From an uncultured Acidimicrobiaceae bacterium (lineage in GTDB: Bacteria; Actinomycetota; Acidimicrobiia; Spongiisociales; UBA5794), in assembly GCA_964397045.1 (NCBI GenBank), contig CAYNHF010000047.1:10885-74884 (forward strand): a stretch of DNA of 64,000 nucleotides, given 5' to 3'. The position numbers and the translations under genes are program-made. The notes beneath the pieces were generated by a model. The model searched no databases and had not been told where the DNA came from. It saw only the letters and a program-made list of their open reading frames with translations. Positions within the stretch are counted from its first letter, which is position 1. Every line of letters starts with the position of its first letter. Positions 1-64,000 of this stretch are shown in pieces.

Positions 1-1934
1 TGTCTGCCGTAGAGGAGTCTGTAGAACCCGGCCGGAGGGTCCTCGACTGGTTCGTAGACGGGAAGCGGGTCGTGGCCACCCTCGGCGAGGTCAGCAGACG
101 CGATCTGGATCTTCCCGGAGTGGGTGGGAAACGGCGACGCACCTTCGTAATCGGCGAAGTAGGGCTTCCCTTTCTGGATGAGGATCCCGCCTTCCCCGCG
201 GAGCTTCTCGATGCTGGAAGAAACGGAGATCAGCCGCTCGTCGATCCACTCCTCGATCGTCTCCCACCTGAAGTAGTCATCGAGGCCGACGCGCCGCCCG
301 AGCTCGCGGGCGATCCACCAGCCGGGCCTGGTGTCGTACATGGGCTCGATGGCTGGCTCGCGCAACGCGATGTACGGTGTCTTGTGAGCCACAGCCCACA
401 GGTCCTCGTACCTTTCGAGGTAGGTGGCCTCCGGGAGGACCACGTCCGCCCAGGCGACATGCTCTTGCGGCAGCACGTCGACTGCGACCACCAGGTCCAG
501 CGCCCGCAGCGCTTCTTTGGTGCGGTTCACCTCCGGCACCGAGTTGAGGAGATTCGTGCCGTAGACGATAAGCCCCTTGATCGGATAAGGATCGCCGGTG
601 ATCATCGGCGGAATCAGCTCCTGGAGGGCGGTTGCCCCCCTCAGGAAGGTCTCGCGAGCCCCGTCTGCCCTCGCCTTTCCCGTGGGACCGAGCGGCAGTT
701 CATTGCTTTCTTCGCCCGGCTCCGCCGAACAGCCGCCGGCGCTGCCGGCAACTGCGTACGGTGGGTGCGGATAGGCGGGAAGGTAGGGCGCCTTGTTGAA
801 GTACATCCCGCCCTCGCGGCCGTATGCGCCTAACAGCGTGTTGATGAGGTAGGTGGCCCGCATGCGCTGGGTGTCGTTGCCGTACCAGGTGACGTGGCGA
901 CCCGGCATGATGACGGATCTGGGCCGGGCGGCTGCCATGACCCGGGCCGTTTCCCGGATCTGGTCGGTCGGGAGGTCGGTAATGGACGCGGCCCACTCGG
1001 GGGTGAACGGGGTGACGTGGGCAGCCAGGTCGCTGAAGCCCTCGGTCCACTCTGCGATGTAGTCGGCGTCAAACAACGACTCATCGATGAGGACGTTCAT
1101 CCAGGCCAGCAGCAGCGCCGTGTCGGTGCCGGGCTTGATCGGGAGCCAATGGTCGGCTTTGGCGGCAACACTCGAGAATCGAGGATCCACCACGATGACT
1201 CGAGCCCCTCGTCCCCAGGCCTCCGCGAAGTCCTGCATGACGGTATTGCGAGTGTCCTCGCCGATGTGGCTCCCGATCAGCGCCAGGCACTCGAGGCCGT
1301 CCCAGTCGACGGGTTCGTGTCCCCCAACGCCGAAGCCCATCGTCAGCTTGGCTGCCTCTTCTCGAGGGCTGAGACAAAGTGCAGACGAGGGCTTCGCGGC
1401 GTTGGGGGTACCCCAGGCTTGGGCGAAGTATTCGGCCAACCAGAACTCACCAGAGGTGTGTCCGAATATGGCTAGCGACTCCTGCCCATAGCGATCCTTG
1501 AGATCGAGAAGCTTCTGTGCCGTGTAGTCCAGCGCGTCATCCCAGGAGACCTCCTGGAACTTGCCTTGGCCGCGTTCCCCAGTACGGATCATAGGTGAGC
1601 GGAGGCGATCCGGATCATTGGCGAAGGAGGGCCCACCCTGGCCACGAGCACAGAGCATGCCGCGGCTCTTCGGGTCGATGGGATTGCCCTCGACCTTCTG
1701 CACGACACCGTCGACGCTGGAGACGACGATCCCGCACCGCCACGGGCACATGTCGCAGACGGTGTGCGCGGTCGTGATCTCGCCCCGCCGATACCAGGGC
1801 GTCCGAATCCCGAGCCGGTTGAGGCCCGCAGTGAGCGCCCCGCCCGCACGGGTTCGAAGTGTCGCCCCCGACGCAGCTCCGAGACAGCTCGCAAGGAAGG
1901 ACCGGCGGGAAATCTCGAGTTCGACGCGGCTCAT
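1..1934 (-). CDS. Tat-exported molybdopterin oxidoreductase catalytic subunit (DMSO reductase/formate dehydrogenase-like); the 3' end runs off the window start
   Basis: I translated the minus strand by hand from the ATG at 1934..1932 to position 1 with no stop, which is why it is absent from the ORF track. The N-terminus is MSRVELEISRRSFLASCLGAASGA, a twin-arginine motif (SRRSFL). A C-x2-C-x3-C 4Fe-4S motif (CDMCPWRCG) follows. The C-terminal region (FPTHSGKIQIASADL) matches the molybdopterin dinucleotide-binding domain. Confidence 0.8.
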   Translation of the reverse strand, partial: MSRVELEISRRSFLASCLGAASGATLRTRAGGALTAGLNRLGIRTPWYRRGEITTAHTVCDMCPWRCGIVVSSVDGVVQKVEGNPIDPKSRGMLCARGQGGPSFANDPDRLRSPMIRTGERGQGKFQEVSWDDALDYTAQKLLDLKDRYGQESLAIFGHTSGEFWLAEYFAQAWGTPNAAKPSSALCLSPREEAAKLTMGFGVGGHEPVDWDGLECLALIGSHIGEDTRNTVMQDFAEAWGRGARVIVVDPRFSSVAAKADHWLPIKPGTDTALLLAWMNVLIDESLFDADYIAEWTEGFSDLAAHVTPFTPEWAASITDLPTDQIRETARVMAAARPRSVIMPGRHVTWYGNDTQRMRATYLINTLLGAYGREGGMYFNKAPYLPAYPHPPYAVAGSAGGCSAEPGEESNELPLGPTGKARADGARETFLRGATALQELIPPMITGDPYPIKGLIVYGTNLLNSVPEVNRTKEALRALDLVVAVDVLPQEHVAWADVVLPEATYLERYEDLWAVAHKTPYIALREPAIEPMYDTRPGWWIARELGRRVGLDDYFRWETIEEWIDERLISVSSSIEKLRGEGGILIQKGKPYFADYEGASPFPTHSGKIQIASADLAEGGHDPLPVYEPVEDPPAGFYRLLYGR

Positions 1935-2018
1935 GGCTGCGCCCGGTGGTGCTGGTGCGGGCGAATCAGACCCGCTAGAAGGTCAAGCATGGCACTCTGT
2001 CTCTCAGCCCTCGATGGC

Positions 2019-2038
2019 CTTGTGAAATCTTTCACAAG
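2019..2038. promoter_or_regulatory. Perfect CRP/GlxR-type site TGTGA-N6-TCACA inside the 20-bp palindrome cTTGTGAAATCTTTCACAAg, in the divergent intergenic region about 95 bp upstream of the molybdoenzyme start
   Basis: Exact match to both consensus half-sites, TGTGA at 2021-2025 and TCACA at 2032-2036. Flanking bases extend the inverted repeat to 9+9 bp. Confidence 0.5.
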
Positions 2039-2401
2039 GATCGCATTTCGACGGCTCATCATGCAGCGGCCGGAAGGCACATCGATTAGGGACCATCGGG
2101 AATCGACGATGATGCGCAGGCGAACCCTCGGCCGGCGGTCTGTCCTGGCTGCGCGTCCGGGGGACACCGTAGGCACTCAGTCGGTCCCACACCGATCGCG
2201 ACGCGTCCGCGAAAGGACTGGTGATCGGACCGCGAATGCGCTGCCCAACAACCGTCTTCCTGCCGACACCCGGCTCAAGAACCCAAACTTGCACGAACTC
2301 ACTCCTACCATTCAGCCTGGAACCCACCCAACCGATGCTCTCGGGAACTATCGCGACCTCGATGACGTCGTATCCCCCGAGGCATATCCGAGGCCAGTCG
2401 A

Positions 2402-4927
2402 GTGCCAGAGCCCATCGAGCCAACCATCCATCAGATCGAGCGCCGGGAAAGACGCGGCAAGCGGTTGCCCGCGCTCGCCGCGCTGGCAGTCATCACCGTG
2501 TTGGGTGCAATCACCTTCGGGCTCTTCGGCTTCCTCGAGACCAACGCTGCGTTCGGGACGGTCCTCGACCTCGAAGCGATCTACATCTGTGACGCCTCTG
2601 AGTTGGAACTCGAATTCCCCAACATCTCGCGGCTGTCTGAGGTCTACACCGAGGACGGAGTTCTGCTGGGCAAGCTGACCGAGCGCAACAGTCAGCCGAC
2701 CCAGATCAGCGAGATCCCGGACGTGGTGAAGTGGGCGGTGCTGGCCGCCGAGGACGGAGCCTTCTACGACCACCAAGGGATCGATTTTCGGGCGATTGCC
2801 CGCGCCGGCATCGAAACTGCCACCAGCGGCAACCTCCAGGGCGGGTCCACCATCACCCAGCAGGTCGTGAAGAAGAACTTCCTCACCGACGAACGAACCA
2901 TCGAGCGCAAATTGTGCGAAGCCGTCATCGCGGCCGAACTGGAAGAACGGTACACGAAAGACGAGATTCTGGAGTTCTACATCAACTCCCAGTTCTTCGG
3001 GGAGAACGCATACGGGGCAAAGGCCGCGGCTCAGGAGTATTGGGGCAAGGACCTCGCAGACGTCACCATCGCCGAAGCCGCCGCGATGGTGATCCCGATT
3101 CGGAACCCCTCGCTGTACCACGTGCGCAACAACCCGGTCGGCGTGCTCGGGCGACGCAACGCGGTCATCGACCAGATGGTCCTCAACGGGTTCATCACCT
3201 CGGCAGCGGGAGACGATGCCAAACGGCAGCCGCTGGCTCCAATCGAAGAAGAAGAGTTCGAGGACCTTTCCCCTCAGGTGATGATCTTCGCCAGAGAGCT
3301 TCTGCTCAACGACGCCAAGTACGGACTCGGCGAGACTCCGCTCGAACGCAAACGGGCGCTGTTCGGTTGCCCTGCCTATGACGAAGAGTGCGAGGGCGGA
3401 GGAGGCCTCACCGTGCACGTAACGGTGGATCTCGAACTGCAGGACGAAGCGAATCGCCTGTTGCGCTCCACCTTCCGGGACCCGGACGGTCCGACGGGAG
3501 CCATTGCCATGGTGGACAACGAGACCGGCGCCGTCAAGGTCATGGCAGGCGGCCTGGTGTTCGGAGACGACCTCGAGTCCGGCCAACGCACCTATGACCT
3601 CGCCCGCAAGGGCAAACGGCAATCCGGCTCCGCCTTCAAACCCTTCACGCTGCTCACCGCACTCGAATCCGGAGCCAAGGATGGCTCACGCATCACCCTT
3701 GGCAGCTACTTCGACGCCACCAGTCCGCAACTCATCGATTGCGGGAGGCCGTGTGACGGCGGCAGCAGTATCTGGCGGGTCAGCGGCGGTGGAAACGCGA
3801 TCCGAACCCTCGAGCACGCGACCTACGCCTCGACCAACACCGTCTTCGCTCAGCTGGCAGTTCGGGTCGGGCCCGACAAGGTTGCGGACATGGCGAATCG
3901 GCTCGGCATCCAGACCACCCTCAACCGCGAGAACTTCTCGATCACTCTCGGGACCGATTCGGTGAGCCCGCTCGAGATGGCGGCGGCCTATTCGACGATC
4001 GCAAACTACGGGACGAAAGTCGAGCAGTACCTGATCGAATCGATCGAAGACGCCGCCGGCAACGTCATCTACCAACACGAGGTAGAGCCGGTGCGGGTGC
4101 TCGACGAGGCACTCACCGCCGCGGCCGTCGGAGCGCTGCGCAAGGTCGTGTCCGGCGGCACCGCCACCCGGGCTCGCATCGACCGCCCCCAGGCCGGAAA
4201 GACAGGCACCACGCAGAAGGGCAACGACGTGTGGTTCATGGGCTTCATCCCGCAGTACACAACCGCGGTGTGGGTGGGGCATGCGGACGGCAGCGTGGCC
4301 ATGTCGAAGTTCACCGTCTTCAACGATGCCACCGGCGAGCCGCAGTATCACGCCAGGGCCTTCGGGGGCACCGTGGCCGCGCCGATCTGGCGTCAATTCA
4401 TGCAATACGTCACAGTGGGCCTGCCGATCGAGGACTTCCCCGAGGATCCGCCTGGAGTGGGTGGCTACCGGGCGACGCCACAAGGCACCGTGCCGGACGT
4501 GATGGGCCTCGACCAGAAGCAGGCGACCTCGGCCATCTACCACGCAGGCTTCCACGTCGATTTCGTGCATGTCGCGTCCCAAGCACCGGAAGGGGCGATC
4601 CTGGCGCAGATTCCCGAAGCGGACACCAAGATGACCCAGGGCAGGACGGTGGTGGTACAGATCTCCAGCGGCCGGCCACCGTTGATGCTCGAACTGCTGG
4701 GTACGAGGCTCGAGGACGTGCCACCGCTCCTCGACGCGTTCAATGAGGACACCGGGCTCGATCTGACCTACACGATCGAATCCAGAGACTCAGCAGACCC
4801 GACGACCTGGGGCCGCGTGGTGGCAACCAGCCCGGCGGCGGGAACCCTGCTCGTGCTCCAACAGCCTGTGGTGGTGTTCATCGGTGTCCCGGCTCCTCCG
4901 CCGCCAGACGCCGGCGGCAGCCCTTGA
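2402..4927 (+). CDS. ponA: Class A penicillin-binding protein (bifunctional transglycosylase/transpeptidase) with a C-terminal PASTA domain
   Basis: N-terminal TM anchor. GT51 motifs (EDGAFYDHQGID, GGSTITQQ). Transpeptidase motifs SGSAFKPF (SxxK) and KTGTT. C-terminal PASTA-like segment and Pro-rich tail. 841 aa. Confidence 0.9.
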   Translation: MPEPIEPTIHQIERRERRGKRLPALAALAVITVLGAITFGLFGFLETNAAFGTVLDLEAIYICDASELELEFPNISRLSEVYTEDGVLLGKLTERNSQPTQISEIPDVVKWAVLAAEDGAFYDHQGIDFRAIARAGIETATSGNLQGGSTITQQVVKKNFLTDERTIERKLCEAVIAAELEERYTKDEILEFYINSQFFGENAYGAKAAAQEYWGKDLADVTIAEAAAMVIPIRNPSLYHVRNNPVGVLGRRNAVIDQMVLNGFITSAAGDDAKRQPLAPIEEEEFEDLSPQVMIFARELLLNDAKYGLGETPLERKRALFGCPAYDEECEGGGGLTVHVTVDLELQDEANRLLRSTFRDPDGPTGAIAMVDNETGAVKVMAGGLVFGDDLESGQRTYDLARKGKRQSGSAFKPFTLLTALESGAKDGSRITLGSYFDATSPQLIDCGRPCDGGSSIWRVSGGGNAIRTLEHATYASTNTVFAQLAVRVGPDKVADMANRLGIQTTLNRENFSITLGTDSVSPLEMAAAYSTIANYGTKVEQYLIESIEDAAGNVIYQHEVEPVRVLDEALTAAAVGALRKVVSGGTATRARIDRPQAGKTGTTQKGNDVWFMGFIPQYTTAVWVGHADGSVAMSKFTVFNDATGEPQYHARAFGGTVAAPIWRQFMQYVTVGLPIEDFPEDPPGVGGYRATPQGTVPDVMGLDQKQATSAIYHAGFHVDFVHVASQAPEGAILAQIPEADTKMTQGRTVVVQISSGRPPLMLELLGTRLEDVPPLLDAFNEDTGLDLTYTIESRDSADPTTWGRVVATSPAAGTLLVLQQPVVVFIGVPAPPPPDAGGSP

Positions 4928-4954
4928 TCGGGCGGCAGCAGACGATTGAGGGGC

Positions 4955-5578
4955 TCAGCCCGCGCTGAGACGAGCCTCTAGCAGGTCGGCCCGCTCCCCG
5001 AGCAGAATGAGCAGACGCAGCAGCCGTGCGTCCGGGTCGTCGGTCTCCAGCAACTCCTGGCGATCCAGTTGTTCGAGTGGGGCTGCGTCGCACAGCTGCC
5101 ATGCCGCGGCTACCGGTGAGTCTGGCAATTCGGGATCGATGTCGCCGACCCGTGAGCCGAGTTCGGTGGCCAACGCCAATGTCCTGCGATATGCCCGTCT
5201 GGCCTGTTGTACTCGGACCGGCAACTGCTCGGTGGTACTGGGCTCACTGAGGTCGGTGACGAGTGCGTTCGGGTATGGGTCTTCCGGCAGCCAGGTCGTC
5301 ACCCGGAAGCGCCTGATGCCCACCGCAACCACCGCCAAACGGCCGCCTTCGAGCGTGCCCACCCTGACGACCTTGGCCACAGTGCCCGCGTTGAAGCGAT
5401 GATCCCCTCCCCCGACCTCGGCCCCCCGTTCGATCAGCACCGACCCGAACCGACCATCGCCTTCCAGCAGCTCGTTCATCATCTCCAGGAAGCGCGGTTC
5501 GAACACCTGGAGCGGCAGCACCCCGTGCGGGAACAACACACTCTGGAGCGGGAAGATGGGCAGACGTCGCGGTTTCAT
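4955..5578 (-). CDS. Stand-alone Lon N-terminal (LON substrate-binding/PUA-like) domain protein, 207 aa
   Basis: [39 protein letters not shown] is the hallmark Lon-N start. ATG at 5578..5576. The longer 550-aa ORF in the track is an out-of-frame extension across the ABC gene on the other strand. Confidence 0.75.
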
Positions 5579-5653
5579 GGCGCCCCAGCGTATGGTCCGC
5601 CGCGTCGATATGCCAGCGGTTTCCGCGCCGCCGGAAGGGTTAGCCTGCGGCTC

Positions 5654-7450
5654 ATGGGTGGACCAGACGAGACATCGCCTCTGACGCGTCTGTGGCGCTA
5701 CGCGGCGCCGTATCGTGGCTGGATCAACCGCGCTACCACGTGGTCGGTGCTGAACAAGGCCTTCGACCTGGCGCCTCCGCTGCTGATCGGCGTCGCCATC
5801 GACGTGGTGGTGGAGCAGGAGAACTCGGTGCTTGCCGATTGGTTCGGAATCGAGGATCCCAGGACGCAGCTCATCGTGCTGGCCGCCGTCACTTTCGTGG
5901 TGTGGGCCCTCGAGTCGCTCTTCGAGTACTTCCAGGGAGTCGACTGGCGGAACCTGGCGCAACAGATCCAACACCGACTCCGAATGGACACGTACCGCCA
6001 TGTCCAAGGACTCGAGATGCGTTTCTTCGAAGAGCGGCGCAGCGGCGACCTGATGGCGGTGCTCAACGACGACATCAACCAGCTGGAGCGCTTCCTCGAC
6101 ACCGGTGCCAACGCCATCATCCAGCTCCTCACCACGGTCACGCTGATCGGAGCACTGTTCTTCTTTTTGGCGCCTCAGGTGGCCTGGCTGGCCTTCCTCC
6201 CCATCCCCTTCATCGTGTGGGGGTCTTTTGCGTATCAGCGGAAGCTGGAGCCGCGGTACGCCAGGGTCAGGGACCAGGCAGGCGCCCTCAACAGCCAGCT
6301 CGCCAGCAACCTCGGCGGCATCGCCACCATCAAGAGCTTCACGGCCGAAGACCGCGAAGCTGCACGTATCGAAGAAGAGAGCGAGGCCTACCAAGAGGCC
6401 AACCGCAGGGCGATCACCCTGTCCTCCGCCTTCTCGCCGTTGATCCGGGTTGCGATCCTCACCGGCTTCACCGTGATGCTCATCGGAGGTGGTTTCATGG
6501 TCCTCGACGGCACCCTGCGCGGTGCTGCCTACGTGACGATGGTGTTCATGATCCAACGGCTGTTGTGGCCGTTGACGACACTGGGCCAGACGATGGACCA
6601 ATACCAACGAGCCATGGCCTCTACCAACCGGGTGCTGGACGTACTCGATACGAACCCAACCATCGCAAACGGACCACAGCCGCTGGCGCTCGAAGACGTC
6701 GAAGGTTCGATTGCCTACGAAGGAGTCTCCTTTGCATACGAGGCCGGCTACCCCGTACTGCGTGACGTTTCCTTCGAGATCCCGGCCGGAGCCACGACGG
6801 CGTTCGTAGGCGCCACGGGTTCGGGGAAGACGACGATCGTGAAGCTGCTTCTGCGCTTCTACGACATAGACGCGGGATCAGTGCGGCTCGACGGGCACGA
6901 AGTGAACAGCCTTCACGTCGGCGATCTGCGCCGCGCCATCGGACTCGTCAGCCAGGATGTCTTCCTCTTCCACGGGACGGTGGCGGCCAATATCGCCTAC
7001 GGTCGCCCGGAGGCGCCATTCGACGAGATCCGGGCCGCAGCCGAGGTGGCCGAGGCGGACGAGTTCATCCTGCAATTACCGGGCGGGTATGACACGATCG
7101 TCGGCGAACGTGGCCAGAAGCTGTCCGGTGGCCAACGGCAGCGGATTTCGATCGCACGAGCGGTGCTGGCACAGAGCCCGATCCTGGTGTTGGACGAGGC
7201 CACGTCCTCGGTAGACAACGAAACCGAGGCCGCAATCCAGCGCTCGCTCGAACGCATCTCGCTGGAACGCACCACCATCGTCATCGCTCACCGCTTGTCG
7301 ACCATCCGCCACGCCGACCGGATCTACGTGCTCGAAGACGGGAAAATCACCGAGGCGGGCACCCACGATGAACTGCTGGCGATCAAAGGCCTCTACGCCG
7401 CATTGTGGAGTGTCCAGACCGGCGAAGCGGTCCCCTGGCACGTCGGCTGA
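5654..7450 (+). CDS. ABC transporter, fused permease/ATP-binding protein (MsbA-like exporter half-transporter)
   Basis: Six-TM exporter domain. Walker [10 protein letters not shown], signature LSGGQRQR, Walker [10 protein letters not shown] and H-loop. Start chosen at ATG 5654 ([20 protein letters not shown]), after the convergent Lon-N gene. Confidence 0.85.
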
Positions 7451-7542
7451 CCGACTTCACACGTCGAATACTGTAAACCAATGTTTCGCGTGCTTGTACA
7501 TGCCTATTGATCGTAGATAGCGGCATCTGATATCACGTTGGC

Positions 7543-8061
7543 ATGCCAGCCATTCAGGTTCACCAAACGTCGGCAGCGCCCGGAGACCTCCGAAGAGGTG
7601 TACGTCCTCCCACCGCTCCGGATGCCGCGCCATCTCCGGGCGCTGTCGCACGATGTGAGGTCGAAGTACCGCCCCTCTCCTCCTGGCTCGGCAGCGACAC
7701 CGCGGTGAGAACTACCGCCCGGCAGCGACCTCTCCTCACCCCCCAGCCGTGGCCGCAACCCCGGCCTGAAGCCTTCGCCACCGACCACCCCTACGTCCGC
7801 CGCTACTGGTCCGCCGTTTTGGGTCCGGGAGCGGTCGCCGACCTGCTCCGGCTTGCCACTGCTGCACAACGCGGCCGCTCCCTAGCCCTGCCGACCCACC
7901 TCAGCGGCCTGCTGCAAGCCGATCTGGCCAGACGCATCGAACACACCATCGAGGTCAAGGTCACCGTCCCACCACTCCCCGACCATTACCTCGCCAGACT
8001 CCACCCCCGGCTCCGCACCGAACTCGCTACGGGCTGCTGCCTAGAGGCCCGCGGCCACTGA
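7543..8061 (+). CDS. Hypothetical protein with uncertain start. The N-terminal third has atypical low GC3 and only the C-terminal ~110 codons show a typical coding signature
   Basis: Open frame preceded by an unusually AT-rich 90-bp region (7451-7542). No recognisable domain. A GTG at about 7697 is a possible alternative start. Confidence 0.35.
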   Translation: MPAIQVHQTSAAPGDLRRGVRPPTAPDAAPSPGAVARCEVEVPPLSSWLGSDTAVRTTARQRPLLTPQPWPQPRPEAFATDHPYVRRYWSAVLGPGAVADLLRLATAAQRGRSLALPTHLSGLLQADLARRIEHTIEVKVTVPPLPDHYLARLHPRLRTELATGCCLEARGH

Positions 8062-8202
8062 ACACGGGGTTCGGCCCACACCTTGGCTTGCGGTCACGGT
8101 CAGGAGCTTCCCCTAAACCGGGCCGAGGCGGTCTCCCGCAAACACGCCATCGTCACCACTCGGCGCGGCCGGAGTGCTCCCGACTGCTGATACCGTTGGC
8201 TC

Positions 8203-8961
8203 ATGAGCACCCCGATCGCAGACGCCGTTCAGGCTCTCGACGGCTGCCGGCAGATTCTCGTGTTCACGGGCGCCGGTCTCTCCACCGAATCCGGCATCCC
8301 CGACTTCCGGGGGCCCAACGGGCTCTGGCGCAACGCGGAGCCGGAAGACTTCTCGCTCTCGAAGTACGTGGCCTCGCCCGAGCTCAGGGCACGGAACTGG
8401 CAGCGCCGGTTCGATCCCGAGCGTCCACAGTTCGAACCCAATCCTGCACACACCGCAATCGCCTCGCTCTGGAACTCCGGACGCATGATCGGGTGTGTCA
8501 CTCAAAACATCGACGGGCTCCATCAGGCGGGCGGCTTGCCGGAGCAGGCCGTAGCGGAACTGCACGGCAATGGTCGCGGGATTCACTGTCTCGATTGTGG
8601 AGCCGAACCGTTCGCTCCCAAGATCGAGCGCCGCTGGGCAGGCGGTGACCCCGACCCGAACTGCCGTGCGTGCGGCGGGATCCTCAAGACGACCGTGGTG
8701 TACTTCGGGGAGAGGTTGCCCGCATCAGCCGTTGCCCAGGCTGCGACGTGGGCCGACCAGGCCGATGCAGTGATCGCGATCGGTTCTACCCTGTCGGTGT
8801 ATCCCGCGGCAGACGTCCCCTTGATGGTGGCCAAGCGGGCCCGCCCTTACGTGATCATCAACGAGGGGCCCACCGAACACGACCAGGTTGCCACGGTCCG
8901 GGTCGAGGGCCGCGCCGGTGAGGTATTGCCGGATTTCGTGGCGCGTTTGTCCGTCTCGTGA
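8203..8961 (+). CDS. cobB: NAD-dependent protein deacylase, Sir2 family (CobB-like sirtuin)
   Basis: GAGLSTESGIPDFRG, TQNIDGLH and LHGN catalytic motifs. Zn ribbon CLDCG...CRACGG. Confidence 0.9.
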   Translation: MSTPIADAVQALDGCRQILVFTGAGLSTESGIPDFRGPNGLWRNAEPEDFSLSKYVASPELRARNWQRRFDPERPQFEPNPAHTAIASLWNSGRMIGCVTQNIDGLHQAGGLPEQAVAELHGNGRGIHCLDCGAEPFAPKIERRWAGGDPDPNCRACGGILKTTVVYFGERLPASAVAQAATWADQADAVIAIGSTLSVYPAADVPLMVAKRARPYVIINEGPTEHDQVATVRVEGRAGEVLPDFVARLSVS

Positions 8962-8993
8962 TCGACGAGGGCGCCTGCCACTAGCCTTTTCGC

Positions 8994-10148
8994 ATGGGCC
9001 GCACCTATCAGGAGCTTCTTGACGAAGCACGCCAGTCAGTACGAGAAGTCGATCCGGGAGATCTCGCTACCTCCGACGGGTCGACGGTGTTCATCGATGT
9101 GCGGGAGCCGGAAGAGTGGGTCGAGGGTGTCATCAGAGACGCGATTCGCATCCCGCGCGGCACGCTTGAATACACGATCACAGGCCGAGTGCCCGACCCC
9201 AACACCACCATCGTCGTCTACTGCGCGGGCGGGCATCGGTCCCTACTCGCCGCCCGCACGCTCCAACAGCTCGGCTTCCGCACCGTGGCTTCGTTGCGCG
9301 GCGGATTCACGGCGTGGCGCCGCTCAGGTCAGACGTGGCAAGCAGGCGAAGGGCTCACCACAGAACAAAGGGCCCGCTACAGCCGCCATCTCGTCCTCCC
9401 CGGCGTCGGTGAAGCCGGCCAACGGCGCCTCCTCGATGCCAGGGTGATACTCATCGGGGCGGGCGGTCTGGGATCCCCAGCTGCGCTTTATCTCGCGGCC
9501 GCAGGCGTCGGCACCATCGGGCTGGTCGACAACGACGTCGTCGACGCCTCCAACCTGCAGCGCCAGGTGATCCATGACCGGGACCGCGTTGGAACCGAGA
9601 AGGTCGAGTCTGCCCGCCTGCGCATCGCCGCGCTCAACCCGGACGTGAAGGTGGAGCCCTATGCCGGCCGGCTGGATGCCTCGAATGCACTCGAGTTGCT
9701 TACCGGTTACGACGTCATCGTCGACGGGGCAGACAACTTCCCCACCCGTTACCTCGTCAACGACGCCGCCATGCATCTCGGGATCCCGGTTGTTCACGGT
9801 TCCGTCCTCAGATACGAGGGCCAGGCCAGCGTCTTCTCGCCGTACGAAGGCCCCTGCTACCGCTGCCTGTTCCGGCAGCCACCGCCGCCGGAGCTGGCAC
9901 CCTCTTGCGCCGAAGCAGGGGTGCTCGGCGCCTTGCCGGGAATCGTCGGCTCGATCCAAGCAATGGAGGCCCTCAAGCTGTTGCTCGGGCTGGGAGACAC
10001 GCTCTCCGGCAGGCTTCTGATCTACGACGCACTCGGGCAGACGTTCCGCACGTTGCGTCTCGATCGTGACCCGGAATGCCCTGCCTGTGCCGACCCGAAT
10101 CACAAGCCGGCGCTGATCGACTACGACGAGATGTGCCGGCCTGCGTAG
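8994..10148 (+). CDS. MoeB/ThiF-type E1-like adenylyltransferase with an N-terminal rhodanese domain (MoeZ-like, reversed domain order)
   Basis: Residues 1-110 form a rhodanese domain with active-site Cys (VVYCAGGHRS). Residues 120-384 form a ThiF/MoeB domain (ILIGAGGLGSPAALYLAAAGVGTIGLVDNDVVDASNLQRQ) with the CxxC...CxxC Zn motif (CYRC...CPAC). Confidence 0.85.
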   Translation: MGRTYQELLDEARQSVREVDPGDLATSDGSTVFIDVREPEEWVEGVIRDAIRIPRGTLEYTITGRVPDPNTTIVVYCAGGHRSLLAARTLQQLGFRTVASLRGGFTAWRRSGQTWQAGEGLTTEQRARYSRHLVLPGVGEAGQRRLLDARVILIGAGGLGSPAALYLAAAGVGTIGLVDNDVVDASNLQRQVIHDRDRVGTEKVESARLRIAALNPDVKVEPYAGRLDASNALELLTGYDVIVDGADNFPTRYLVNDAAMHLGIPVVHGSVLRYEGQASVFSPYEGPCYRCLFRQPPPPELAPSCAEAGVLGALPGIVGSIQAMEALKLLLGLGDTLSGRLLIYDALGQTFRTLRLDRDPECPACADPNHKPALIDYDEMCRPA

Positions 10149-10152
10149 GCAC

Positions 10153-10821
10153 TCAGAGCGGGATGTTCTGGAGCGGCAGGGACCACCAGGGCCGCAACAC
10201 CGGGGCGGCGAATGGCTCTGGTTTCGGGGTCAACGCCCTCGCGACCGCTGCTTTCGGCTTCGGCTGAGCCTTCGGCTGCGCGGCAGGAGGATCATCGGCG
10301 GGAGGCGGGTCTGCCGCGGGCGGTGGTTCATCCGCCGGCGGTGGAGGCGGGGGATCATCGGCCGGGGGCGGATCAAGCAAGTCGGCAGGTCCTCGCATGA
10401 AGACAACCGTCACCCACATGGTGTCGTCCGGCTCGATGACAACTCCCACTCCGACGTAGTTGAAATTGCCGAGAATGTTCTTCCGATGGCCTGAGGAATC
10501 CATGAATGCTTGATGAAGGGTGTCGACTGATGGCCCGACGCCGACGTTCTCTGCCAGCGCCTGCCAGCCGGTGGTGACACCGGCGAGGTTCGGATTGTGA
10601 TGGAGGTTGTCCTGCTCCATCATCCGCCGCGAATGCGCCTTGGCATCATCTGTCAGGTCCCCGTAGACCTGGACCGGAGCGAGGCCGCGGGAACTGCGTT
10701 CCGCGTTGATCTTCGACACGAAGGATCCGGCGGGTCCGGCCTGAGCGGGAGCCACCGCGAGGCCCATGGAGAGGAGGACCAGCGTCAGGCCTACGGTGAG
10801 CGCTCGCTTGGTCCGTCGCAT
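10153..10821 (-). CDS. Secreted CAP/SCP/PR-1 domain protein with a Pro/Asp-rich repetitive linker
   Basis: Signal peptide MRRTKRALTVGLTLVLLSMGLAVAPAQA. CAP signature GHRKNILGNFNYVGVG. Low-complexity PPADDPPPPPPADEPPPAADPPPADDPP tract. A GTG at 10884 is an alternative upstream start. Confidence 0.75.
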   Translation of the reverse strand: MRRTKRALTVGLTLVLLSMGLAVAPAQAGPAGSFVSKINAERSSRGLAPVQVYGDLTDDAKAHSRRMMEQDNLHHNPNLAGVTTGWQALAENVGVGPSVDTLHQAFMDSSGHRKNILGNFNYVGVGVVIEPDDTMWVTVVFMRGPADLLDPPPADDPPPPPPADEPPPAADPPPADDPPAAQPKAQPKPKAAVARALTPKPEPFAAPVLRPWWSLPLQNIPL

Positions 10822-10970
10822 GCCGATTCCCGTCACAGAGCGTGGTTGTTCGTACACGCTCCGTATCGGCAAGGAGGCAGACACCTTGAGCCCGGACGGG
10901 CAATTGACTAGTCATCCGAGCGAATCATTCGTCAGGGCGAGCCGGCACTAGACACTGTGAGTGGCGGCGA

Positions 10971-10984
10971 CCGAACCGGTTCGG
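10971..10984. terminator. Perfect 14-bp palindrome CCGAACCGGTTCGG about 10 nt downstream of the pepA stop. Possible terminator hairpin or protein-binding site
   Basis: Exact self-complementary sequence in a 170-bp intergenic region. Confidence 0.25.
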
Positions 10985-10993
10985 GAAGGCGGC

Positions 10994-12442
10994 TCAGTCT
11001 GCCATTCCGGCAGCCACCTCGACCAGAGTGCGGACCCCGAAGCCGGTGCCGCCCTTGAGCAGGTAGTGCTCCGCCTTGCTCGCCCGGGCGGGACCCGCGA
11101 TATCGAGATGGACCCAGGGCTGATCATCGACAAACGCCTCCAGCAGCAAGGCGGCTGCAATCGCGCTGCCGTAGCGCTCTGCGGTGTTCTTCATGTCCGC
11201 GATCGACGACTCGATGTGCGAGCGGTACTCCTGCTCGAGAGGCATGCGCCACACCTTTTCTCCGGCGTTGCGCGCCGCAGACTCGACGGCAACTGCCGCC
11301 TCGTCGTCGTTGCTCCAGAGCCCCGCGATCAGCGGACCGAGCGCCACCATGCACGACCCGGTGAGGGTTGCGATGTCGACAATGAGATCCGGCTCTTCCT
11401 CAACCGCAATCGACAGACCGTCTGCCAGCACCAGCCGACCCTCGGCGTCCGTGTTGAGCACCTCGATGGTCTTCCCGTTGCGCGCCTGCATCACATCACC
11501 GGGACGCTGCGCGGCTCCTCCCGGCATGTTCTCGGTCAGCGGAGTGATCCCCACCACCTCCACCTCCAGGCCGAGGCTGGCTATCGCCTGCATGGCGCCG
11601 AAAACGGCTGCCGCGCCAGACATGTCCGTCTTCATCGTCTCCATCCCGGCCGGCGGTTTCAGGGAGAGGCCGCCCGAGTCGAAAACGATGCCCTTGCCCA
11701 CGATCACCAGTTTCCTGGTTGCGACTTCCGGGCCGTAGCGGAGAATCACCAGTCGGGGCGGGGTCGCGGCACCGGCCGATACCGCGGCCAGGCCACCGAG
11801 GCGTTCAGCAGCCAGGTCGTTCTCGGTGAACACCACGTAGTCGAGTCCATGTTCGTCTGCGATGCCCCTTGCGATGTCTGCCATCACGGTGGGGGCCTTG
11901 GCTGCTGCCGGCTCGTTGACTAGGTCGCGGGCCATCGCAACCGCTTCAGCTATGACACCGCCCCTGGCCATATCGCCTTCGGTTCCAGCTCCACCGGCAA
12001 GCACCAACTCCGTGGTTGCCACCGGCTTCGGCTCCGACAGGTACTTGTCGAACCGATACTGGCCGAGCAGGAACCCCATCGTGACGTACTCTGCCGCATT
12101 GTCCACTCCGACCTCATGCAGGGTGGTGACCACGCGCTCCTGACGGGAAGCAGCACCGGCGGCGTTGCCCGCTCCCCGGCGCAGCGCCTCGGCGTCTACC
12201 TCATCGCCGAGCCCGACGAAGACCACGGAACCGTACGACGTGTCTCCGCCTGGCAGGATCGAGAGGTCGCCCGATTTGCCCGTGAAACCCTCGCCCTCCA
12301 GGTAGTCGGGCACCCAATCGCCAAGTTGCTCAACGGCCCAGGCAGCCCCCGGGCCCCACGTCAGGTCGGTGAGCACGGGAACGACGAGCGCATCGCCCGC
12401 TTCCACATCGATCGGGCCGCCGATCACGACATCAGTCATCAT
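10994..12442 (-). CDS. pepA: Leucyl aminopeptidase (M17 family)
   Basis: NTDAEGRL active-site signature and M17 catalytic-domain motifs. Start ATGATG at 12442 directly after an AAGGAGG SD. It overlaps the TGA of the upstream gene (ATGATGA). Confidence 0.9.
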   Translation of the reverse strand: MMTDVVIGGPIDVEAGDALVVPVLTDLTWGPGAAWAVEQLGDWVPDYLEGEGFTGKSGDLSILPGGDTSYGSVVFVGLGDEVDAEALRRGAGNAAGAASRQERVVTTLHEVGVDNAAEYVTMGFLLGQYRFDKYLSEPKPVATTELVLAGGAGTEGDMARGGVIAEAVAMARDLVNEPAAAKAPTVMADIARGIADEHGLDYVVFTENDLAAERLGGLAAVSAGAATPPRLVILRYGPEVATRKLVIVGKGIVFDSGGLSLKPPAGMETMKTDMSGAAAVFGAMQAIASLGLEVEVVGITPLTENMPGGAAQRPGDVMQARNGKTIEVLNTDAEGRLVLADGLSIAVEEEPDLIVDIATLTGSCMVALGPLIAGLWSNDDEAAVAVESAARNAGEKVWRMPLEQEYRSHIESSIADMKNTAERYGSAIAAALLLEAFVDDQPWVHLDIAGPARASKAEHYLLKGGTGFGVRTLVEVAAGMAD

Positions 12443-12987
12443 TCCTCCTTGATGCGACTCGGCACCCATTCGCTTTCGACGGCTCGAGTCAGAATGTATA
12501 GGTAGTCGGCGAGGCGGTTGAGATATGCGGGGGCCAGGCTGTCGGTGATCCCTGCCGAAGCAACAAGCGTGACCGTACGCCGCTCCGCACGCCGCACGAC
12601 GGCCCGCGCCAGGTCGATGCCGGCCGCGACCTCGTTGTCTCCCGGCACGATGAACTCCGTCGGCGTACCGATGTCGGCAACGACGGAGTCGATTTCGAGT
12701 TCCAGGCGGTCGACCATGCCTGCCTCGACGAGGCTGACACCGGGAGTCAGCTTCGCACGGTTCTCAGGATGTGTCGCGAGCTCCGCACTGAGCACGAACA
12801 GATCTCGTTGCGCTTGAAGCAGTTTGGTGCCGAGCACCTCATCTGCCGCAGCTCTGGCGACGCCGATGGCAGCTACTGCCTCGTCGACAGTGCCATATGC
12901 CTCGGGAGCGGCATCATCCTTGCGAACCCTGCCGCCGTAGAACAGCCCCGTGGAGCCGTCGTCTCCATGTTTCGTGTAGATCTTCAA
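12439..12987 (-). CDS. Cob(I)alamin adenosyltransferase, PduO type (ATP:cob(I)alamin adenosyltransferase)
   Basis: KIYTKHGDDGSTGL N-terminal motif. A TTG start at 12987 gives the canonical MKIYTK N-terminus. The longer ATG-initiated ORF in the track (to 13062) would overlap the upstream membrane-protein gene. Confidence 0.8.
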   Translation of the reverse strand: MKIYTKHGDDGSTGLFYGGRVRKDDAAPEAYGTVDEAVAAIGVARAAADEVLGTKLLQAQRDLFVLSAELATHPENRAKLTPGVSLVEAGMVDRLELEIDSVVADIGTPTEFIVPGDNEVAAGIDLARAVVRRAERRTVTLVASAGITDSLAPAYLNRLADYLYILTRAVESEWVPSRIKEE

Positions 12988-13027
12988 CGGAAGAACCCTA
13001 ACGTCGTTGCGAATGGATCCATCACTG

Positions 13028-13690
13028 CTACTCCGTGAGAACCCTGCCGAGCACCACGACACCGAACGAGGTCAGCACACCTAGATAACTGAGACCGGTC
13101 GCTGCCATTACACCCGAGTAGGCGGGTTCCTGGAGCGAGTACCAGGTGGCCACCACGAGAAGGAAGGTGAGCACGGTCAACGCGATATACGTCCAGCCGA
13201 GAATCGCGTCCGCCGGTTGCCATTCGAGAATGGTGCCGACCACCACCATGTAGATGAAGTCGGCCACCAGCCCGGCTCCGGCCGCCAGGTCGAGCCGGAG
13301 CAAAGCTCTACGCGGCAGCTGCGGATCTACCAGGTACCAGTGACCCAGCATCATGAGTGTGGTCATCGCACCCAGCAGCAGAGCGCCGGTCAGGAAGGGC
13401 ACGACCGCAGACTCCAGCACGCCCACGGCGAGAAACATCACCGCAGAAGCCGCGAAGTACGCCGCGCAGAGCAGGGCCCGCCTCGCCACCAGTGCGCCGC
13501 CCACCGCGAGGAGAATGCCGATCCACGACGAAAGATCGCCGCCGAACACGGCAGCGCCGAGCCCAAACAGGGCGACGACACCTCCTGCAAGCCAAAAGAA
13601 CCCGGGCCCGACGATACGCCAATAAGCCACGATCGCAGTGCCCACTGCAACGCCACAGGCCCACAGAGCGAGCACGAGGCCGGGAGTCAC
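13028..13690 (-). CDS. Integral membrane protein (about 6 TM helices), function unknown
   Basis: Highly hydrophobic 220-aa ORF sitting in operon position between tkt and the adenosyltransferase. High GC3. Confidence 0.6.
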   Translation of the reverse strand: MTPGLVLALWACGVAVGTAIVAYWRIVGPGFFWLAGGVVALFGLGAAVFGGDLSSWIGILLAVGGALVARRALLCAAYFAASAVMFLAVGVLESAVVPFLTGALLLGAMTTLMMLGHWYLVDPQLPRRALLRLDLAAGAGLVADFIYMVVVGTILEWQPADAILGWTYIALTVLTFLLVVATWYSLQEPAYSGVMAATGLSYLGVLTSFGVVVLGRVLTE

Positions 13691-13724
13691 ACCGCACCTC
13701 GGATCAGCAGATACTCCGATCCGA

Positions 13725-15686
13725 TCATCGACGCTCGAGCCATGCCGCGACCCGTGCTGCGACCGCGGCTGCGTTCAGCCCGAAGTGATCCGCCAGGACC
13801 GGCTCCGGGGCAGAAGCCCCGAAGGTATCGATCCCGATCGCCAGCCCCTCCCTGCCGACGATGTCTCCCCAACCGAATGTGGCTCCTGCCTCGAGCGAAG
13901 CGACCGGGAGGCCCGACCCGAGGATCTCGCGTCTGTAGTCGTCGGACTGTGCCAGGAACGCTTCGCGACATGGCATGCTGACGACGCGGATCGAGACGCC
14001 TTGTTCTCCCAATGCAGCGGCCGCAGCCAGCGCCACCGCCAGTTCACTTCCGGTAGCCACCAGAACCGCGTCCTCGCCGGGAGTGACCATGTAGCCGCCG
14101 CGCCTCACTTCTTGCGGGGCAACGTCTTCGACAGGAACCGGAACTCCCTGACGCGAGAAGACGAGGGCCGTAGGCCCATCCGTCCGGTCGAGCGCGAGCT
14201 GCCAAGCGCCTGCGACCTCGGCCGGTGTCCCGGGACGAACAACCCACAGGTTCGGCATCGCCCGCAGTGCTGCGAGTTGCTCGACGGGCTGATGGGTTGG
14301 ACCATCCTCGCCGAGGTAGATCGAGTCGTGAGTCCAAACCCAGATGGCGGGCACCCCCATCAGCGCTCCGAGCCGCACGGCCCCCCGCATGTAGTCACTG
14401 AACGTGAGGAAGGTGGCCCCATAACCCCGCAGCCCACCATGGAGTGTCATGCCGTTCACGATCGACCCCATGGCGTGCTCGCGAACTCCGAACCGCATGT
14501 TCCTTCCCGCAGGGTTCTGTGCTGAGAAGTCTGTCGAGCTCGCGATGAGGGTGTTGGTCGAACTGGCCAGGTCGGCAGACCCTCCCATCAGACCCGGCAG
14601 CCGGGCAGCTGCCTCCTGAATGACTACGCCTGATGTCACCCGGGTCGCGACCGAGTCGCCGACCTCGTACTCGGGGGTGCTGAGGGCGACTGCAGCCGGA
14701 TCGAAGTACGTGTCATACGCCGCGATCCGGTCGGGATTTGAAGTGGTCAGCTGAGCGACGTGCGCCTCCCAGACCAGACGTGATTCCGTTCCCCGCTGCA
14801 TGGCGGCGGCGAAGTGGTCGTACACCGCCTGGGGCACCTCGAATGGTGGCAGGTCCCATCCCAACTGCTCTCGCACCAGGTCCACTTCGGCGGGGCCGAG
14901 CGGAGAACCGTGGGCGGCAGCCTTGTCCTGCTTGTTCGGGCTGCCGTAGCCGATGTGGGTCTTGGCGGAGATCAACGTCGGCCGACCCTCTTCATCGATG
15001 GCTGCCTGCAACGCCTCCGCGATTGCGCCCTGATCGTGGCCGTCTACCTCAAGGGTGTGCCAGCCGTATGAATCGAACCGCTGCGGCACATCCTCCGTGT
15101 AGCTCCACGAGGTTGGGCCCACCAGGGAGATGCCGTTGTCGTCGTACACATAGACAAGCCGACCCAGCTCCAGATGCCCGGCCAGCGACGCGGCCTCAGC
15201 AGCGACGCCCTCCATGAGGTCGCCATCGGACACAAACCCGTACACCCGATGCCCCACCAGGTCGGCACCCAGGACGGAACGCAGATGGCTCTCGGCAACG
15301 GCCAGGCCGACGCCGGTGGCGAAACCTTGGCCGAGCGGCCCGGTTGTCATCTCGATGCCAAGTTCGATGTCCAGCTCGGGGTGACCCGCCGTCGGTGAAC
15401 CGAGCTGGCGAAACGAACGGAGGTCGTCCATCGTCACCGGAAACCCGCTGAGGTGGAGCAGCGAATACAGCAGCATGGAGCCGTGCCCGTTCGACAGCAC
15501 AAAGCGGTCGCGGTCCGGCCACTCGGGAGCCGTCGGATCCACCTCGAGGAACTTGGTCCATACTACGACCGCGAGATCTGCCATCCCCATCGGAGCGCCG
15601 GGATGACCCGAGTTGGCCTGCTGCACTGCATCGACTGCAAGAATCCGGATTGCGTCTGCCGCGGCCTTCTCGATGTCATGTGTCAC
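13725..15686 (-). CDS. tkt: Transketolase
   Basis: Full-length 653 aa. N-terminal TPP-binding region (SGHPGAPMGMA, GHGSMLLYSLLHLSG), the pyrimidine-binding domain and the C-terminal domain are all present. Confidence 0.95.
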   Translation of the reverse strand: MTHDIEKAAADAIRILAVDAVQQANSGHPGAPMGMADLAVVVWTKFLEVDPTAPEWPDRDRFVLSNGHGSMLLYSLLHLSGFPVTMDDLRSFRQLGSPTAGHPELDIELGIEMTTGPLGQGFATGVGLAVAESHLRSVLGADLVGHRVYGFVSDGDLMEGVAAEAASLAGHLELGRLVYVYDDNGISLVGPTSWSYTEDVPQRFDSYGWHTLEVDGHDQGAIAEALQAAIDEEGRPTLISAKTHIGYGSPNKQDKAAAHGSPLGPAEVDLVREQLGWDLPPFEVPQAVYDHFAAAMQRGTESRLVWEAHVAQLTTSNPDRIAAYDTYFDPAAVALSTPEYEVGDSVATRVTSGVVIQEAAARLPGLMGGSADLASSTNTLIASSTDFSAQNPAGRNMRFGVREHAMGSIVNGMTLHGGLRGYGATFLTFSDYMRGAVRLGALMGVPAIWVWTHDSIYLGEDGPTHQPVEQLAALRAMPNLWVVRPGTPAEVAGAWQLALDRTDGPTALVFSRQGVPVPVEDVAPQEVRRGGYMVTPGEDAVLVATGSELAVALAAAAALGEQGVSIRVVSMPCREAFLAQSDDYRREILGSGLPVASLEAGATFGWGDIVGREGLAIGIDTFGASAPEPVLADHFGLNAAAVAARVAAWLERR

Positions 15687-15776
15687 GGGCTCCTCCAGGC
15701 AATGTCCGGCGGTGTCGGGTCAGGGGCAAGGCTAGTGGTTCGCCTCGAGCCGGCTGCTGCGCAGCGAGAACTGCGA

Positions 15777-16895
15777 TCACTCGACAATCGTGAGTGCCCG
15801 ACTGGACAGGTTCAGCCGCTCAGCCCCGGTTTCGCCCATCACGACGATGTCCTCGATCCGCACCCCGAATCGCCCGGGAAGGTAGATCCCGGGCTCGATG
15901 GAGAAGGCCATTCCGGCGGCCAAGGGCGTGTCGTTACCCTCCACGATGTAGGGGTCCTCGTGGACCTCGAGCCCGATGCCGTGACCTGTACGGTGGATGA
16001 ACTCTTCCCCGTAGCCGGCGTCCGCAATGATCCGCCGAGATGCTCGATCGACATCCTGCGCGGGCACCCCCACACCCGCCGCCTGAAAGCCAGCCTCCTG
16101 CGCTTCATACACGACGGCGTGTACCCGCCGAACCTCATCTGGTGCCGACTCACCGACGTGGAAGGTGCGAGAGGTGTCAGACGTGTAGCCACCGAGCGAC
16201 CCACCGAAGTCGGCAACCACCGTGTCGCCCACTTCGATGATTCGCTCCCCCGCGTGATGATGCGGCGAAGCGGCGTTGGGGCCGGAACCCACGATCGCCA
16301 TTCCGGCCGCGTCGTGACCCTCCTCCACCAGCATGCCGGAAATGTCCCGGGAGAGGTCGATCTCGCTGCAACCTGAGAATCGCATGCCGGCCAGCCGCCC
16401 GGCGACCCGGTCGGCCGCGGCCCCCGCAGCCCGCAACAACGCGATCTCCCCTTCGTCCTTGCGTACCCGCAGGGCCTCCGAGATCGGTTGCGCGGATACG
16501 AAGGTGGCATCCGGCATCTCGCCTTGGAGCCGCAGCAGAAACACCGCCCAGGTCTTATCACCAACTGCCACTACACCGGTCCGCCCGCCGGTGCCTGCCA
16601 GCTGCCCGACGATGGCTACCGGGTCCTCAGTCTCACCCCACGGCCGCAACTCGAAAACCCCAGGCCGCTCGAAGACGCGGGCAGCCTCCAAGCCGGGCAC
16701 CACGAGCGTTGCGGCGTCGTCTCGAGGGATCACCGCCATGGTCAGGCGCTCCAGCGGAGGCGCGTCGTATCCGGTCAGATAGGGAAGATCCAGGCCCAGC
16801 GAAACCAGGAGGAGATCGATATCGTGGCGAGCCATCGCCTCGCGAGCCCGCGCGATGCGCGATCCATAGTCGAAGGTGGGATTGGAAGCGGTCAA
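15777..16895 (-). CDS. Xaa-Pro aminopeptidase / M24 family metallopeptidase
   Basis: Creatinase-like N-domain plus M24 catalytic domain with metal ligands (HRTGHGIGLEVHE, EPGIY). TTG start overlapping the lipB-lipA stop (TTGA). Confidence 0.85.
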   Translation of the reverse strand: MTASNPTFDYGSRIARAREAMARHDIDLLLVSLGLDLPYLTGYDAPPLERLTMAVIPRDDAATLVVPGLEAARVFERPGVFELRPWGETEDPVAIVGQLAGTGGRTGVVAVGDKTWAVFLLRLQGEMPDATFVSAQPISEALRVRKDEGEIALLRAAGAAADRVAGRLAGMRFSGCSEIDLSRDISGMLVEEGHDAAGMAIVGSGPNAASPHHHAGERIIEVGDTVVADFGGSLGGYTSDTSRTFHVGESAPDEVRRVHAVVYEAQEAGFQAAGVGVPAQDVDRASRRIIADAGYGEEFIHRTGHGIGLEVHEDPYIVEGNDTPLAAGMAFSIEPGIYLPGRFGVRIEDIVVMGETGAERLNLSSRALTIVE

Positions 16896-18559
16896 TGTGC
16901 CGCCACCAGCGCCTCTCGCGCGCGGTACGAAGAGCGAACCAGAGGCCCCGCTTCAACGTGGGGAATTCCAAGGCGCCTGCCTGCCGTGGTGTAGCGGTCG
17001 AACTCCTCCGGTGCGACGTAGCGGTCGATGGGACGATGGCGCGGCGTGGGACGCAGATACTGGCCGATGGTGACGATGTCGACCCCCACCGCGCGCAGAT
17101 CGGCGAGCGCCCCCATCACCTCGGCCTCGGTCTCCCCCATCCCGACGATCAGCCCCGATTTCACGTTCCCTTCCGGCCGCATGCGCTTGGCTCGGCCCAG
17201 GAGTGTCAACGAGCGGCCGTAGTTGGCAGCGGTTCGGATGTCGCGTTGCAGGCGCAGCACCGTTTCGGTGTTGTGGTTCAGCACCTCCGGCGCCTCTGCC
17301 AAGAGAGTCTCCAACGCGGTGAGGTCTCCCTTGAAATCTGGGATCAGCGTCTCGACGCTGCAACCCGGTACCAGGGTACGGATCTCCTTGACGGTGGACG
17401 CGAAGACTGCAGAGCCCCCGTCTGGCAGGTCGTCACGATTCACCGAGGTCAGGACGGCATGCTCCAATTCCAGCGCCGCCACCGCCTGCGCTACGCGCGT
17501 CGGCTCATCCATATCGACGACGTCCGGGCGCCCGGTAGTGACATCACAGAAGCTGCACGCCCGCGTGCACTTGTCCCCCAACAGCATGAAGGTGGCGGTC
17601 CCCTGACCCCAGCACTCATAGATGTTGGGGCACTTGGCCTCTTCGCAGACAGTATTGAGATCCAGCCCTCGCATCAGCTTCTTGAGATCGCGATACCCCT
17701 GGCTATCGAGTTCTGCCTTCACTCGCATCCACTCCGGGCGCTCCGGTTCGCCGGCGAGCAGACCCCGAACCGTGATCGGCACTTCGTCGCGGCGCCGCGG
17801 CGAGAAGACGCCTGCCGCCACCCTCGCATCCACGTCGAACGGAGCGGAAGACGCTCGTCCCGAGAAGGCCCCATACTGAGCTTCGGTGGCCGGGGACGCG
17901 AAGACCGCCGGAGCATGACGAGCCACCGCTTGCACCACTTCTTCCATCCTGACGCTGGAGCCGAGTAGTTCCTGCAGCGAAGTGACGGGACGATCCGCGA
18001 TCCCGCAAGGGACGATCTTCGAGTAGTAGGCCAGGTCGGGATCGACATTGAGCGCGAAACCGTGCATGGCGACGCCGCGGGCCACCCGTACGCCGATTGC
18101 GGCAACCTTCCCCAGCCGCGTCCAGACCCCGGTGAGCCCCGGCTCGGTCCAGGCCTCGACACCCACGTCCGCCAGGGACGCGATGAGCATCGCCTCGATC
18201 CGGCGAACGTGGCCGACCATATCGAAGCCGTTCGGAAGACGCGGCACGGCTCCGATGGGATAACCGACGAGTTGCCCGGGACCGTGGTACGTGATGTCTC
18301 CGCCCCGATCCACATAGTGGAGCGACGCGCCGATATCGGCGAGTTGCGCCTCGGGAATGATCAGGTTCGACCCGTCGCCCACCCGACCGATCGTGTAGGT
18401 GTGCGGATGCTCCAGCAGCAGCATGTAATCGTCCCGAGTGCGGCCGAACACGCGGCCTTCCCAAATCGTCCGCTGCAGATCCCAGGCCTCGTCGTAGGGA
18501 AGACGCCCCAGCCAGCGAATCCGAAGGACGTCTGCGGTGTCCAGAGGACGGCCCGTCAC
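16892..18559 (-). CDS. lipB/lipA: In-frame fusion of octanoyltransferase LipB (N-terminal) and lipoyl synthase LipA (C-terminal), 555 aa
   Basis: LipB motifs (HYVDRGGDITYHGPGQLVGYPI, HGFALNV). A ~50-aa linker. LipA motifs (CEEAKCPNIYECW, radical-SAM CTRACSFC). GTG start at 18559 overlaps the sucB TGA (GTGA). Single uninterrupted ORF in the track. Confidence 0.85.
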   Translation of the reverse strand: MTGRPLDTADVLRIRWLGRLPYDEAWDLQRTIWEGRVFGRTRDDYMLLLEHPHTYTIGRVGDGSNLIIPEAQLADIGASLHYVDRGGDITYHGPGQLVGYPIGAVPRLPNGFDMVGHVRRIEAMLIASLADVGVEAWTEPGLTGVWTRLGKVAAIGVRVARGVAMHGFALNVDPDLAYYSKIVPCGIADRPVTSLQELLGSSVRMEEVVQAVARHAPAVFASPATEAQYGAFSGRASSAPFDVDARVAAGVFSPRRRDEVPITVRGLLAGEPERPEWMRVKAELDSQGYRDLKKLMRGLDLNTVCEEAKCPNIYECWGQGTATFMLLGDKCTRACSFCDVTTGRPDVVDMDEPTRVAQAVAALELEHAVLTSVNRDDLPDGGSAVFASTVKEIRTLVPGCSVETLIPDFKGDLTALETLLAEAPEVLNHNTETVLRLQRDIRTAANYGRSLTLLGRAKRMRPEGNVKSGLIVGMGETEAEVMGALADLRAVGVDIVTIGQYLRPTPRHRPIDRYVAPEEFDRYTTAGRRLGIPHVEAGPLVRSSYRAREALVAAH

Positions 18560-20019
18560 TTCAGCTCTTGCTCCCAATCCCACGTTTCGAGGTTGTCCTT
18601 GATCTTGCTCAAGAACAGCACCGCGGTAGAACCATCGAAGGCACGGTGGTCCCACGACAGCCCGAGATACCCGATGTGATGGATCCCGATGGCGTCGCTG
18701 CCGTCAGGCATCGTCACCACGGTCGGTCGCTTCACAATCGTGTCGGTCGACAGAATGCCGACGTTGGGCACGTTGATGATCGCCGCCGTCTGGAAGGATC
18801 CATAGGGGCCGGGGTTGGTGATCGTGAAGGTCGAGCCTGAGATGTCATCGGGATCGAGTTTGCCGTCGCGTGCCTTGACTGCCAGATGGCGGATCTCCCT
18901 GGCGAGAGTGGAGAGTCGTTTCTCTTCCGCTCGACGCACCGTCACGACGACCAGTCCCTCCTGGTTCATGTCGACGGCGATACCCAGGTTCACGTTGCCG
19001 TGGAATACTTGGGTCCCCTCTTCCAGGAACAGGGACGAGTTGACTACCGGATATTCCCCGAGTGCGTCCAATGTGGCCCGGACGATGAACGGAAGGTAGG
19101 TGAGCGAGTAGCCCTCGGTCGCTTTCCACGTTTCGCGATGCGCGGCTCGTACCTTTTCGACGTTCTCGTAGTCGACTTCGATGGATGCCCACACGTGGGC
19201 GGCCGTCGCTTTCGCTTGACCCATGTTGTTGGCGATCCTGGTGCGGAGCCGGCTCAGCGGCACGACCGAGTCCTCGCCACCGAATGCCACCGGAGTCGGA
19301 GCTGCAGCCGCGACGGGCGCCTGCCCAGCATCGGCTGCCGGTGCGGCGGTCGCAGTAGCCGGCGCGGCCGGGGGCGCTTGCTCCAGCGTGACCTTGGCCG
19401 CGGCTGCAGTACCGGTGCCTGCCAAGTGATCCATCACGTCGCGGCGGGTGATACGACCGCCCTCTCCGGTGCCCGGCACCAAATCGAGGTCAACTCCATG
19501 TTCTGCCGCGAGCCGCCGTACGACCGGAGAGAGGATCCCGCGGCGGGGCGCGCCGTCGACTGCCGTGGGCACCGAGGGAGCAGCCGGAGCGTGCGGTGGT
19601 GTTGCGGGCACGGCATCTGGTGCCGAGGCCTGGGGCGTTCCCGGGGTGGGGGCTGCCGGCTCGGGCTCGGAAGTGGCAGCCACGGCAGCAGGCGAACTCG
19701 AAACAGAATCGACGGCGGCCTGGACCGGGGTCTCGTCGGAGGTCGCGGCATCCGGCGCCGGAGCCGCCGCGGCGGGAGCACTCCCGTCGCCTATCACCAC
19801 GAGCGGCGTCCCCACCGTCACGGTTTCGCCTTCGGGAACCAGGATCTCCTCGATCACTCCTGCGACGGGAGAAGGCACCTCGGTGTCGACCTTGTCCGTC
19901 GAGATCTCGAGCAGCACCTCGTCCTCCGCGATCGAGTCTCCCTGCTGCTTGGCCCAACTGAGGATGGTTCCCTCTGTGACCGTTTCCCCCAACTGGGGCA
20001 TGGTGACCGTTATCGACAC
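18556..20019 (-). CDS. sucB: Dihydrolipoamide acyltransferase E2 component (PDH/ODH complex)
   Basis: One lipoyl domain (EISTDKVDTEVPSP). Ala/Pro-rich linkers. E3-binding domain. Catalytic domain with DHRAFDG. Confidence 0.9.
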   Translation of the reverse strand: MSITVTMPQLGETVTEGTILSWAKQQGDSIAEDEVLLEISTDKVDTEVPSPVAGVIEEILVPEGETVTVGTPLVVIGDGSAPAAAAPAPDAATSDETPVQAAVDSVSSSPAAVAATSEPEPAAPTPGTPQASAPDAVPATPPHAPAAPSVPTAVDGAPRRGILSPVVRRLAAEHGVDLDLVPGTGEGGRITRRDVMDHLAGTGTAAAAKVTLEQAPPAAPATATAAPAADAGQAPVAAAAPTPVAFGGEDSVVPLSRLRTRIANNMGQAKATAAHVWASIEVDYENVEKVRAAHRETWKATEGYSLTYLPFIVRATLDALGEYPVVNSSLFLEEGTQVFHGNVNLGIAVDMNQEGLVVVTVRRAEEKRLSTLAREIRHLAVKARDGKLDPDDISGSTFTITNPGPYGSFQTAAIINVPNVGILSTDTIVKRPTVVTMPDGSDAIGIHHIGYLGLSWDHRAFDGSTAVLFLSKIKDNLETWDWEQELK

Positions 20020-20085
20020 TTCGATGTCTCCTTGATGTGTTGTCTCAAATTAGCGGCGTTCCCGGTTCGACCCCAGGCCGGCGAC

Positions 20086-21456
20086 TCAGTGCAGGCTGCG
20101 TCCCGCCAGAGTCAGCAACGTCTCACCGATCGATTCCGACACTGTGGGGTGGGCGTGGATGAACGCCGCCGCCTCGGTGGGCAGCGCCTCCCACGCGACC
20201 GAGTACATCAATTCATGGATCATCTCTCCGGCGCCGGGTCCGACCACGGTGGCCCCCAGCACTGGCCCGTCCACCTGCGACACCACCTTCACCAGGCCCC
20301 CGGTCTCGCCCATGATGATGGCGCGGCCGACGCCGCGCTGGGCATGGCTGGCGACGGCAACCTCGTATCCCTGTTCGACGGCTTGCGCCTCGGTGAGGCC
20401 TACTGCAGCAACCTCCGGATGGGTGTACGTCACCAGCGGGATCGCATTGAAGTCGACGGGGGCCGATTCGCCGGTCGCAAGATGCGTGATGGCAGCGATT
20501 GCCTCAGCGAACGCGGCGTGCGCCAACTGGGGAGTACCGGCGACGATATCTCCCACCGCGTACACACCACTCTTGGCGGTCTGCATCGTGGCTCGATCGA
20601 CCGGGATGTAGCCCTGATCGGTGGTGATGCCTGCTGCCTCCAGCCCGATGTTCTCGGTGACCGGAGCCCTGCCCACGGCCACCAGCACAACGTCGACCTC
20701 AACGCTGGTTTCCCCGAACGGTAAGACCACCCCGGTTTCGTGAATCTGGGCCGGACCCACCATCGTCGACGTGTTGACGTCGATCTTCTTTCTGCGGAAC
20801 GCACGCGCCAGGGCCTTGACCGCATCCGGGTCGGTTCCGGGTAGCAGCTGATCGAGCGCTTCGAACAGGTGGACCTCGCTGCCGACGTCCGCCAGAAACG
20901 AGGCAAACTCGCACCCAATCACGCCGCCACCGATGACCGCCACCCGCGGTGGCTGCCGCTCCCAATCGAGCGCCTCGTCGCTGGTGACGATTCGGCTGCC
21001 GTCAATGTCGTATCCAGGGATGCTGCGGGGCCGTGACCCGGTGGCCAGGATGACGTTCTTGGCGTCGATCCGGTGAATCTCGCCGTCTTCGCCCGCGACC
21101 TCCACTCCACCTTCGACCAGCCGGCCCCAGCCGTCGATCAGGTCCACCTTGCGGGCGGCGAGGAGGCCGGTCACCCCCCGCACCAGTCCGTCAACGATGT
21201 TGTTCTTGCGGCTGAGCGCTGCGGGCCAGTCCAGCTGCGGCTCGCCGGAGACCACCCCGAACTCATCCGAACGGGCAACCGTCGAATAGACCTCTGCAGT
21301 GTGCAGCCAGGCCTTGGCAGGGATACAGCCGCGCAACAGGCACGTGCCCCCCACCCGGTCCTTCTCGACCAACGCGACCGAGAGGCCGAAGTTGTGCGCG
21401 TAGAGCGCGGCAGCGTATCCGCCCGGCCCTCCCCCGATGATCGCGACGTCGTACAC
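20086..21456 (-). CDS. lpdA: Dihydrolipoyl dehydrogenase (E3)
   Basis: FAD motif GGGPGGY. Redox-active disulfide GGTCLLRGCIPAK. NAD and dimerisation domains. 456 aa. Confidence 0.95.
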   Translation of the reverse strand: MYDVAIIGGGPGGYAAALYAHNFGLSVALVEKDRVGGTCLLRGCIPAKAWLHTAEVYSTVARSDEFGVVSGEPQLDWPAALSRKNNIVDGLVRGVTGLLAARKVDLIDGWGRLVEGGVEVAGEDGEIHRIDAKNVILATGSRPRSIPGYDIDGSRIVTSDEALDWERQPPRVAVIGGGVIGCEFASFLADVGSEVHLFEALDQLLPGTDPDAVKALARAFRRKKIDVNTSTMVGPAQIHETGVVLPFGETSVEVDVVLVAVGRAPVTENIGLEAAGITTDQGYIPVDRATMQTAKSGVYAVGDIVAGTPQLAHAAFAEAIAAITHLATGESAPVDFNAIPLVTYTHPEVAAVGLTEAQAVEQGYEVAVASHAQRGVGRAIIMGETGGLVKVVSQVDGPVLGATVVGPGAGEMIHELMYSVAWEALPTEAAAFIHAHPTVSESIGETLLTLAGRSLH

Positions 21457-21572
21457 AGCTCCTCCGAGTCCGTGGGTTGCCGCGCGAGCCTAGTTCCTGG
21501 CCTGCTCATCACCGACAGCAGCCTTCCGTATCTCCGACGGCAAGAAGGAGAAAGGCCGGTACGATCCAGGGA

Positions 21573-21659
21573 ATGCAGACGCGCTATCTGATCCTGGCGT
21601 CGCTCGTCACAGGTTTCGCCATCCTGGCTGCGGGCGCGATCTGGTTCGCCGCGCTGTGA
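21573..21659 (+). CDS. Putative 28-aa single-TM micropeptide (MQTRYLILASLVTGFAILAAGAIWFAAL), translationally coupled to the next ORF
   Basis: Hydrophobic helix. Its TGA overlaps the GTG of the downstream ORF (GTGA). Only a weak, mis-spaced SD. Confidence 0.2.
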   Translation: MQTRYLILASLVTGFAILAAGAIWFAAL

Positions 21660-22042
21660 TTGTGTTGCCGAATGTCGAGGCTCACGCCCTGTCCGCCGGC
21701 GCGGTAATCGCCGCATTCGTGGATCGCGGCACAATGACCGAAGGCGATGAGGTGGAGCTTGCCGGCCCGTCAGCTTCCGGCATCGACCCGGGCGAGATCC
21801 AGCCCCGCTTTCGCAACCTGGCAACGCAACCGTTGGAAGCCGGCGAGTTCACCGCGGTGGTCGAGTCGGTCCATCCTGCCGCGCTGCTGGACCCAGCTGC
21901 CGGCAGCGCATGCCACGTTTGGGCCCGGCACGGGCAAGGGGACCTGGTGGTGTTGCGGGTCTACGGAGCAGCTGGTCCGGTAGTCGAAGACGCCCGCTTC
22001 GGGGAGATGCGGGCCATCGTCGAGGGAGCACTGCAGCCGTGA
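21656..22042 (+). CDS. Hypothetical protein, 128 aa
   Basis: High GC3 ORF with GTG start. Its stop overlaps the GTG start of the downstream hydrolase (GTGA). No recognised domain. Confidence 0.45.
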   Translation: MIVLPNVEAHALSAGAVIAAFVDRGTMTEGDEVELAGPSASGIDPGEIQPRFRNLATQPLEAGEFTAVVESVHPAALLDPAAGSACHVWARHGQGDLVVLRVYGAAGPVVEDARFGEMRAIVEGALQP

Positions 22043-22671
22043 GCAGCCTGCGGCTGCCGGCTGCAGACGGGCCAGAACTCGAGGCCCGCTGGGATACGCC
22101 CGAGTCGGCTGCAACCAGCGCCGTGGTGTTGTGTCACCCGCATCCCCAGCAGGGAGGCAACATGGACGTGCCGCTGATGGCAGCGGTCGCCCGTAGGCTC
22201 GTTGCGACCGGGTTCGCGGTACTGCGATTCAACTACCGGGGCGTCGGGACCAGCACCGGCACGTGGGGTGACGGACACGGCGAACTCAACGATGTCACCG
22301 CGGCCGTCGCAGCGGCTCGCGCCGAACTGCCGGACACAGCAGTTGGTCTCGCCGGCTGGTCATTTGGTGCCGCCAACACGCTGCAATGGCTCGGTACCAC
22401 CCACGAGGCACTGCCCTGGGCGGGAATCGCCCCTCCCGTCTCGCCCGCACTCGCCCCGGATCTCCCCGGACGCGACGATCTTGCAGCTTCGAGACGAACG
22501 TTCATCATCGGCGACCGTGATCAGTTCACTTCGGTTGCGGAACTAACGGAGTATGCCGCGACCGTCGGCGGCAAGGTCGAGGTACTCAAGGGCAGCGACC
22601 ATTTCTTCTACTTCAGGGAGGACCGGGTCGCCGCCCTGGTGGCCGAGGCGTTGGTGCCGCAGGCAAACTGA
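22038..22671 (+). CDS. Alpha/beta-fold hydrolase (small COG2945/dienelactone-hydrolase-like)
   Basis: AVVLCHPHPQQGG and a GWSFG nucleophile-elbow motif. About 210 aa from the GTG at 22038. The upstream part of the track ORF overlaps the previous gene. Confidence 0.7.
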
Positions 22672-22677
22672 GGCTCT

Positions 22678-22893
22678 TCAGTCGCCCGGCACTGCGGCCC
22701 GGAATCCCCGATTGCGCGCCTCCGGCAGCGTATCGGGACCGAATGTCTGCACCAGATCGCGCCCGACCAGATCGTCATCTGCCACCCGACCTGCCAGTGC
22801 CGATCGCTCTTCGGCGTCCTCCGTGTCGTACACGACCATCGTGTCGCGTACCCCGACGAAACGGTGGCCCGCTAAGCGTCGCAACTCCGGCAT
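22678..22893 (-). CDS. Small hypothetical protein, 71 aa
   Basis: Strong SD (AAGGGGAGG) 4 nt upstream of the ATG. GC3 about 75%. Confidence 0.4.
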   Translation of the reverse strand: MPELRRLAGHRFVGVRDTMVVYDTEDAEERSALAGRVADDDLVGRDLVQTFGPDTLPEARNRGFRAAVPGD

Positions 22894-22986
22894 GGAACCT
22901 CCCCTTGAGACCTTGCAGGGCTGATCCTATCCGCCCGATTCCGCTCCATCGCGTTGGCCACGCCGGGCCCGCGGAGGCATCAGCCG

Positions 22987-23415
22987 CTAGGGGTGGGTGT
23001 AAGTCAGCACGACTCGCGCCAACCCCACTCCCTCCGGATTGATGTCGAGCTCACCCTCGATGTCGTTGCCGGTGAACACGATCACGGTTTGCAGCGGATC
23101 GTTTTCGGGGCTCTCAGAACTGACCAAGGTGTAGCCCGCACGCTCGAGATTCTGCTCGTAGAACAACACCACCGCAGCAGTCTCGGCGGGGATTCGCATG
23201 ATGATTTCGGACCGACCGTTGTCCCAGTCGACCAACGTACTGCTGATCACCGCGGTGTCAGGAATCGGAAAGCCCTCCGGCAACGAAGCGGGGAGGGTGC
23301 CGGAGCTGAGTTCAACGCCGGTCGAACCGGTAGACGAATCATCGTCCCCGGAGCAGGCGGCAACGCTGAAGACGAGCAGGCCGATCGCAAGGATCCAGGC
23401 CAGTCGATGGGACAT
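22987..23415 (-). CDS. Putative lipoprotein, function unknown
   Basis: Signal peptide with lipobox (LLVFSVAAC) from M16 of the track ORF. Acidic mature domain. Confidence 0.55.
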   Translation of the reverse strand: MSHRLAWILAIGLLVFSVAACSGDDDSSTGSTGVELSSGTLPASLPEGFPIPDTAVISSTLVDWDNGRSEIIMRIPAETAAVVLFYEQNLERAGYTLVSSESPENDPLQTVIVFTGNDIEGELDINPEGVGLARVVLTYTHP

Positions 23416-23761
23416 GCCGACACGTTGTACTGCAACCACCGCACACCTCCGATGAGCCAAAACGGTACGGCGGCCGAAAGTGTAACGAGACCCCGGGGTA
23501 CCGGGACTGTGGCCCCGCCCACGGCTGCACGCGGCGCGGGATCGGTACGGCCCTCACAACCCGTGCAGGCCGCCACGGATACCCTCAGTAGCCTCGCCAC
23601 TCGGGCGGCGCCGCCAAATCGGTACCACCGGTTCGCCGATCGGGAGAACGGCGATCGGTCGCAGGTCCGGATCTCCCCGCCACGCGGGAACCGTGGAAGG
23701 GGTGAAGAGGAAGAACGCGGTCAGCGAAGCTTCCGCCAGCCGCCGTCGCCACGACATACGT

Positions 23762-25411
<1,650 letters not shown>

Positions 25412-25494
25412 GTCTCCTCTTCCTCAGCTGTTGCAGTTGCCGGTGAGCCTCACGGTACCGGAGTTGCACGATCACGTCGCCGCTGCTGGTCGCG

Positions 25495-25956
25495 CTACGG
25501 GTGAACCGATCCCGCATCCGGAGGTGCGTCCGGCGGTCGAGGAGCGGGCTCTGACTCCGCCGGAGCGCCCACCGCTCCGATTGCAGCGAGGTAGCTGGCT
25601 TGGAGGTCGAGAATCGTGACGATGATCGACCCGTCGTAGGCGTGGCCGTCCGCCAGCGCTCGTTCCTGGACGTACGTGGCACAGGCAGCGGATGCAACCA
25701 CGGGCGGTTCATCGGCCGGCCGGTCTGCCGCCGTCTGCAGATACTGCACTGACCACTCGAGGATCCGCCGCACATCGGAACGCCGCAGCCCTGCTCTGGT
25801 CTCGGGAGACAGACCGGCGACCACCCACTCGATCGAGTCTTCCACGCCATAGATCGCCACCGCCTCGGTGTCTCCGCGATACTCCTGCCAGGCCATCGCG
25901 GCTCCGAGAGCGACGAGGAGCCCGAGCAGAACCAGCGCCACCAACAGTGCGGTCAT
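25495..25956 (-). CDS. Membrane-anchored hypothetical protein
   Basis: N-terminal TM helix (MTALLVALVLLGLLVALGAAMA). Operon position upstream of the mutase. Confidence 0.5.
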   Translation of the reverse strand: MTALLVALVLLGLLVALGAAMAWQEYRGDTEAVAIYGVEDSIEWVVAGLSPETRAGLRRSDVRRILEWSVQYLQTAADRPADEPPVVASAACATYVQERALADGHAYDGSIIVTILDLQASYLAAIGAVGAPAESEPAPRPPDAPPDAGSVHP

Positions 25957-26126
25957 CGCGGCAGGCTATCGCGTCGCAACGCCGCGGCAAGCGGGTGCCT
26001 TCTCAGGGGAGCCGGGAGAACATCGCGATGCCGGCTTGGGATTCCTCGGACTGCCCCCTAACTTCCCGGGTCCGGGCCAATGGTCCTACCGATATCACCG
26101 AATCGCCGTCAGGATGACCTGCACCC

Positions 26127-26678
26127 ATGACCTACGAGACCATGCGCACCTTCTTTGCACTGCTCACCGTGGTGGCCAACGCCACGGTCGTGGTGGCGAT
26201 CGTGCTCGCCATCGGCGGTCGCTGGTCGGAAGGCATCGCGTCGCTGCGGGCGCGGGCAGCGACCAGTGTCGCAGGGCACGAAATCAGCCTCGCATTCTTC
26301 GTTGCGCTGACCGCCACCCTCGGCAGCTTGTACCTTTCCGAGGTTGTCCATCTCATTCCGTGCACCTACTGCTGGTACCAACGGATTGCCATGTATCCGC
26401 TGGTGCTGCTCTTAGGTGTTGCCTGGATACGGAAGGATCCGGGGATCCGCCACTACGCCGTTCCACTGGCAGGGATCGGGTTGTTCATCGCGTCCTACCA
26501 CTACCTGATCCAGCGAGTCCCGAGTCTCGGTGGCCCGGCCTGCACTTCTGCCGTCCCGTGCACCGCGGCATGGTTCTACGAGTTTGGGTACATGAGCATC
26601 CCGTACATGGCAGGCAGCGCGTTCGCCTTGATTCTCGTGCTCATGGTGACGATGCACGTTCGAGTTCGCGGGACGTGA
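26127..26678 (+). CDS. Disulfide bond formation protein B (DsbB/BdbC family)
   Basis: Four TM segments with paired Cys in extracytoplasmic loops (CTYCWYQR and C...C). Confidence 0.7.
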   Translation: MTYETMRTFFALLTVVANATVVVAIVLAIGGRWSEGIASLRARAATSVAGHEISLAFFVALTATLGSLYLSEVVHLIPCTYCWYQRIAMYPLVLLLGVAWIRKDPGIRHYAVPLAGIGLFIASYHYLIQRVPSLGGPACTSAVPCTAAWFYEFGYMSIPYMAGSAFALILVLMVTMHVRVRGT

Positions 26679-26758
26679 TTCGCCAATCGACCAGCTTCCG
26701 CCAGAATGACGACCAAATCCCGCCAGAATGGCGGCCACCAGCAACCACGGGATCATCC

Positions 26759-27418
26759 ATGAGTAAGACAAGCCAGAAGACCGGGCAACCGGCTGCAGCG
26801 AAACGCAAGGTCCCGGTACTCGCGATCGTATTCGTCGGGGTTGCGGCGCTGCTGATCGCAGCGATGTTCCTTGGGAGTGGGTCGACCGCGGACGCCGGCG
26901 AGCAGACTGGTGCCCCGGTGATCACAGGTGAGGCGCTGCCGGAATTCCCCAATCCTCCGCCGTTCTCACCAGACGCCGACCCCGCCTTCGGCTTGGTGGC
27001 CCCGGAGGTGGTGGGGACGGACTTCGAAGACAATCCCGTCGAAATCACGCACGATGGAACCCCCACCGCGGTCATATTCGTGGCGCATTGGTGTCCGCAT
27101 TGCCAGGCAGAGGTTCCTCGAGTCACCCAATGGCTGGCAGAAACTGGCGGCGTGGAAGGCGTCGACATCGTATCCGTCAGTTCGGCCGTCGATGACCGAT
27201 CCACCAACTACCCACCATCGAGTTGGCTGGCAGAAGAAGACTGGCCTATCCCGGTGATCCGCGACGACGCCACCAGTTCAGTAATTCGAGCCTACGGCAA
27301 CGGAGGATTCCCGTATTGGGTGTTCCTCGACGGTGAAGGTCGTGTCGTGGCTCGCACGGCCGGCCAACTGGAGACCGCACAGCTCGAGGCGCTGCTCATC
27401 GCGCTCGCCGGAAGCTGA
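26759..27418 (+). CDS. TlpA-like thioredoxin-family thiol:disulfide oxidoreductase, membrane anchored
   Basis: N-terminal anchor, then a thioredoxin fold with WCPHCQ active site. Start ATG at 26759; the upstream part of the track ORF is spurious. Confidence 0.8.
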   Translation: MSKTSQKTGQPAAAKRKVPVLAIVFVGVAALLIAAMFLGSGSTADAGEQTGAPVITGEALPEFPNPPPFSPDADPAFGLVAPEVVGTDFEDNPVEITHDGTPTAVIFVAHWCPHCQAEVPRVTQWLAETGGVEGVDIVSVSSAVDDRSTNYPPSSWLAEEDWPIPVIRDDATSSVIRAYGNGGFPYWVFLDGEGRVVARTAGQLETAQLEALLIALAGS

Positions 27419-27431
27419 GGCCGCGGGGCCG

Positions 27432-28556
27432 CTACAGCCCAACTCGATCAGCTAGCTTCGCCCGCCACGCCGCGGAATCGCCAAACAGAAGCTGGTCAGT
27501 CTTGGCTCGCTTGAAGTAGAGATGGGCATCGTGTTCCCAGGTGAATCCGATGCCGCCATGGACCTGGATGGTTTCCGCAGCTACGTCGAAGAACGCATCC
27601 GAACAGTACGCCTTGGCCAGCGCGGCCACCACCGGGAGGTCGTCGTCTGCCACCGAGGCTGTCCAGCCGGCGTAGTAGGCCGCCGATCGCGCTCCCTCCA
27701 CCGCGACAAGCATGTCTGCACACTTGTGCTTGACGGCCTGGAAGGAACCGATGGGCCTACCGAACTGATAGCGCTCCTTGGCGTAGGCCACGGACATCTC
27801 CATACAGCGCTCCGCCCCACCCACCTGTTCGAAGGCCAAGGCAACAACGGCCAGGTCGTAGAGCCGGGCGATCGTGATCGCACCGGAACCGGAATCACCG
27901 ACCCGGGCAGAAGCCGGCAGCCGTACGGAATTGAAGGAGACGGTGGCCTGCTTGCGGGTCATGTCCATCGTCTCGAGCGGCGAGGCGGCGACGCCCGAGT
28001 TTTCCGAGTCCACCAGATAGAGGTCGATCGACCCGGCTTCGTTGCGGGCAGCAACGATGAGCGTATCTGCGCTGTGCCCATCAACCACGAATGACTTCGT
28101 ACCGGTGACCACGACATCCGGCCCGGCTGCGGTAGCGGTCGTCGTGAGGTCTTCCGGATCCCAGCTGCCATCCGGTTCGATGAAGGCAGCGGCCAGCCGG
28201 CGCTCCCCCGCGGCCACCGCGGGAAGCAGCTCCCGTTTCTGCTCCTCTGTGCCTGCCAGCAGGAGGGTGTTAGCACCCAGCACCACCGAGGACAGAAACG
28301 GGGCAGGAGTCAACGCCCTTCCCATCTCCTCCAGAATGATCCCGAGTTCGAGCACGGTGAACCCGGCGCCTCCGTACTCCTCGGGTACCGCCATTGCCTG
28401 CCAACCGAGCCCTGCCATCTCGGTCCACAGTGCGGGATCGAAACCTGCCTCGGTTTCCATCACGGCGCGGACAGCTTCCGAATTGGATCTGTTGCCGAGG
28501 AATTCTCGCGCCGCGTCCCGCAACATGCGCTGCTCGTCACTCAAGGCGAAATCCAC
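27432..28556 (-). CDS. Acyl-CoA dehydrogenase
   Basis: ACAD N, middle and C domains (LSEPQ-like, catalytic E region). GTG start 5 nt after AGGAG, giving MDFALSDEQRML. Confidence 0.85.
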   Translation of the reverse strand: MDFALSDEQRMLRDAAREFLGNRSNSEAVRAVMETEAGFDPALWTEMAGLGWQAMAVPEEYGGAGFTVLELGIILEEMGRALTPAPFLSSVVLGANTLLLAGTEEQKRELLPAVAAGERRLAAAFIEPDGSWDPEDLTTTATAAGPDVVVTGTKSFVVDGHSADTLIVAARNEAGSIDLYLVDSENSGVAASPLETMDMTRKQATVSFNSVRLPASARVGDSGSGAITIARLYDLAVVALAFEQVGGAERCMEMSVAYAKERYQFGRPIGSFQAVKHKCADMLVAVEGARSAAYYAGWTASVADDDLPVVAALAKAYCSDAFFDVAAETIQVHGGIGFTWEHDAHLYFKRAKTDQLLFGDSAAWRAKLADRVGL

Positions 28557-28684
28557 CAATACTCCTGCTCGGGGTCGAGATCGCGTTCCTTGCATTCTTC
28601 CATGCATCCACCCCGAGCCAAGCGGGAACCAACACGTCGCTCGGCCAACTAGCGTTACGGCCGGCCGAGTGACCCATCAAGGAG

Positions 28685-29629
28685 TTGTCCATGCAATTCG
28701 CATTCATGACCGAGCCGCAAGCAGGCGGCACGTATGACGAGTTGCTGACACTGGCGCGCTGGGCCGAAGCGACCGGCTTCGATGCGTTCGCCCGCTCAGA
28801 CCACTTCTTGAATCAGGCGGAATCCGTACCAGCGACCGACGCGATGACCACATTGGCGGGACTGGGCCGCGACACCGACCGCATCAGGCTGACGGTGCTC
28901 GTCACTCCGGTGACGTTCCGTCATCCGGCGATCATCGCGAAGACCGCGGCCACGGTCGACGAGATGTCGGGAGGGCGCTTCGAACTCGGCGTCGGAACCG
29001 GATGGATGGAACCCGAACATGAGCGTTTCGGGATCGAACTGCCCCCATTGCGGGACCGATTCAGCAATCTCTTCGAAACCCTGGCTTATCTCCGAGCCTG
29101 CTTCAGCGACGCACCACAAGGCTTCAGCGGCAGGCACTTCGAGCTGACAGAAATGGACGTGTTGCCTGGCCGCACCGGTCCCCTCCCGCTGATCATCGGC
29201 GGCAGCGGCCCTCGCAAGACACCATCGATTGCAGGCCGCTTCGCTGATGAGTACAACATGTTCTCCTGTGACGAAGCGACCCAGCGAGCCCGGGTCACGG
29301 TGATGCAACAGGCAGCTGAAGACACCGGACGCGATCCGGCAGAGATCACGTTGAGCTTCGTGGGGTATCCGGTGGTGGGAGAAGATGAGGCCGGGTACCG
29401 GGATCGCCTCGGAGCCAGGGCAGCCGCCCGCGGGATGGCGGTCGATGAGTACGCTGCCATGCTCACCTCACGCACGATTCCGCATGGAACCACAGAGCAG
29501 GTGAGTGAGGCCTTCGTCGACCTAGAGCGTCGCGGGATCGGCCGCTATTACATCCAGGTGTACGCCCCGCTGGACGAGATCGACACCGAAGACGTTGCCA
29601 GGGTGCTTGCGGCCGCCCGCGGGGCGTGA
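28685..29629 (+). CDS. LLM-class (luciferase-like) F420-dependent oxidoreductase
   Basis: Luciferase-like monooxygenase fold. MQFAFMTEPQ N-terminus typical of F420-dependent LLM reductases. Confidence 0.85.
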   Translation: MSMQFAFMTEPQAGGTYDELLTLARWAEATGFDAFARSDHFLNQAESVPATDAMTTLAGLGRDTDRIRLTVLVTPVTFRHPAIIAKTAATVDEMSGGRFELGVGTGWMEPEHERFGIELPPLRDRFSNLFETLAYLRACFSDAPQGFSGRHFELTEMDVLPGRTGPLPLIIGGSGPRKTPSIAGRFADEYNMFSCDEATQRARVTVMQQAAEDTGRDPAEITLSFVGYPVVGEDEAGYRDRLGARAAARGMAVDEYAAMLTSRTIPHGTTEQVSEAFVDLERRGIGRYYIQVYAPLDEIDTEDVARVLAAARGA

Positions 29630-29692
29630 AGGTAGCTCGTCCTCCATTACTCCTATCGGCTTAGTACTTAGAAAAGCACTAACGTAGCGGCC

Positions 29693-30454
29693 ATGGCGCA
29701 TCCACTCCTCCAGATCAGCAACCTCCACGTTTCGGCCGAGGACACCCCGATCATTCGAGGCCTCGACCTGACGATCGATCGAGGCGAAATCCACGCCCTC
29801 ATGGGTCCGAACGGGTCCGGTAAGTCCACGCTGGCGAACGTCTTGATGGGCCACCCGGCATACGTGGTCACCGAGGGAACCATCCATTATCAGGGTGAGG
29901 ACATCGCCACATGGACCCCAGACCAGCGGGGCCGGGCAGGAATGTTCCTCGGGTTTCAGTACCCGGAGGAAATCCCGGGTGTGTCCGTCGTCAATTTTCT
30001 GCGCGCCGCCCTCTCCAACCGCACTGGAGTCGACTACACGGTCCTCGAGCTGCGCCTCAGGGTGATGGAGGCGATGAAGGAACTCGGGATGGAGTCTTCC
30101 TTCGCCGATCGGTACCTCAATGAAGGGTTTTCCGGGGGAGAACGCAAACGCAACGAGGTCCTGCAGATGGCGGTGCTCGAACCCGAACTGGCAATTCTGG
30201 ATGAAACCGACTCCGGCCTCGACATCGATGCCCTGAAGATCGTCGCCGAGGGTGTCCAGAAGGTCGCCGGTCCCGAGCGCGGTTTCCTGATCATCACGCA
30301 CTATCAGCGGATGCTCGACTACATCACCCCCGATTCCGTCCATATCTTCGTGGACGGACGGGTCGTGGAGTCGGGCGATGCCGCGCTCGCCGAGCGTATC
30401 GAGGTGTCCGGGTACGACGAGTATCGACCGGCCCCGGCAGGATCGTCAGGGTGA
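29693..30454 (+). CDS. sufC: Fe-S cluster assembly ATPase SufC (canonical copy)
   Basis: GPNGSGKST Walker A, YLNEGFSGGERKRNE, DETDSGLDIDAL and ITHYQR motifs. Its TGA overlaps the sufS GTG (GTGA). Confidence 0.9.
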   Translation: MAHPLLQISNLHVSAEDTPIIRGLDLTIDRGEIHALMGPNGSGKSTLANVLMGHPAYVVTEGTIHYQGEDIATWTPDQRGRAGMFLGFQYPEEIPGVSVVNFLRAALSNRTGVDYTVLELRLRVMEAMKELGMESSFADRYLNEGFSGGERKRNEVLQMAVLEPELAILDETDSGLDIDALKIVAEGVQKVAGPERGFLIITHYQRMLDYITPDSVHIFVDGRVVESGDAALAERIEVSGYDEYRPAPAGSSG

Positions 30455-31686
30455 CGTTCGACGCAGTCACCGTTCGCAAGGATTTCCCGATCCTGGACCG
30501 GACCGTCAACGGCAAGCCGCTCATCTATCTCGACTCCGCGGCCACAACACAGAAGCCGAATCCGGTCATCGACGCCATCTCCGACTACTACCGAACCATC
30601 AACGCGAATGTGCATCGCGGGGCCTACACACTGGCGGACGAGGCGACCATCGCCTACGAAGGAGCACGAGCGACGGTCGCAGCCTTTGTGAATGCCGGCG
30701 CTGCATCCGAGATCGTTTTCTCGCGCGGCACCACCAGTTCGCTCAACAGCGTGGCGTACGGGTGGGGCTTGAACCGGCTCCAGCCCGGCGACCGGATATT
30801 ACTCAGCATCATGGAGCATCACTCCAACGTCGTGCCGTGGCAGATCATCGCTCGCCACACCGGGGCGGAACTGGCATACCTCGAACTCGACGACACGTTC
30901 GGGGTAGACCTCGATGGCCTCGACGCACTTGTGGATGATCGGCTGAAGGTCGTGGCCATCTCGGGCATGTCGAACGTGACCGGCGCTCTCGGCCCGGTCG
31001 GCGTTCTCTCTGAAGCGGCCCGTTCCGTGGGCGCGATCGTGGTCGTAGACGGTGCGCAGCTGGTACCGCACCTGCCGGTCGATGTGCAACGGCTGGGAGC
31101 CGACTTCCTCGCGTTCTCAGCCCACAAGATGCTGGGCCCTACCGGCATTGGAGCCATGTGGGGACGACCCGAGTTGCTGGAGGAGATGGAGCCAACCGAA
31201 GGTGGCGGTGAGATGATCACCGACGTGGGACGATTCGAGTCGAGCTGGGCCCCCGTCCCTCACAAGTTCGAAGCAGGGACTCCACCGATTGCACAAGCGG
31301 TGGGTTTCGCGGCGGCGATCGACTATCTGAACGCACTCGGAATGGACAACGTTCGGCGCCATGAGATCGAAGTCACCGGCTACGCACTGGAACAACTTGC
31401 GTCCGTCCCCGACCTCACGGTGTACGGCCCGTTGGATCTAGATCAACGCGGTGGTGCGATCAGTTTCGAACTGGGTGACATCCATGCCCACGACCTGGCG
31501 ACGATCCTCGACGAGGAGCAGGGAGTCGCGGTGCGAGCAGGCCACCACTGCGCCAAGCCGCTGATGCGGTTCCTCGAGGTCCCGGCGACGGCCCGTGCGT
31601 CCTTCTACGTCTACAGCGTTCCCTCGGATGTCGATGCGCTGGTCGCCGGACTGTTGCGGGCTCGCCAGGTGTTCGGCCTGGCCTGA
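30451..31686 (+). CDS. sufS: Cysteine desulfurase SufS (class V aminotransferase)
   Basis: PLP-binding SAHK lysine motif. Active-site Cys loop (RAGHHCAKP). 411 aa. Confidence 0.9.
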   Translation: MTFDAVTVRKDFPILDRTVNGKPLIYLDSAATTQKPNPVIDAISDYYRTINANVHRGAYTLADEATIAYEGARATVAAFVNAGAASEIVFSRGTTSSLNSVAYGWGLNRLQPGDRILLSIMEHHSNVVPWQIIARHTGAELAYLELDDTFGVDLDGLDALVDDRLKVVAISGMSNVTGALGPVGVLSEAARSVGAIVVVDGAQLVPHLPVDVQRLGADFLAFSAHKMLGPTGIGAMWGRPELLEEMEPTEGGGEMITDVGRFESSWAPVPHKFEAGTPPIAQAVGFAAAIDYLNALGMDNVRRHEIEVTGYALEQLASVPDLTVYGPLDLDQRGGAISFELGDIHAHDLATILDEEQGVAVRAGHHCAKPLMRFLEVPATARASFYVYSVPSDVDALVAGLLRARQVFGLA

Positions 31687-31713
31687 CACCCGGCAGGCGG
31701 GTTGAAGGCGCCC

Positions 31714-32172
31714 TCAGCCGGCGAGATCTGGCTGGAGGCCGCCGATCACCGCGGGGTCAACGATGTTCTGGAGACGAATCTGGCCACGGGCAACAGTCTT
31801 CCCGTCGGATTTGCGTGTGATCACCACCTGCCAGAGTTGCTGAGTCCGCCCCCGATGGATCGGGATGGCTTCGCCCCGCAGCAGGCCGCTGCGATGGCTG
31901 CGGATGAAGTCGGTGGTGTTGTGCACCCCCACGACGCCGAGGATTCCCTCCTGAGTTGCAGCCCAGGCCGCCCCTCCGATCGAGCCGAGGCTCTCCACCA
32001 TCGTGCAGTAGACCCCACCGTTCACCACGCCGTAGGGCTGCAGGTGCTGCGGACCAGCTTCGAGGGTGCCGATGACTCGATCTGGAGTCAGTTCCTCATA
32101 CCTACCACCGATCACTTCGAAGAACCCGCCGCCGTCTTCAGGTTCGGACAACCCGCTATCGGCACTGGCCAT
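31714..32172 (-). CDS. PaaI/YigI-family hotdog-fold thioesterase
   Basis: YGVVNGGVYCTMVE motif plus C-terminal hotdog strands. Start taken at MASADSG. Lies on the opposite strand between sufS and sufU. Confidence 0.75.
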   Translation of the reverse strand: MASADSGLSEPEDGGGFFEVIGGRYEELTPDRVIGTLEAGPQHLQPYGVVNGGVYCTMVESLGSIGGAAWAATQEGILGVVGVHNTTDFIRSHRSGLLRGEAIPIHRGRTQQLWQVVITRKSDGKTVARGQIRLQNIVDPAVIGGLQPDLAG

Positions 32173-32337
32173 CGAACGGCTCCTCGGTGAGGGGAGCCGC
32201 ACCCTATCACTCCTCCCCTTGACCGATCCCAGGCCGCGACCCGACTGTCCAGCAGACCCGGGAACGCCACTGCACCGGGAATCCGGGAGACGTTCTCGGG
32301 GTTATCGTGCGGGACCCGTCTCACGAGAAACGCCGAC

Positions 32338-32781
32338 ATGTCGATCCAAGAGCTCTATCGCGAAACGATCCTGGACCACTACCGGAATCCGCGTCGACGC
32401 GGTTCCATCACCGAGCCTCACCTTCACGCCGAGGGCAACAACCCCTCGTGCGGCGACGAGTTCTCGCTGGACCTGGTGGTGGTCGAAGGCGTCGTGGTCG
32501 ACGTCGCTACCCAGGGCCAGGGTTGCTCGATCTCGCAAGCCTCGGGTTCGATGATGGCGGACGCCATCGTTGGCCAATCGGTGGAAGAGGTCGTCGGCCT
32601 GACCCACAAGTTCAAGTTGATGATGTCGATCGAGGAGGGCGAGAGTCCGATCGATCCTGATCGCCCCGGAGCCGTACTGGGCGACCTGGAGGCCCTGCAA
32701 GGGGTTCGCAAGTTCCCGGTCCGAATCAAGTGCGCCGATCTGCCGTGGACCACACTGGAAGACGCGCTCTCAAACGCATGA
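32338..32781 (+). CDS. sufU: SufU (NifU/IscU-like sulfur acceptor for SufS)
   Basis: Conserved Cys ligands (NPSCGD, GQGCSISQAS, IKCADL). 147 aa. Confidence 0.85.
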   Translation: MSIQELYRETILDHYRNPRRRGSITEPHLHAEGNNPSCGDEFSLDLVVVEGVVVDVATQGQGCSISQASGSMMADAIVGQSVEEVVGLTHKFKLMMSIEEGESPIDPDRPGAVLGDLEALQGVRKFPVRIKCADLPWTTLEDALSNA

Positions 32782-32816
32782 ACGGGTGACGGACCGGTCA
32801 TCGCCCGGCCCCGGCA

Positions 32817-34022
32817 TCAGGCAGACGGGCTCACCGGGGTTTCATTGCCCGTGTGCGATTCGCGCACGAAGAGTAGGAGCACTGTCAGGGCTGCCAGGCT
32901 GGCGCCGGCAGCCAGCACCGCGTTAACGCCCACCCCGAAGCCTTCGAAGAGCGCCGGCCCAATCGCAGCGCCGGTTGCCCGCCCGAGGGAGGTCGCCACG
33001 ATGATCCAGGCCAGGTATCGCGTCCGCGCCGTCGGCGCCATTTCGGTGGACAGCGGGATCGAGGACACAATCGTGAACTCGAATCCACCGATGCCGATGG
33101 CGAGCGCGACCAAGCCGGTAACCAGTTGCTCTTGGGCCACGCCAACCATGAGATAGCCGGCCGCCGAGACGACCAGGCCTATCGCCACGGCCCGCCGCTT
33201 GCCGATCCGGTCGGTAAACGCAAAGGTGGCACCCTCACCTGCGAGTTCCGACAGCCCGATCACCACCGCCGTGAACCCCAGGGCGGCGAGCGTCAGCCCG
33301 AACCCATCCTCGAGCCACGCCCCGTACATCACGAACATCGACTCGGCTGCCAGGTTGAAAAGGCCCACCACCACGATCAGTGCCGCCGCAGATCGGTGCC
33401 ATTTGATCCTGCTCCGATCGGCCTTTGCTGCCTCGGAGTCGGGATCGAGAGCCCAACCCGTTGCCAGCAGCGCGATCCCGATCAGGATCGCGAACACCCA
33501 GAACGGAGCGTTCCAACCCGCCCGATCCAGCAGCCAGCCTGCGGCGGGAGCACCGACGAGCAAGGAGCCCGCCCAGGTGAGTTCGAAAACGGAGAGGTAG
33601 CGGGCTCGGCGTTCGTAAGGGACCCGATCCGAGATGTAGGCCTGGGAGGTGATGTCGAAGACCGGCTTGGCGACTCCCATGAGAATGAAACCCACGAGCG
33701 CACCGACGTACACGTTGGTCGCGGCCGTCACCAGCGATCCCACCACAAACAAGGCCATCGAGAGCCGGATCAGCCGCCGATGCCGGGCGCCACCAACAGT
33801 TGTGACCACGCCCGGAGTGGCCAGCCCCGAGATCCATCGGGCAGAGACCAGCACCCCTGCCGCCGTCAGTGGCACGCCGAGACCGCGTGCGATCGCGGGC
33901 AAGAACGGATACACGAACCGCGTCGAGGTGTTGATGACGAAACGCGCCGCGGCCAGGAAGCCGAGGGGTCGCCGAATCACGCGCGCCTCGAAGTCCGGAC
34001 TGCTCTCGGCCGACGGACTCAC
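32817..34022 (-). CDS. MFS transporter
   Basis: 12 predicted TM helices with the MFS motif A-like loop between TM2 and TM3 (GxxxDRxGRR-like). Confidence 0.8.
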   Translation of the reverse strand: MSPSAESSPDFEARVIRRPLGFLAAARFVINTSTRFVYPFLPAIARGLGVPLTAAGVLVSARWISGLATPGVVTTVGGARHRRLIRLSMALFVVGSLVTAATNVYVGALVGFILMGVAKPVFDITSQAYISDRVPYERRARYLSVFELTWAGSLLVGAPAAGWLLDRAGWNAPFWVFAILIGIALLATGWALDPDSEAAKADRSRIKWHRSAAALIVVVGLFNLAAESMFVMYGAWLEDGFGLTLAALGFTAVVIGLSELAGEGATFAFTDRIGKRRAVAIGLVVSAAGYLMVGVAQEQLVTGLVALAIGIGGFEFTIVSSIPLSTEMAPTARTRYLAWIIVATSLGRATGAAIGPALFEGFGVGVNAVLAAGASLAALTVLLLFVRESHTGNETPVSPSA

Positions 34023-34059
34023 GGCCCGGCGCGGGCAAGTCTGCGCCGGGCAACGCTTA

Positions 34060-35448
34060 TCACTCGACCACGCCGCCCTCAGTCATTCGCTGCAGATCGA
34101 GCAAGTCGTCGACTTCGTCCTCGGTCAACCAACCTTTCTCGACGACAACCTCCCGGACGTTGCGTCCCGAAGCAAAGGCCTCCTTGGCGGCGACCGCTCC
34201 CCTGTCGTATCCAATGTGCGGATTCAGTGCGGTGACGACGATGATGTTGGCCTCGACGAGTTCCCGAGCTCGATCCACGTTCGCTTCGATCCCCTCCACA
34301 CAACGCTCCCGGAAGGTGTTTGCGGCTGCCGCCAACAGCCCGATCGACTCCAACAGGTTGTGGACCATTACCGGCATCATCACGTTGAGCTCGAAGTTTC
34401 CGCTGGCACCGCTCCACGTGATGGTGGTGTCGTTGCCCATGACTTGGGCAGCCACTTGCATCACCATTTCGGACATAACCGGGTTCACCTTGCCCGGCAT
34501 GATGGAGGAACCTGGCTGCAGGGAAGGGAGCCGGATCTCGGCGATGCCGGTGCGGGGGCCCGAGGACAGCCAGCGCAGGTCGTTGGCGATCTTGAACATC
34601 GCTTGTGCCGTGGTCTTGAGGACACCGGACACATTGACCGCGGCATCCTTTGCCGCCTGCGCCTCGAAGTGATCATCTGCTTCGCGCAGTGGGTATCCGG
34701 TGACGGCCGCCATCTCCGCAATGACGGCTGCGGCGAAACCATCCGGCGCGTTCAGCCCGGACCCCACCGCGGTCCCGCCCAGGGCAAGTTCGTCCACCTC
34801 GGGCAACACCACCTCGAGCCGATCGATCGCCTTGCGCATCTGCGTGGCGTAGCCACCGAACTCCTGGCCCAGAGTCACCGGAGTAGCATCCATCAGGTGG
34901 GTCCTGCCCGATTTCACCACCCCACTGAACTCTGCTGCCTTGGCCTCGAGCGAGACCGCCAGACCGGCGAGCGCCGGCAGCAGGTCCTCACGAATCGCAG
35001 CGCCCGCCGCGATGTAGATCGCAGCCGGGATCACGTCATTGGATGACTGCCCGTAGTTGACATGATCGTTGGGATGCGCCAGGTGTGAACCGATCTCTCC
35101 TCCGAGCAGCTCGGATGCCCGGTTGGCGATCACCTCGTTCGCGTTGGTGTTGGTGGAGGTGCCGGAGCCCGTTTGGAAGATATCGAGCACGAAGTGCTCG
35201 TCGAGCTCTCCGTCGCGCACCTGGTCTGCGGAAGTGGCGATTGCTTCGGCGATCGCAGGGTCGACGTAGCCCACCCGGCCGGATACCCGTGCAGCAGACC
35301 CCTTGATGAGTCCGAGCGCCCAGATGAAGCGTCGATCGAACCGTAGGTTCGAAATGGGGAAGTTGTCGACGGCTCGCTGGGTGGATGCCCCGTAGTAAGC
35401 GCCGTCCGGTACTTGCACTTCGCCCATCGAGTCGTGTTCGGTGCGCAT
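34060..35448 (-). CDS. Aspartate ammonia-lyase / class II fumarase family (signature favours aspartase)
   Basis: [12 protein letters not shown] signature and SSNDV motif. Start at [14 protein letters not shown] 35448. Confidence 0.85.
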
Positions 35449-35587
35449 ACGCCACTCCTGTCCCGTCGTATCCTTGCGGTCGAGCCCCGCCGAAGAGGGC
35501 TCACATCGCGAGACTACCGCAGCCCCACGCCCGGCTTGCAGGGCCATTCAGCCCCGGATCACCCGGCTCGCTCTCGAGGCTGCCACA

Positions 35588-36361
35588 TCACCGCAACGCA
35601 AGAGATACCGCAAGTGGGACAACCTCGCCGACGTCACCTTCGATACGCAACGTAACCTGTCGGAAACGGTCGTGATCGGTAGGGCCGCGGTTGACGATGA
35701 CGTAGGGAGTGCCCCGTTCTGCTGCCACCAACGGCACCGCGGCCGCCGGGGTCACCGACAGCGTCGACCCGAGTGCCAGCACGAGATCCGCAGCCTCTGC
35801 GGCTTCCTGCGCGCGCCGCAGGTCGTCGAAGCGCAGCTGCTGTCCGAAGCTGATGGTCGCCGGTTTGAGATAGCCGCCGCAGCTACATGTCGGCGCCTCG
35901 CCTGTGTGGGTGAACTCCGCGAAATGGCCTTCCGGATCGGTGCGCGCTCCGCAGGTCTGACACTCCACAGCTCGCACCGTCCCGTGAAGTTCGACCAGGG
36001 CGCTCGGCGAGGTGCCGGCGGCGGCGTGGAGTCCGTCGACATTCTGAGTAACCACCGCCTCGAGCTTGCCGGCCCGCTCGAGATCAACCAGTGCACGGTG
36101 GGTGGCGTTGGGAACGGCGACGCCAAACGCCATGTGCGCACGCGTCTTCTGGTCCCAGTAACGGCGACGTGCCTCGGCCGAGGTCATGAAGTCCTGGTAG
36201 ACAACCGGTGTCTCCGACTTCCAAACCCCTGCGGGACCGCGATAGTCGGGGATCCCACTTGCCGTGGAGACACCCGCACCTGTGAAGACCAGCACGGCAT
36301 CCGATGCTCGCAGCATCTCGCCCAACCGGAACACTTCAGGATCGACGGTCGAAGCGCTCAT
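35588..36361 (-). CDS. NAD-dependent protein deacylase, Sir2 family (second sirtuin)
   Basis: GAGVSTASGIPDYRG, TQNVDGLH and LHGT motifs. Zn ribbon CQTCG...CSCGG. Confidence 0.9.
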   Translation of the reverse strand: MSASTVDPEVFRLGEMLRASDAVLVFTGAGVSTASGIPDYRGPAGVWKSETPVVYQDFMTSAEARRRYWDQKTRAHMAFGVAVPNATHRALVDLERAGKLEAVVTQNVDGLHAAAGTSPSALVELHGTVRAVECQTCGARTDPEGHFAEFTHTGEAPTCSCGGYLKPATISFGQQLRFDDLRRAQEAAEAADLVLALGSTLSVTPAAAVPLVAAERGTPYVIVNRGPTDHDRFRQVTLRIEGDVGEVVPLAVSLALR

Positions 36362-36799
36362 TCACGACCCTGTGGCAAAGCCACGAATAACGTAGATGAA
36401 GGCGAAGACGCTCATCATCAGCACCACATACCTGGCGTATGCCCATGATGGGCTCGCTCCGATCTCCTCGAGGGCCGCGTCGAGCGGCGCCTTCCCGACC
36501 GTAAGTTCCCGCAGTACCCGGTCGCGCTGCCTGCCGCGGGCAGTGGAGGCCTGCCACCCTTCTCCCTCCGGCGGCTCGACTTCCACCAGCCGGGCTGCCC
36601 GTTGCTGAAGAGGCCGCGCCAGGATGAGCCATCCCCCCACCACCGCGAAAGCAGCCACAATGAGCAGCAATCCGTCGAAGGCCAGCAAGGCTGCCAGCGC
36701 GAGCAGCCACGCAACCCACAGCTTGCCGATCTCGCTCAGGTAGGCGCGGGCGTCGGATGCATCGGTGAACCACTGGAAATCGGGATCGTCGCTTTGCAT
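36362..36799 (-). CDS. Small membrane protein (2 TM), function unknown, directly abutting the downstream sirtuin
   Basis: Hydrophobic helices (LWVAWLLALAALLAFDGLLLIVAAFAVVGGWLILA). Its stop is adjacent to the sirtuin ATG. Confidence 0.5.
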   Translation of the reverse strand: MQSDDPDFQWFTDASDARAYLSEIGKLWVAWLLALAALLAFDGLLLIVAAFAVVGGWLILARPLQQRAARLVEVEPPEGEGWQASTARGRQRDRVLRELTVGKAPLDAALEEIGASPSWAYARYVVLMMSVFAFIYVIRGFATGS

Positions 36800-36886
36800 C
36801 GTCTCTCGAGAGGTGACGGTCGGCGCAACGTACCACGATCGACTTTCGAATCGGCTTCAGCCCCCGGATCGCGTTACGCTGCTGCC

Positions 36887-37564
36887 ATGCGACGCATGGG
36901 CATGCCGGCGATCTTGGTAACCCTGACACTGTTCGCCGGTGCCTGTGGCGGCGAGGACGCCGCAACCTCGACGAGTTCGACGACTTCAACGCTCGCAACT
37001 ACAACGACGGCCCCTCCCACCACAACTCCTCCGCCCACCGCGGCGACCACCACGCTGGAAGGCACGAGCACGACCGCGATTCCACCGAGCACGCTTCCTC
37101 CGAGCAAGCCGTTCGTCACCACGGTCGGCCTCGGCGGAGTGATCGTGGGCATGACGGTGGAGGAGGCGGAAGAATCCTCGGGATTCAAACTGGTCGGTGA
37201 ACTCGATCCCGGCGTGAGCGAGGTGTGCTATTTCGTGACCCCTACCGAGGCATCCGGCCTCACCGGCGTCTCATACATGGTGTACCAGGACGCCATCGCT
37301 AGGGTCGATATCTCGCCACCCAGTGAAACCACCACTCGGTCTGGCGTCGGGATCGGTGTCGATGCCGATCTTCTGTTCGAGTTGTTCCCCGGACAGGTCG
37401 AAGAGGCTCCACAGTTCACGATCGATGGACTGGCTCTGATGTATGTGCCGAAGGACGAGGTCGACGCCGACTACCGCATCATCTTCGACGTCGAAGATGG
37501 CAGGGTGGCGGCGTATCGCTCCGGGATCCTGCCACCCATCGGTTTCGGGGAAGGCTGCCTCTGA
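36887..37564 (+). CDS. Lipoprotein with a Thr/Pro-rich linker, function unknown
   Basis: MRRMGMPAILVTLTLFAGAC lipobox, then a low-complexity TTTTAPPTTTPPPTAATTT stretch. In-frame ATG at 36887. Confidence 0.6.
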   Translation: MRRMGMPAILVTLTLFAGACGGEDAATSTSSTTSTLATTTTAPPTTTPPPTAATTTLEGTSTTAIPPSTLPPSKPFVTTVGLGGVIVGMTVEEAEESSGFKLVGELDPGVSEVCYFVTPTEASGLTGVSYMVYQDAIARVDISPPSETTTRSGVGIGVDADLLFELFPGQVEEAPQFTIDGLALMYVPKDEVDADYRIIFDVEDGRVAAYRSGILPPIGFGEGCL

Positions 37565-37634
37565 GGCGCCTCACCCGTCGGCCAATCGCAGGCTGAAGGC
37601 CGCCACACCCGCATGCCGGTGGCTGGACCCGTGG

Positions 37635-38414
37635 CTACAGGAGGTCGAGGATGGCGTCGGAGGCGCCCGTGTCTCCGCTATTGACGCCGAACTCACGACG
37701 CAGAGCCTCGTATCCGTCTGCTTCCAGGTCGGTGGCGATCTCAGGACCACCCGACTTGACGATCCGGCCGTCGAGCATGACGTGGACCCGGTCCGGCTGC
37801 ATGTAGCGCAGGATGCGCGAATAGTGGGTGATGATGAGTACTCCGAGGCGTTCACTTCGCAGCGCTTCTACCAGCTCTGCAACCTCACGCACGGCGTCGA
37901 TGTCGAGCCCTGAGTCGATCTCGTCGAGCACAGCCACCCGCGGATCAGCCACGGCGAGCTGAAACATCTCGCTTCGCTTCTTCTCGCCACCGGAGAGCCC
38001 CAGGTTCACGGCTCGATCCACGAAAGGCCCCATGCCAAGGCGGGATCCTGCTCGCTCGGCCCTGGCGAGGAATCCGGGAGCGTCACCCGATGCCTCCGCC
38101 ATCTCCACGATGAGTTCCTGCAGAGTGACGCCCGGGATCTCGACCGGATACTGAAACGCCTCGAACAGCCCGGCGGCCGCCCTGGCCTCGACGTCGAGGC
38201 CGTCCAGTTCGATCCCGTCGACGACGGCAGATCCCGAGGCTGAGTATTCGGTGTTACCCATCAGCACGTGGCACAAGGTGGACTTGCCGGACCCGTTGGG
38301 CCCCATCAGAGCGTGGATCTCACCGAAAGGCACCTCGAGATCAACACCCTTCAGTATTTCGAGGTTTCCAATCCCGGCGCGCAAGCCGCGGACCGCGAGG
38401 GCTGGAGCAGTCAT
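37635..38414 (-). CDS. sufC: SufC paralog (divergent Fe-S assembly ABC ATPase)
   Basis: GPNGSGKST, LSGGEKKR, DEIDSGLDIDA and ITHYSR motifs. Central region diverges from the canonical SufC. Its ATG overlaps the Rieske-gene TGA (ATGA). Confidence 0.85.
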   Translation of the reverse strand: MTAPALAVRGLRAGIGNLEILKGVDLEVPFGEIHALMGPNGSGKSTLCHVLMGNTEYSASGSAVVDGIELDGLDVEARAAAGLFEAFQYPVEIPGVTLQELIVEMAEASGDAPGFLARAERAGSRLGMGPFVDRAVNLGLSGGEKKRSEMFQLAVADPRVAVLDEIDSGLDIDAVREVAELVEALRSERLGVLIITHYSRILRYMQPDRVHVMLDGRIVKSGGPEIATDLEADGYEALRREFGVNSGDTGASDAILDLL

Positions 38415-38746
38415 CGTGTCACCGCAGCGTCGTCGTCGGATACATCCACGAACACCTCTCCCGCGACCACCTTCGTGGGGTACACCGGCACCGGGCGGGT
38501 CGCGGGAAACGAAGCGGGCTTGCCGGTCTCCAAACTGAACTCCGACCCGTGTCGCGGGCACTCCACCTCGAGCCCGAAAAGGTCGCCCTCTGCCAGCGAA
38601 GCTTCAGCATGCGAACAGCGGTCACCAATGGCATAGACCTCGTCGCCACGACGGAAGACGGCGATCCGCTGCGACCCGATCTCGACTCGCACACCCCGTC
38701 CTTCCGGCAGCTCCTCGAGCTCTGCGATCCGAACTGGGTCGGTCAT
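38411..38746 (-). CDS. Rieske [2Fe-2S] domain protein (suf-associated ferredoxin)
   Basis: CSH...CPRHG Rieske ligand boxes. 111 aa. ATGA overlaps on both sides. Confidence 0.8.
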   Translation of the reverse strand: MTDPVRIAELEELPEGRGVRVEIGSQRIAVFRRGDEVYAIGDRCSHAEASLAEGDLFGLEVECPRHGSEFSLETGKPASFPATRPVPVYPTKVVAGEVFVDVSDDDAAVTR

Positions 38747-40083
38747 ACCCGACCCTCCTGCTGCGCCGCGACGTACTTCGCGTTGATCCATTCCTGCACC
38801 GGCTCGGCCACGGTTGCAGCCGGGAATCGGTTGAGAGCATCCTGAAAGAAGCCCCGCACCTGGAGGCGATCCGCGCGGCGCCGATCGAGGCCACGGCTCA
38901 TCAAGTAGTAGCGCTGCTCCTCCTCGAGCGGTCCAACGGTCGAGCCATGGCCGCATCGCACATCGTTGGCCAGGATCTCGAGATTCGGCACCGACTGTGC
39001 CGCCGCTCCGTCCGAAAGGAGGAGGTTGCGGTTGGTCTGAAACGCGTTGGTGCGCTGGGCAGTCTCCTCGATGCGGATCATCCCGGTGAAGACCGATAGG
39101 GCCTCATCCTCGACACCGCCCTTGAGGTACATATTCGAGTTGGTGCTCTCGCCAACGTGACGCATGAAGTAGCGGTAGTCGAGAATCTGGTGCAGTTCTC
39201 CGAAGTAGGCGCCAACGACATCCGCATTCGAACCCCTGCCCTCGAGGTCGACCTCGAGGTGGAGCCGGGAGAGGGACCCACCGAGACCGGCCTCAGCCAG
39301 CGTCACCGAGGCGTCGTCCGCCGCGACCGCCCTGGCGTGCGCAATCGATCGCGTCGCAGCTCCCCAATGCTGGATGACCGTGACGTCGACGTTGGCATTG
39401 GTGCCTGCGGTGATCTCGAGTCGAGGTACCACAACGGCGTCGAGGGCATCCGGCGACCGGTAGCCGACGATCACGGAGAGCTGCGAAGAGTCGCCGGCAT
39501 CAACGATGACATGCGGGAAACTCACGGCGTGATCGGCCGCTGCCGTGATGTCTATGAACACGGGAAGGCGGGTCACTGATCGAGGTGGGGCATGAACGAT
39601 CACCGCATCCGGAGAGAACGCCCCGTGAGCCGCAGCGAAGATGTCGGTGTCCTCCGCAACCCCGGATCCCACGAGTCGCCTGGCAACCGCCTCGGCATCA
39701 GCAGTGATATCGCGAAGCGACGCCACGATGACATCGCCGGAAACCGGGCCCACCGAAGCTATCCCATCGACGACGCGGACACCGGCAGCTACCTCACCCA
39801 ACGCGGCGGCAAGTGCATCGTTCGCGGAGAGATCCTCCAGGACCCCAGCTGCGCTGGAGTAGTCGGTGAGATCGAAGTCGAGATCGACATATCGCCACAT
39901 CTCTTCTTCCGATCTCGGCATCGACAGCTTGTCGTAGACGGCTCGCGCGCGCACTCGGGAGTCGCGCAACCAGCCAGGCTGATCCGCGAGCACGCGTTCC
40001 AGTTCAGAGGTGTCGAGGGGATTCAAGGGACGAGGGCTCCTGAGGGGGTTCAGACAGGCGAGGGAGCCGCAGCCTAACCCCAC
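38743..40083 (-). CDS. sufD: SufD (SufB/SufD family Fe-S assembly scaffold protein)
   Basis: C-terminal SufBD core (ILANDVRCGHGSTVGPLEEEQRYYLMSRGL). The start is uncertain: GTG at 40083, or a TTG at 40026 about 10 nt after AGGAG. Confidence 0.75.
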   Translation of the reverse strand: MGLGCGSLACLNPLRSPRPLNPLDTSELERVLADQPGWLRDSRVRARAVYDKLSMPRSEEEMWRYVDLDFDLTDYSSAAGVLEDLSANDALAAALGEVAAGVRVVDGIASVGPVSGDVIVASLRDITADAEAVARRLVGSGVAEDTDIFAAAHGAFSPDAVIVHAPPRSVTRLPVFIDITAAADHAVSFPHVIVDAGDSSQLSVIVGYRSPDALDAVVVPRLEITAGTNANVDVTVIQHWGAATRSIAHARAVAADDASVTLAEAGLGGSLSRLHLEVDLEGRGSNADVVGAYFGELHQILDYRYFMRHVGESTNSNMYLKGGVEDEALSVFTGMIRIEETAQRTNAFQTNRNLLLSDGAAAQSVPNLEILANDVRCGHGSTVGPLEEEQRYYLMSRGLDRRRADRLQVRGFFQDALNRFPAATVAEPVQEWINAKYVAAQQEGRV

Positions 40084-40273
40084 CCCGGCGGGTACCCAAA
40101 GCCCGCATTCTCTGCGTCGCAGACGTCACGAACCGCCGGGCGCAGCAGGGTGGTCGGCCGCGACCGGTCGTTGCATTGGCCCTGCGCAGGGCTAACGTGC
40201 CGCGCCTCAGGGCTCCGCCGCCGTAGGGGGCAGCGTTCGAGCCTCCGAGCACCCACCCCATAAGGAGTCCCTC

Positions 40274-40888
40274 ATGACGTCCATCGCGTCCTTCGTCGTC
40301 GCCGCTGCCATCGCCGTCGGTGTCGCCCTGCCGACGCTCGCCACAGAGGAGCAGGCAACCGTCGCCCCGACCCCAACCGTTGCCGAACACCAGAGCACGG
40401 TCATCGAGCAGTTCCCAACTAGGGACCCGGCTACCCGGTTCCGCGACGACTGGCGGAATCGCAGATCCGGCGGACGTCGCCACCAGGGCACCGACATCTA
40501 TGCAGACAAGGGCACCCCGCTGGTTGCCGTCGCAGACGGATTTGTCCGCTCGATGCACGCTGGAGGCAAGGGCGGCTACATGCTGCGGATTGCTCATGCC
40601 GATGGCTGGGAGACCTGGTACATGCATCTCGACAACGACTCACCCGGCTCAGATGACGGATCCGCGGGCGAGAAGTCCGCCTTTGCCGAGGGCATCGAAA
40701 TAGGCGACTTCGTCGAGGCCGGCCAGATCGTGGCGTACGTCGGTGACTCAGGAAACGCCGAGTCCGGTGAACCCCACCTCCATTTCGAATTACACCACCG
40801 GGGTCGCAAGACAAACCCCTTCCCGCTGCTCACTACCGCGTGGGACCGCTATCTGGTCGCCCTGGAGCTCGGTGGCTCGCTTCAGTGA
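40274..40888 (+). CDS. Secreted M23 family metallopeptidase (LytM-like)
   Basis: Signal peptide. HQGTDIY and HLHFELHHRG metal-binding motifs. AAGGAG SD. Confidence 0.8.
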   Translation: MTSIASFVVAAAIAVGVALPTLATEEQATVAPTPTVAEHQSTVIEQFPTRDPATRFRDDWRNRRSGGRRHQGTDIYADKGTPLVAVADGFVRSMHAGGKGGYMLRIAHADGWETWYMHLDNDSPGSDDGSAGEKSAFAEGIEIGDFVEAGQIVAYVGDSGNAESGEPHLHFELHHRGRKTNPFPLLTTAWDRYLVALELGGSLQ

Positions 40889-40915
40889 CGCCCGGTGCCG
40901 GGGTTCGGATTCGGC

Positions 40916-41638
40916 TCAGGCTCCGAGGAATCCCCTGACTGTCGCGAAGACGTGGTCGAACATCTCCTCGGTCAGCCGTCCGGTGAACGTGTTCTGTTGA
41001 CTCGGGTGGTAGCTGGCAACAACATGCCGCCCCCCATCCAGCGCGGAGACGGCGCCGTGACCGAATGGCGGCCTCGGCACCTCCAGGGTCTCTCCCCTGT
41101 CTCGCAGCAGACTCCACATGGCCTGGTAGGCGAGCGACCCCAGACATAGATACACCTCTGCCCGGTCGAGCAACAACAACTCCTCGGCAAGATACGGCGC
41201 GCAATTGGCTCGCTCTGCTGCGGTCGGCTTGTTGGCGGGCGGAGCACAACGCACCGGAGCGCTGATCCAGGCGTCTGCGAGATCGAGTCCGTCCCCGCGA
41301 CCTACCGACAATGCCTGATTGGCGAATCCGGCGCGATGCAGCGCCCGGTAAAGCCATTCCCCGCTGCGGTCCCCGGTGAACATGCGACCGGTGCGGTTTG
41401 CCCCATGGGCAGCAGGCGCCAGCCCGATCACAACAAGTCGCGCCTCCGGGTCACCGAATCCCGGTACCGGCCTTCCCCAGTACTCCTCATCGCGAAATGC
41501 GGCACGCTTTTCCCTCGCAACCTCTTCTCGCCACTCCACGAGACGCGGGCAACGGTGACAGTCCACTACCTGTATCTCGAGTGTCGCGAGCGCAGCTAGG
41601 CGGGCCGCTGGGTCCAGGCGCCCTGGTTCAGAAATCAC
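40916..41638 (-). CDS. Uracil-DNA glycosylase, family 4 (4Fe-4S type)
   Basis: GFGDPEARLVVIGLAPAAHGANRTGRMFTGDRSG motif, conserved Cys and HPS motif. GTG start 10 nt after the upstream stop, with a GGAG SD. Confidence 0.8.
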   Translation of the reverse strand: MISEPGRLDPAARLAALATLEIQVVDCHRCPRLVEWREEVAREKRAAFRDEEYWGRPVPGFGDPEARLVVIGLAPAAHGANRTGRMFTGDRSGEWLYRALHRAGFANQALSVGRGDGLDLADAWISAPVRCAPPANKPTAAERANCAPYLAEELLLLDRAEVYLCLGSLAYQAMWSLLRDRGETLEVPRPPFGHGAVSALDGGRHVVASYHPSQQNTFTGRLTEEMFDHVFATVRGFLGA

Positions 41639-41648
41639 AGGCTCCGCC

Positions 41649-43199
41649 TCAGCGCGCGGGGGCCAGGAACGAGGCGTCGTACGAGCTGCTTTCGCTCCAC
41701 AACATCCAGCCGAGGCCACGATCGCTGGCTGCGCTCTGTACCGCCAGGATGTCGGGAGCCTCCAGAAAGGCTCGCTGCACCCAGGGGCGGACAATGGTCA
41801 GCCCTTCGATTCGCGTCAGGCCGGTATCCAGCACCTGGCCGACGATCTGCGGAGCATGCTCGTTGGGATCCTCGTAGTCGTTGTAGCCGGGCTGGTAGTT
41901 GTGGGAGTAGATCATCGGACTCAGCACGTCTGCGGCATACGACAGCGGGCCGGGGAGCTGACCGATTCCCTCATCCGATCGACTGTGGAAGGTTATGGAG
42001 AACACGTTGGCCGCGACCGCACAACCCTCAGGATTGAGACGACGCCGCGCCTCGGCCAGGAAGTCGGCAATCGTCTCGACCCGACTCAGCTGCATGCCTT
42101 CCTCGAAGTAGTTTTCGGTCGTGATGCCGTCGAATGCGTCGTCTGCATATCGCATCGAGCTGATGGGACCACCGGTCGGAAAGCGAGCATCATCAAACTG
42201 GATCTCGTCGAAACCGAGCGCACACGCTTCGGCTGCCAACTCGAGGGAATACTCCCAGGCATCAGCGTTGGTCGGGTCCAGCCAGGCCTTGCCGTCGTTC
42301 GTCTTCCACAAGCCGCCCGTGGTCCCGTCGCGAACGGCGAGGTCTTCTCGCAGCCTGGCCAGTGGGTCGTCCTGGAATGCCGAGATCCGCCCGATCTTGT
42401 AAAGGTCGTGCTCATCCATATCTGCCAGCGCCGCGGCGACGTCGTAGGAGTCCACCACCACTCCCAATTCGGTGGCTGTCGCCACCGAGGTCGCGTAGTG
42501 GACGGAACCCCGCTCGTCCTTGATGTCGAGCACGAACGCCGAGATTTCAGTGCGGTCTGCGAGTCCCAGCATGCGGGTCCACCCCCGGCCGTCCGCCGCC
42601 TTGGCTGGGTTCACGCGCAACGCACGCTCCCGCCTCGGCTCCAGTGCGAGTTCGACCTCGGAAACCAGACCCTCCCATGGCACTACCGCAGACGCCCATG
42701 CAGGACGGGTCGCAGTCAGGTCCCCAGGAGTCGCCCGCTGAAATCGGAACTCACCATCGGCATCGGTGAGGACTCTGGCGCCATTGAGTTCCACAGACAC
42801 GTCGTCCATTGGCGTCCCCAACTCGGTGGTAACCCGGCCCAACAGCACAACCGGTTCCAGCCGCACTTCGAGAGGCAGCTCGTCGGGAAGGCCCTCGAGT
42901 GTGATCGTTTCGGCGTGGAAGCCAAACGCAGCAACCTCGAGCCGAACCGCTCGATCGTCCCACGCCTCGTTCCAAACTACGGCAGAACGTCCGGTCACGT
43001 CGGCCGCGAACCCGGCCCCGTCGATCACGATGTCTGCTCCGAGCGGGGTGAGATCGTCGGCGGCAAGCACCACGATGGGCAATACCGGCGATGGCGTCTC
43101 TGGTGGCATCACCGATTCGCCGCTGATCAGGACGCTGGGACCAGCGCAGGCGGAGGCTGCCAGGCCCAGCCCCATCACAATGATCAGATGTCTCCGCAT
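41649..43199 (-). CDS. Putative lipoprotein glycoside hydrolase (DUF4015/GHL-type TIM barrel)
   Basis: Lipobox LGLAASACAG. Central region resembles predicted glycosyl-hydrolase-like TIM-barrel families (DEIQFDDARFP). This is a weak assignment. Confidence 0.5.
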   Translation of the reverse strand: MRRHLIIVMGLGLAASACAGPSVLISGESVMPPETPSPVLPIVVLAADDLTPLGADIVIDGAGFAADVTGRSAVVWNEAWDDRAVRLEVAAFGFHAETITLEGLPDELPLEVRLEPVVLLGRVTTELGTPMDDVSVELNGARVLTDADGEFRFQRATPGDLTATRPAWASAVVPWEGLVSEVELALEPRRERALRVNPAKAADGRGWTRMLGLADRTEISAFVLDIKDERGSVHYATSVATATELGVVVDSYDVAAALADMDEHDLYKIGRISAFQDDPLARLREDLAVRDGTTGGLWKTNDGKAWLDPTNADAWEYSLELAAEACALGFDEIQFDDARFPTGGPISSMRYADDAFDGITTENYFEEGMQLSRVETIADFLAEARRRLNPEGCAVAANVFSITFHSRSDEGIGQLPGPLSYAADVLSPMIYSHNYQPGYNDYEDPNEHAPQIVGQVLDTGLTRIEGLTIVRPWVQRAFLEAPDILAVQSAASDRGLGWMLWSESSSYDASFLAPAR

Positions 43200-43378
43200 G
43201 CCACAGCCCCGAAGGTGTGCCGAGTTGCGCTCCCACCCCACCCGGAGCACATACAAAAGGTTAGCGAGGCGTTCGGAATACCGCCGAGCCGGAGTTGCCC
43301 GTTGCGACCCCGGTCGGCCGGTGATATCTTCACCAGGGCTCCTCCCGCCTGTCTGAGGGGGATATCCAGGAGGGCACT

Positions 43379-44311
43379 ATGGGCAACGGCGCCCGTGAGC
43401 CACATGTATCGGACGCAGTAGGCCTCTACCTCGACGAGGTCTCAGCACATCAGCTACTCACTGCCGAGGACGAGGTTCGCCTGTCTCGGTTGATCGAACT
43501 CGGCCGCGAAGCCCACGCAGAGCTCAACGGCGCCCCGGACAGTCTCGATCCTGCCGAACGGCTTCGGTTCGAAAAGGCCATCCACGCCTCAGACGAAGCC
43601 AAGGCGGTTTTCATCCGGGCGAATCTCCGGCTGGTCATCTCGATCGCGAAGCGCTATACCGGCCGTGGCCTCGACCTGCTCGACCTCATCCAGGAAGGGA
43701 ACCTGGGCTTGATCCGGGCGGTCGAGAAGTTCGACTGGCGCAAGGGCTTCAAGTTCTCCACTTATGCGACCTGGTGGATAAGACAAGCGATCTCGCGCGG
43801 GCTCGGCAACAACGGGCGAACCATCCGGCTGCCGGTACACATGGTGGACGTGGTCCGAACCGTGCAGGAGACTGAACTCGCGCTGCAGGAGTCGCACCGG
43901 CGGGCCCCCACCGTCGACGAAATCTGCGAAGTGTCGGGACTCGACCCCGAGAAGGTCCTCATTGCCTTGAACACGCCGGGTGATACGGTCTCGCTCGATC
44001 GTCCGATCGGCGCTGAGGGCGACGCGCAGCTCAGCGACTTCGTCGAGGACGAGCAGGCCACCGATCCGTTCCTGGTGGCAGTCGACGGTGCCAGGCGCAA
44101 GGAACTGCGCAAGGCACTCGAACTCCTCGACTCCAGGGAACGCAGGGTCGTGGTGTTTCGCTACGGACTCGACGGCGGTGTCCCCCGGACCCTATCCGCC
44201 GTCGGCAAGATGCTCGGGATCACCAGGGAGCGGGTCCGCCAGGTCGAGAATCGTGCACTCAGCAAGCTGCGGCATCCCACGTTCCAATACGATCTGGAAA
44301 GCCTGCTGTAG
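43379..44311 (+). CDS. RNA polymerase sigma-70 family factor, group 2 (SigB-like)
   Basis: Regions 1.2, 2 (DLIQEGNLGLIRAVEKFD), 3 and 4 (RERVRQVENRALSKLRHP). AGGAGG SD. 310 aa. Confidence 0.9.
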   Translation: MGNGAREPHVSDAVGLYLDEVSAHQLLTAEDEVRLSRLIELGREAHAELNGAPDSLDPAERLRFEKAIHASDEAKAVFIRANLRLVISIAKRYTGRGLDLLDLIQEGNLGLIRAVEKFDWRKGFKFSTYATWWIRQAISRGLGNNGRTIRLPVHMVDVVRTVQETELALQESHRRAPTVDEICEVSGLDPEKVLIALNTPGDTVSLDRPIGAEGDAQLSDFVEDEQATDPFLVAVDGARRKELRKALELLDSRERRVVVFRYGLDGGVPRTLSAVGKMLGITRERVRQVENRALSKLRHPTFQYDLESLL

Positions 44312-44352
44312 AGGCCGAAGACGCGGGGAAGCCCGTCGCACCGCGAGGCCGG

Positions 44353-45009
44353 CTACTGCTGAGCCAACAGGCTCTCCACGATGACGAGGTCAACCGGGTA
44401 GGTGACCTTCAGGTTCCGGGGCAAGCCCTCAACAAACCTCACCTCGTGGCCAGCGCGAAACACCAGCACGCCGTCCTCGGTCGCCGTCTCGCCGCGTTCA
44501 ACCGCTCGCTCGTGGGCGGCGCGGAGTATCTGGGTGTCGAACGCTTGCGGGAGTTGTACGTCGTGCAAGATGCTGCGATCGATCTCCGCTTCCATGACAT
44601 CTCCACCAATCGAAACCGAGAAGGGGATCGAATGCGTGGGGACAACGGCCGGGGCGTCCACCGCGACAACTCGATCGATCAGCTCCGCCGTGATGAGAGG
44701 ACGCGCCGACTCGTGGAGCAACAGGCGGGGGGTGGTGACGGCCTGCAGCGCGCGACATACCGACTCCTGCCGTGTCTCGCCGCCCGCGACCAGCTCGATC
44801 CGTCCGGCGGGATCGTCCGGCAGCAAAGCGGCCAACGCCGCGCGCGCTCCCGGTGGGTGCGCCAGCACGATGCGCTCGATCGCAGGGTGAGTCAGCAGCG
44901 GTTCGAGCGAAAACAGTACGAGTGGCTTGTCTCCGACGCGCAGCAATTGCTTGGGTACACCGCTGCCCATGCGGCTCGAACGTCCTGCCGCCAGCAATAT
45001 GGCATCCAT
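44353..45009 (-). CDS. ispD: IspD-family cytidylyltransferase (2-C-methyl-D-erythritol 4-phosphate cytidylyltransferase-like), solitary with no ispF
   Basis: LLAAGRSSRMG, PKQLL, GGETRQESV and C-terminal NLKVT motifs. 218 aa. Confidence 0.8.
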   Translation of the reverse strand: MDAILLAAGRSSRMGSGVPKQLLRVGDKPLVLFSLEPLLTHPAIERIVLAHPPGARAALAALLPDDPAGRIELVAGGETRQESVCRALQAVTTPRLLLHESARPLITAELIDRVVAVDAPAVVPTHSIPFSVSIGGDVMEAEIDRSILHDVQLPQAFDTQILRAAHERAVERGETATEDGVLVFRAGHEVRFVEGLPRNLKVTYPVDLVIVESLLAQQ

Positions 45010-45137
45010 CGGCTCCCAACCTCTTCTCGGCAGATCGGCAGATTGCGGTCGCGAAAATGCAGCGCGTCAGACCGTAGCAGTCGTCGTGGCCGGACCGGTT
45101 GGATAGTGGTGGGGTAGCCGGCTCCGCCCGGGTGGCG

Positions 45138-46289
45138 TCAGAAGGAGTCTGCCGCCACCATTTGGAGGTCCCAACTGGCAGCGGAGTCGAGGCTGCGGCC
45201 TTTCACTACCCAACCAGCCGGATTGGAATGGTCGGACGTAGGCCGCACCATCGCCTTGCCCGCAAGGCGGGTCGGTTCGGATGAAGCTGCCGGCGTGGTG
45301 AAGCCGGCGTCCCGGAGCAGCCCCACCAACTGAGGGTCCAATGACCGGGTCCAGATCCGCAGATCGCCGAAGCGGCCGCCCTCGGTCGCAACGGCAAGTA
45401 GTGCAGAGGCGTCCGCATGCGACCGGAACGACCAATCCACGATGTTCACACGAGAACGCCCCATCGAGTTGTGGAGCACCATGAAACCGGAGAGGTCGGG
45501 TTCTCCTATGTACAGGAATCGATAGGCGGCTCGCGGGTTGTCGAACCGCCATGAGAAGAACCGCGCGTCGCGGACCTGAGTGATGGCTTCGCTCGCCGGT
45601 TCTGCGGCGGCAGCTGTGGCCATTGCCTCCGGCCGCGGCCTGCAACTCACCTGGACCTCCCCTCGGGTCGTTGCGTCCACCGCGTCGAGCCGGCCGAAGG
45701 TCATCGATCCGGCCGAGGAGCGGATGCGACGACCCAGCCTGGCCATGCCCCGAACTGTGTCGTTGCGGGGCACCCTGGCCACCAGCTTGCGCCGCGCGGT
45801 ACCGGCATCGGAAGCTCGAGCCAACTCTGCGGTGGAACCGATCGAACGCCACCCCATCGACACGACCGAAGCCACGTAGTTGGCAGCCGTCGGACTCAGG
45901 TTCAGCACATGGGGATAGCCCTTCGCTGCCAGATCGGCGAATGCGAGGTCGGAGAGCCTTTCGAACAGGCCCTGGTCGCGATGGGCTGGGTGGATCAGCG
46001 TGTCGGCGGCACACGGGATCGCAGCCTCCAGCCCTTCTCCGATATTCCAGCTCGCACCGAATATGCCCCGCATCCCGACTACTTCGTCTCCATGCAGCGC
46101 CACGTAGATGAGCGGCTCGACAACATACGGGTTCTCGAAGTACTTCCATCGGAGATAGGCGAGGTTGACTCGAAAGCCCGAAGCCCAGTGGAGACGCTGC
46201 AGGCGGGCAATGCCGTCTGCCATTCCCGGCTGGACCGGCACCACTCGGTAGTCGCGCACCACTGAGGTTGCACCGCCGGCGTTCATCAC
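45138..46289 (-). CDS. Double GNAT-fold acyltransferase (FemAB/BioF2-like or Eis-like architecture). Its ATG overlaps the stop of the FkbH-like gene
   Basis: Two GNAT-like halves (motif A HRDQGLFERL in the N-half). 383 aa. Confidence 0.65.
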   Translation of the reverse strand: MMNAGGATSVVRDYRVVPVQPGMADGIARLQRLHWASGFRVNLAYLRWKYFENPYVVEPLIYVALHGDEVVGMRGIFGASWNIGEGLEAAIPCAADTLIHPAHRDQGLFERLSDLAFADLAAKGYPHVLNLSPTAANYVASVVSMGWRSIGSTAELARASDAGTARRKLVARVPRNDTVRGMARLGRRIRSSAGSMTFGRLDAVDATTRGEVQVSCRPRPEAMATAAAAEPASEAITQVRDARFFSWRFDNPRAAYRFLYIGEPDLSGFMVLHNSMGRSRVNIVDWSFRSHADASALLAVATEGGRFGDLRIWTRSLDPQLVGLLRDAGFTTPAASSEPTRLAGKAMVRPTSDHSNPAGWVVKGRSLDSAASWDLQMVAADSF

Positions 46290-47365
46290 CAGCTTCGACT
46301 CTCGGGCTCCACGACCTTCACATGAGGAGGATACGGGTCAACGACAGAGGGGTCATGGCGAAAGATGATCCGGTCGCCCTCCCTCCGCAATTCAGCGAAT
46401 CCGGCCATCTTGTACGTCAGGTACATGAGCCGGTTGCGGTCGGTCCGCACGAACTCCGCCTCGACCACGGCACCGCTCTCGGCTGCCGTTTTGAGCAGGT
46501 AGGTCAGCAACACTTTGCCGACGCCACGAGCCATCACGCGACAGGACATCAACAGCAGTGCGAGGTTCCATACCCCGTCACGCTGCTCCACAAGCGCCAG
46601 CCCGATCTTCCCGTATGTGCCGTAGCGGTCATCGAGCCCCGCGATGATGAGGCGATGGTCGCTCGACTCGCGCAATGCCTCGAGCTCGTCGTAGGAATAG
46701 GTCACCCCGGTGGAATTGAGCTGATTGGTGCGAACGGTCAACTCCGACACCCGAGCCAGATCACCCCGCTCAGCATCACTCAGTGTGAACACCATATCCA
46801 AAGAGGCCAGGAAGTCCTCAGTCGTCTGCGCCGACGCCTCGTCCGTTTTGCGGCGGTCCTCCGCGAGGTACATCTCTCGTCTCCGCCGCGAGTCCTCGGT
46901 AACGAATTGCGGCTGCATATCGCGGCGGTCGGGCAGTGCCAGGTAGTCGCCGCTGTCGATTGACCTGACGCCAGCGACCCCGGCTGCGACCTCGTCGCGT
47001 TCGAAGGGCTCGTCGTCGACGAACGCGACGGTGTCTGCTCCGATATTGAGCGCTCGAACGATCTCAGCCACAGCTTCGGACTTCGCTCCCCACCCGACCT
47101 GCGGGTGCAGGAAGAAGTCGGCGACGCCGAACTCACTCAACTTCGCCATGGCAATGTCCGCATCGTTGCGGCTGGCGACGGATTGCAGAATCCCGCGATC
47201 GTCCAGCGTCTGGAGGACATCGAGCACACCCGGCCGGAGAACAACATCGGGAGATTCGAGCAACACCCCATCCCAGATCGTGTTGTCGAGGTCCCACACC
47301 ACGCATTTCACCCCAGGCAGAGCTATTCCGCCTGGGGTATCGGATGCAGCCGTCGGCGAACTCAT
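46286..47365 (-). CDS. FkbH-like protein (HAD-IIIC phosphatase domain plus C-terminal acyltransferase-like domain; glyceryl-ACP loader type)
   Basis: HAD motif I VVWDLDNTIWDG, motifs II and III, and a C-terminal GNAT-like region. 359 aa, typical FkbH size. ATGA overlaps at both ends. Confidence 0.75.
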   Translation of the reverse strand: MSSPTAASDTPGGIALPGVKCVVWDLDNTIWDGVLLESPDVVLRPGVLDVLQTLDDRGILQSVASRNDADIAMAKLSEFGVADFFLHPQVGWGAKSEAVAEIVRALNIGADTVAFVDDEPFERDEVAAGVAGVRSIDSGDYLALPDRRDMQPQFVTEDSRRRREMYLAEDRRKTDEASAQTTEDFLASLDMVFTLSDAERGDLARVSELTVRTNQLNSTGVTYSYDELEALRESSDHRLIIAGLDDRYGTYGKIGLALVEQRDGVWNLALLLMSCRVMARGVGKVLLTYLLKTAAESGAVVEAEFVRTDRNRLMYLTYKMAGFAELRREGDRIIFRHDPSVVDPYPPHVKVVEPESRSW

Positions 47366-48516
47366 GAGGCACCACGCTGCAGGCGAGCCCGCTCTCGTCT
47401 CGCGATCATCAGCTGCTGGATCTCTGTGCTGCCCTCGATGATCTCCATGATGCGGGCATCCCGAAACCAACGTTCGACGGGCGCAGCCGAATGCACACCG
47501 ATCGCACCGTGAACCTGCACGGCGTCGCTGGCGACGGCAACTGCGGTCCGTGAGGCGTGGTACTTCGCCATGAGCGTGGCCCCAATGGCTTCCGGTGACG
47601 CCGTGTCGCGCAGCTCGCCGGCACGCACACACAGCAGCCGGGCTGCCTCTGTCTCGACTGCCATGTCGGTCAGCTTCCTGGCAATGAGCTGGTGATCGCC
47701 AATCGGCTTGCCGAATTGCTCCCTGGATTCGGCGTATCGGAACGACGCTTCCATGCTTGCCTGAGCAATGGCGACGCTCCCCCAAGCCACCCCGAAGCGA
47801 CCAAGGTGGAGCGGAGTTGCCGCGATCAGCGCACCGGGCATGGATCGAGCGCCGACTCTGGCCTCGCCGGGAACCCGACAGTGATCAAACGTCAGGCTGC
47901 CGAGCATGGAGGCCCGCAAACCCATCATGCCCGAGATTGGCTGCACTTCGAGGCCGGCGGTGTCCCGGGGCACCAGGAAGCCGCCGAGTTCACCCGACTC
48001 ATCAAGACGGGCAATCACCAGAAACACGTCTGCGATCTGGGCGAAGCTGATCCAGCGCTTGGTTCCGCGAAGCACGTAGTTGTCGCCGTCTGGCTTCGCC
48101 ACGGTCCTGATGCTGGCAGCGTCGCTGCCGGCCTGCGGTTCGCTCAGGGCGAACGCGGCAATCTTGCCCTCGGTGAGCAACGCGGGCAACCACTGATCAC
48201 GCAGGCGCTTGCTGCCCAGCTTGAGAACGGCCTCGACCACCATGTCGTGCACGGTGAGCAGCGATCGCACAGAAGAACACCCCTTGCCGATCGCTTCATG
48301 CAGCGCACCGTAGGAGGCCATGTCGAGGCCGCGACCGCCACGTTCGACGGGTGCCTGCGAGCCCAGATACCCGGCGCCAACCACAGCAGCCACAACGTCG
48401 GCAGGGATCCGCTCTTCCCTGTCGAACTCGGCTGCTCGTGGGACAAGATGACGATCGGCGAATTCGGTGAACTCCTCGCGGAACTCCCCCAACGCAGCAT
48501 CCCCCCTGGTCGTCAC
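47362..48516 (-). CDS. Acyl-CoA dehydrogenase family protein (FkbI/ZmaE-like position)
   Basis: Full ACAD three-domain architecture. 384 aa. Confidence 0.85.
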   Translation of the reverse strand: MTTRGDAALGEFREEFTEFADRHLVPRAAEFDREERIPADVVAAVVGAGYLGSQAPVERGGRGLDMASYGALHEAIGKGCSSVRSLLTVHDMVVEAVLKLGSKRLRDQWLPALLTEGKIAAFALSEPQAGSDAASIRTVAKPDGDNYVLRGTKRWISFAQIADVFLVIARLDESGELGGFLVPRDTAGLEVQPISGMMGLRASMLGSLTFDHCRVPGEARVGARSMPGALIAATPLHLGRFGVAWGSVAIAQASMEASFRYAESREQFGKPIGDHQLIARKLTDMAVETEAARLLCVRAGELRDTASPEAIGATLMAKYHASRTAVAVASDAVQVHGAIGVHSAAPVERWFRDARIMEIIEGSTEIQQLMIARRERARLQRGAS

Positions 48517-48783
48517 TCAAGCGTCTCCCGACTCCGTCACGAGACCTCGCTTGGTCGCAACCAGCGCAGTGATGGCACCGATCGTCGCAAGATTGTCCCT
48601 CTCCAGGTCCTCGTCATCCAATTCGACCTCGAAGGTCGATTCGATGTACATGACCAGTTCCATGGCAAACAACGACGAGGCCCCACCAGTGACGAAGATG
48701 TCGTCTTGGTCCGTGAGATCGGGATTCGCCAGGTGCCCGGCGAGAAACCCTCTGACCTGCCCATTGATGTCGTCAGACGTCAC
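48517..48783 (-). CDS. Acyl/peptidyl carrier protein (phosphopantetheine-binding, FkbJ/ZmaD-like position)
   Basis: 88 aa. Helix-II serine motif TGGASSLFAMELV. Acidic. GTG start overlapping the upstream TGA. Confidence 0.7.
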   Translation of the reverse strand: MTSDDINGQVRGFLAGHLANPDLTDQDDIFVTGGASSLFAMELVMYIESTFEVELDDEDLERDNLATIGAITALVATKRGLVTESGDA

Positions 48784-49661
48784 CGCGACCCCCCCTTGCT
48801 CACATGAGTTCCATAGGCATAGAACCCCTGTCCCGACTTCCGGCCGAGCCGACCGGCATCGACCATCTGCTTCAGGAGCGGGGCAGGACGATACTTGCTG
48901 TCCCCGTACTCGTCGTGTAGTACCTCCACCGATCGGAGGATCGTATCGAGCCCGATCAAATCGGCAGTTTCGAGGGGCCCCATCTCATGCCCGAAGCACT
49001 CCTTGAAGATCTCATCCACCTGGCTGGGTTCGGCGACGCCGTCCTGCACCGTGAAGATAGCCTCGTTGACGGTGAGCATGAGTACCCGATTCGATACGAA
49101 CCCTGGCGAATCCTCGACGTAGACCCCGCGCTTGTTCATCTGCTCGAGAAGCTGCCGGGTTGTCTGCAACGTCTCATCTGATGTGTGAAATCCCCTGATG
49201 ACCTCCACCACCGGTTTGAGCGGTACAGGATTCATGAAATGCATCCCAACCACGTAGCCGGGACGATCAGTCACGGCCGCGATCCTGGTGATGGGTATTG
49301 CGCTGGTATTCGCCGCGAACCTTGCTCGCGGAGGACACACACGATCCAGGATCTCGTAGACACCTCGTTTCACTTCGAAGGATTCGGTGGTGTTCTCGAC
49401 GACGAAATCTATGTCATCCAGGGCCTCATAGTCAGTGGTGAAGGTCAGCCTGCTCATCACCTCGACTCGATCCTGCTTGACACCGTCCGAAGCTACGAGA
49501 TGGTGCAGGCGGACCGCGCTCCCGATCTCGGACTGCGCTGCGTCCAGCACTGAGGTTTCGAGATCCACCACGATGACATCATGCCCGGTCTGTGCCAGAT
49601 CCTGGGCGACGCCGCGCCCGATCACTCCGGCACCAATGACTCCCACGCGACTTATCTGCAT
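48780..49661 (-). CDS. 3-hydroxyacyl-CoA dehydrogenase (Hbd-like; FkbK/ZmaG-like position)
   Basis: NAD-binding Rossmann GVIGAGVIG plus the 3HCDH C-terminal domain. Start at ATG 49661 (MQISRVGVIGAG). Confidence 0.85.
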   Translation of the reverse strand: MQISRVGVIGAGVIGRGVAQDLAQTGHDVIVVDLETSVLDAAQSEIGSAVRLHHLVASDGVKQDRVEVMSRLTFTTDYEALDDIDFVVENTTESFEVKRGVYEILDRVCPPRARFAANTSAIPITRIAAVTDRPGYVVGMHFMNPVPLKPVVEVIRGFHTSDETLQTTRQLLEQMNKRGVYVEDSPGFVSNRVLMLTVNEAIFTVQDGVAEPSQVDEIFKECFGHEMGPLETADLIGLDTILRSVEVLHDEYGDSKYRPAPLLKQMVDAGRLGRKSGQGFYAYGTHVSKGGSR

Positions 49662-49861
49662 TACCGGACCCCCCGTGGCCCACACGCGCGGCATTCCCGA
49701 CCCGGCGACGCGCTCTACACGACTTCACATAGTAGCCGCTTGTTACTCAAAGTCACGGCGAAAATCCGCTCATGCTGGAGGGACTAATCACCCCAGGGGT
49801 TGCGAGGTGAGGCCCTTCCGAAGCGGCAGTGTGACCGGCGCACTGCCGTATGCTCCGGGCC

Positions 49862-50518
49862 ATGCGCTTGGTCGTGGCCGATTGTTCGGTGGATTACTCG
49901 GGCCGCCTCGACACTCACCTGCCGAGAGCCACTCGCCTGATCATGGTGAAGGCGGATGGAACAGTTGCAGTTCACGCCGACGGCAGCAGGGTCCAGCCGT
50001 TGAATTGGATGGGAACCCCCAACCAGCTGATCGAGGAAGATGGAAGGTGGATCGTCACGAACGGCAAGGGTGAGCGGCTGACCATCGACCTCTATCAGGT
50101 GCTCTACGAGACCGCGTTCGAGATGGGTGAAGATCCCGGCCTCCAGAAAGATGGGGTCGAAACCGAACTCCAGCGGCTCATCGCCGAACGGGTGGAAGTC
50201 CTTGGCCCCGGCATGGAACTGATCCGCCGTGAGCATCCAACCCCGGTGGGGCCGGTGGACCTCCTGTGTCGCGACAGCTCAGGAACCGTGGCCGTCGAGA
50301 TCAAACGTCGCGGCGACATCGATGGCGTCGAACAGCTCACCCGGTATCTGGAGTTCCTGGGTCGAGATGAGCGACTCGCTCCGGTACGCGGCGTGTTCGT
50401 TGCTCAGCTCATCAAGCCACAGGCCCGGCTGCTGGCAGAAGACAGAGGCATCGACTGCATAGAGCTGGACTATGACGGGTTGCGCGAGATCGACTCGCCG
50501 ATTCTGAAGCTGTTCTGA
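49862..50518 (+). CDS. nucS: Endonuclease NucS (EndoMS, mismatch-specific)
   Basis: [17 protein letters not shown]-terminus and RecB-like nuclease motifs (D...EIK). Confidence 0.9.
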
Positions 50519-50536
50519 ACTGGCCTGGGCTTCCGC

Positions 50537-51940
50537 TCAGCCGACCGAACCTTCCATCTGCAGTTCGATGAGGCGGTTGAGTTCGACCGCGTACTCCATC
50601 GGCAATTCCTTGACGATCGGTTCGATGAACCCGGCGACGATCATGGCAGTGGCCTCCTCTTCCGTGAGCCCGCGGCTCATCAAGTAGAAGAGTTGCTCCT
50701 CACCGACCTTGGAGACCGTGGCCTCGTGCCCGATCTGGGTATTCGACTCCTCGATCTCCATATACGGATAGGTGTCGGACCGGGAGTCCTCGTCGAGGAT
50801 CAGCGCGTCGCACCGGACAAATGCCCTGGCATCCTCGGCACCCGGCTCCACCCTGATGAGCCCGCGATAGCCGGCGCGCCCACCGTCCTTCGAGATGGAC
50901 TTCGACGTGATGAGCGAAGTGGTCTCGGGTGCTGCGTGCACGATCTTCGCGCCGGCGTCCTGATGTTGCCCCTCGCCCGCGAAAGCGATCGACAGCACCT
51001 CGCCGTGGGCACCCTCTTCCATCAGCCACACCGCGGGGTACTTCATGGTCAGCTTGGACCCGAGGTTGCCGTCGATCCACTCCATCGTGGCGTTCTTGTA
51101 CGCGGCTGCCCGTTTGGTGACGAGGTTGTAGACGTTGTTCGACCAGTTCTGGATGGTCGTGTAGCGGCACCGACCGCCTTCCTTGACGACGATCTCGACG
51201 ACGGCCGAATGCAACGAATCGCTCGAGTAGGTTGGGGCAGAGCAACCCTCGACGTAGTGGCAGAAGGCCCCTTCGTCGATGATGATCAGCGTCCGCTCGA
51301 ACTGGCCCATGTTCTCGGCGTTGATGCGGAAGTATGCCTGGAGCGGCTGGTCGACATGGACTCCGGGAGGGACGTAAATGAATGACCCTCCAGACCACAC
51401 GGCAGAGTTGAGCGCCGCGAATTTGTTGTCGTTCGGGGGAATGATGGTGCCGAAGTATTCCTGCACGATCTCCGGGTAGTCGCGGACCGCGGTGTCCATG
51501 TCGCAGAACAGAACCCCGAGTTCCTCGAGGTCCTCCCGGTTGCGGTGGTACACGACCTCGGACTCGTACTGGGCGGTCACACCGGCGAGATACTTGCGCT
51601 CCGCCTCGGGTATACCCAGCTTCTCGTATGTCTCCTTGATCGAATCGGGCACCATGTCCCAATCCTTGGCCTGGCCCTCTGTCGGCTTGATGTAGTAGTA
51701 GATGTTGTCAAAGTCGATCTCTTCAAGGGTGCCGCCGCCCCCCCACGTCGGCATCGGCTTGCGCAGGAACCGCTGATAGGCCTTGAGCCGAAACTCGAGC
51801 ATCCAGGCAGGCTCATCCTTCATCTGCGACATCTCGCGAATAATGGCTTCGTTCAGGCCCTTCTTGGGCTTGAACACGTAGTCCTCCTCGTCGTGCCAGC
51901 CGAGCTGATACGAACCGAGATCGATGTCGACGGTGGCCAT
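50537..51940 (-). CDS. sufB: Fe-S cluster assembly protein SufB
   Basis: 467 aa, strongly conserved SufB throughout ([42 protein letters not shown]). Confidence 0.9.
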
Positions 51941-52192
51941 GCGGCGCCTCTGCTTTCCAGAATTTGCACTAGCTGTGTAGTTCTTATTGTGCCAGACCCC
52001 GGCACCCTACTCAACGCCGCCTCGTCGGCAGCGCGGGTCGCACCACCTTCCTCGGCGCTGCAGCGGCAGCAAGGAATGATCTGGGACCCGGACATCGCCA
52101 GTCGGCCGGGAGTGGGGTGCAGGCGATGCCGACCCGTGAGAAGCGGCTCGCCGGGTTGCATCATCTGCCGGTTCAGGACCGATCACCCTGGT

Positions 52193-52257
52193 GGGTGACA
52201 CCGTCGGAACGGATGTGTGGGAGTGGGGAAGACGGTTGCCGCTCCGACGGGTCACCC
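52193..52257 (-). terminator. Long imperfect inverted repeat (GGGTGACACCGTCGG ... CCGACGGGTCACCC; about 14-bp stem, 36-nt loop) starting about 30 nt downstream of the gltB stop. Candidate terminator or structured element between gltB and sufB
   Basis: Arms are reverse complements except for a 1-nt bulge. No U-tract follows. Confidence 0.3.
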
Positions 52258-52283
52258 TTCAGCAATCAATACAACGCCGTAGG

Positions 52284-55200
52284 TCAGAGCGGTGTTCCCT
52301 CGCTTGTCGCTTTCTGGTCGGTTGCCGCGGACGTGACGTCGAGGCCGGGCAGCAGAGAATCGTCTGCTGGAACGCTCACCGGCTGGACGACCCAGAAGTC
52401 TCTCGAAGCGGACTGCCACTCACTCAGAATCTGTGCCGCGGTCGAACTCTCGGTCGCCGCCACGTGCTCGCCCAGCAGGGCTCGCAGATCATCCAAGTGC
52501 GCCGCGTCGGGTCGAACCGCAGGCGGCGCGGTTGGGGCGAGATGACTTCGCGCCCGCGACTCGGGATCCCAGAGATAGAGGGTGCCTCCGGTCATGCCTG
52601 CGGCGACGTTGCTCCCGGTCGATCCGAGCACCACGACGGTTCCGCCAGTCATGTACTCGGCGCAGTGGTCGGAGGTCCCTTCCACAATGGCCGTTGCTCC
52701 CGAATTGCGGACGGCGAACCGCTGACCTACCGACCCGGCAGCAAAGAGCCGGCCTCCGGTCGCTCCGTAGAGGCAGGCATTCCCGGCGGCATGTGGGCCG
52801 GGCCCAGGCACCGGGCGCGGTTCGATCGAAATGGTCCCGCCCCCCATGCCCTTGCCTACGTAGTCATTGGCGGTGCCGACGAGGTGCATATTGATGCCCG
52901 CGGCCAGGAAGGCCCCGAAGCTTTGTCCCGCCGTACCGGAGAAACGAACCCGGATCGTGTCGTCTTCGAGGTCATCGGTGCCTACGAGATCTGCGACCTC
53001 GCCCGACAATCTGGTCCCGACGGCGCGATCGGTGTTCCGCACCGGGTAGGCGAGCTCCACCGCCGCCCGCGTCCGCGCCGCCCTGCGACCCTCGACGGCG
53101 AGCTGCTCTCCTACGGGTGAGCGGACCACCGTCCGGAAACTGGTGCTCTGGTGGTAGTCGGCTCTCGCCAGCAGCCCGGCGAACTCCAGTGCTACTCGAT
53201 GATCTGGCTCGCTGGGAACGAGGAGGTCGGCGCGACCGATCACCTCATCGATCGACCTCGCGCCGAGAGCGGCGAGATGGAGGCGCACCTCTTCGGCGAC
53301 GTGGCGAAACAGCACGATGAGCTGCTCGACGCTGCCTGTGTACTTCGCCCGCAGGTCCTCTCGTTGCGTGGTGATCCCCACCGGGCAGGTGTTTTCATGA
53401 CACTGCCGAACCATCTTGCAGCCGAGTGCCAGGAGCGGAAGGGTGCCGAACCCGAACCGGTCGGCGCCGAGCAAGGCTGCAACCACCACATCACGACCGG
53501 TGCGGATGCCACCATCGGTTTCCACGAGCACGGTGGCACGCAGCCCGTTGCCGACCAATGACTGATGGGCCTCAGCAAGCCCGAGCTCCCAGGGTGACCC
53601 GGCATGTTTGATGGATACCAGCGGCGAGGCTCCGGTGCCCCCAGAGTTGCCGGAGATCACCACCACGTCTGCCAGCGCTTTGGCCACCCCGACCGCGATC
53701 GTCCCTACCCCCGGACCTGACACGAGCTTCACCGACACCCGCGCCAGCGGCTTGAAGGCCTTGAGATCGTGAATGAGCTGGGCCAAATCCTCGATCGAGT
53801 AGATGTCATGGTGTGGTGGTGGGGAGATCAACGTCACGTTCGGTTCGGTGTGCCGGAGGCGAGCGATCTCGGGTGATACTTTGTGACCCGGGAGCTGGCC
53901 GCCCTCGCCGGGCTTGGAACCCTGCGCCATCTTGATCTGGAATTCCTCTGCGCTCGCCAGATAGGCGGGAGTCACTCCGAACCGACCGCTGGCTATCTGC
54001 TTGATGGCTGAGTTGCGCGGAGTATCGAACCGCGCGGGGTCCTCACCGCCTTCGCCTGAGTTGGAGAGGCCACCCAGGTAGCTCATCGCCTCCGCGAGTG
54101 TTTCGTGCGCTTCACGCGACAGTGCTCCGAGCGACATTGCCGCCGTCGAGAAACGGCGCATGATGTGCTCGGCAGGCTCGACCTCTTCGATCGGGACCGG
54201 CTCGGCGGCGGGCATAAGCTCGAGCAGGTCACGCAGTTCGAGCGGCGCCCGATCGAGCTGGACCACCTCGCGGTACTTGTCCCACTGCTCGGAATCCCCG
54301 CTCCGTACCGCCTTCTGTAAAGCCAGCACGGCTAGGGGCGAATTGATGTGCGGCATCTCGCCGCGGCGGTGTTTGTAGTAGCCGCCTGAGTCGGGGGTGC
54401 CTGCCTCAAATCTGCTGTGGAGCGCCAGCGTATCTGCCGTGATTCGCTCGAACCCGGCTCCACCAACTCGGTACTGGGCGTACCGGAACGCGAGATCACA
54501 GACACTGCGGTCGACGCCGATGACCTCGAATAGCTCACTGCCACGATATGCCGAAATGGTGCAGACGCCCATCTTGGACATGATCTTGAGGATCCCCTTC
54601 TCGAGGCTGGCGCGGTAATTCTCTTGAGCCGCGATCACGTCGGCGGTCACGTCGCCGCGCTCGGCCATCGCCCGCACCTCCTCGATCGCGAGGTAGGGGT
54701 TGACGGCCGAGGCACCACATCCGATCAGGCACGCCAGATCGTGAGAGTCGCGTGGTTCGCCGGACACTGCAATGATCGATGCCCGCAGCCGCAGCCCTTC
54801 CTCGATCAGTCTGTGGTGTACCGCGCCGACGGCCAGCAACATCGGGATCGGGGCCATGGCGGCGTCGACCTCTCGGTCGGAGAGAACGACGATCGAAGCT
54901 CCACTCGCCACCGCGGCCACCACCGCATCGCACATGCCATCGAGGGCTGCAACGAGGCCTGGTGCGCCTTGCTCTGCCGGGAAAAGCGCTTCGAACCAGG
55001 CTGACTCGAAATTGGGGTCTTCGGAGGAACACAGTTTCTCTACCTCGGCATCGGAGAGCACCACGGAAGAGAGTTCCATGAGGCGGGCTTGCTGGGGCGT
55101 CTCCTCCAGAATCGACAATCGTCTGCCGACGGAGGTTCGCAGCGACATCATCATGTTTTCCCGGATCGGATCCATCGGCGGATTCGTGACCTGAGCGAAG

Positions 55201-56726
55201 GCTTGGTGGAAGTACCGGGAAAGCCGCTGCGGGGACTCGGAAAGCACCGCCAGCCCCGTATCGTTTCCCATCGAAAGCACGGGCTGGTCGCCCTCTGCCA
55301 TGGGTTGCAGGATCAAGCGCCGCTCCTCTGCGGTGTATCCGAAGACCCGGCCGAGACGTTCCGGGTCAAATCGCTCATCCTGCAGATCGTCAAAGGGATC
55401 CCGGACGAAGTTGGTGCCGGTACGTACCCAGTCGTCGTATGGGGCACGGCTGGAAAGATCGGCCTTGATCTCCTCCGAGAAGCGCACGTGACCCGTCTCG
55501 AGGTCGACCGCGATGATGTCGCCGGGCCCGAGCTGACCGGTTGCGATCGCTGCCACCTCTTCGGCACTGGCAACCCCCGCCTCCGAGGCGACGATCACAA
55601 GAGCGTCGGTGAGGGTCCAGCGGGCGGGGCGCAGGCCGTTGCGATCCAGGCCTGCGATGAGGTGCTTACCGTCCGCAGCGACGATCGCTGCAGGGCCATC
55701 CCACGGCTCGGTCAGGAAGGCGTGGTATTGGTAGAACGCTCGCAGCTCGGGATCCATGTCTGCCACGTTCTGCCACGCAGGCGGGATGAGCATCTCCTTG
55801 GCGTGCATCACGTCGCGGCCGGAGCGCACCAACACCTCGAAGGCGTTGTCGAGGCTCGCCGAATCGCTGCCGGATTCGCTCACGAGCGGTTTCAGATCCT
55901 CGATCCGATCACCCCAGATGGCTGAAGCCAACTCGTTTGACCGCGCAGCCATCCACGATCGATTCGCCTGCACGGTGTTGATTTCGCCGTTGTGCGCCAG
56001 CATCCGGAACGGCTGTGCCATCGCCCAGGTCGGTGACGTATTGGTGCTGTAGCGCTGGTGAAAAACGCCGAAATCGGTCTCGTACATGGGATCCATGAGG
56101 TCCCAATAGAAGCCCTCGATGTGCGATGCCGTGAAGAGCCCTTTGTAGACCACGGTGCGCACCGAAGACGAGCTGATCGAGAAGCCGTCTACCGACGCAT
56201 CTTTGAGGGTAGTAGCGGCAGCCCGCCGCGCCAGAAACATGCTGCGCTCGATGGTTTCGATGTCTTCTACCACCGGATTCGCGGCGACCAAGGCCTGTTC
56301 GACGATCGGCTGCGAAGCCCTGGCAGCGTCGGACAAAACCATTGGCCCAACCGGCACCGGTCGCCACGCGAGGAATTCGAGTCCCTCATCCGCAACCGCT
56401 GCCTCTACCGCTTTGCGGCTGCGATCCGCCTCGTCACGCGGTAGGAACGCCATGATGACGCCAAGGTGACCCTCGGCGGGCACATCTCGGTTGTGTGCCT
56501 TCAGTTCCCGCTCTAGCAGGCGGAATGGAATCCGGGTCATGATGCCCGCACCATCGCCGGTTCCGTCCGCAGCTTTGGCCCCGCGATGGTCCAGGCTGTG
56601 CAGACATTGCACGGCGAGTTCCGTCAGCCGATGGGACCTGATGCCGCGACGGCTCGCGACAAACCCGACGCCGCATGCGTCGCGAACGTCGGCGGGGTCA
56701 TAGAGGGGTAATCGGCGAGCTACCAT
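52284..56726 (-). CDS. gltB: Glutamate synthase large subunit
   Basis: N-terminal Ntn amidotransferase (MVARRLPLYDPADVRDACGVGFVA), central FMN/Fe-S domain and GXGXG C-terminal domain. Start ATG at 56726. 1480 aa. Confidence 0.95.
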   Translation of the reverse strand: MVARRLPLYDPADVRDACGVGFVASRRGIRSHRLTELAVQCLHSLDHRGAKAADGTGDGAGIMTRIPFRLLERELKAHNRDVPAEGHLGVIMAFLPRDEADRSRKAVEAAVADEGLEFLAWRPVPVGPMVLSDAARASQPIVEQALVAANPVVEDIETIERSMFLARRAAATTLKDASVDGFSISSSSVRTVVYKGLFTASHIEGFYWDLMDPMYETDFGVFHQRYSTNTSPTWAMAQPFRMLAHNGEINTVQANRSWMAARSNELASAIWGDRIEDLKPLVSESGSDSASLDNAFEVLVRSGRDVMHAKEMLIPPAWQNVADMDPELRAFYQYHAFLTEPWDGPAAIVAADGKHLIAGLDRNGLRPARWTLTDALVIVASEAGVASAEEVAAIATGQLGPGDIIAVDLETGHVRFSEEIKADLSSRAPYDDWVRTGTNFVRDPFDDLQDERFDPERLGRVFGYTAEERRLILQPMAEGDQPVLSMGNDTGLAVLSESPQRLSRYFHQAFAQVTNPPMDPIRENMMMSLRTSVGRRLSILEETPQQARLMELSSVVLSDAEVEKLCSSEDPNFESAWFEALFPAEQGAPGLVAALDGMCDAVVAAVASGASIVVLSDREVDAAMAPIPMLLAVGAVHHRLIEEGLRLRASIIAVSGEPRDSHDLACLIGCGASAVNPYLAIEEVRAMAERGDVTADVIAAQENYRASLEKGILKIMSKMGVCTISAYRGSELFEVIGVDRSVCDLAFRYAQYRVGGAGFERITADTLALHSRFEAGTPDSGGYYKHRRGEMPHINSPLAVLALQKAVRSGDSEQWDKYREVVQLDRAPLELRDLLELMPAAEPVPIEEVEPAEHIMRRFSTAAMSLGALSREAHETLAEAMSYLGGLSNSGEGGEDPARFDTPRNSAIKQIASGRFGVTPAYLASAEEFQIKMAQGSKPGEGGQLPGHKVSPEIARLRHTEPNVTLISPPPHHDIYSIEDLAQLIHDLKAFKPLARVSVKLVSGPGVGTIAVGVAKALADVVVISGNSGGTGASPLVSIKHAGSPWELGLAEAHQSLVGNGLRATVLVETDGGIRTGRDVVVAALLGADRFGFGTLPLLALGCKMVRQCHENTCPVGITTQREDLRAKYTGSVEQLIVLFRHVAEEVRLHLAALGARSIDEVIGRADLLVPSEPDHRVALEFAGLLARADYHQSTSFRTVVRSPVGEQLAVEGRRAARTRAAVELAYPVRNTDRAVGTRLSGEVADLVGTDDLEDDTIRVRFSGTAGQSFGAFLAAGINMHLVGTANDYVGKGMGGGTISIEPRPVPGPGPHAAGNACLYGATGGRLFAAGSVGQRFAVRNSGATAIVEGTSDHCAEYMTGGTVVVLGSTGSNVAAGMTGGTLYLWDPESRARSHLAPTAPPAVRPDAAHLDDLRALLGEHVAATESSTAAQILSEWQSASRDFWVVQPVSVPADDSLLPGLDVTSAATDQKATSEGTPL

Positions 56727-56876
56727 CGCCTCCGTGCACTGTCTGCTGGGTCGACGTCGCCGAGTCGGCCGGTGTGCTGCACGTCGCGGCGCCGTTCGGT
56801 GAGTGTAGGGCTGCTCACCACACAGCCGATCGGTCTTGCCCTGCCGAGCGTCGGGGGGCGGGCCTAAGCTCGCGTC

Positions 56877-57338
56877 ATGCCAGTGATCGTGATCGGTGCC
56901 GATACCAGGCATGGTCTGCCTGTCGTCGATGCGCTCCTGCCCCGCCAGGGGGAGGTGCGGGTATTCGTCACAGACGAGGCGGCGGCCCACGACTTCCGAG
57001 CCCGGGGCGCCAAGGTCGCCATCGGCGACGTGTCGGACGGCTCGCACGTCGGGGGTGCCGCTCTCAACGCGTTCTGTGCGGTACTGCTCGCCGACGCCGC
57101 CGACGATGATCGGATCCGCTCGTTTGCCGAGAATCCAGAGGCGGTGATGGACGCCTGGGCTGAGGGCATCGAAGACGCCGGGGTCCGACGTGTCATCTTC
57201 GTGCCCGGCGGAACCGTCGAGGAGCCGAGCGCAACCCTGGCAGCCTCGTCTTCCGAATTTGTTGCCATCTCCAGCAGCGCCGATGGCTCGATCGTTGCCA
57301 CCAAGGTGGCAGAACTCGAAGACGCCGCTTCCGTCTGA
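56877..57338 (+). CDS. Putative NAD(P)-binding (NmrA/SDR-like Rossmann) domain protein, short
   Basis: VIVIGADTRHG Rossmann-like N-terminus. 153 aa. Confidence 0.45.
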   Translation: MPVIVIGADTRHGLPVVDALLPRQGEVRVFVTDEAAAHDFRARGAKVAIGDVSDGSHVGGAALNAFCAVLLADAADDDRIRSFAENPEAVMDAWAEGIEDAGVRRVIFVPGGTVEEPSATLAASSSEFVAISSSADGSIVATKVAELEDAASV

Positions 57339-57365
57339 AGCGCCACCATCACTGCGGCCCCCGAC

Positions 57366-58592
57366 CTAGAAGACCTCAGGACACCACGGTGCCTTGTGCC
57401 ACGAAAACATGGCATCTGCTACCGCAATCACGTCCGCTTCACCTCGGATGCGCCCTGCCCCGGCAAGCACGGCAGCGCTGCGGCCCCCCAGGTACAGCAT
57501 CCCAAGCGTGGCGAGATCCATCTCGATGTGGCCAACGTCCTCGATCCGGGAGCAGCGTGCGGTGTCTGGTCCACCGGACAGCCGGTAGCTCCCCGAGATA
57601 TCGGGAAAGAGCGGATCATCGATCGTGAACGTCATCGTGCCCGTGACGGAGTACCGACGTGCCTCGAGTGCTGCCGGAACATCGAGCACCCGGACCCACA
57701 GCGCGTCCATGATCTCCTGTCTGAGCAGCCGGGCAGCAGCAACCTGCCAGCGCAACCCGTCGCCGACCGGTGCATTCCAGTACTTCACTCTCGGGAAGAG
57801 GTCGATTGATGTGAGATAGCGCCACAAGGCCCGGTGGGCTGCGGGTGTCACTGCCTGAAGTTCGGCAACGTCGACCTTGCCCTTCGGCAACGAGTCGTGC
57901 CACTCCTCCTTCAGGCGGTACGTTGCGAAGCCTTCGGGACCGGAAGCACCCTCATAGAGCACCAAACGGCGCGCGCTCATACCCTCGCGGCGAGACTCCG
58001 GATCGTGAAGGCGCCACTTCCACGTGGCCGGCGATCTGCTCAGCACCCCAGGAGTTGTCTTCCGCACCTCCTCATGCACGAGCGGGAATAGCTCCAGTGC
58101 CTCTTCGACCGTGGTCTGACGCACCGAGCCTGCCTGGTCGTCTTCCGGTAGAGCTGCAGCCGAGGCGGGGAGCTCGATTGTGAGGCGGTCGGTGGCCGGA
58201 CCGAACCCGAAGCGCCCGTAGATAGAACTTTCGGAGGCCCACAGCCCCGCCAACGGCCGGCCCTCGTCTCGTGCTGCCTCCAGATGGGACGACATCATTG
58301 CCGTCAGGATTCCCCGCCGGGTATGGCTGGGCCGTACCGCGATCATTGTGGTACCTGCCATCGGAACGAATCCGCCGCCGGGAACCGTCACCTCGAGAGG
58401 AAAGTCCCCCAGCGTGCCGACAAGCTGATCGCCGTCGAAAGCAGCGCGGGTGCGCTCGAGCGGCATGAGTTGGCGAAACCGTTCGTCGTCTGCTCGCTCC
58501 TCAGCAGTGAGATCGCCGCCGAAAGTCGCCACCATCTCAGCCCTGAATACCCCGATCTCTGTCTCGAGAATTGGCCTTATCTCGTATGTCAT
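57366..58592 (-). CDS. Eis-like GNAT acetyltransferase (tandem GNAT plus SCP2-like C-terminal domain)
   Basis: MTYEIRPI start at 58592. 408 aa with three-domain Eis/UPF0256 architecture. The track ORF extends spuriously further upstream. Confidence 0.75.
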   Translation of the reverse strand: MTYEIRPILETEIGVFRAEMVATFGGDLTAEERADDERFRQLMPLERTRAAFDGDQLVGTLGDFPLEVTVPGGGFVPMAGTTMIAVRPSHTRRGILTAMMSSHLEAARDEGRPLAGLWASESSIYGRFGFGPATDRLTIELPASAAALPEDDQAGSVRQTTVEEALELFPLVHEEVRKTTPGVLSRSPATWKWRLHDPESRREGMSARRLVLYEGASGPEGFATYRLKEEWHDSLPKGKVDVAELQAVTPAAHRALWRYLTSIDLFPRVKYWNAPVGDGLRWQVAAARLLRQEIMDALWVRVLDVPAALEARRYSVTGTMTFTIDDPLFPDISGSYRLSGGPDTARCSRIEDVGHIEMDLATLGMLYLGGRSAAVLAGAGRIRGEADVIAVADAMFSWHKAPWCPEVF

Positions 58593-58682
58593 GACCGCGA
58601 ACCTATCAGCACCGCCCCAGTCTTGTTGCTCCGCCGGCCGCATTAGCGTGCCACCCGTCCCCGAGAGGCTGGAGCAACAACC

Positions 58683-59456
58683 GTGAACGACGTCCGTATC
58701 GGAGTGCAAGTCCAGAATCAACACGCCGACTACCCCGACATACGCGACATGGTCATGCGCTGCGAAGAAGCCGGCGTGGACATCATCTACAACTGGGACC
58801 ACTTCTACCCGCTGACTGGCGACCCCAACGGCAAACACTTCGAAGCGTGGTCGATGTTGAGCGCCTGGGCGGAACAAACCGAGCGGGTCGAGATCGGCTG
58901 CCTCGTCACCTGCAACTCCTACCGCAACCCGCAGCTGCTGGCAGACATGGCCAGGACCGTTGACCACATTTCGAACGGCAGACTTGTCTTTGGTATCGGG
59001 TCCGGCTGGATGGAAAAGGACTACCTGGAATATCGGTACGAATTCGGCACCGCCCCGGAGCGCCTCCGTGCACTCGACGCCGCCCTCCCTCTGATTCGAG
59101 ACCGCTGGACGAAGCTGAACCCGCCACCAACCCGCTCGATCCCGATTCTCGTCGGTGGTGGGGGCGAGAAGGTCACGCTGCGCATCGTGGCCGAGCATGC
59201 CACGGTCTGGCACAGCTTCACGCGGCTCGAAGACATGCCACACAAGCTCGATGTATTGGATCGGTGGTGTGAGCGAGTGGGCCGTGACCCGGCCGATATC
59301 GAGCGGTCGATTGGCCTCAACACTTCCCGATTCGAACTTGCCGAGCCCTACTTCGAACTTGGCATTCGCCAGTTCACCTTCAGCCTTAGAGCGCCCGCCG
59401 ACCTGTCCTCGATTGAACCGTGGCTCGAGTGGCGCAACACGAAACGAGCAGGCTGA
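58683..59456 (+). CDS. LLM-class F420-dependent oxidoreductase
   Basis: Luciferase-like TIM barrel. 257 aa. Confidence 0.8.
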   Translation: MNDVRIGVQVQNQHADYPDIRDMVMRCEEAGVDIIYNWDHFYPLTGDPNGKHFEAWSMLSAWAEQTERVEIGCLVTCNSYRNPQLLADMARTVDHISNGRLVFGIGSGWMEKDYLEYRYEFGTAPERLRALDAALPLIRDRWTKLNPPPTRSIPILVGGGGEKVTLRIVAEHATVWHSFTRLEDMPHKLDVLDRWCERVGRDPADIERSIGLNTSRFELAEPYFELGIRQFTFSLRAPADLSSIEPWLEWRNTKRAG

Positions 59457-59469
59457 ATCGCGGCTCGTT

Positions 59470-60171
59470 TCATCTCTGCCCGGGTCTCTTGTAGTCACTC
59501 AGATAGCCGGGCACTCCAACGTCGACCCGCAACGCGGGGTCGTTGATCGGGGGGTCCGCCACCATCCGCAGCGGAACCACCCCTGCCCACAACGGCAGGT
59601 CATAGTCCTCCGCGTCATCCTCCGGCGGGCCGCTGCGTACCTTGGCCGAAGCTTCAGCCATCGAGACGGCCAGGATTGCAGTGCCCTTGGTCTCCTTCGC
59701 GGTGGGGAGGCGCGAGTCCTCCCAACGCCCCGGTGCCACGTGTTCGGTAACGAGCCGGAAGGCGGTTTCCTTCTCTGCTGGATCGTCGACAAAACGAGCC
59801 GCTCCGAATATGACGACCGATCGGTAGTTCATCGAACTGTGAAACGGAGCACGTGCCATGACCAGGCCATCCACGAGGGTGACCGTGATGCACACCTCTG
59901 CCCCCTGTTTCATGTCAAGCAGCATGCGGCTCGCCGGTGACCCGTGGAAGTAGAGGGTGTCACCGGACCTGGCGTGGATGGTCGGGATCACGACCGGGTA
60001 GCCATCATGGATGAACCCGACGTGACAGATGAGCGCTTCGTCGACGATGGCCGTGATGACGTCTTCGTCGTGAATGGCTCTTTCCGGAAGCCGTTTGACC
60101 CTGGTTCGCGAGGTGGGTTCGGAAGGTGTCACCCGCCAGACCCTACCTTCGCTCCTCCTCGCGGTCGTCAC
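59470..60171 (-). CDS. Pyridoxamine 5'-phosphate oxidase family (FMN/F420-binding split-barrel) protein
   Basis: Split-barrel fold motifs. Its start overlaps the DUF885 stop (ATGA). Confidence 0.7.
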   Translation of the reverse strand: MTTARRSEGRVWRVTPSEPTSRTRVKRLPERAIHDEDVITAIVDEALICHVGFIHDGYPVVIPTIHARSGDTLYFHGSPASRMLLDMKQGAEVCITVTLVDGLVMARAPFHSSMNYRSVVIFGAARFVDDPAEKETAFRLVTEHVAPGRWEDSRLPTAKETKGTAILAVSMAEASAKVRSGPPEDDAEDYDLPLWAGVVPLRMVADPPINDPALRVDVGVPGYLSDYKRPGQR

Positions 60172-61787
60172 TGCGGGCCCAGCAGCACCTCGCGCATCAA
60201 CTGCACCGGAGGGGCACCGCGCGACAGCATGTCGTCGTGAAACCCCTTCAGCGAGAAGTCGGAGCCCCGCGCCCCGCGGATGTCCTCTCGTAGGCGCAGA
60301 ATCTGGAGCTTCCCGACGGTGTAGGAGAGGTACCCGGGATCGAACGTGCCGCGTTCGGCCTCCTTACGAGCCGGCGACGGCGGGTAGAACGCATTCTCTT
60401 CGAAGAAGAGAGCGGCCTCGTCGACGCTCATGCCGTGGGCGTGGAGGCGGATGGCGCAGACCATCCGGCAGTTGCGCACCAGAGCCTCGGCGAGCTGGGC
60501 CATGCGAAAGCGAGGATCACCCTCGCGGTAGCCCTCCTCCCACATCATCTGCTCGGTGTAGTGGGCCCAGCCTTCTGTGAAGGCATAGGAGGCCAGCCGA
60601 CGCGAGGTCTCAGTGGGAGCGTTGGCGTAGTGGAGGAAGTGGACGTAATGGCCGGGATACGTCTCGTGGATGGAGATGTCCTCGAGGGCAAAAGTGTTCA
60701 GCGCTCGCAGCCATTCCTCTGCCTTCTCCTCATCCCACTCGGGCTCGGTGGGCGTGACCAGGTAATAGGCTTCGGTCGCCTCCGTCTCGTAGGGGCCAGG
60801 GGTATCCATCATCGCGAACGCCCAACGCAAGTGGCGCGGGGTCGGCCCCACCTTGGCCCGAACCTCACTCGGTACCGTGATGAGGTCGCGATCGATGAGG
60901 AACGACCGGATGTTCTCCAGCATCTCCTCCGTCTGAGCCACCAGTCCCCCGCGGGGTGCATGAACCGACTCGACGTACTTCTGGTAGACCTCGCGCGCAG
61001 ACAGCGTGTCGTCGATTCCGGCTGCCGTTTCCCGAAAGGCATCGAGATTCCGTGCAAGGTCGGCCTCTGCGACCTCGAGCAGCTCATCGAGCGAGATCTC
61101 CAGCATCTCGCCGGTGGCAAGCATCTTCTCCATGTTCTCTCGTCCGATCGCGAAAGAGTCGTCTGCCGCGTGGAGACGCTCCGCCTCGATCCAGGCCGCG
61201 AACGCGTCCAGCTCGTGAGCGGCCGCAGCAGTCGCTGCGATCAGCTTCGACCGGAACTCGCGATCCTCAGCCAACGTGGGGAACGCCGGCACCACGTCCT
61301 CGCGCAACATGGAGGCAAGGCCACGCGCCGCGGTGATCCCCCACTCGCAGATGGTCTTCGCCAGGACCGGTTCGAGGCGCGTACGCGCTTGGTCGAGCAC
61401 GGCGCGGGCATGGCTCATCAACTCCATCACCACGGCGGCGCGGTGGCGCTCGCCGGCATACGTGCGCTTGAGGTACAGGTCGGGGTCGAGCAAGTACACC
61501 CAAGCCATCGGGTTGCGCACGTAGCGTCGCTCATCTTCCCACTCATACCGCATGTGCCGCACCGAAGCACCGAGCTGCCTGCGATCGAGCCTCTGGTCTT
61601 CGGTGAGCTGCTCGAGGCCGTCGATCTGCGCCATCAACTCTGTCATCCGGTCGAGCGACGCCTCGACGGCCGCGGCCGACCAGTCGGGCACACGAGCGTC
61701 GTATTCATGCAAGCCGAGATACACCGCCGACCCGGGGTAGAGCGCCGCGGTATGGGCGAATACCTCGTCTACCAACTCATCGAACAT
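60168..61787 (-). CDS. DUF885 family protein (putative metallopeptidase-like)
   Basis: 539 aa with a HETYPGHYVHF (HExxH-like) motif, typical of DUF885. Confidence 0.7.
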   Translation of the reverse strand: MFDELVDEVFAHTAALYPGSAVYLGLHEYDARVPDWSAAAVEASLDRMTELMAQIDGLEQLTEDQRLDRRQLGASVRHMRYEWEDERRYVRNPMAWVYLLDPDLYLKRTYAGERHRAAVVMELMSHARAVLDQARTRLEPVLAKTICEWGITAARGLASMLREDVVPAFPTLAEDREFRSKLIAATAAAAHELDAFAAWIEAERLHAADDSFAIGRENMEKMLATGEMLEISLDELLEVAEADLARNLDAFRETAAGIDDTLSAREVYQKYVESVHAPRGGLVAQTEEMLENIRSFLIDRDLITVPSEVRAKVGPTPRHLRWAFAMMDTPGPYETEATEAYYLVTPTEPEWDEEKAEEWLRALNTFALEDISIHETYPGHYVHFLHYANAPTETSRRLASYAFTEGWAHYTEQMMWEEGYREGDPRFRMAQLAEALVRNCRMVCAIRLHAHGMSVDEAALFFEENAFYPPSPARKEAERGTFDPGYLSYTVGKLQILRLREDIRGARGSDFSLKGFHDDMLSRGAPPVQLMREVLLGPQ

Positions 61788-61960
61788 GCGATCTCCTCAT
61801 TGGCCTCGGACGGGGTCGGGAGCGCGGATTGTACCGGTTCAGGCGAACCCGAAGGCCGCGCCCGGGCACGCAAGGCAGGGTCGGAGCGGGACAGTGATCC
61901 AATTCGACGGCCGCTCAGCCGCCGCCGGTCTCGTTTCCCTGTAACGCCGAGACGATCGGT

Positions 61961-63733
61961 TCACGCAAGGCCGCGACGCCAGATCTCGACGAGTTCCCGA
62001 TAGGCGGGTGACCCGGCCACGAGCTCTTCGTGGGTGCCCTCTGCAGTGATCCGACCTGCGTCCACCATCAGCACCCGGTCGGCTCGCTCGGCGCTGCGCA
62101 GTCGATGGGCGATCACCACTGCGGTGCGCCCCGCCAGCAGCACCCGGAGGGCACCCTCTACGTTGACCTCGGTCTCAGGATCGAGATTGGAGGTCGCCTC
62201 ATCCAGGACGATCACCGTTGGATCGACCAGGAAGGCTCGCCCGAGCGATACCAACTGCCGCTCGCCCGCCGAGAAGCGGCTCCCGCGTTCACGTACCTTG
62301 GTATCGAACTGATCGGGCAACGACCGCACCCAGTCATCGATACCCATGGCGCGGCACACATCCCAGATCGCCGCGTCGGGGGCGTCGGGGCGCCCGTATC
62401 GAAAGTTGTCTCGCAGCGTGCCGTTGAAGAGGAAGTCGTCCTGCGGAATCAACGTGATCACGGTGGTGCGGGACGCCTTGGTGATATCTCGCAGATCGTT
62501 GCCGTCGAGGCTGACCTGACCCTGCGTCGGATCGTAGAAACGCAGCAACAGCTTGGCAATCGTCGATTTCCCTGCCCCGGTTTCGCCGACGATGGCGACC
62601 CGGGACCCGGGAACCACGTCGAAATCGACCGCCTCCAGCACCGGGCTTTCCGTCTTGTAGGCGAAGCCGACGTCACGGAAGGCGAGTTCGCCGGATGAGT
62701 CCGACAGGTCGTATGCCCCGGGCCGCTCCCGAACGGTCGGCTTGGTATCGAGCAGGTCGAAGAGCTTGGCAAGCGCCGCGAGGGATGCTTGCAGCAGGTT
62801 GTAGACGTTCGCCAGATTGATGATCGGCTGGAAGAACCAGTCGAGCAGCATGAGGAACGCCACCAGCGACCCGAAGGTCATCTCCCCCTCGATCACCCAA
62901 CGTCCACCGATCAACAGGACCAGCCCGAAACCGAGAGCACGCAGAAAGGCGACGGCGGGGAAGTACCAGGAGATGGCACGAGCGGCCTGCATGTTCGCTT
63001 CGAAGAATCGCTCGTTGACCCTGCCGAAGGTGCCGGCTTGCGCATCCTCCTGCCCGAATGCCTGGACAACCCTGACTCCCGCAATGCCTTCCTGCAGCGT
63101 GGCGAGGACCCTGCCTACACGTTCCCGGATGTTCGCATATGCCTTGGAAGCCTGCTTCTGGAACAACACCGAAATCAGCACCAATACGCCGATGACACCG
63201 AACATGATCACCGCCAACCGCCAGTCGACGAAGAGCATCACGATCGAGACGCCGATGATGGTCAAGAAGTTGGTCAGCGCCATGACCGCCCCCTCGTTGA
63301 CGAACTCAGTCATCGACTCGATATCCGAGGTCATCCTGGAGACGAGGACGCCGGCCTTGGAGCGATCGAAGAAGGCCATGTCCAGCGAGAGCAGGTGCGA
63401 AAACACCTTGCCCCGCAGGTCACGCAGGAACTGCTCGCCGACCCAAGCAACGGCTCGCTGTGCAACGCGCTGTGTCAGGTATTGGACCCCGAGCAGCACG
63501 ATGTAGGCAATCGCCGCCCGGGTCACCACCTCTTTGCTCTGCGCCAGGATCCCGTCGTCGATCCCCGTCCGCACGATGAGGGGACCCAACAGCCGCGAAG
63601 TTGTTGCCAGTATGGTTGTGAGGAATGCACCGATCGCGGGCCACAACAGGTGCCGGCTCATACGGCCGGCGCGCCGCAACAGTCTGCCCGGTTCCTCGAT
63701 CTCGTAGTCACCGCCGTGGCGGGCATATTTCAT
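61961..63733 (-). CDS. ABC transporter permease/ATP-binding protein (exporter, heterodimer partner 2)
   Basis: Six TM helices plus NBD (GETGAGKST, LSAGERQ, VLDEATS). Its ATG overlaps the upstream partner's stop. Confidence 0.85.
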   Translation of the reverse strand: MKYARHGGDYEIEEPGRLLRRAGRMSRHLLWPAIGAFLTTILATTSRLLGPLIVRTGIDDGILAQSKEVVTRAAIAYIVLLGVQYLTQRVAQRAVAWVGEQFLRDLRGKVFSHLLSLDMAFFDRSKAGVLVSRMTSDIESMTEFVNEGAVMALTNFLTIIGVSIVMLFVDWRLAVIMFGVIGVLVLISVLFQKQASKAYANIRERVGRVLATLQEGIAGVRVVQAFGQEDAQAGTFGRVNERFFEANMQAARAISWYFPAVAFLRALGFGLVLLIGGRWVIEGEMTFGSLVAFLMLLDWFFQPIINLANVYNLLQASLAALAKLFDLLDTKPTVRERPGAYDLSDSSGELAFRDVGFAYKTESPVLEAVDFDVVPGSRVAIVGETGAGKSTIAKLLLRFYDPTQGQVSLDGNDLRDITKASRTTVITLIPQDDFLFNGTLRDNFRYGRPDAPDAAIWDVCRAMGIDDWVRSLPDQFDTKVRERGSRFSAGERQLVSLGRAFLVDPTVIVLDEATSNLDPETEVNVEGALRVLLAGRTAVVIAHRLRSAERADRVLMVDAGRITAEGTHEELVAGSPAYRELVEIWRRGLA

Positions 63734-64000
63734 GACGCCCCCACCGGTTCCGGTCCTGGCACCTCGAAGTCGTCACGCGCCAGCACCTCGCCGTAACGAG
63801 GAACCGTGTCGAGCAGTTCCTCGTGAGTTCCAACCGCCACTACCCGGCCGTCGTCGATGAATGCCACCTGGTCCACCAATGCCAGCGTCGACGTGCGGTG
63901 GGCGATGATGATGGTGGTGCGTCCTTCCATGACTCGACGCAGGGCCGCCTGAATCTCCGCTTCGACCTTGGCGTCCACCGAGGAAGTGGCATCATCGAGA
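63730..64000 (-). CDS. ABC transporter permease/ATP-binding protein, C-terminal fragment (heterodimer partner 1). The 5' part lies beyond the window end
   Basis: NBD C-terminal motifs (TTIIIAHRTSTL, H-loop). The reading frame stays open to position 64000. Confidence 0.75.
   Translation of the reverse strand, partial: LDDATSSVDAKVEAEIQAALRRVMEGRTTIIIAHRTSTLALVDQVAFIDDGRVVAVGTHEELLDTVPRYGEVLARDDFEVPGPEPVGAS

Follow-up and report, generated by a model that had tools for sequence, protein, structure and literature searches.

The window analyzed here (the whole 64-kb stretch of DNA, from an uncultured Acidimicrobiaceae bacterium) carries four adjacent genes of the types that supply hydroxymalonyl-ACP to polyketide synthases, followed by a gene for a tandem-GNAT acyltransferase. 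This raises the question of what a carrier-bound unit of this kind is used for. On balance, we favor the answer that the five genes form an accessory operon for carrier-protein-dependent acylation, in which a unit made by the hydroxymalonyl route would be transferred by the GNAT to an amine, perhaps of a glycan.

Organization of the five-gene cassette

Domain searches and reading of the sequence confirmed that all five minus-strand genes of the original prediction are present, in the order and with the coupling it had given. The genes overlap or abut and are listed in the direction of transcription, followed by the neighboring features:

48780 to 49694, minus strand: 3-hydroxyacyl-CoA-dehydrogenase-family enzyme (HCDH), 304 aa; 293 aa from the alternative start at 49661
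48517 to 48783, minus strand: acyl carrier protein, 88 aa, predicted phosphopantetheine site Ser37
47362 to 48516, minus strand: acyl-CoA-dehydrogenase-family flavoenzyme (ACAD), 384 aa, three Acyl-CoA_dh domains
46286 to 47365, minus strand: FkbH-type HAD-IIIC loader, 359 aa, TIGR01686
45138 to 46289, minus strand: tandem-GNAT acyltransferase, 383 aa, or 382 aa from the ATG at 46286
44353 to 45009, minus strand: IspD-family cytidylyltransferase, 128 bp 3' of the cassette, a doubtful candidate for a sixth component
49695 to 49849, no strand: divergent intergenic region between the cassette and nucS, 155 bp, presumed promoter region

As read from the sequence, the stop codon of the HCDH gene overlaps the start of the carrier gene (GTGA), the carrier TGA is followed at once by the GTG of the ACAD gene, and the ACAD/FkbH and FkbH/GNAT junctions overlap as ATGA and TGATG/GTGA, respectively. 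The first gene had been predicted to end at 49661. This position is an internal start (Met12), and two observations agree with it: residue 12 is where the match to NF004474 sets in, and contig L085 has a called product of 293 aa. The open reading frame of HCDH itself extends to 49694. Neither a consensus promoter nor an Rfam element was found in the 155-bp region, promoter and terminator scans near the cassette gave matches no more frequent than chance, and no riboswitch, tRNA or other RNA was found near it.

The FkbH protein matches TIGR01686 over its full length (247.7 bits, cut-off 146.65, model positions 3-320 of 323) and HAD-IIIC with 64 bits. This disposes of the concern that the HAD protein might be a generic phosphatase lacking the FkbH C-terminal domain. 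HAD motif I (DxDxT) is present as D-L-D-N-T at residues 25-29, and Cys275, in an S-C-R-V motif in the C-terminal half, is invariant in 11 cassette homologues; we take it to be the catalytic cysteine. The exact 359-aa protein is already on record in the database. The carrier protein matches PP-binding (PF00550; 26.3 bits, cut-off 20.8), and Ser37 lies in a G-G-A-S-S-L motif of which S-L is invariant in seven cassette carrier proteins, so that the serine for phosphopantetheinylation, whose absence would have spoken against the original prediction, is conserved. None of the ACP equivalogs of NCBIfam is matched by the carrier above its cut-off, and the DltC model gives 20.9 bits (cut-off 68). A weak match to ACP_for_OlsHI (27.5 bits, cut-off 130) hinted at ornithine lipids; this lead was dropped because OlsH is described as a GH3-like enzyme, not a GNAT (PMC12493201).

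HCDH contains both expected domains (3HCDH_N, 177.7 bits; 3HCDH, 120.2 bits), and ACAD matches all three Acyl-CoA_dh domains of Pfam. The E-G-S motif in the ACAD translation presumably aligns with the catalytic Glu. By score, ACAD is closer to short-chain acyl-CoA dehydrogenase (258.7 bits) than to FkbI (1r2j, 212.7 bits), so the oxidation steps proposed below are read from gene context. The MbtN model gave 49.9 bits against the cassette (cut-off 700).

Cassettes for hydroxymalonyl- or methoxymalonyl-ACP reportedly include ZmaN-D-G-E (zwittermicin), FkbH-J-K-I (FK520) and the OzmB set. The first four genes of the present cassette encode the same four protein types and lie adjacent, as predicted; no O-methyltransferase was found among the cassette genes or in 13 related loci, which resembles the zwittermicin hydroxymalonyl branch. 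Unlike in extender-unit cassettes, a tandem GNAT is coupled here, no polyketide synthase acyltransferase or ketosynthase takes up the unit, the host organisms belong to many phyla and are uncultured non-producers, and the score of the dehydrogenase shows no specific likeness to FkbI. The expected lack of PKS/NRPS genes was borne out: Pfam searches detected no KS, AT, C or A domains in the larger open reading frames of the window (all those of about 375 aa or more were covered), the largest of which encodes glutamate synthase (1587 aa).

Conservation and distribution of the cassette

Related loci were collected with a 10-sequence alignment, and 82 loci were compared. The order HCDH-ACP-ACAD-FkbH-GNAT, with HCDH as first gene, recurs unchanged in 13 of the 82, from 13 independent genomes in at least five phyla (Gemmatimonadota, Kiritimatiellota (Pontiella), Verrucomicrobiota, Polarisedimenticolaceae and Actinomycetota among the hosts), all of them uncultured. 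Since order, strand and tight spacing are the same in each, the arrangement is not due to chance. None of the ten largest flanking open reading frames of these 13 loci has a PKS/NRPS domain, and the possibility that the block always sits within a PKS/NRPS cluster in relatives is thereby contradicted. An operon found in at least five phyla with no polyketide synthase in the flanks examined suggests that a known pathway serves here in a way not yet described, outside polyketide synthesis.

In 37 of the 82 loci, an AMP-ligase and an 84-aa carrier accompany the GNAT in place of the FkbH set, and these GNATs keep the same invariant residues. In one locus (L003), FkbH and the GNAT occur but both dehydrogenases are missing; variants of the cassette may therefore use different acyl groups.

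The original prediction had read the housekeeping surroundings as a sign of a conserved physiological function and had proposed to look for conservation of the neighborhood across Actinobacteria. Conservation of this kind is not seen in that group. In three Acidimicrobiia relatives the SufB-NucS-sigma-DUF4015-SufD block is present but has no cassette at this place, and the cassette is distributed patchily across phyla. The cassette is therefore an accessory insertion rather than a housekeeping unit, and was probably moved horizontally.

A GNAT family linked to carrier proteins

The 383-aa GNAT has Acetyltransf_9 as its sole Pfam match (28 bits, cut-off 25) and no match in NCBIfam. It had been described as a FemAB/Eis-like double GNAT. 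The tandem GNAT architecture and an Eis/N-myristoyltransferase-like fold hold, and the FemAB part falls away, as there is neither a Pfam match nor a closest-fold match to FemX/FemA. The domain set of the Eis family (Acetyltransf_9, Acetyltransf_17 and a C-terminal SCP2_2) is incomplete, Acetyltransf_17 and SCP2_2 not being found, and identity to tandem GNATs of the Eis/N-myristoyltransferase/MshD type is 8-16%. Those enzymes use acyl-CoA, whereas members of the cassette GNAT family are fused or coupled to carrier proteins. With the GNAT profile as query, solved structures gave marginal GNAT matches only, and a plasmid search found only haloarchaeal GNATs (24-35% identity) without carrier genes, which gave no clue to function.

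The family is uncharacterized and comprises approximately 910 clusters (50% identity) at E ≤ 1e-30. Twelve of 77 homologues are at least 440 aa long, and all 12 show a carrier motif (G-x-x-D-S-L) in the N-terminal region. Among 145 newly listed best representatives, 16 reach this length, and the strict carrier pattern occurs in 12 of the 15 that have the size of a carrier-GNAT fusion. One protein (P0269), the sole fusion of its kind, joins an adenylating ligase, a carrier and a GNAT. In a rough neighbor-joining tree, the FkbH-linked GNATs form one clade. Together, these fusions and the single clade support the predicted handover of the carrier-bound unit to the GNAT-fold acyltransferase, and the wider idea of carrier-protein-dependent acylation gains further support from the recurrent gene order and the loci with AMP-ligase and carrier. 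We consider carrier-dependent acyl transfer by the GNAT quite probable. Only three positions set the FkbH-linked clade apart, too few to derive the acyl group from clade-specific residues.

The closest working analogue is the mycobactin mbt-2 locus, in which MbtM is said to be the ligase, MbtL the carrier, MbtN the acyl-carrier dehydrogenase and MbtK the GNAT. The logic is the same, as far as the genes tell: an acyl group on a free-standing carrier would be tailored by an enzyme of the acyl-CoA-dehydrogenase family and passed by a GNAT to an amine. The AMP-ligase-carrier-GNAT relatives resemble mbt-2 more closely still. In contrast to mbt-2, the loader here is FkbH instead of a ligase, and MbtK, with its single GNAT domain, belongs to a different family, to which the cassette GNAT has no Pfam or NCBIfam match.

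Proposed acylation route and its acceptor

We infer the chemistry on the carrier from the FkbH/ZmaN pathway. FkbH would load the glyceryl unit of 1,3-bisphosphoglycerate onto the phosphopantetheine arm of Ser37. HCDH, in the role of FkbK/ZmaG, would oxidize C3 of the glyceryl-carrier to the aldehyde, and ACAD, as an acyl-carrier dehydrogenase in the role of FkbI/ZmaE, would oxidize it further to hydroxymalonyl (tartronyl)-S-carrier. The tandem GNAT would then take the acyl group, which might lose CO2 and become glycolyl, and transfer it to a nucleophile, most likely an amino group on the precursor of a cell-surface glycan. That the acyl group is hydroxymalonyl or a close derivative seems rather more plausible than not, and a glycan as acceptor can be put forward tentatively.

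Gene neighborhoods are what points to the acceptor. Beside the GNAT are found a PIG-L deacetylase (seven loci, plus one PIG-L-GT4 fusion), a sugar C-methyltransferase (Methyltransf_13/14; seven loci), a nucleotidyltransferase resembling glucose-1-phosphate cytidylyltransferase (eight loci) and an epimerase/dehydratase (six loci). The rare sugar-pathway neighbors occur with both loader classes, FkbH and AMP-ligase. By our rough estimate the rarer sugar-gene families are enriched near the GNAT, whereas the common glycosyltransferase families may be there by chance. In four loci (L004, L010, L012 and L029) sugar-pathway genes follow the FkbH cassette immediately and in the same orientation; glycan genes adjoin only these four of the 13 full cassettes. 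The recurrent PIG-L, C-methyltransferase and nucleotidyltransferase neighbors, with the IspD-like gene trailing the cassette, suggest a cell-surface glycan. A literature search on glyceric acid in actinomycete wall polymers yielded nothing usable.

The IspD-like gene scores 170.6 bits against TIGR00453, below the equivalog cut-off of 181.3, a shortfall that says little because HMM scores, and this cut-off with them, fail to tell IspD from its teichoic-type relatives. It shares only 35% identity with the IspD at the same position in L089, which has the opposite orientation. A 78% homologue again follows the cassette in L092, and the link to the cassette may reflect shared descent of one insertion. 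Homologues with 56-57% identity lie in operons of IspD-like, SDR and Glyphos_transf genes, which places the clade of this gene in operons that, by their predicted products, are of teichoic-acid type.

Glycerate-type acylation of sugars has precedents. In Vibrio cholerae O1, RfbK-O are associated with tetronate on perosamine. The flagellin-glycan locus of Campylobacter jejuni contains an FkbH-domain gene (cj1302) and is linked to di-O-methylglyceric-acid pseudaminic acid (PMC7099621, PMC3068675). Both resemble the present case in having carrier-protein or FkbH genes within glycan loci and a glycerate-type acyl group on a sugar, and differ in having neither a tandem GNAT of the cassette family nor the dehydrogenase pair; their pathways are largely unproven. 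As in Dlt D-alanylation, a small carrier would deliver an acyl group to a cell-envelope polymer, and relatives of the IspD-like gene lie in teichoic-type operons, but DltB and DltD are absent from the cassette and the transferase is a cytoplasmic GNAT.

With the same carrier chemistry, the GNAT could instead acylate a soluble small molecule (an amino acid, a polyamine, or a precursor of a low-molecular-weight thiol or siderophore), giving, for instance, a chelator of the alpha-hydroxy-carboxylate type or an N-acyl metabolite. The mbt-2 system is said to acylate a siderophore lysine, no glycosyltransferase, deacetylase or sugar-nucleotide gene adjoins the cassette in the window itself, and the GT4, PIG-L and tandem GNAT of L067 would also follow the logic of mycothiol/bacillithiol synthesis. 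We nevertheless regard a soluble acceptor as unlikely, since the Wzx-type flippases, GT2 and GT4 glycosyltransferases and polysaccharide deacetylases that also recur near the GNAT fit polymers better and dedicated exporter or receptor genes do not recur beside the cassette.

A variant of the glycan reading with another transferred group makes the GNAT chiefly a decarboxylase/transferase, as in PKS loading modules, which would convert hydroxymalonyl-carrier to glycolyl-carrier and deliver glycolyl, for instance to N-glycolyl sugars by an oxygen-independent route. Hydroxymalonyl thioesters would be natural glycolyl precursors, and alpha-hydroxy-acid oxidase-type genes recur near family members. 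The supporting matches are no better than those to generic single-domain GNATs, and the AMP-ligase-coupled relatives, which lack a malonyl-type substrate, share the invariant residues; with the three positions noted above, this makes the variant rather improbable.

Supply of extender units to a PKS or PKS-NRPS elsewhere in the genome, with the GNAT accessory or unrelated, is very unlikely. The four-gene set is so far known from polyketide pathways only, and literature searches on FkbH with GNAT, polysaccharide or hydroxymalonyl returned only PKS/NRPS papers, all of those on hydroxymalonyl-ACP included, plus the mention of cj1302; the window covers 64 kb of a 202,910-bp contig. Against this stand the absence of PKS/NRPS domains from the reading frames scanned in the window and flanks, the translational coupling of the GNAT to FkbH and its clade with the cassette, and the presence of the same GNAT family with ligase-loaded carriers where no PKS is present. 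Accidental adjacency of beta-oxidation enzymes, a phosphatase and an acetyltransferase is hardly credible, even though each family is common and the dehydrogenases score well against primary-metabolism models, given the overlapping or abutting codons, the identical order in 13 genomes, the full-length FkbH match and the absence of the whole block from syntenic relatives.

If the glycan acylation reading is true, this would be the first use of the FkbH/hydroxymalonyl route outside polyketide assembly, and the surface polymers of Acidimicrobiia, Gemmatimonadota, Kiritimatiellota and others would be expected to bear tartronyl, glycolyl or glyceroyl amides. Genome-mining tools read FkbH/hydroxymalonyl-carrier genes as a sign of polyketide extender units. 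Such an assignment can be mistaken, because in many phyla the same genes are coupled to a GNAT and no synthase was found near them. The tandem GNATs may represent a large undescribed family of carrier-dependent acyltransferases that place non-acetyl acyl groups on cell-envelope glycans, with interchangeable loaders (an adenylating ligase in most members or, in the clade of the cassette, the complete FkbH/hydroxymalonyl route). Confirmation would assign an acyl-carrier rather than acyl-CoA donor to about 900 clusters annotated only as 'GNAT family N-acetyltransferase', and would point to a hitherto unknown acyl modification on the surface of abundant uncultured bacteria, with relevance to phage and immune recognition and to chemotaxonomy.

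The five-gene cassette and its predicted chemistry

The five-gene block on the minus strand was confirmed by Pfam and NCBIfam scans of the encoded proteins.

Genes of the cassette with their domain matches
48780-49694, minus strand: 3-hydroxyacyl-CoA-type dehydrogenase (3HCDH_N, 177.7 bits; 3HCDH, 120.2 bits)
48517-48783, minus strand: carrier protein, 88 aa (PP-binding, 26.3 bits; cut-off 20.8)
47362-48516, minus strand: acyl-CoA-type dehydrogenase (three of three Acyl-CoA_dh domains)
46286-47365, minus strand: FkbH-type loader, 359 aa (TIGR01686, 247.7 bits; cut-off 146.65; model positions 3-320 of 323; HAD-IIIC, 64 bits)
45138-46289, minus strand: tandem GNAT, 383 aa (sole Pfam match Acetyltransf_9, 28 bits; cut-off 25; no match among the NCBIfam models scanned)

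Direct reading of the sequence showed overlapping or abutting junctions (GTGA, TGA-GTG, ATGA and TGATG/GTGA), and the proposed translational coupling of the genes is therefore real. Position 49661, originally given as the end of the 3-hydroxyacyl-CoA-type dehydrogenase gene, corresponds to a start at Met12, which fits both the family-model alignment and a 293-aa metagenome gene call. The carrier has Ser37 within G-G-A-S-S-L, of which S-L is invariant in all seven cassette carriers compared. The loader, for which an identical database entry exists, contains D-L-D-N-T and an invariant cysteine in S-C-R-V.

The ZmaN/D/G/E and FkbH/J/K/I sets represent the established pathway from glyceryl loading to a hydroxymalonyl-carrier, and the cassette appears to resemble such hydroxymalonyl-ACP cassettes in the loading and the two oxidation steps. 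By analogy, FkbH would transfer a glyceryl unit from 1,3-bisphosphoglycerate to the carrier, the 3-hydroxyacyl-type dehydrogenase would form 2-hydroxy-3-oxopropanoyl-carrier and the flavoenzyme would convert this to hydroxymalonyl-carrier, after which the GNAT might pass on a tartronyl group, or a glycolyl group if it decarboxylates. Since no O-methyltransferase is present, the acyl unit is more likely to be the hydroxy than the methoxy form. As a caveat, the flavoenzyme scored higher as a short-chain acyl-CoA dehydrogenase (258.7 bits) than as FkbI (212.7 bits); it does retain an E-G-S motif, which presumably lines up with the glutamate that is catalytic in acyl-CoA dehydrogenases. In overall logic the cassette also seems comparable to mycobactin mbt-2 (ligase, carrier, acyl-carrier dehydrogenase, GNAT), and by membership tests it falls outside the Eis, FemAB, MbtK and Dlt families. 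The product and acceptor of the cassette are predictions, as is even the degree of oxidation of the acyl group.

A large tandem GNAT family linked to carrier proteins

When 1.84 billion cluster representatives were searched with a GNAT profile, 910 proteins matched under the threshold E≤1e-30 and 2803 under E≤1e-10. This large family is named by no curated model. The AlphaFold model of the GNAT is confident (pLDDT 87.7, pTM 0.88) and consists of two GNAT domains. FemX and FemA were not found within its 60 best matches, and the FemAB fold assigned to it in the original prediction was not borne out; among PDB sequences, the profile search gave marginal GNAT matches only.

The original prediction was supported in part, namely for the proposed carrier-dependent acylation. 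Proteins of at least 440 aa account for 12 of the 77 first matches, all 12 with an N-terminal carrier motif (G-x-x-D-S-L), and for 16 of the 145 best representatives newly added to the list, among which 12 of the 15 proteins of carrier-GNAT size show the strict pattern. The carrier-GNAT fusions adjoin an AMP-ligase gene, and one family member of 922 aa (P0269) combines ligase, carrier and GNAT in one polypeptide. Because family members are fused to carrier domains, which is the strongest evidence on this point, the donor of the GNAT is probably an acyl-carrier and not an acyl-CoA. Distant full-length homologues (24-28% identity) without a carrier are encoded on plasmids of cultured haloarchaea (L095 7833-8999 and L096 7968-9095); one directly follows a CoA-transferase gene, suggesting that remote members may use acyl-CoA. 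FkbH-linked and AMP-ligase-linked GNATs differ at three positions only (D/N; N/T, 100% vs 97%; Y/L), too few for the acyl group to be deduced from the GNAT.

At L087 (2701-12630), L088 and the loci of P0032, the genes flanking the AMP-ligase and carrier-GNAT fusion encode an Amidohydro_2 protein, an alpha-hydroxy-acid dehydrogenase of the FMN-dependent type and NamZ (exo-MurNAc hydrolase family), a possible pointer to muramic-acid or hydroxy-acid metabolism.

Distribution of the cassette and its insertion in Acidimicrobiia

The distribution of the cassette was determined by a tblastn census of 82 loci, comprising 80 fetched loci encoding GNAT relatives, all from uncultured genomes of many phyla, and two further loci.

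Gene arrangements among the 82 loci (tblastn)
Full order 3-hydroxyacyl-CoA-type dehydrogenase, carrier, acyl-CoA-type dehydrogenase, FkbH, GNAT, on a single strand with close spacing: 13 loci
FkbH and GNAT only: 1 locus (L003)
AMP-binding ligase (~510 aa, FadD7- and MenE-like), 84-aa PP-binding protein and GNAT: 37 loci
Other arrangements: 31 loci

The hosts of the 13 full loci, like all cassette hosts uncultured, belong to Gemmatimonadota, Pontiella/Kiritimatiellales, Verrucomicrobiota, Polarisedimenticolaceae, Acidimicrobiales and other Actinomycetota. In a rough neighbour-joining tree the FkbH-linked GNATs, including that of the window, form a single clade, which also holds three members that retained the carrier and lost FkbH. 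Beyond the five genes no conservation was found across these loci. The possibility that the block in relatives always lies inside a PKS/NRPS cluster was not supported, because no PKS/NRPS domain is present among the ten largest ORFs flanking these loci.

In L003 (8750-11122; Deltaproteobacteria chromosome CP070692.1) the GNAT directly follows FkbH, and by tblastn neither dehydrogenase (acyl-CoA-type or 3-hydroxyacyl) nor a carrier was found beside them; lacking both dehydrogenases, this locus may be a glyceroyl-only variant. Two or three tandem GNAT paralogues, some interleaved with carrier genes, occur in L032 (4333-6785), L019 (8777-11083), L046 (6217-11122) and L075 (1729-6950), the last of which also has a TauD-type dioxygenase.

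The larger ORFs of the window scanned with Pfam are housekeeping genes only: penicillin-binding protein, ABC transporters, transketolase, LipB/LipA, 2-oxoacid dehydrogenase E2/E3, methylmalonyl-CoA mutase, fumarase, SufB/D, NucS, sigma factor and glutamate synthase. KS, AT, C and A domains are absent from them, in agreement with the predicted lack of PKS/NRPS genes in the 64 kb; ORFs outside these scans are each below ~375 aa. A search for Rfam elements and tRNAs found none. One ORF (16892-18703, minus strand) looks like a LipB-LipA fusion, in which aa 70-263 form a LipB-like lipoyl-transferase domain and aa 375-534 a LipA-like domain of the radical-SAM type. The suf genes are split (38743-40083 and 50537-51940), SufD and SufB lying ~10 kb apart with NucS, sigma factor, DUF4015 and M23 peptidase genes in between, a split also seen in the relative L089.

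A conserved physiological role had been suggested on the strength of these surroundings, a reading which synteny contradicts. The best named relatives of SufB are from Acidimicrobiia metagenome-assembled genomes (88-91% identity), and the window shares the block SufB … NucS – (IspD) – sigma – DUF4015 … SufD with three Acidimicrobiia relatives (identity for SufB 89-90%, NucS 76%, sigma 67-71%). In all three, the stretch from NucS to the sigma gene holds nothing cassette-like. It follows that the cassette was inserted into a housekeeping block that is itself conserved, and that it does not represent a conserved function of the lineage. Four metagenome contigs carry the window's arrangement in near-identical form, and a further copy occurs in a more divergent relative (L092), whose IspD-like gene is 78% identical.

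Candidate acceptors

Uncommon sugar-pathway genes are found repeatedly within 10 kb of the GNAT, at FkbH-linked and AMP-ligase-linked loci alike.

Gene families within 10 kb of the GNAT
PIG-L de-N-acetylase: 7 loci, and a PIG-L-GT4 fusion directly upstream in L067
Sugar C-methyltransferase (Methyltransf_13/14): 7 loci
Nucleotidyltransferase resembling glucose-1-phosphate cytidylyltransferase: 8 loci
NAD epimerase/dehydratase: 6 loci
Wzx-type flippase: 6 loci
Polysaccharide deacetylase: 4 loci
GT2 and GT4 glycosyltransferases: several loci

The common glycosyltransferases prove little, and for the rarer families a rough estimate of the chance expectation is about one locus or fewer. At four loci (L004, L010, L012 and L029) sugar-pathway genes directly follow the FkbH cassette on the same strand. 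By analogy, a de-N-acetylase beside an N-acyltransferase suggests that an acetyl group may be removed and another acyl group added, a scheme with precedents in lipid A and mycothiol. Our best guess for the acceptor, a tentative one, is a cell-surface glycopolymer or its precursor; the main rival is a soluble small molecule.

At L067 (8082-9998) the gene immediately upstream of the GNAT encodes a PIG-L deacetylase fused to a GT4 glycosyltransferase, a trio that recalls a mycothiol/bacillithiol-type logic. In two Kiritimatiellota-type loci (L010 5095-6330 and L029 6022-7227) the GNAT is directly followed by a DAO-family flavoenzyme, whose match to the L-2-hydroxyglutarate oxidase model reaches 296.9 bits (cut-off 299). 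A convergent PGA_cap (CapA-like) gene lies just past the cassette in three Actinomycetota genomes (L008 11198-12220, L051 11229-12305 and L077 11195-12337).

The only acceptor-pathway candidate in the window is an IspD-family gene (44353-45009, minus strand), 128 bp downstream of the cassette. It scores below the IspD cut-off. With 35% identity to the true IspD at that spot in L089, which has the opposite orientation, it is not the orthologue of the IspD found there in relatives. Its 78% homologue again trails a cassette (L092 3947-4609). Homologues with 56-57% identity belong to operons that combine IspD-like, SDR and Glyphos_transf genes (L093 8001-11145 and L094 8001-11141) near TarS-type glycosyltransferases and rhamnose genes, a teichoic-acid-type context. 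As HMM scores do not separate the IspD from the teichoic-type function, the gene is only a lead to the acceptor.

A precedent for FkbH-domain genes in glycan loci is found in Campylobacter jejuni, where cj1302 is part of the locus for flagellin glycosylation and pseudaminic acid is known to occur as a di-O-methylglyceric-acid derivative (PMC7099621, PMC3068675). In the literature covered on FkbH, glyceryl-ACP and hydroxymalonyl-ACP, which is incomplete and gives absence of evidence only, no GNAT-coupled, PKS-free cassette is described. What would surprise specialists is the rewiring of a pathway that serves as a polyketide marker, and also how large the unnamed GNAT family is.
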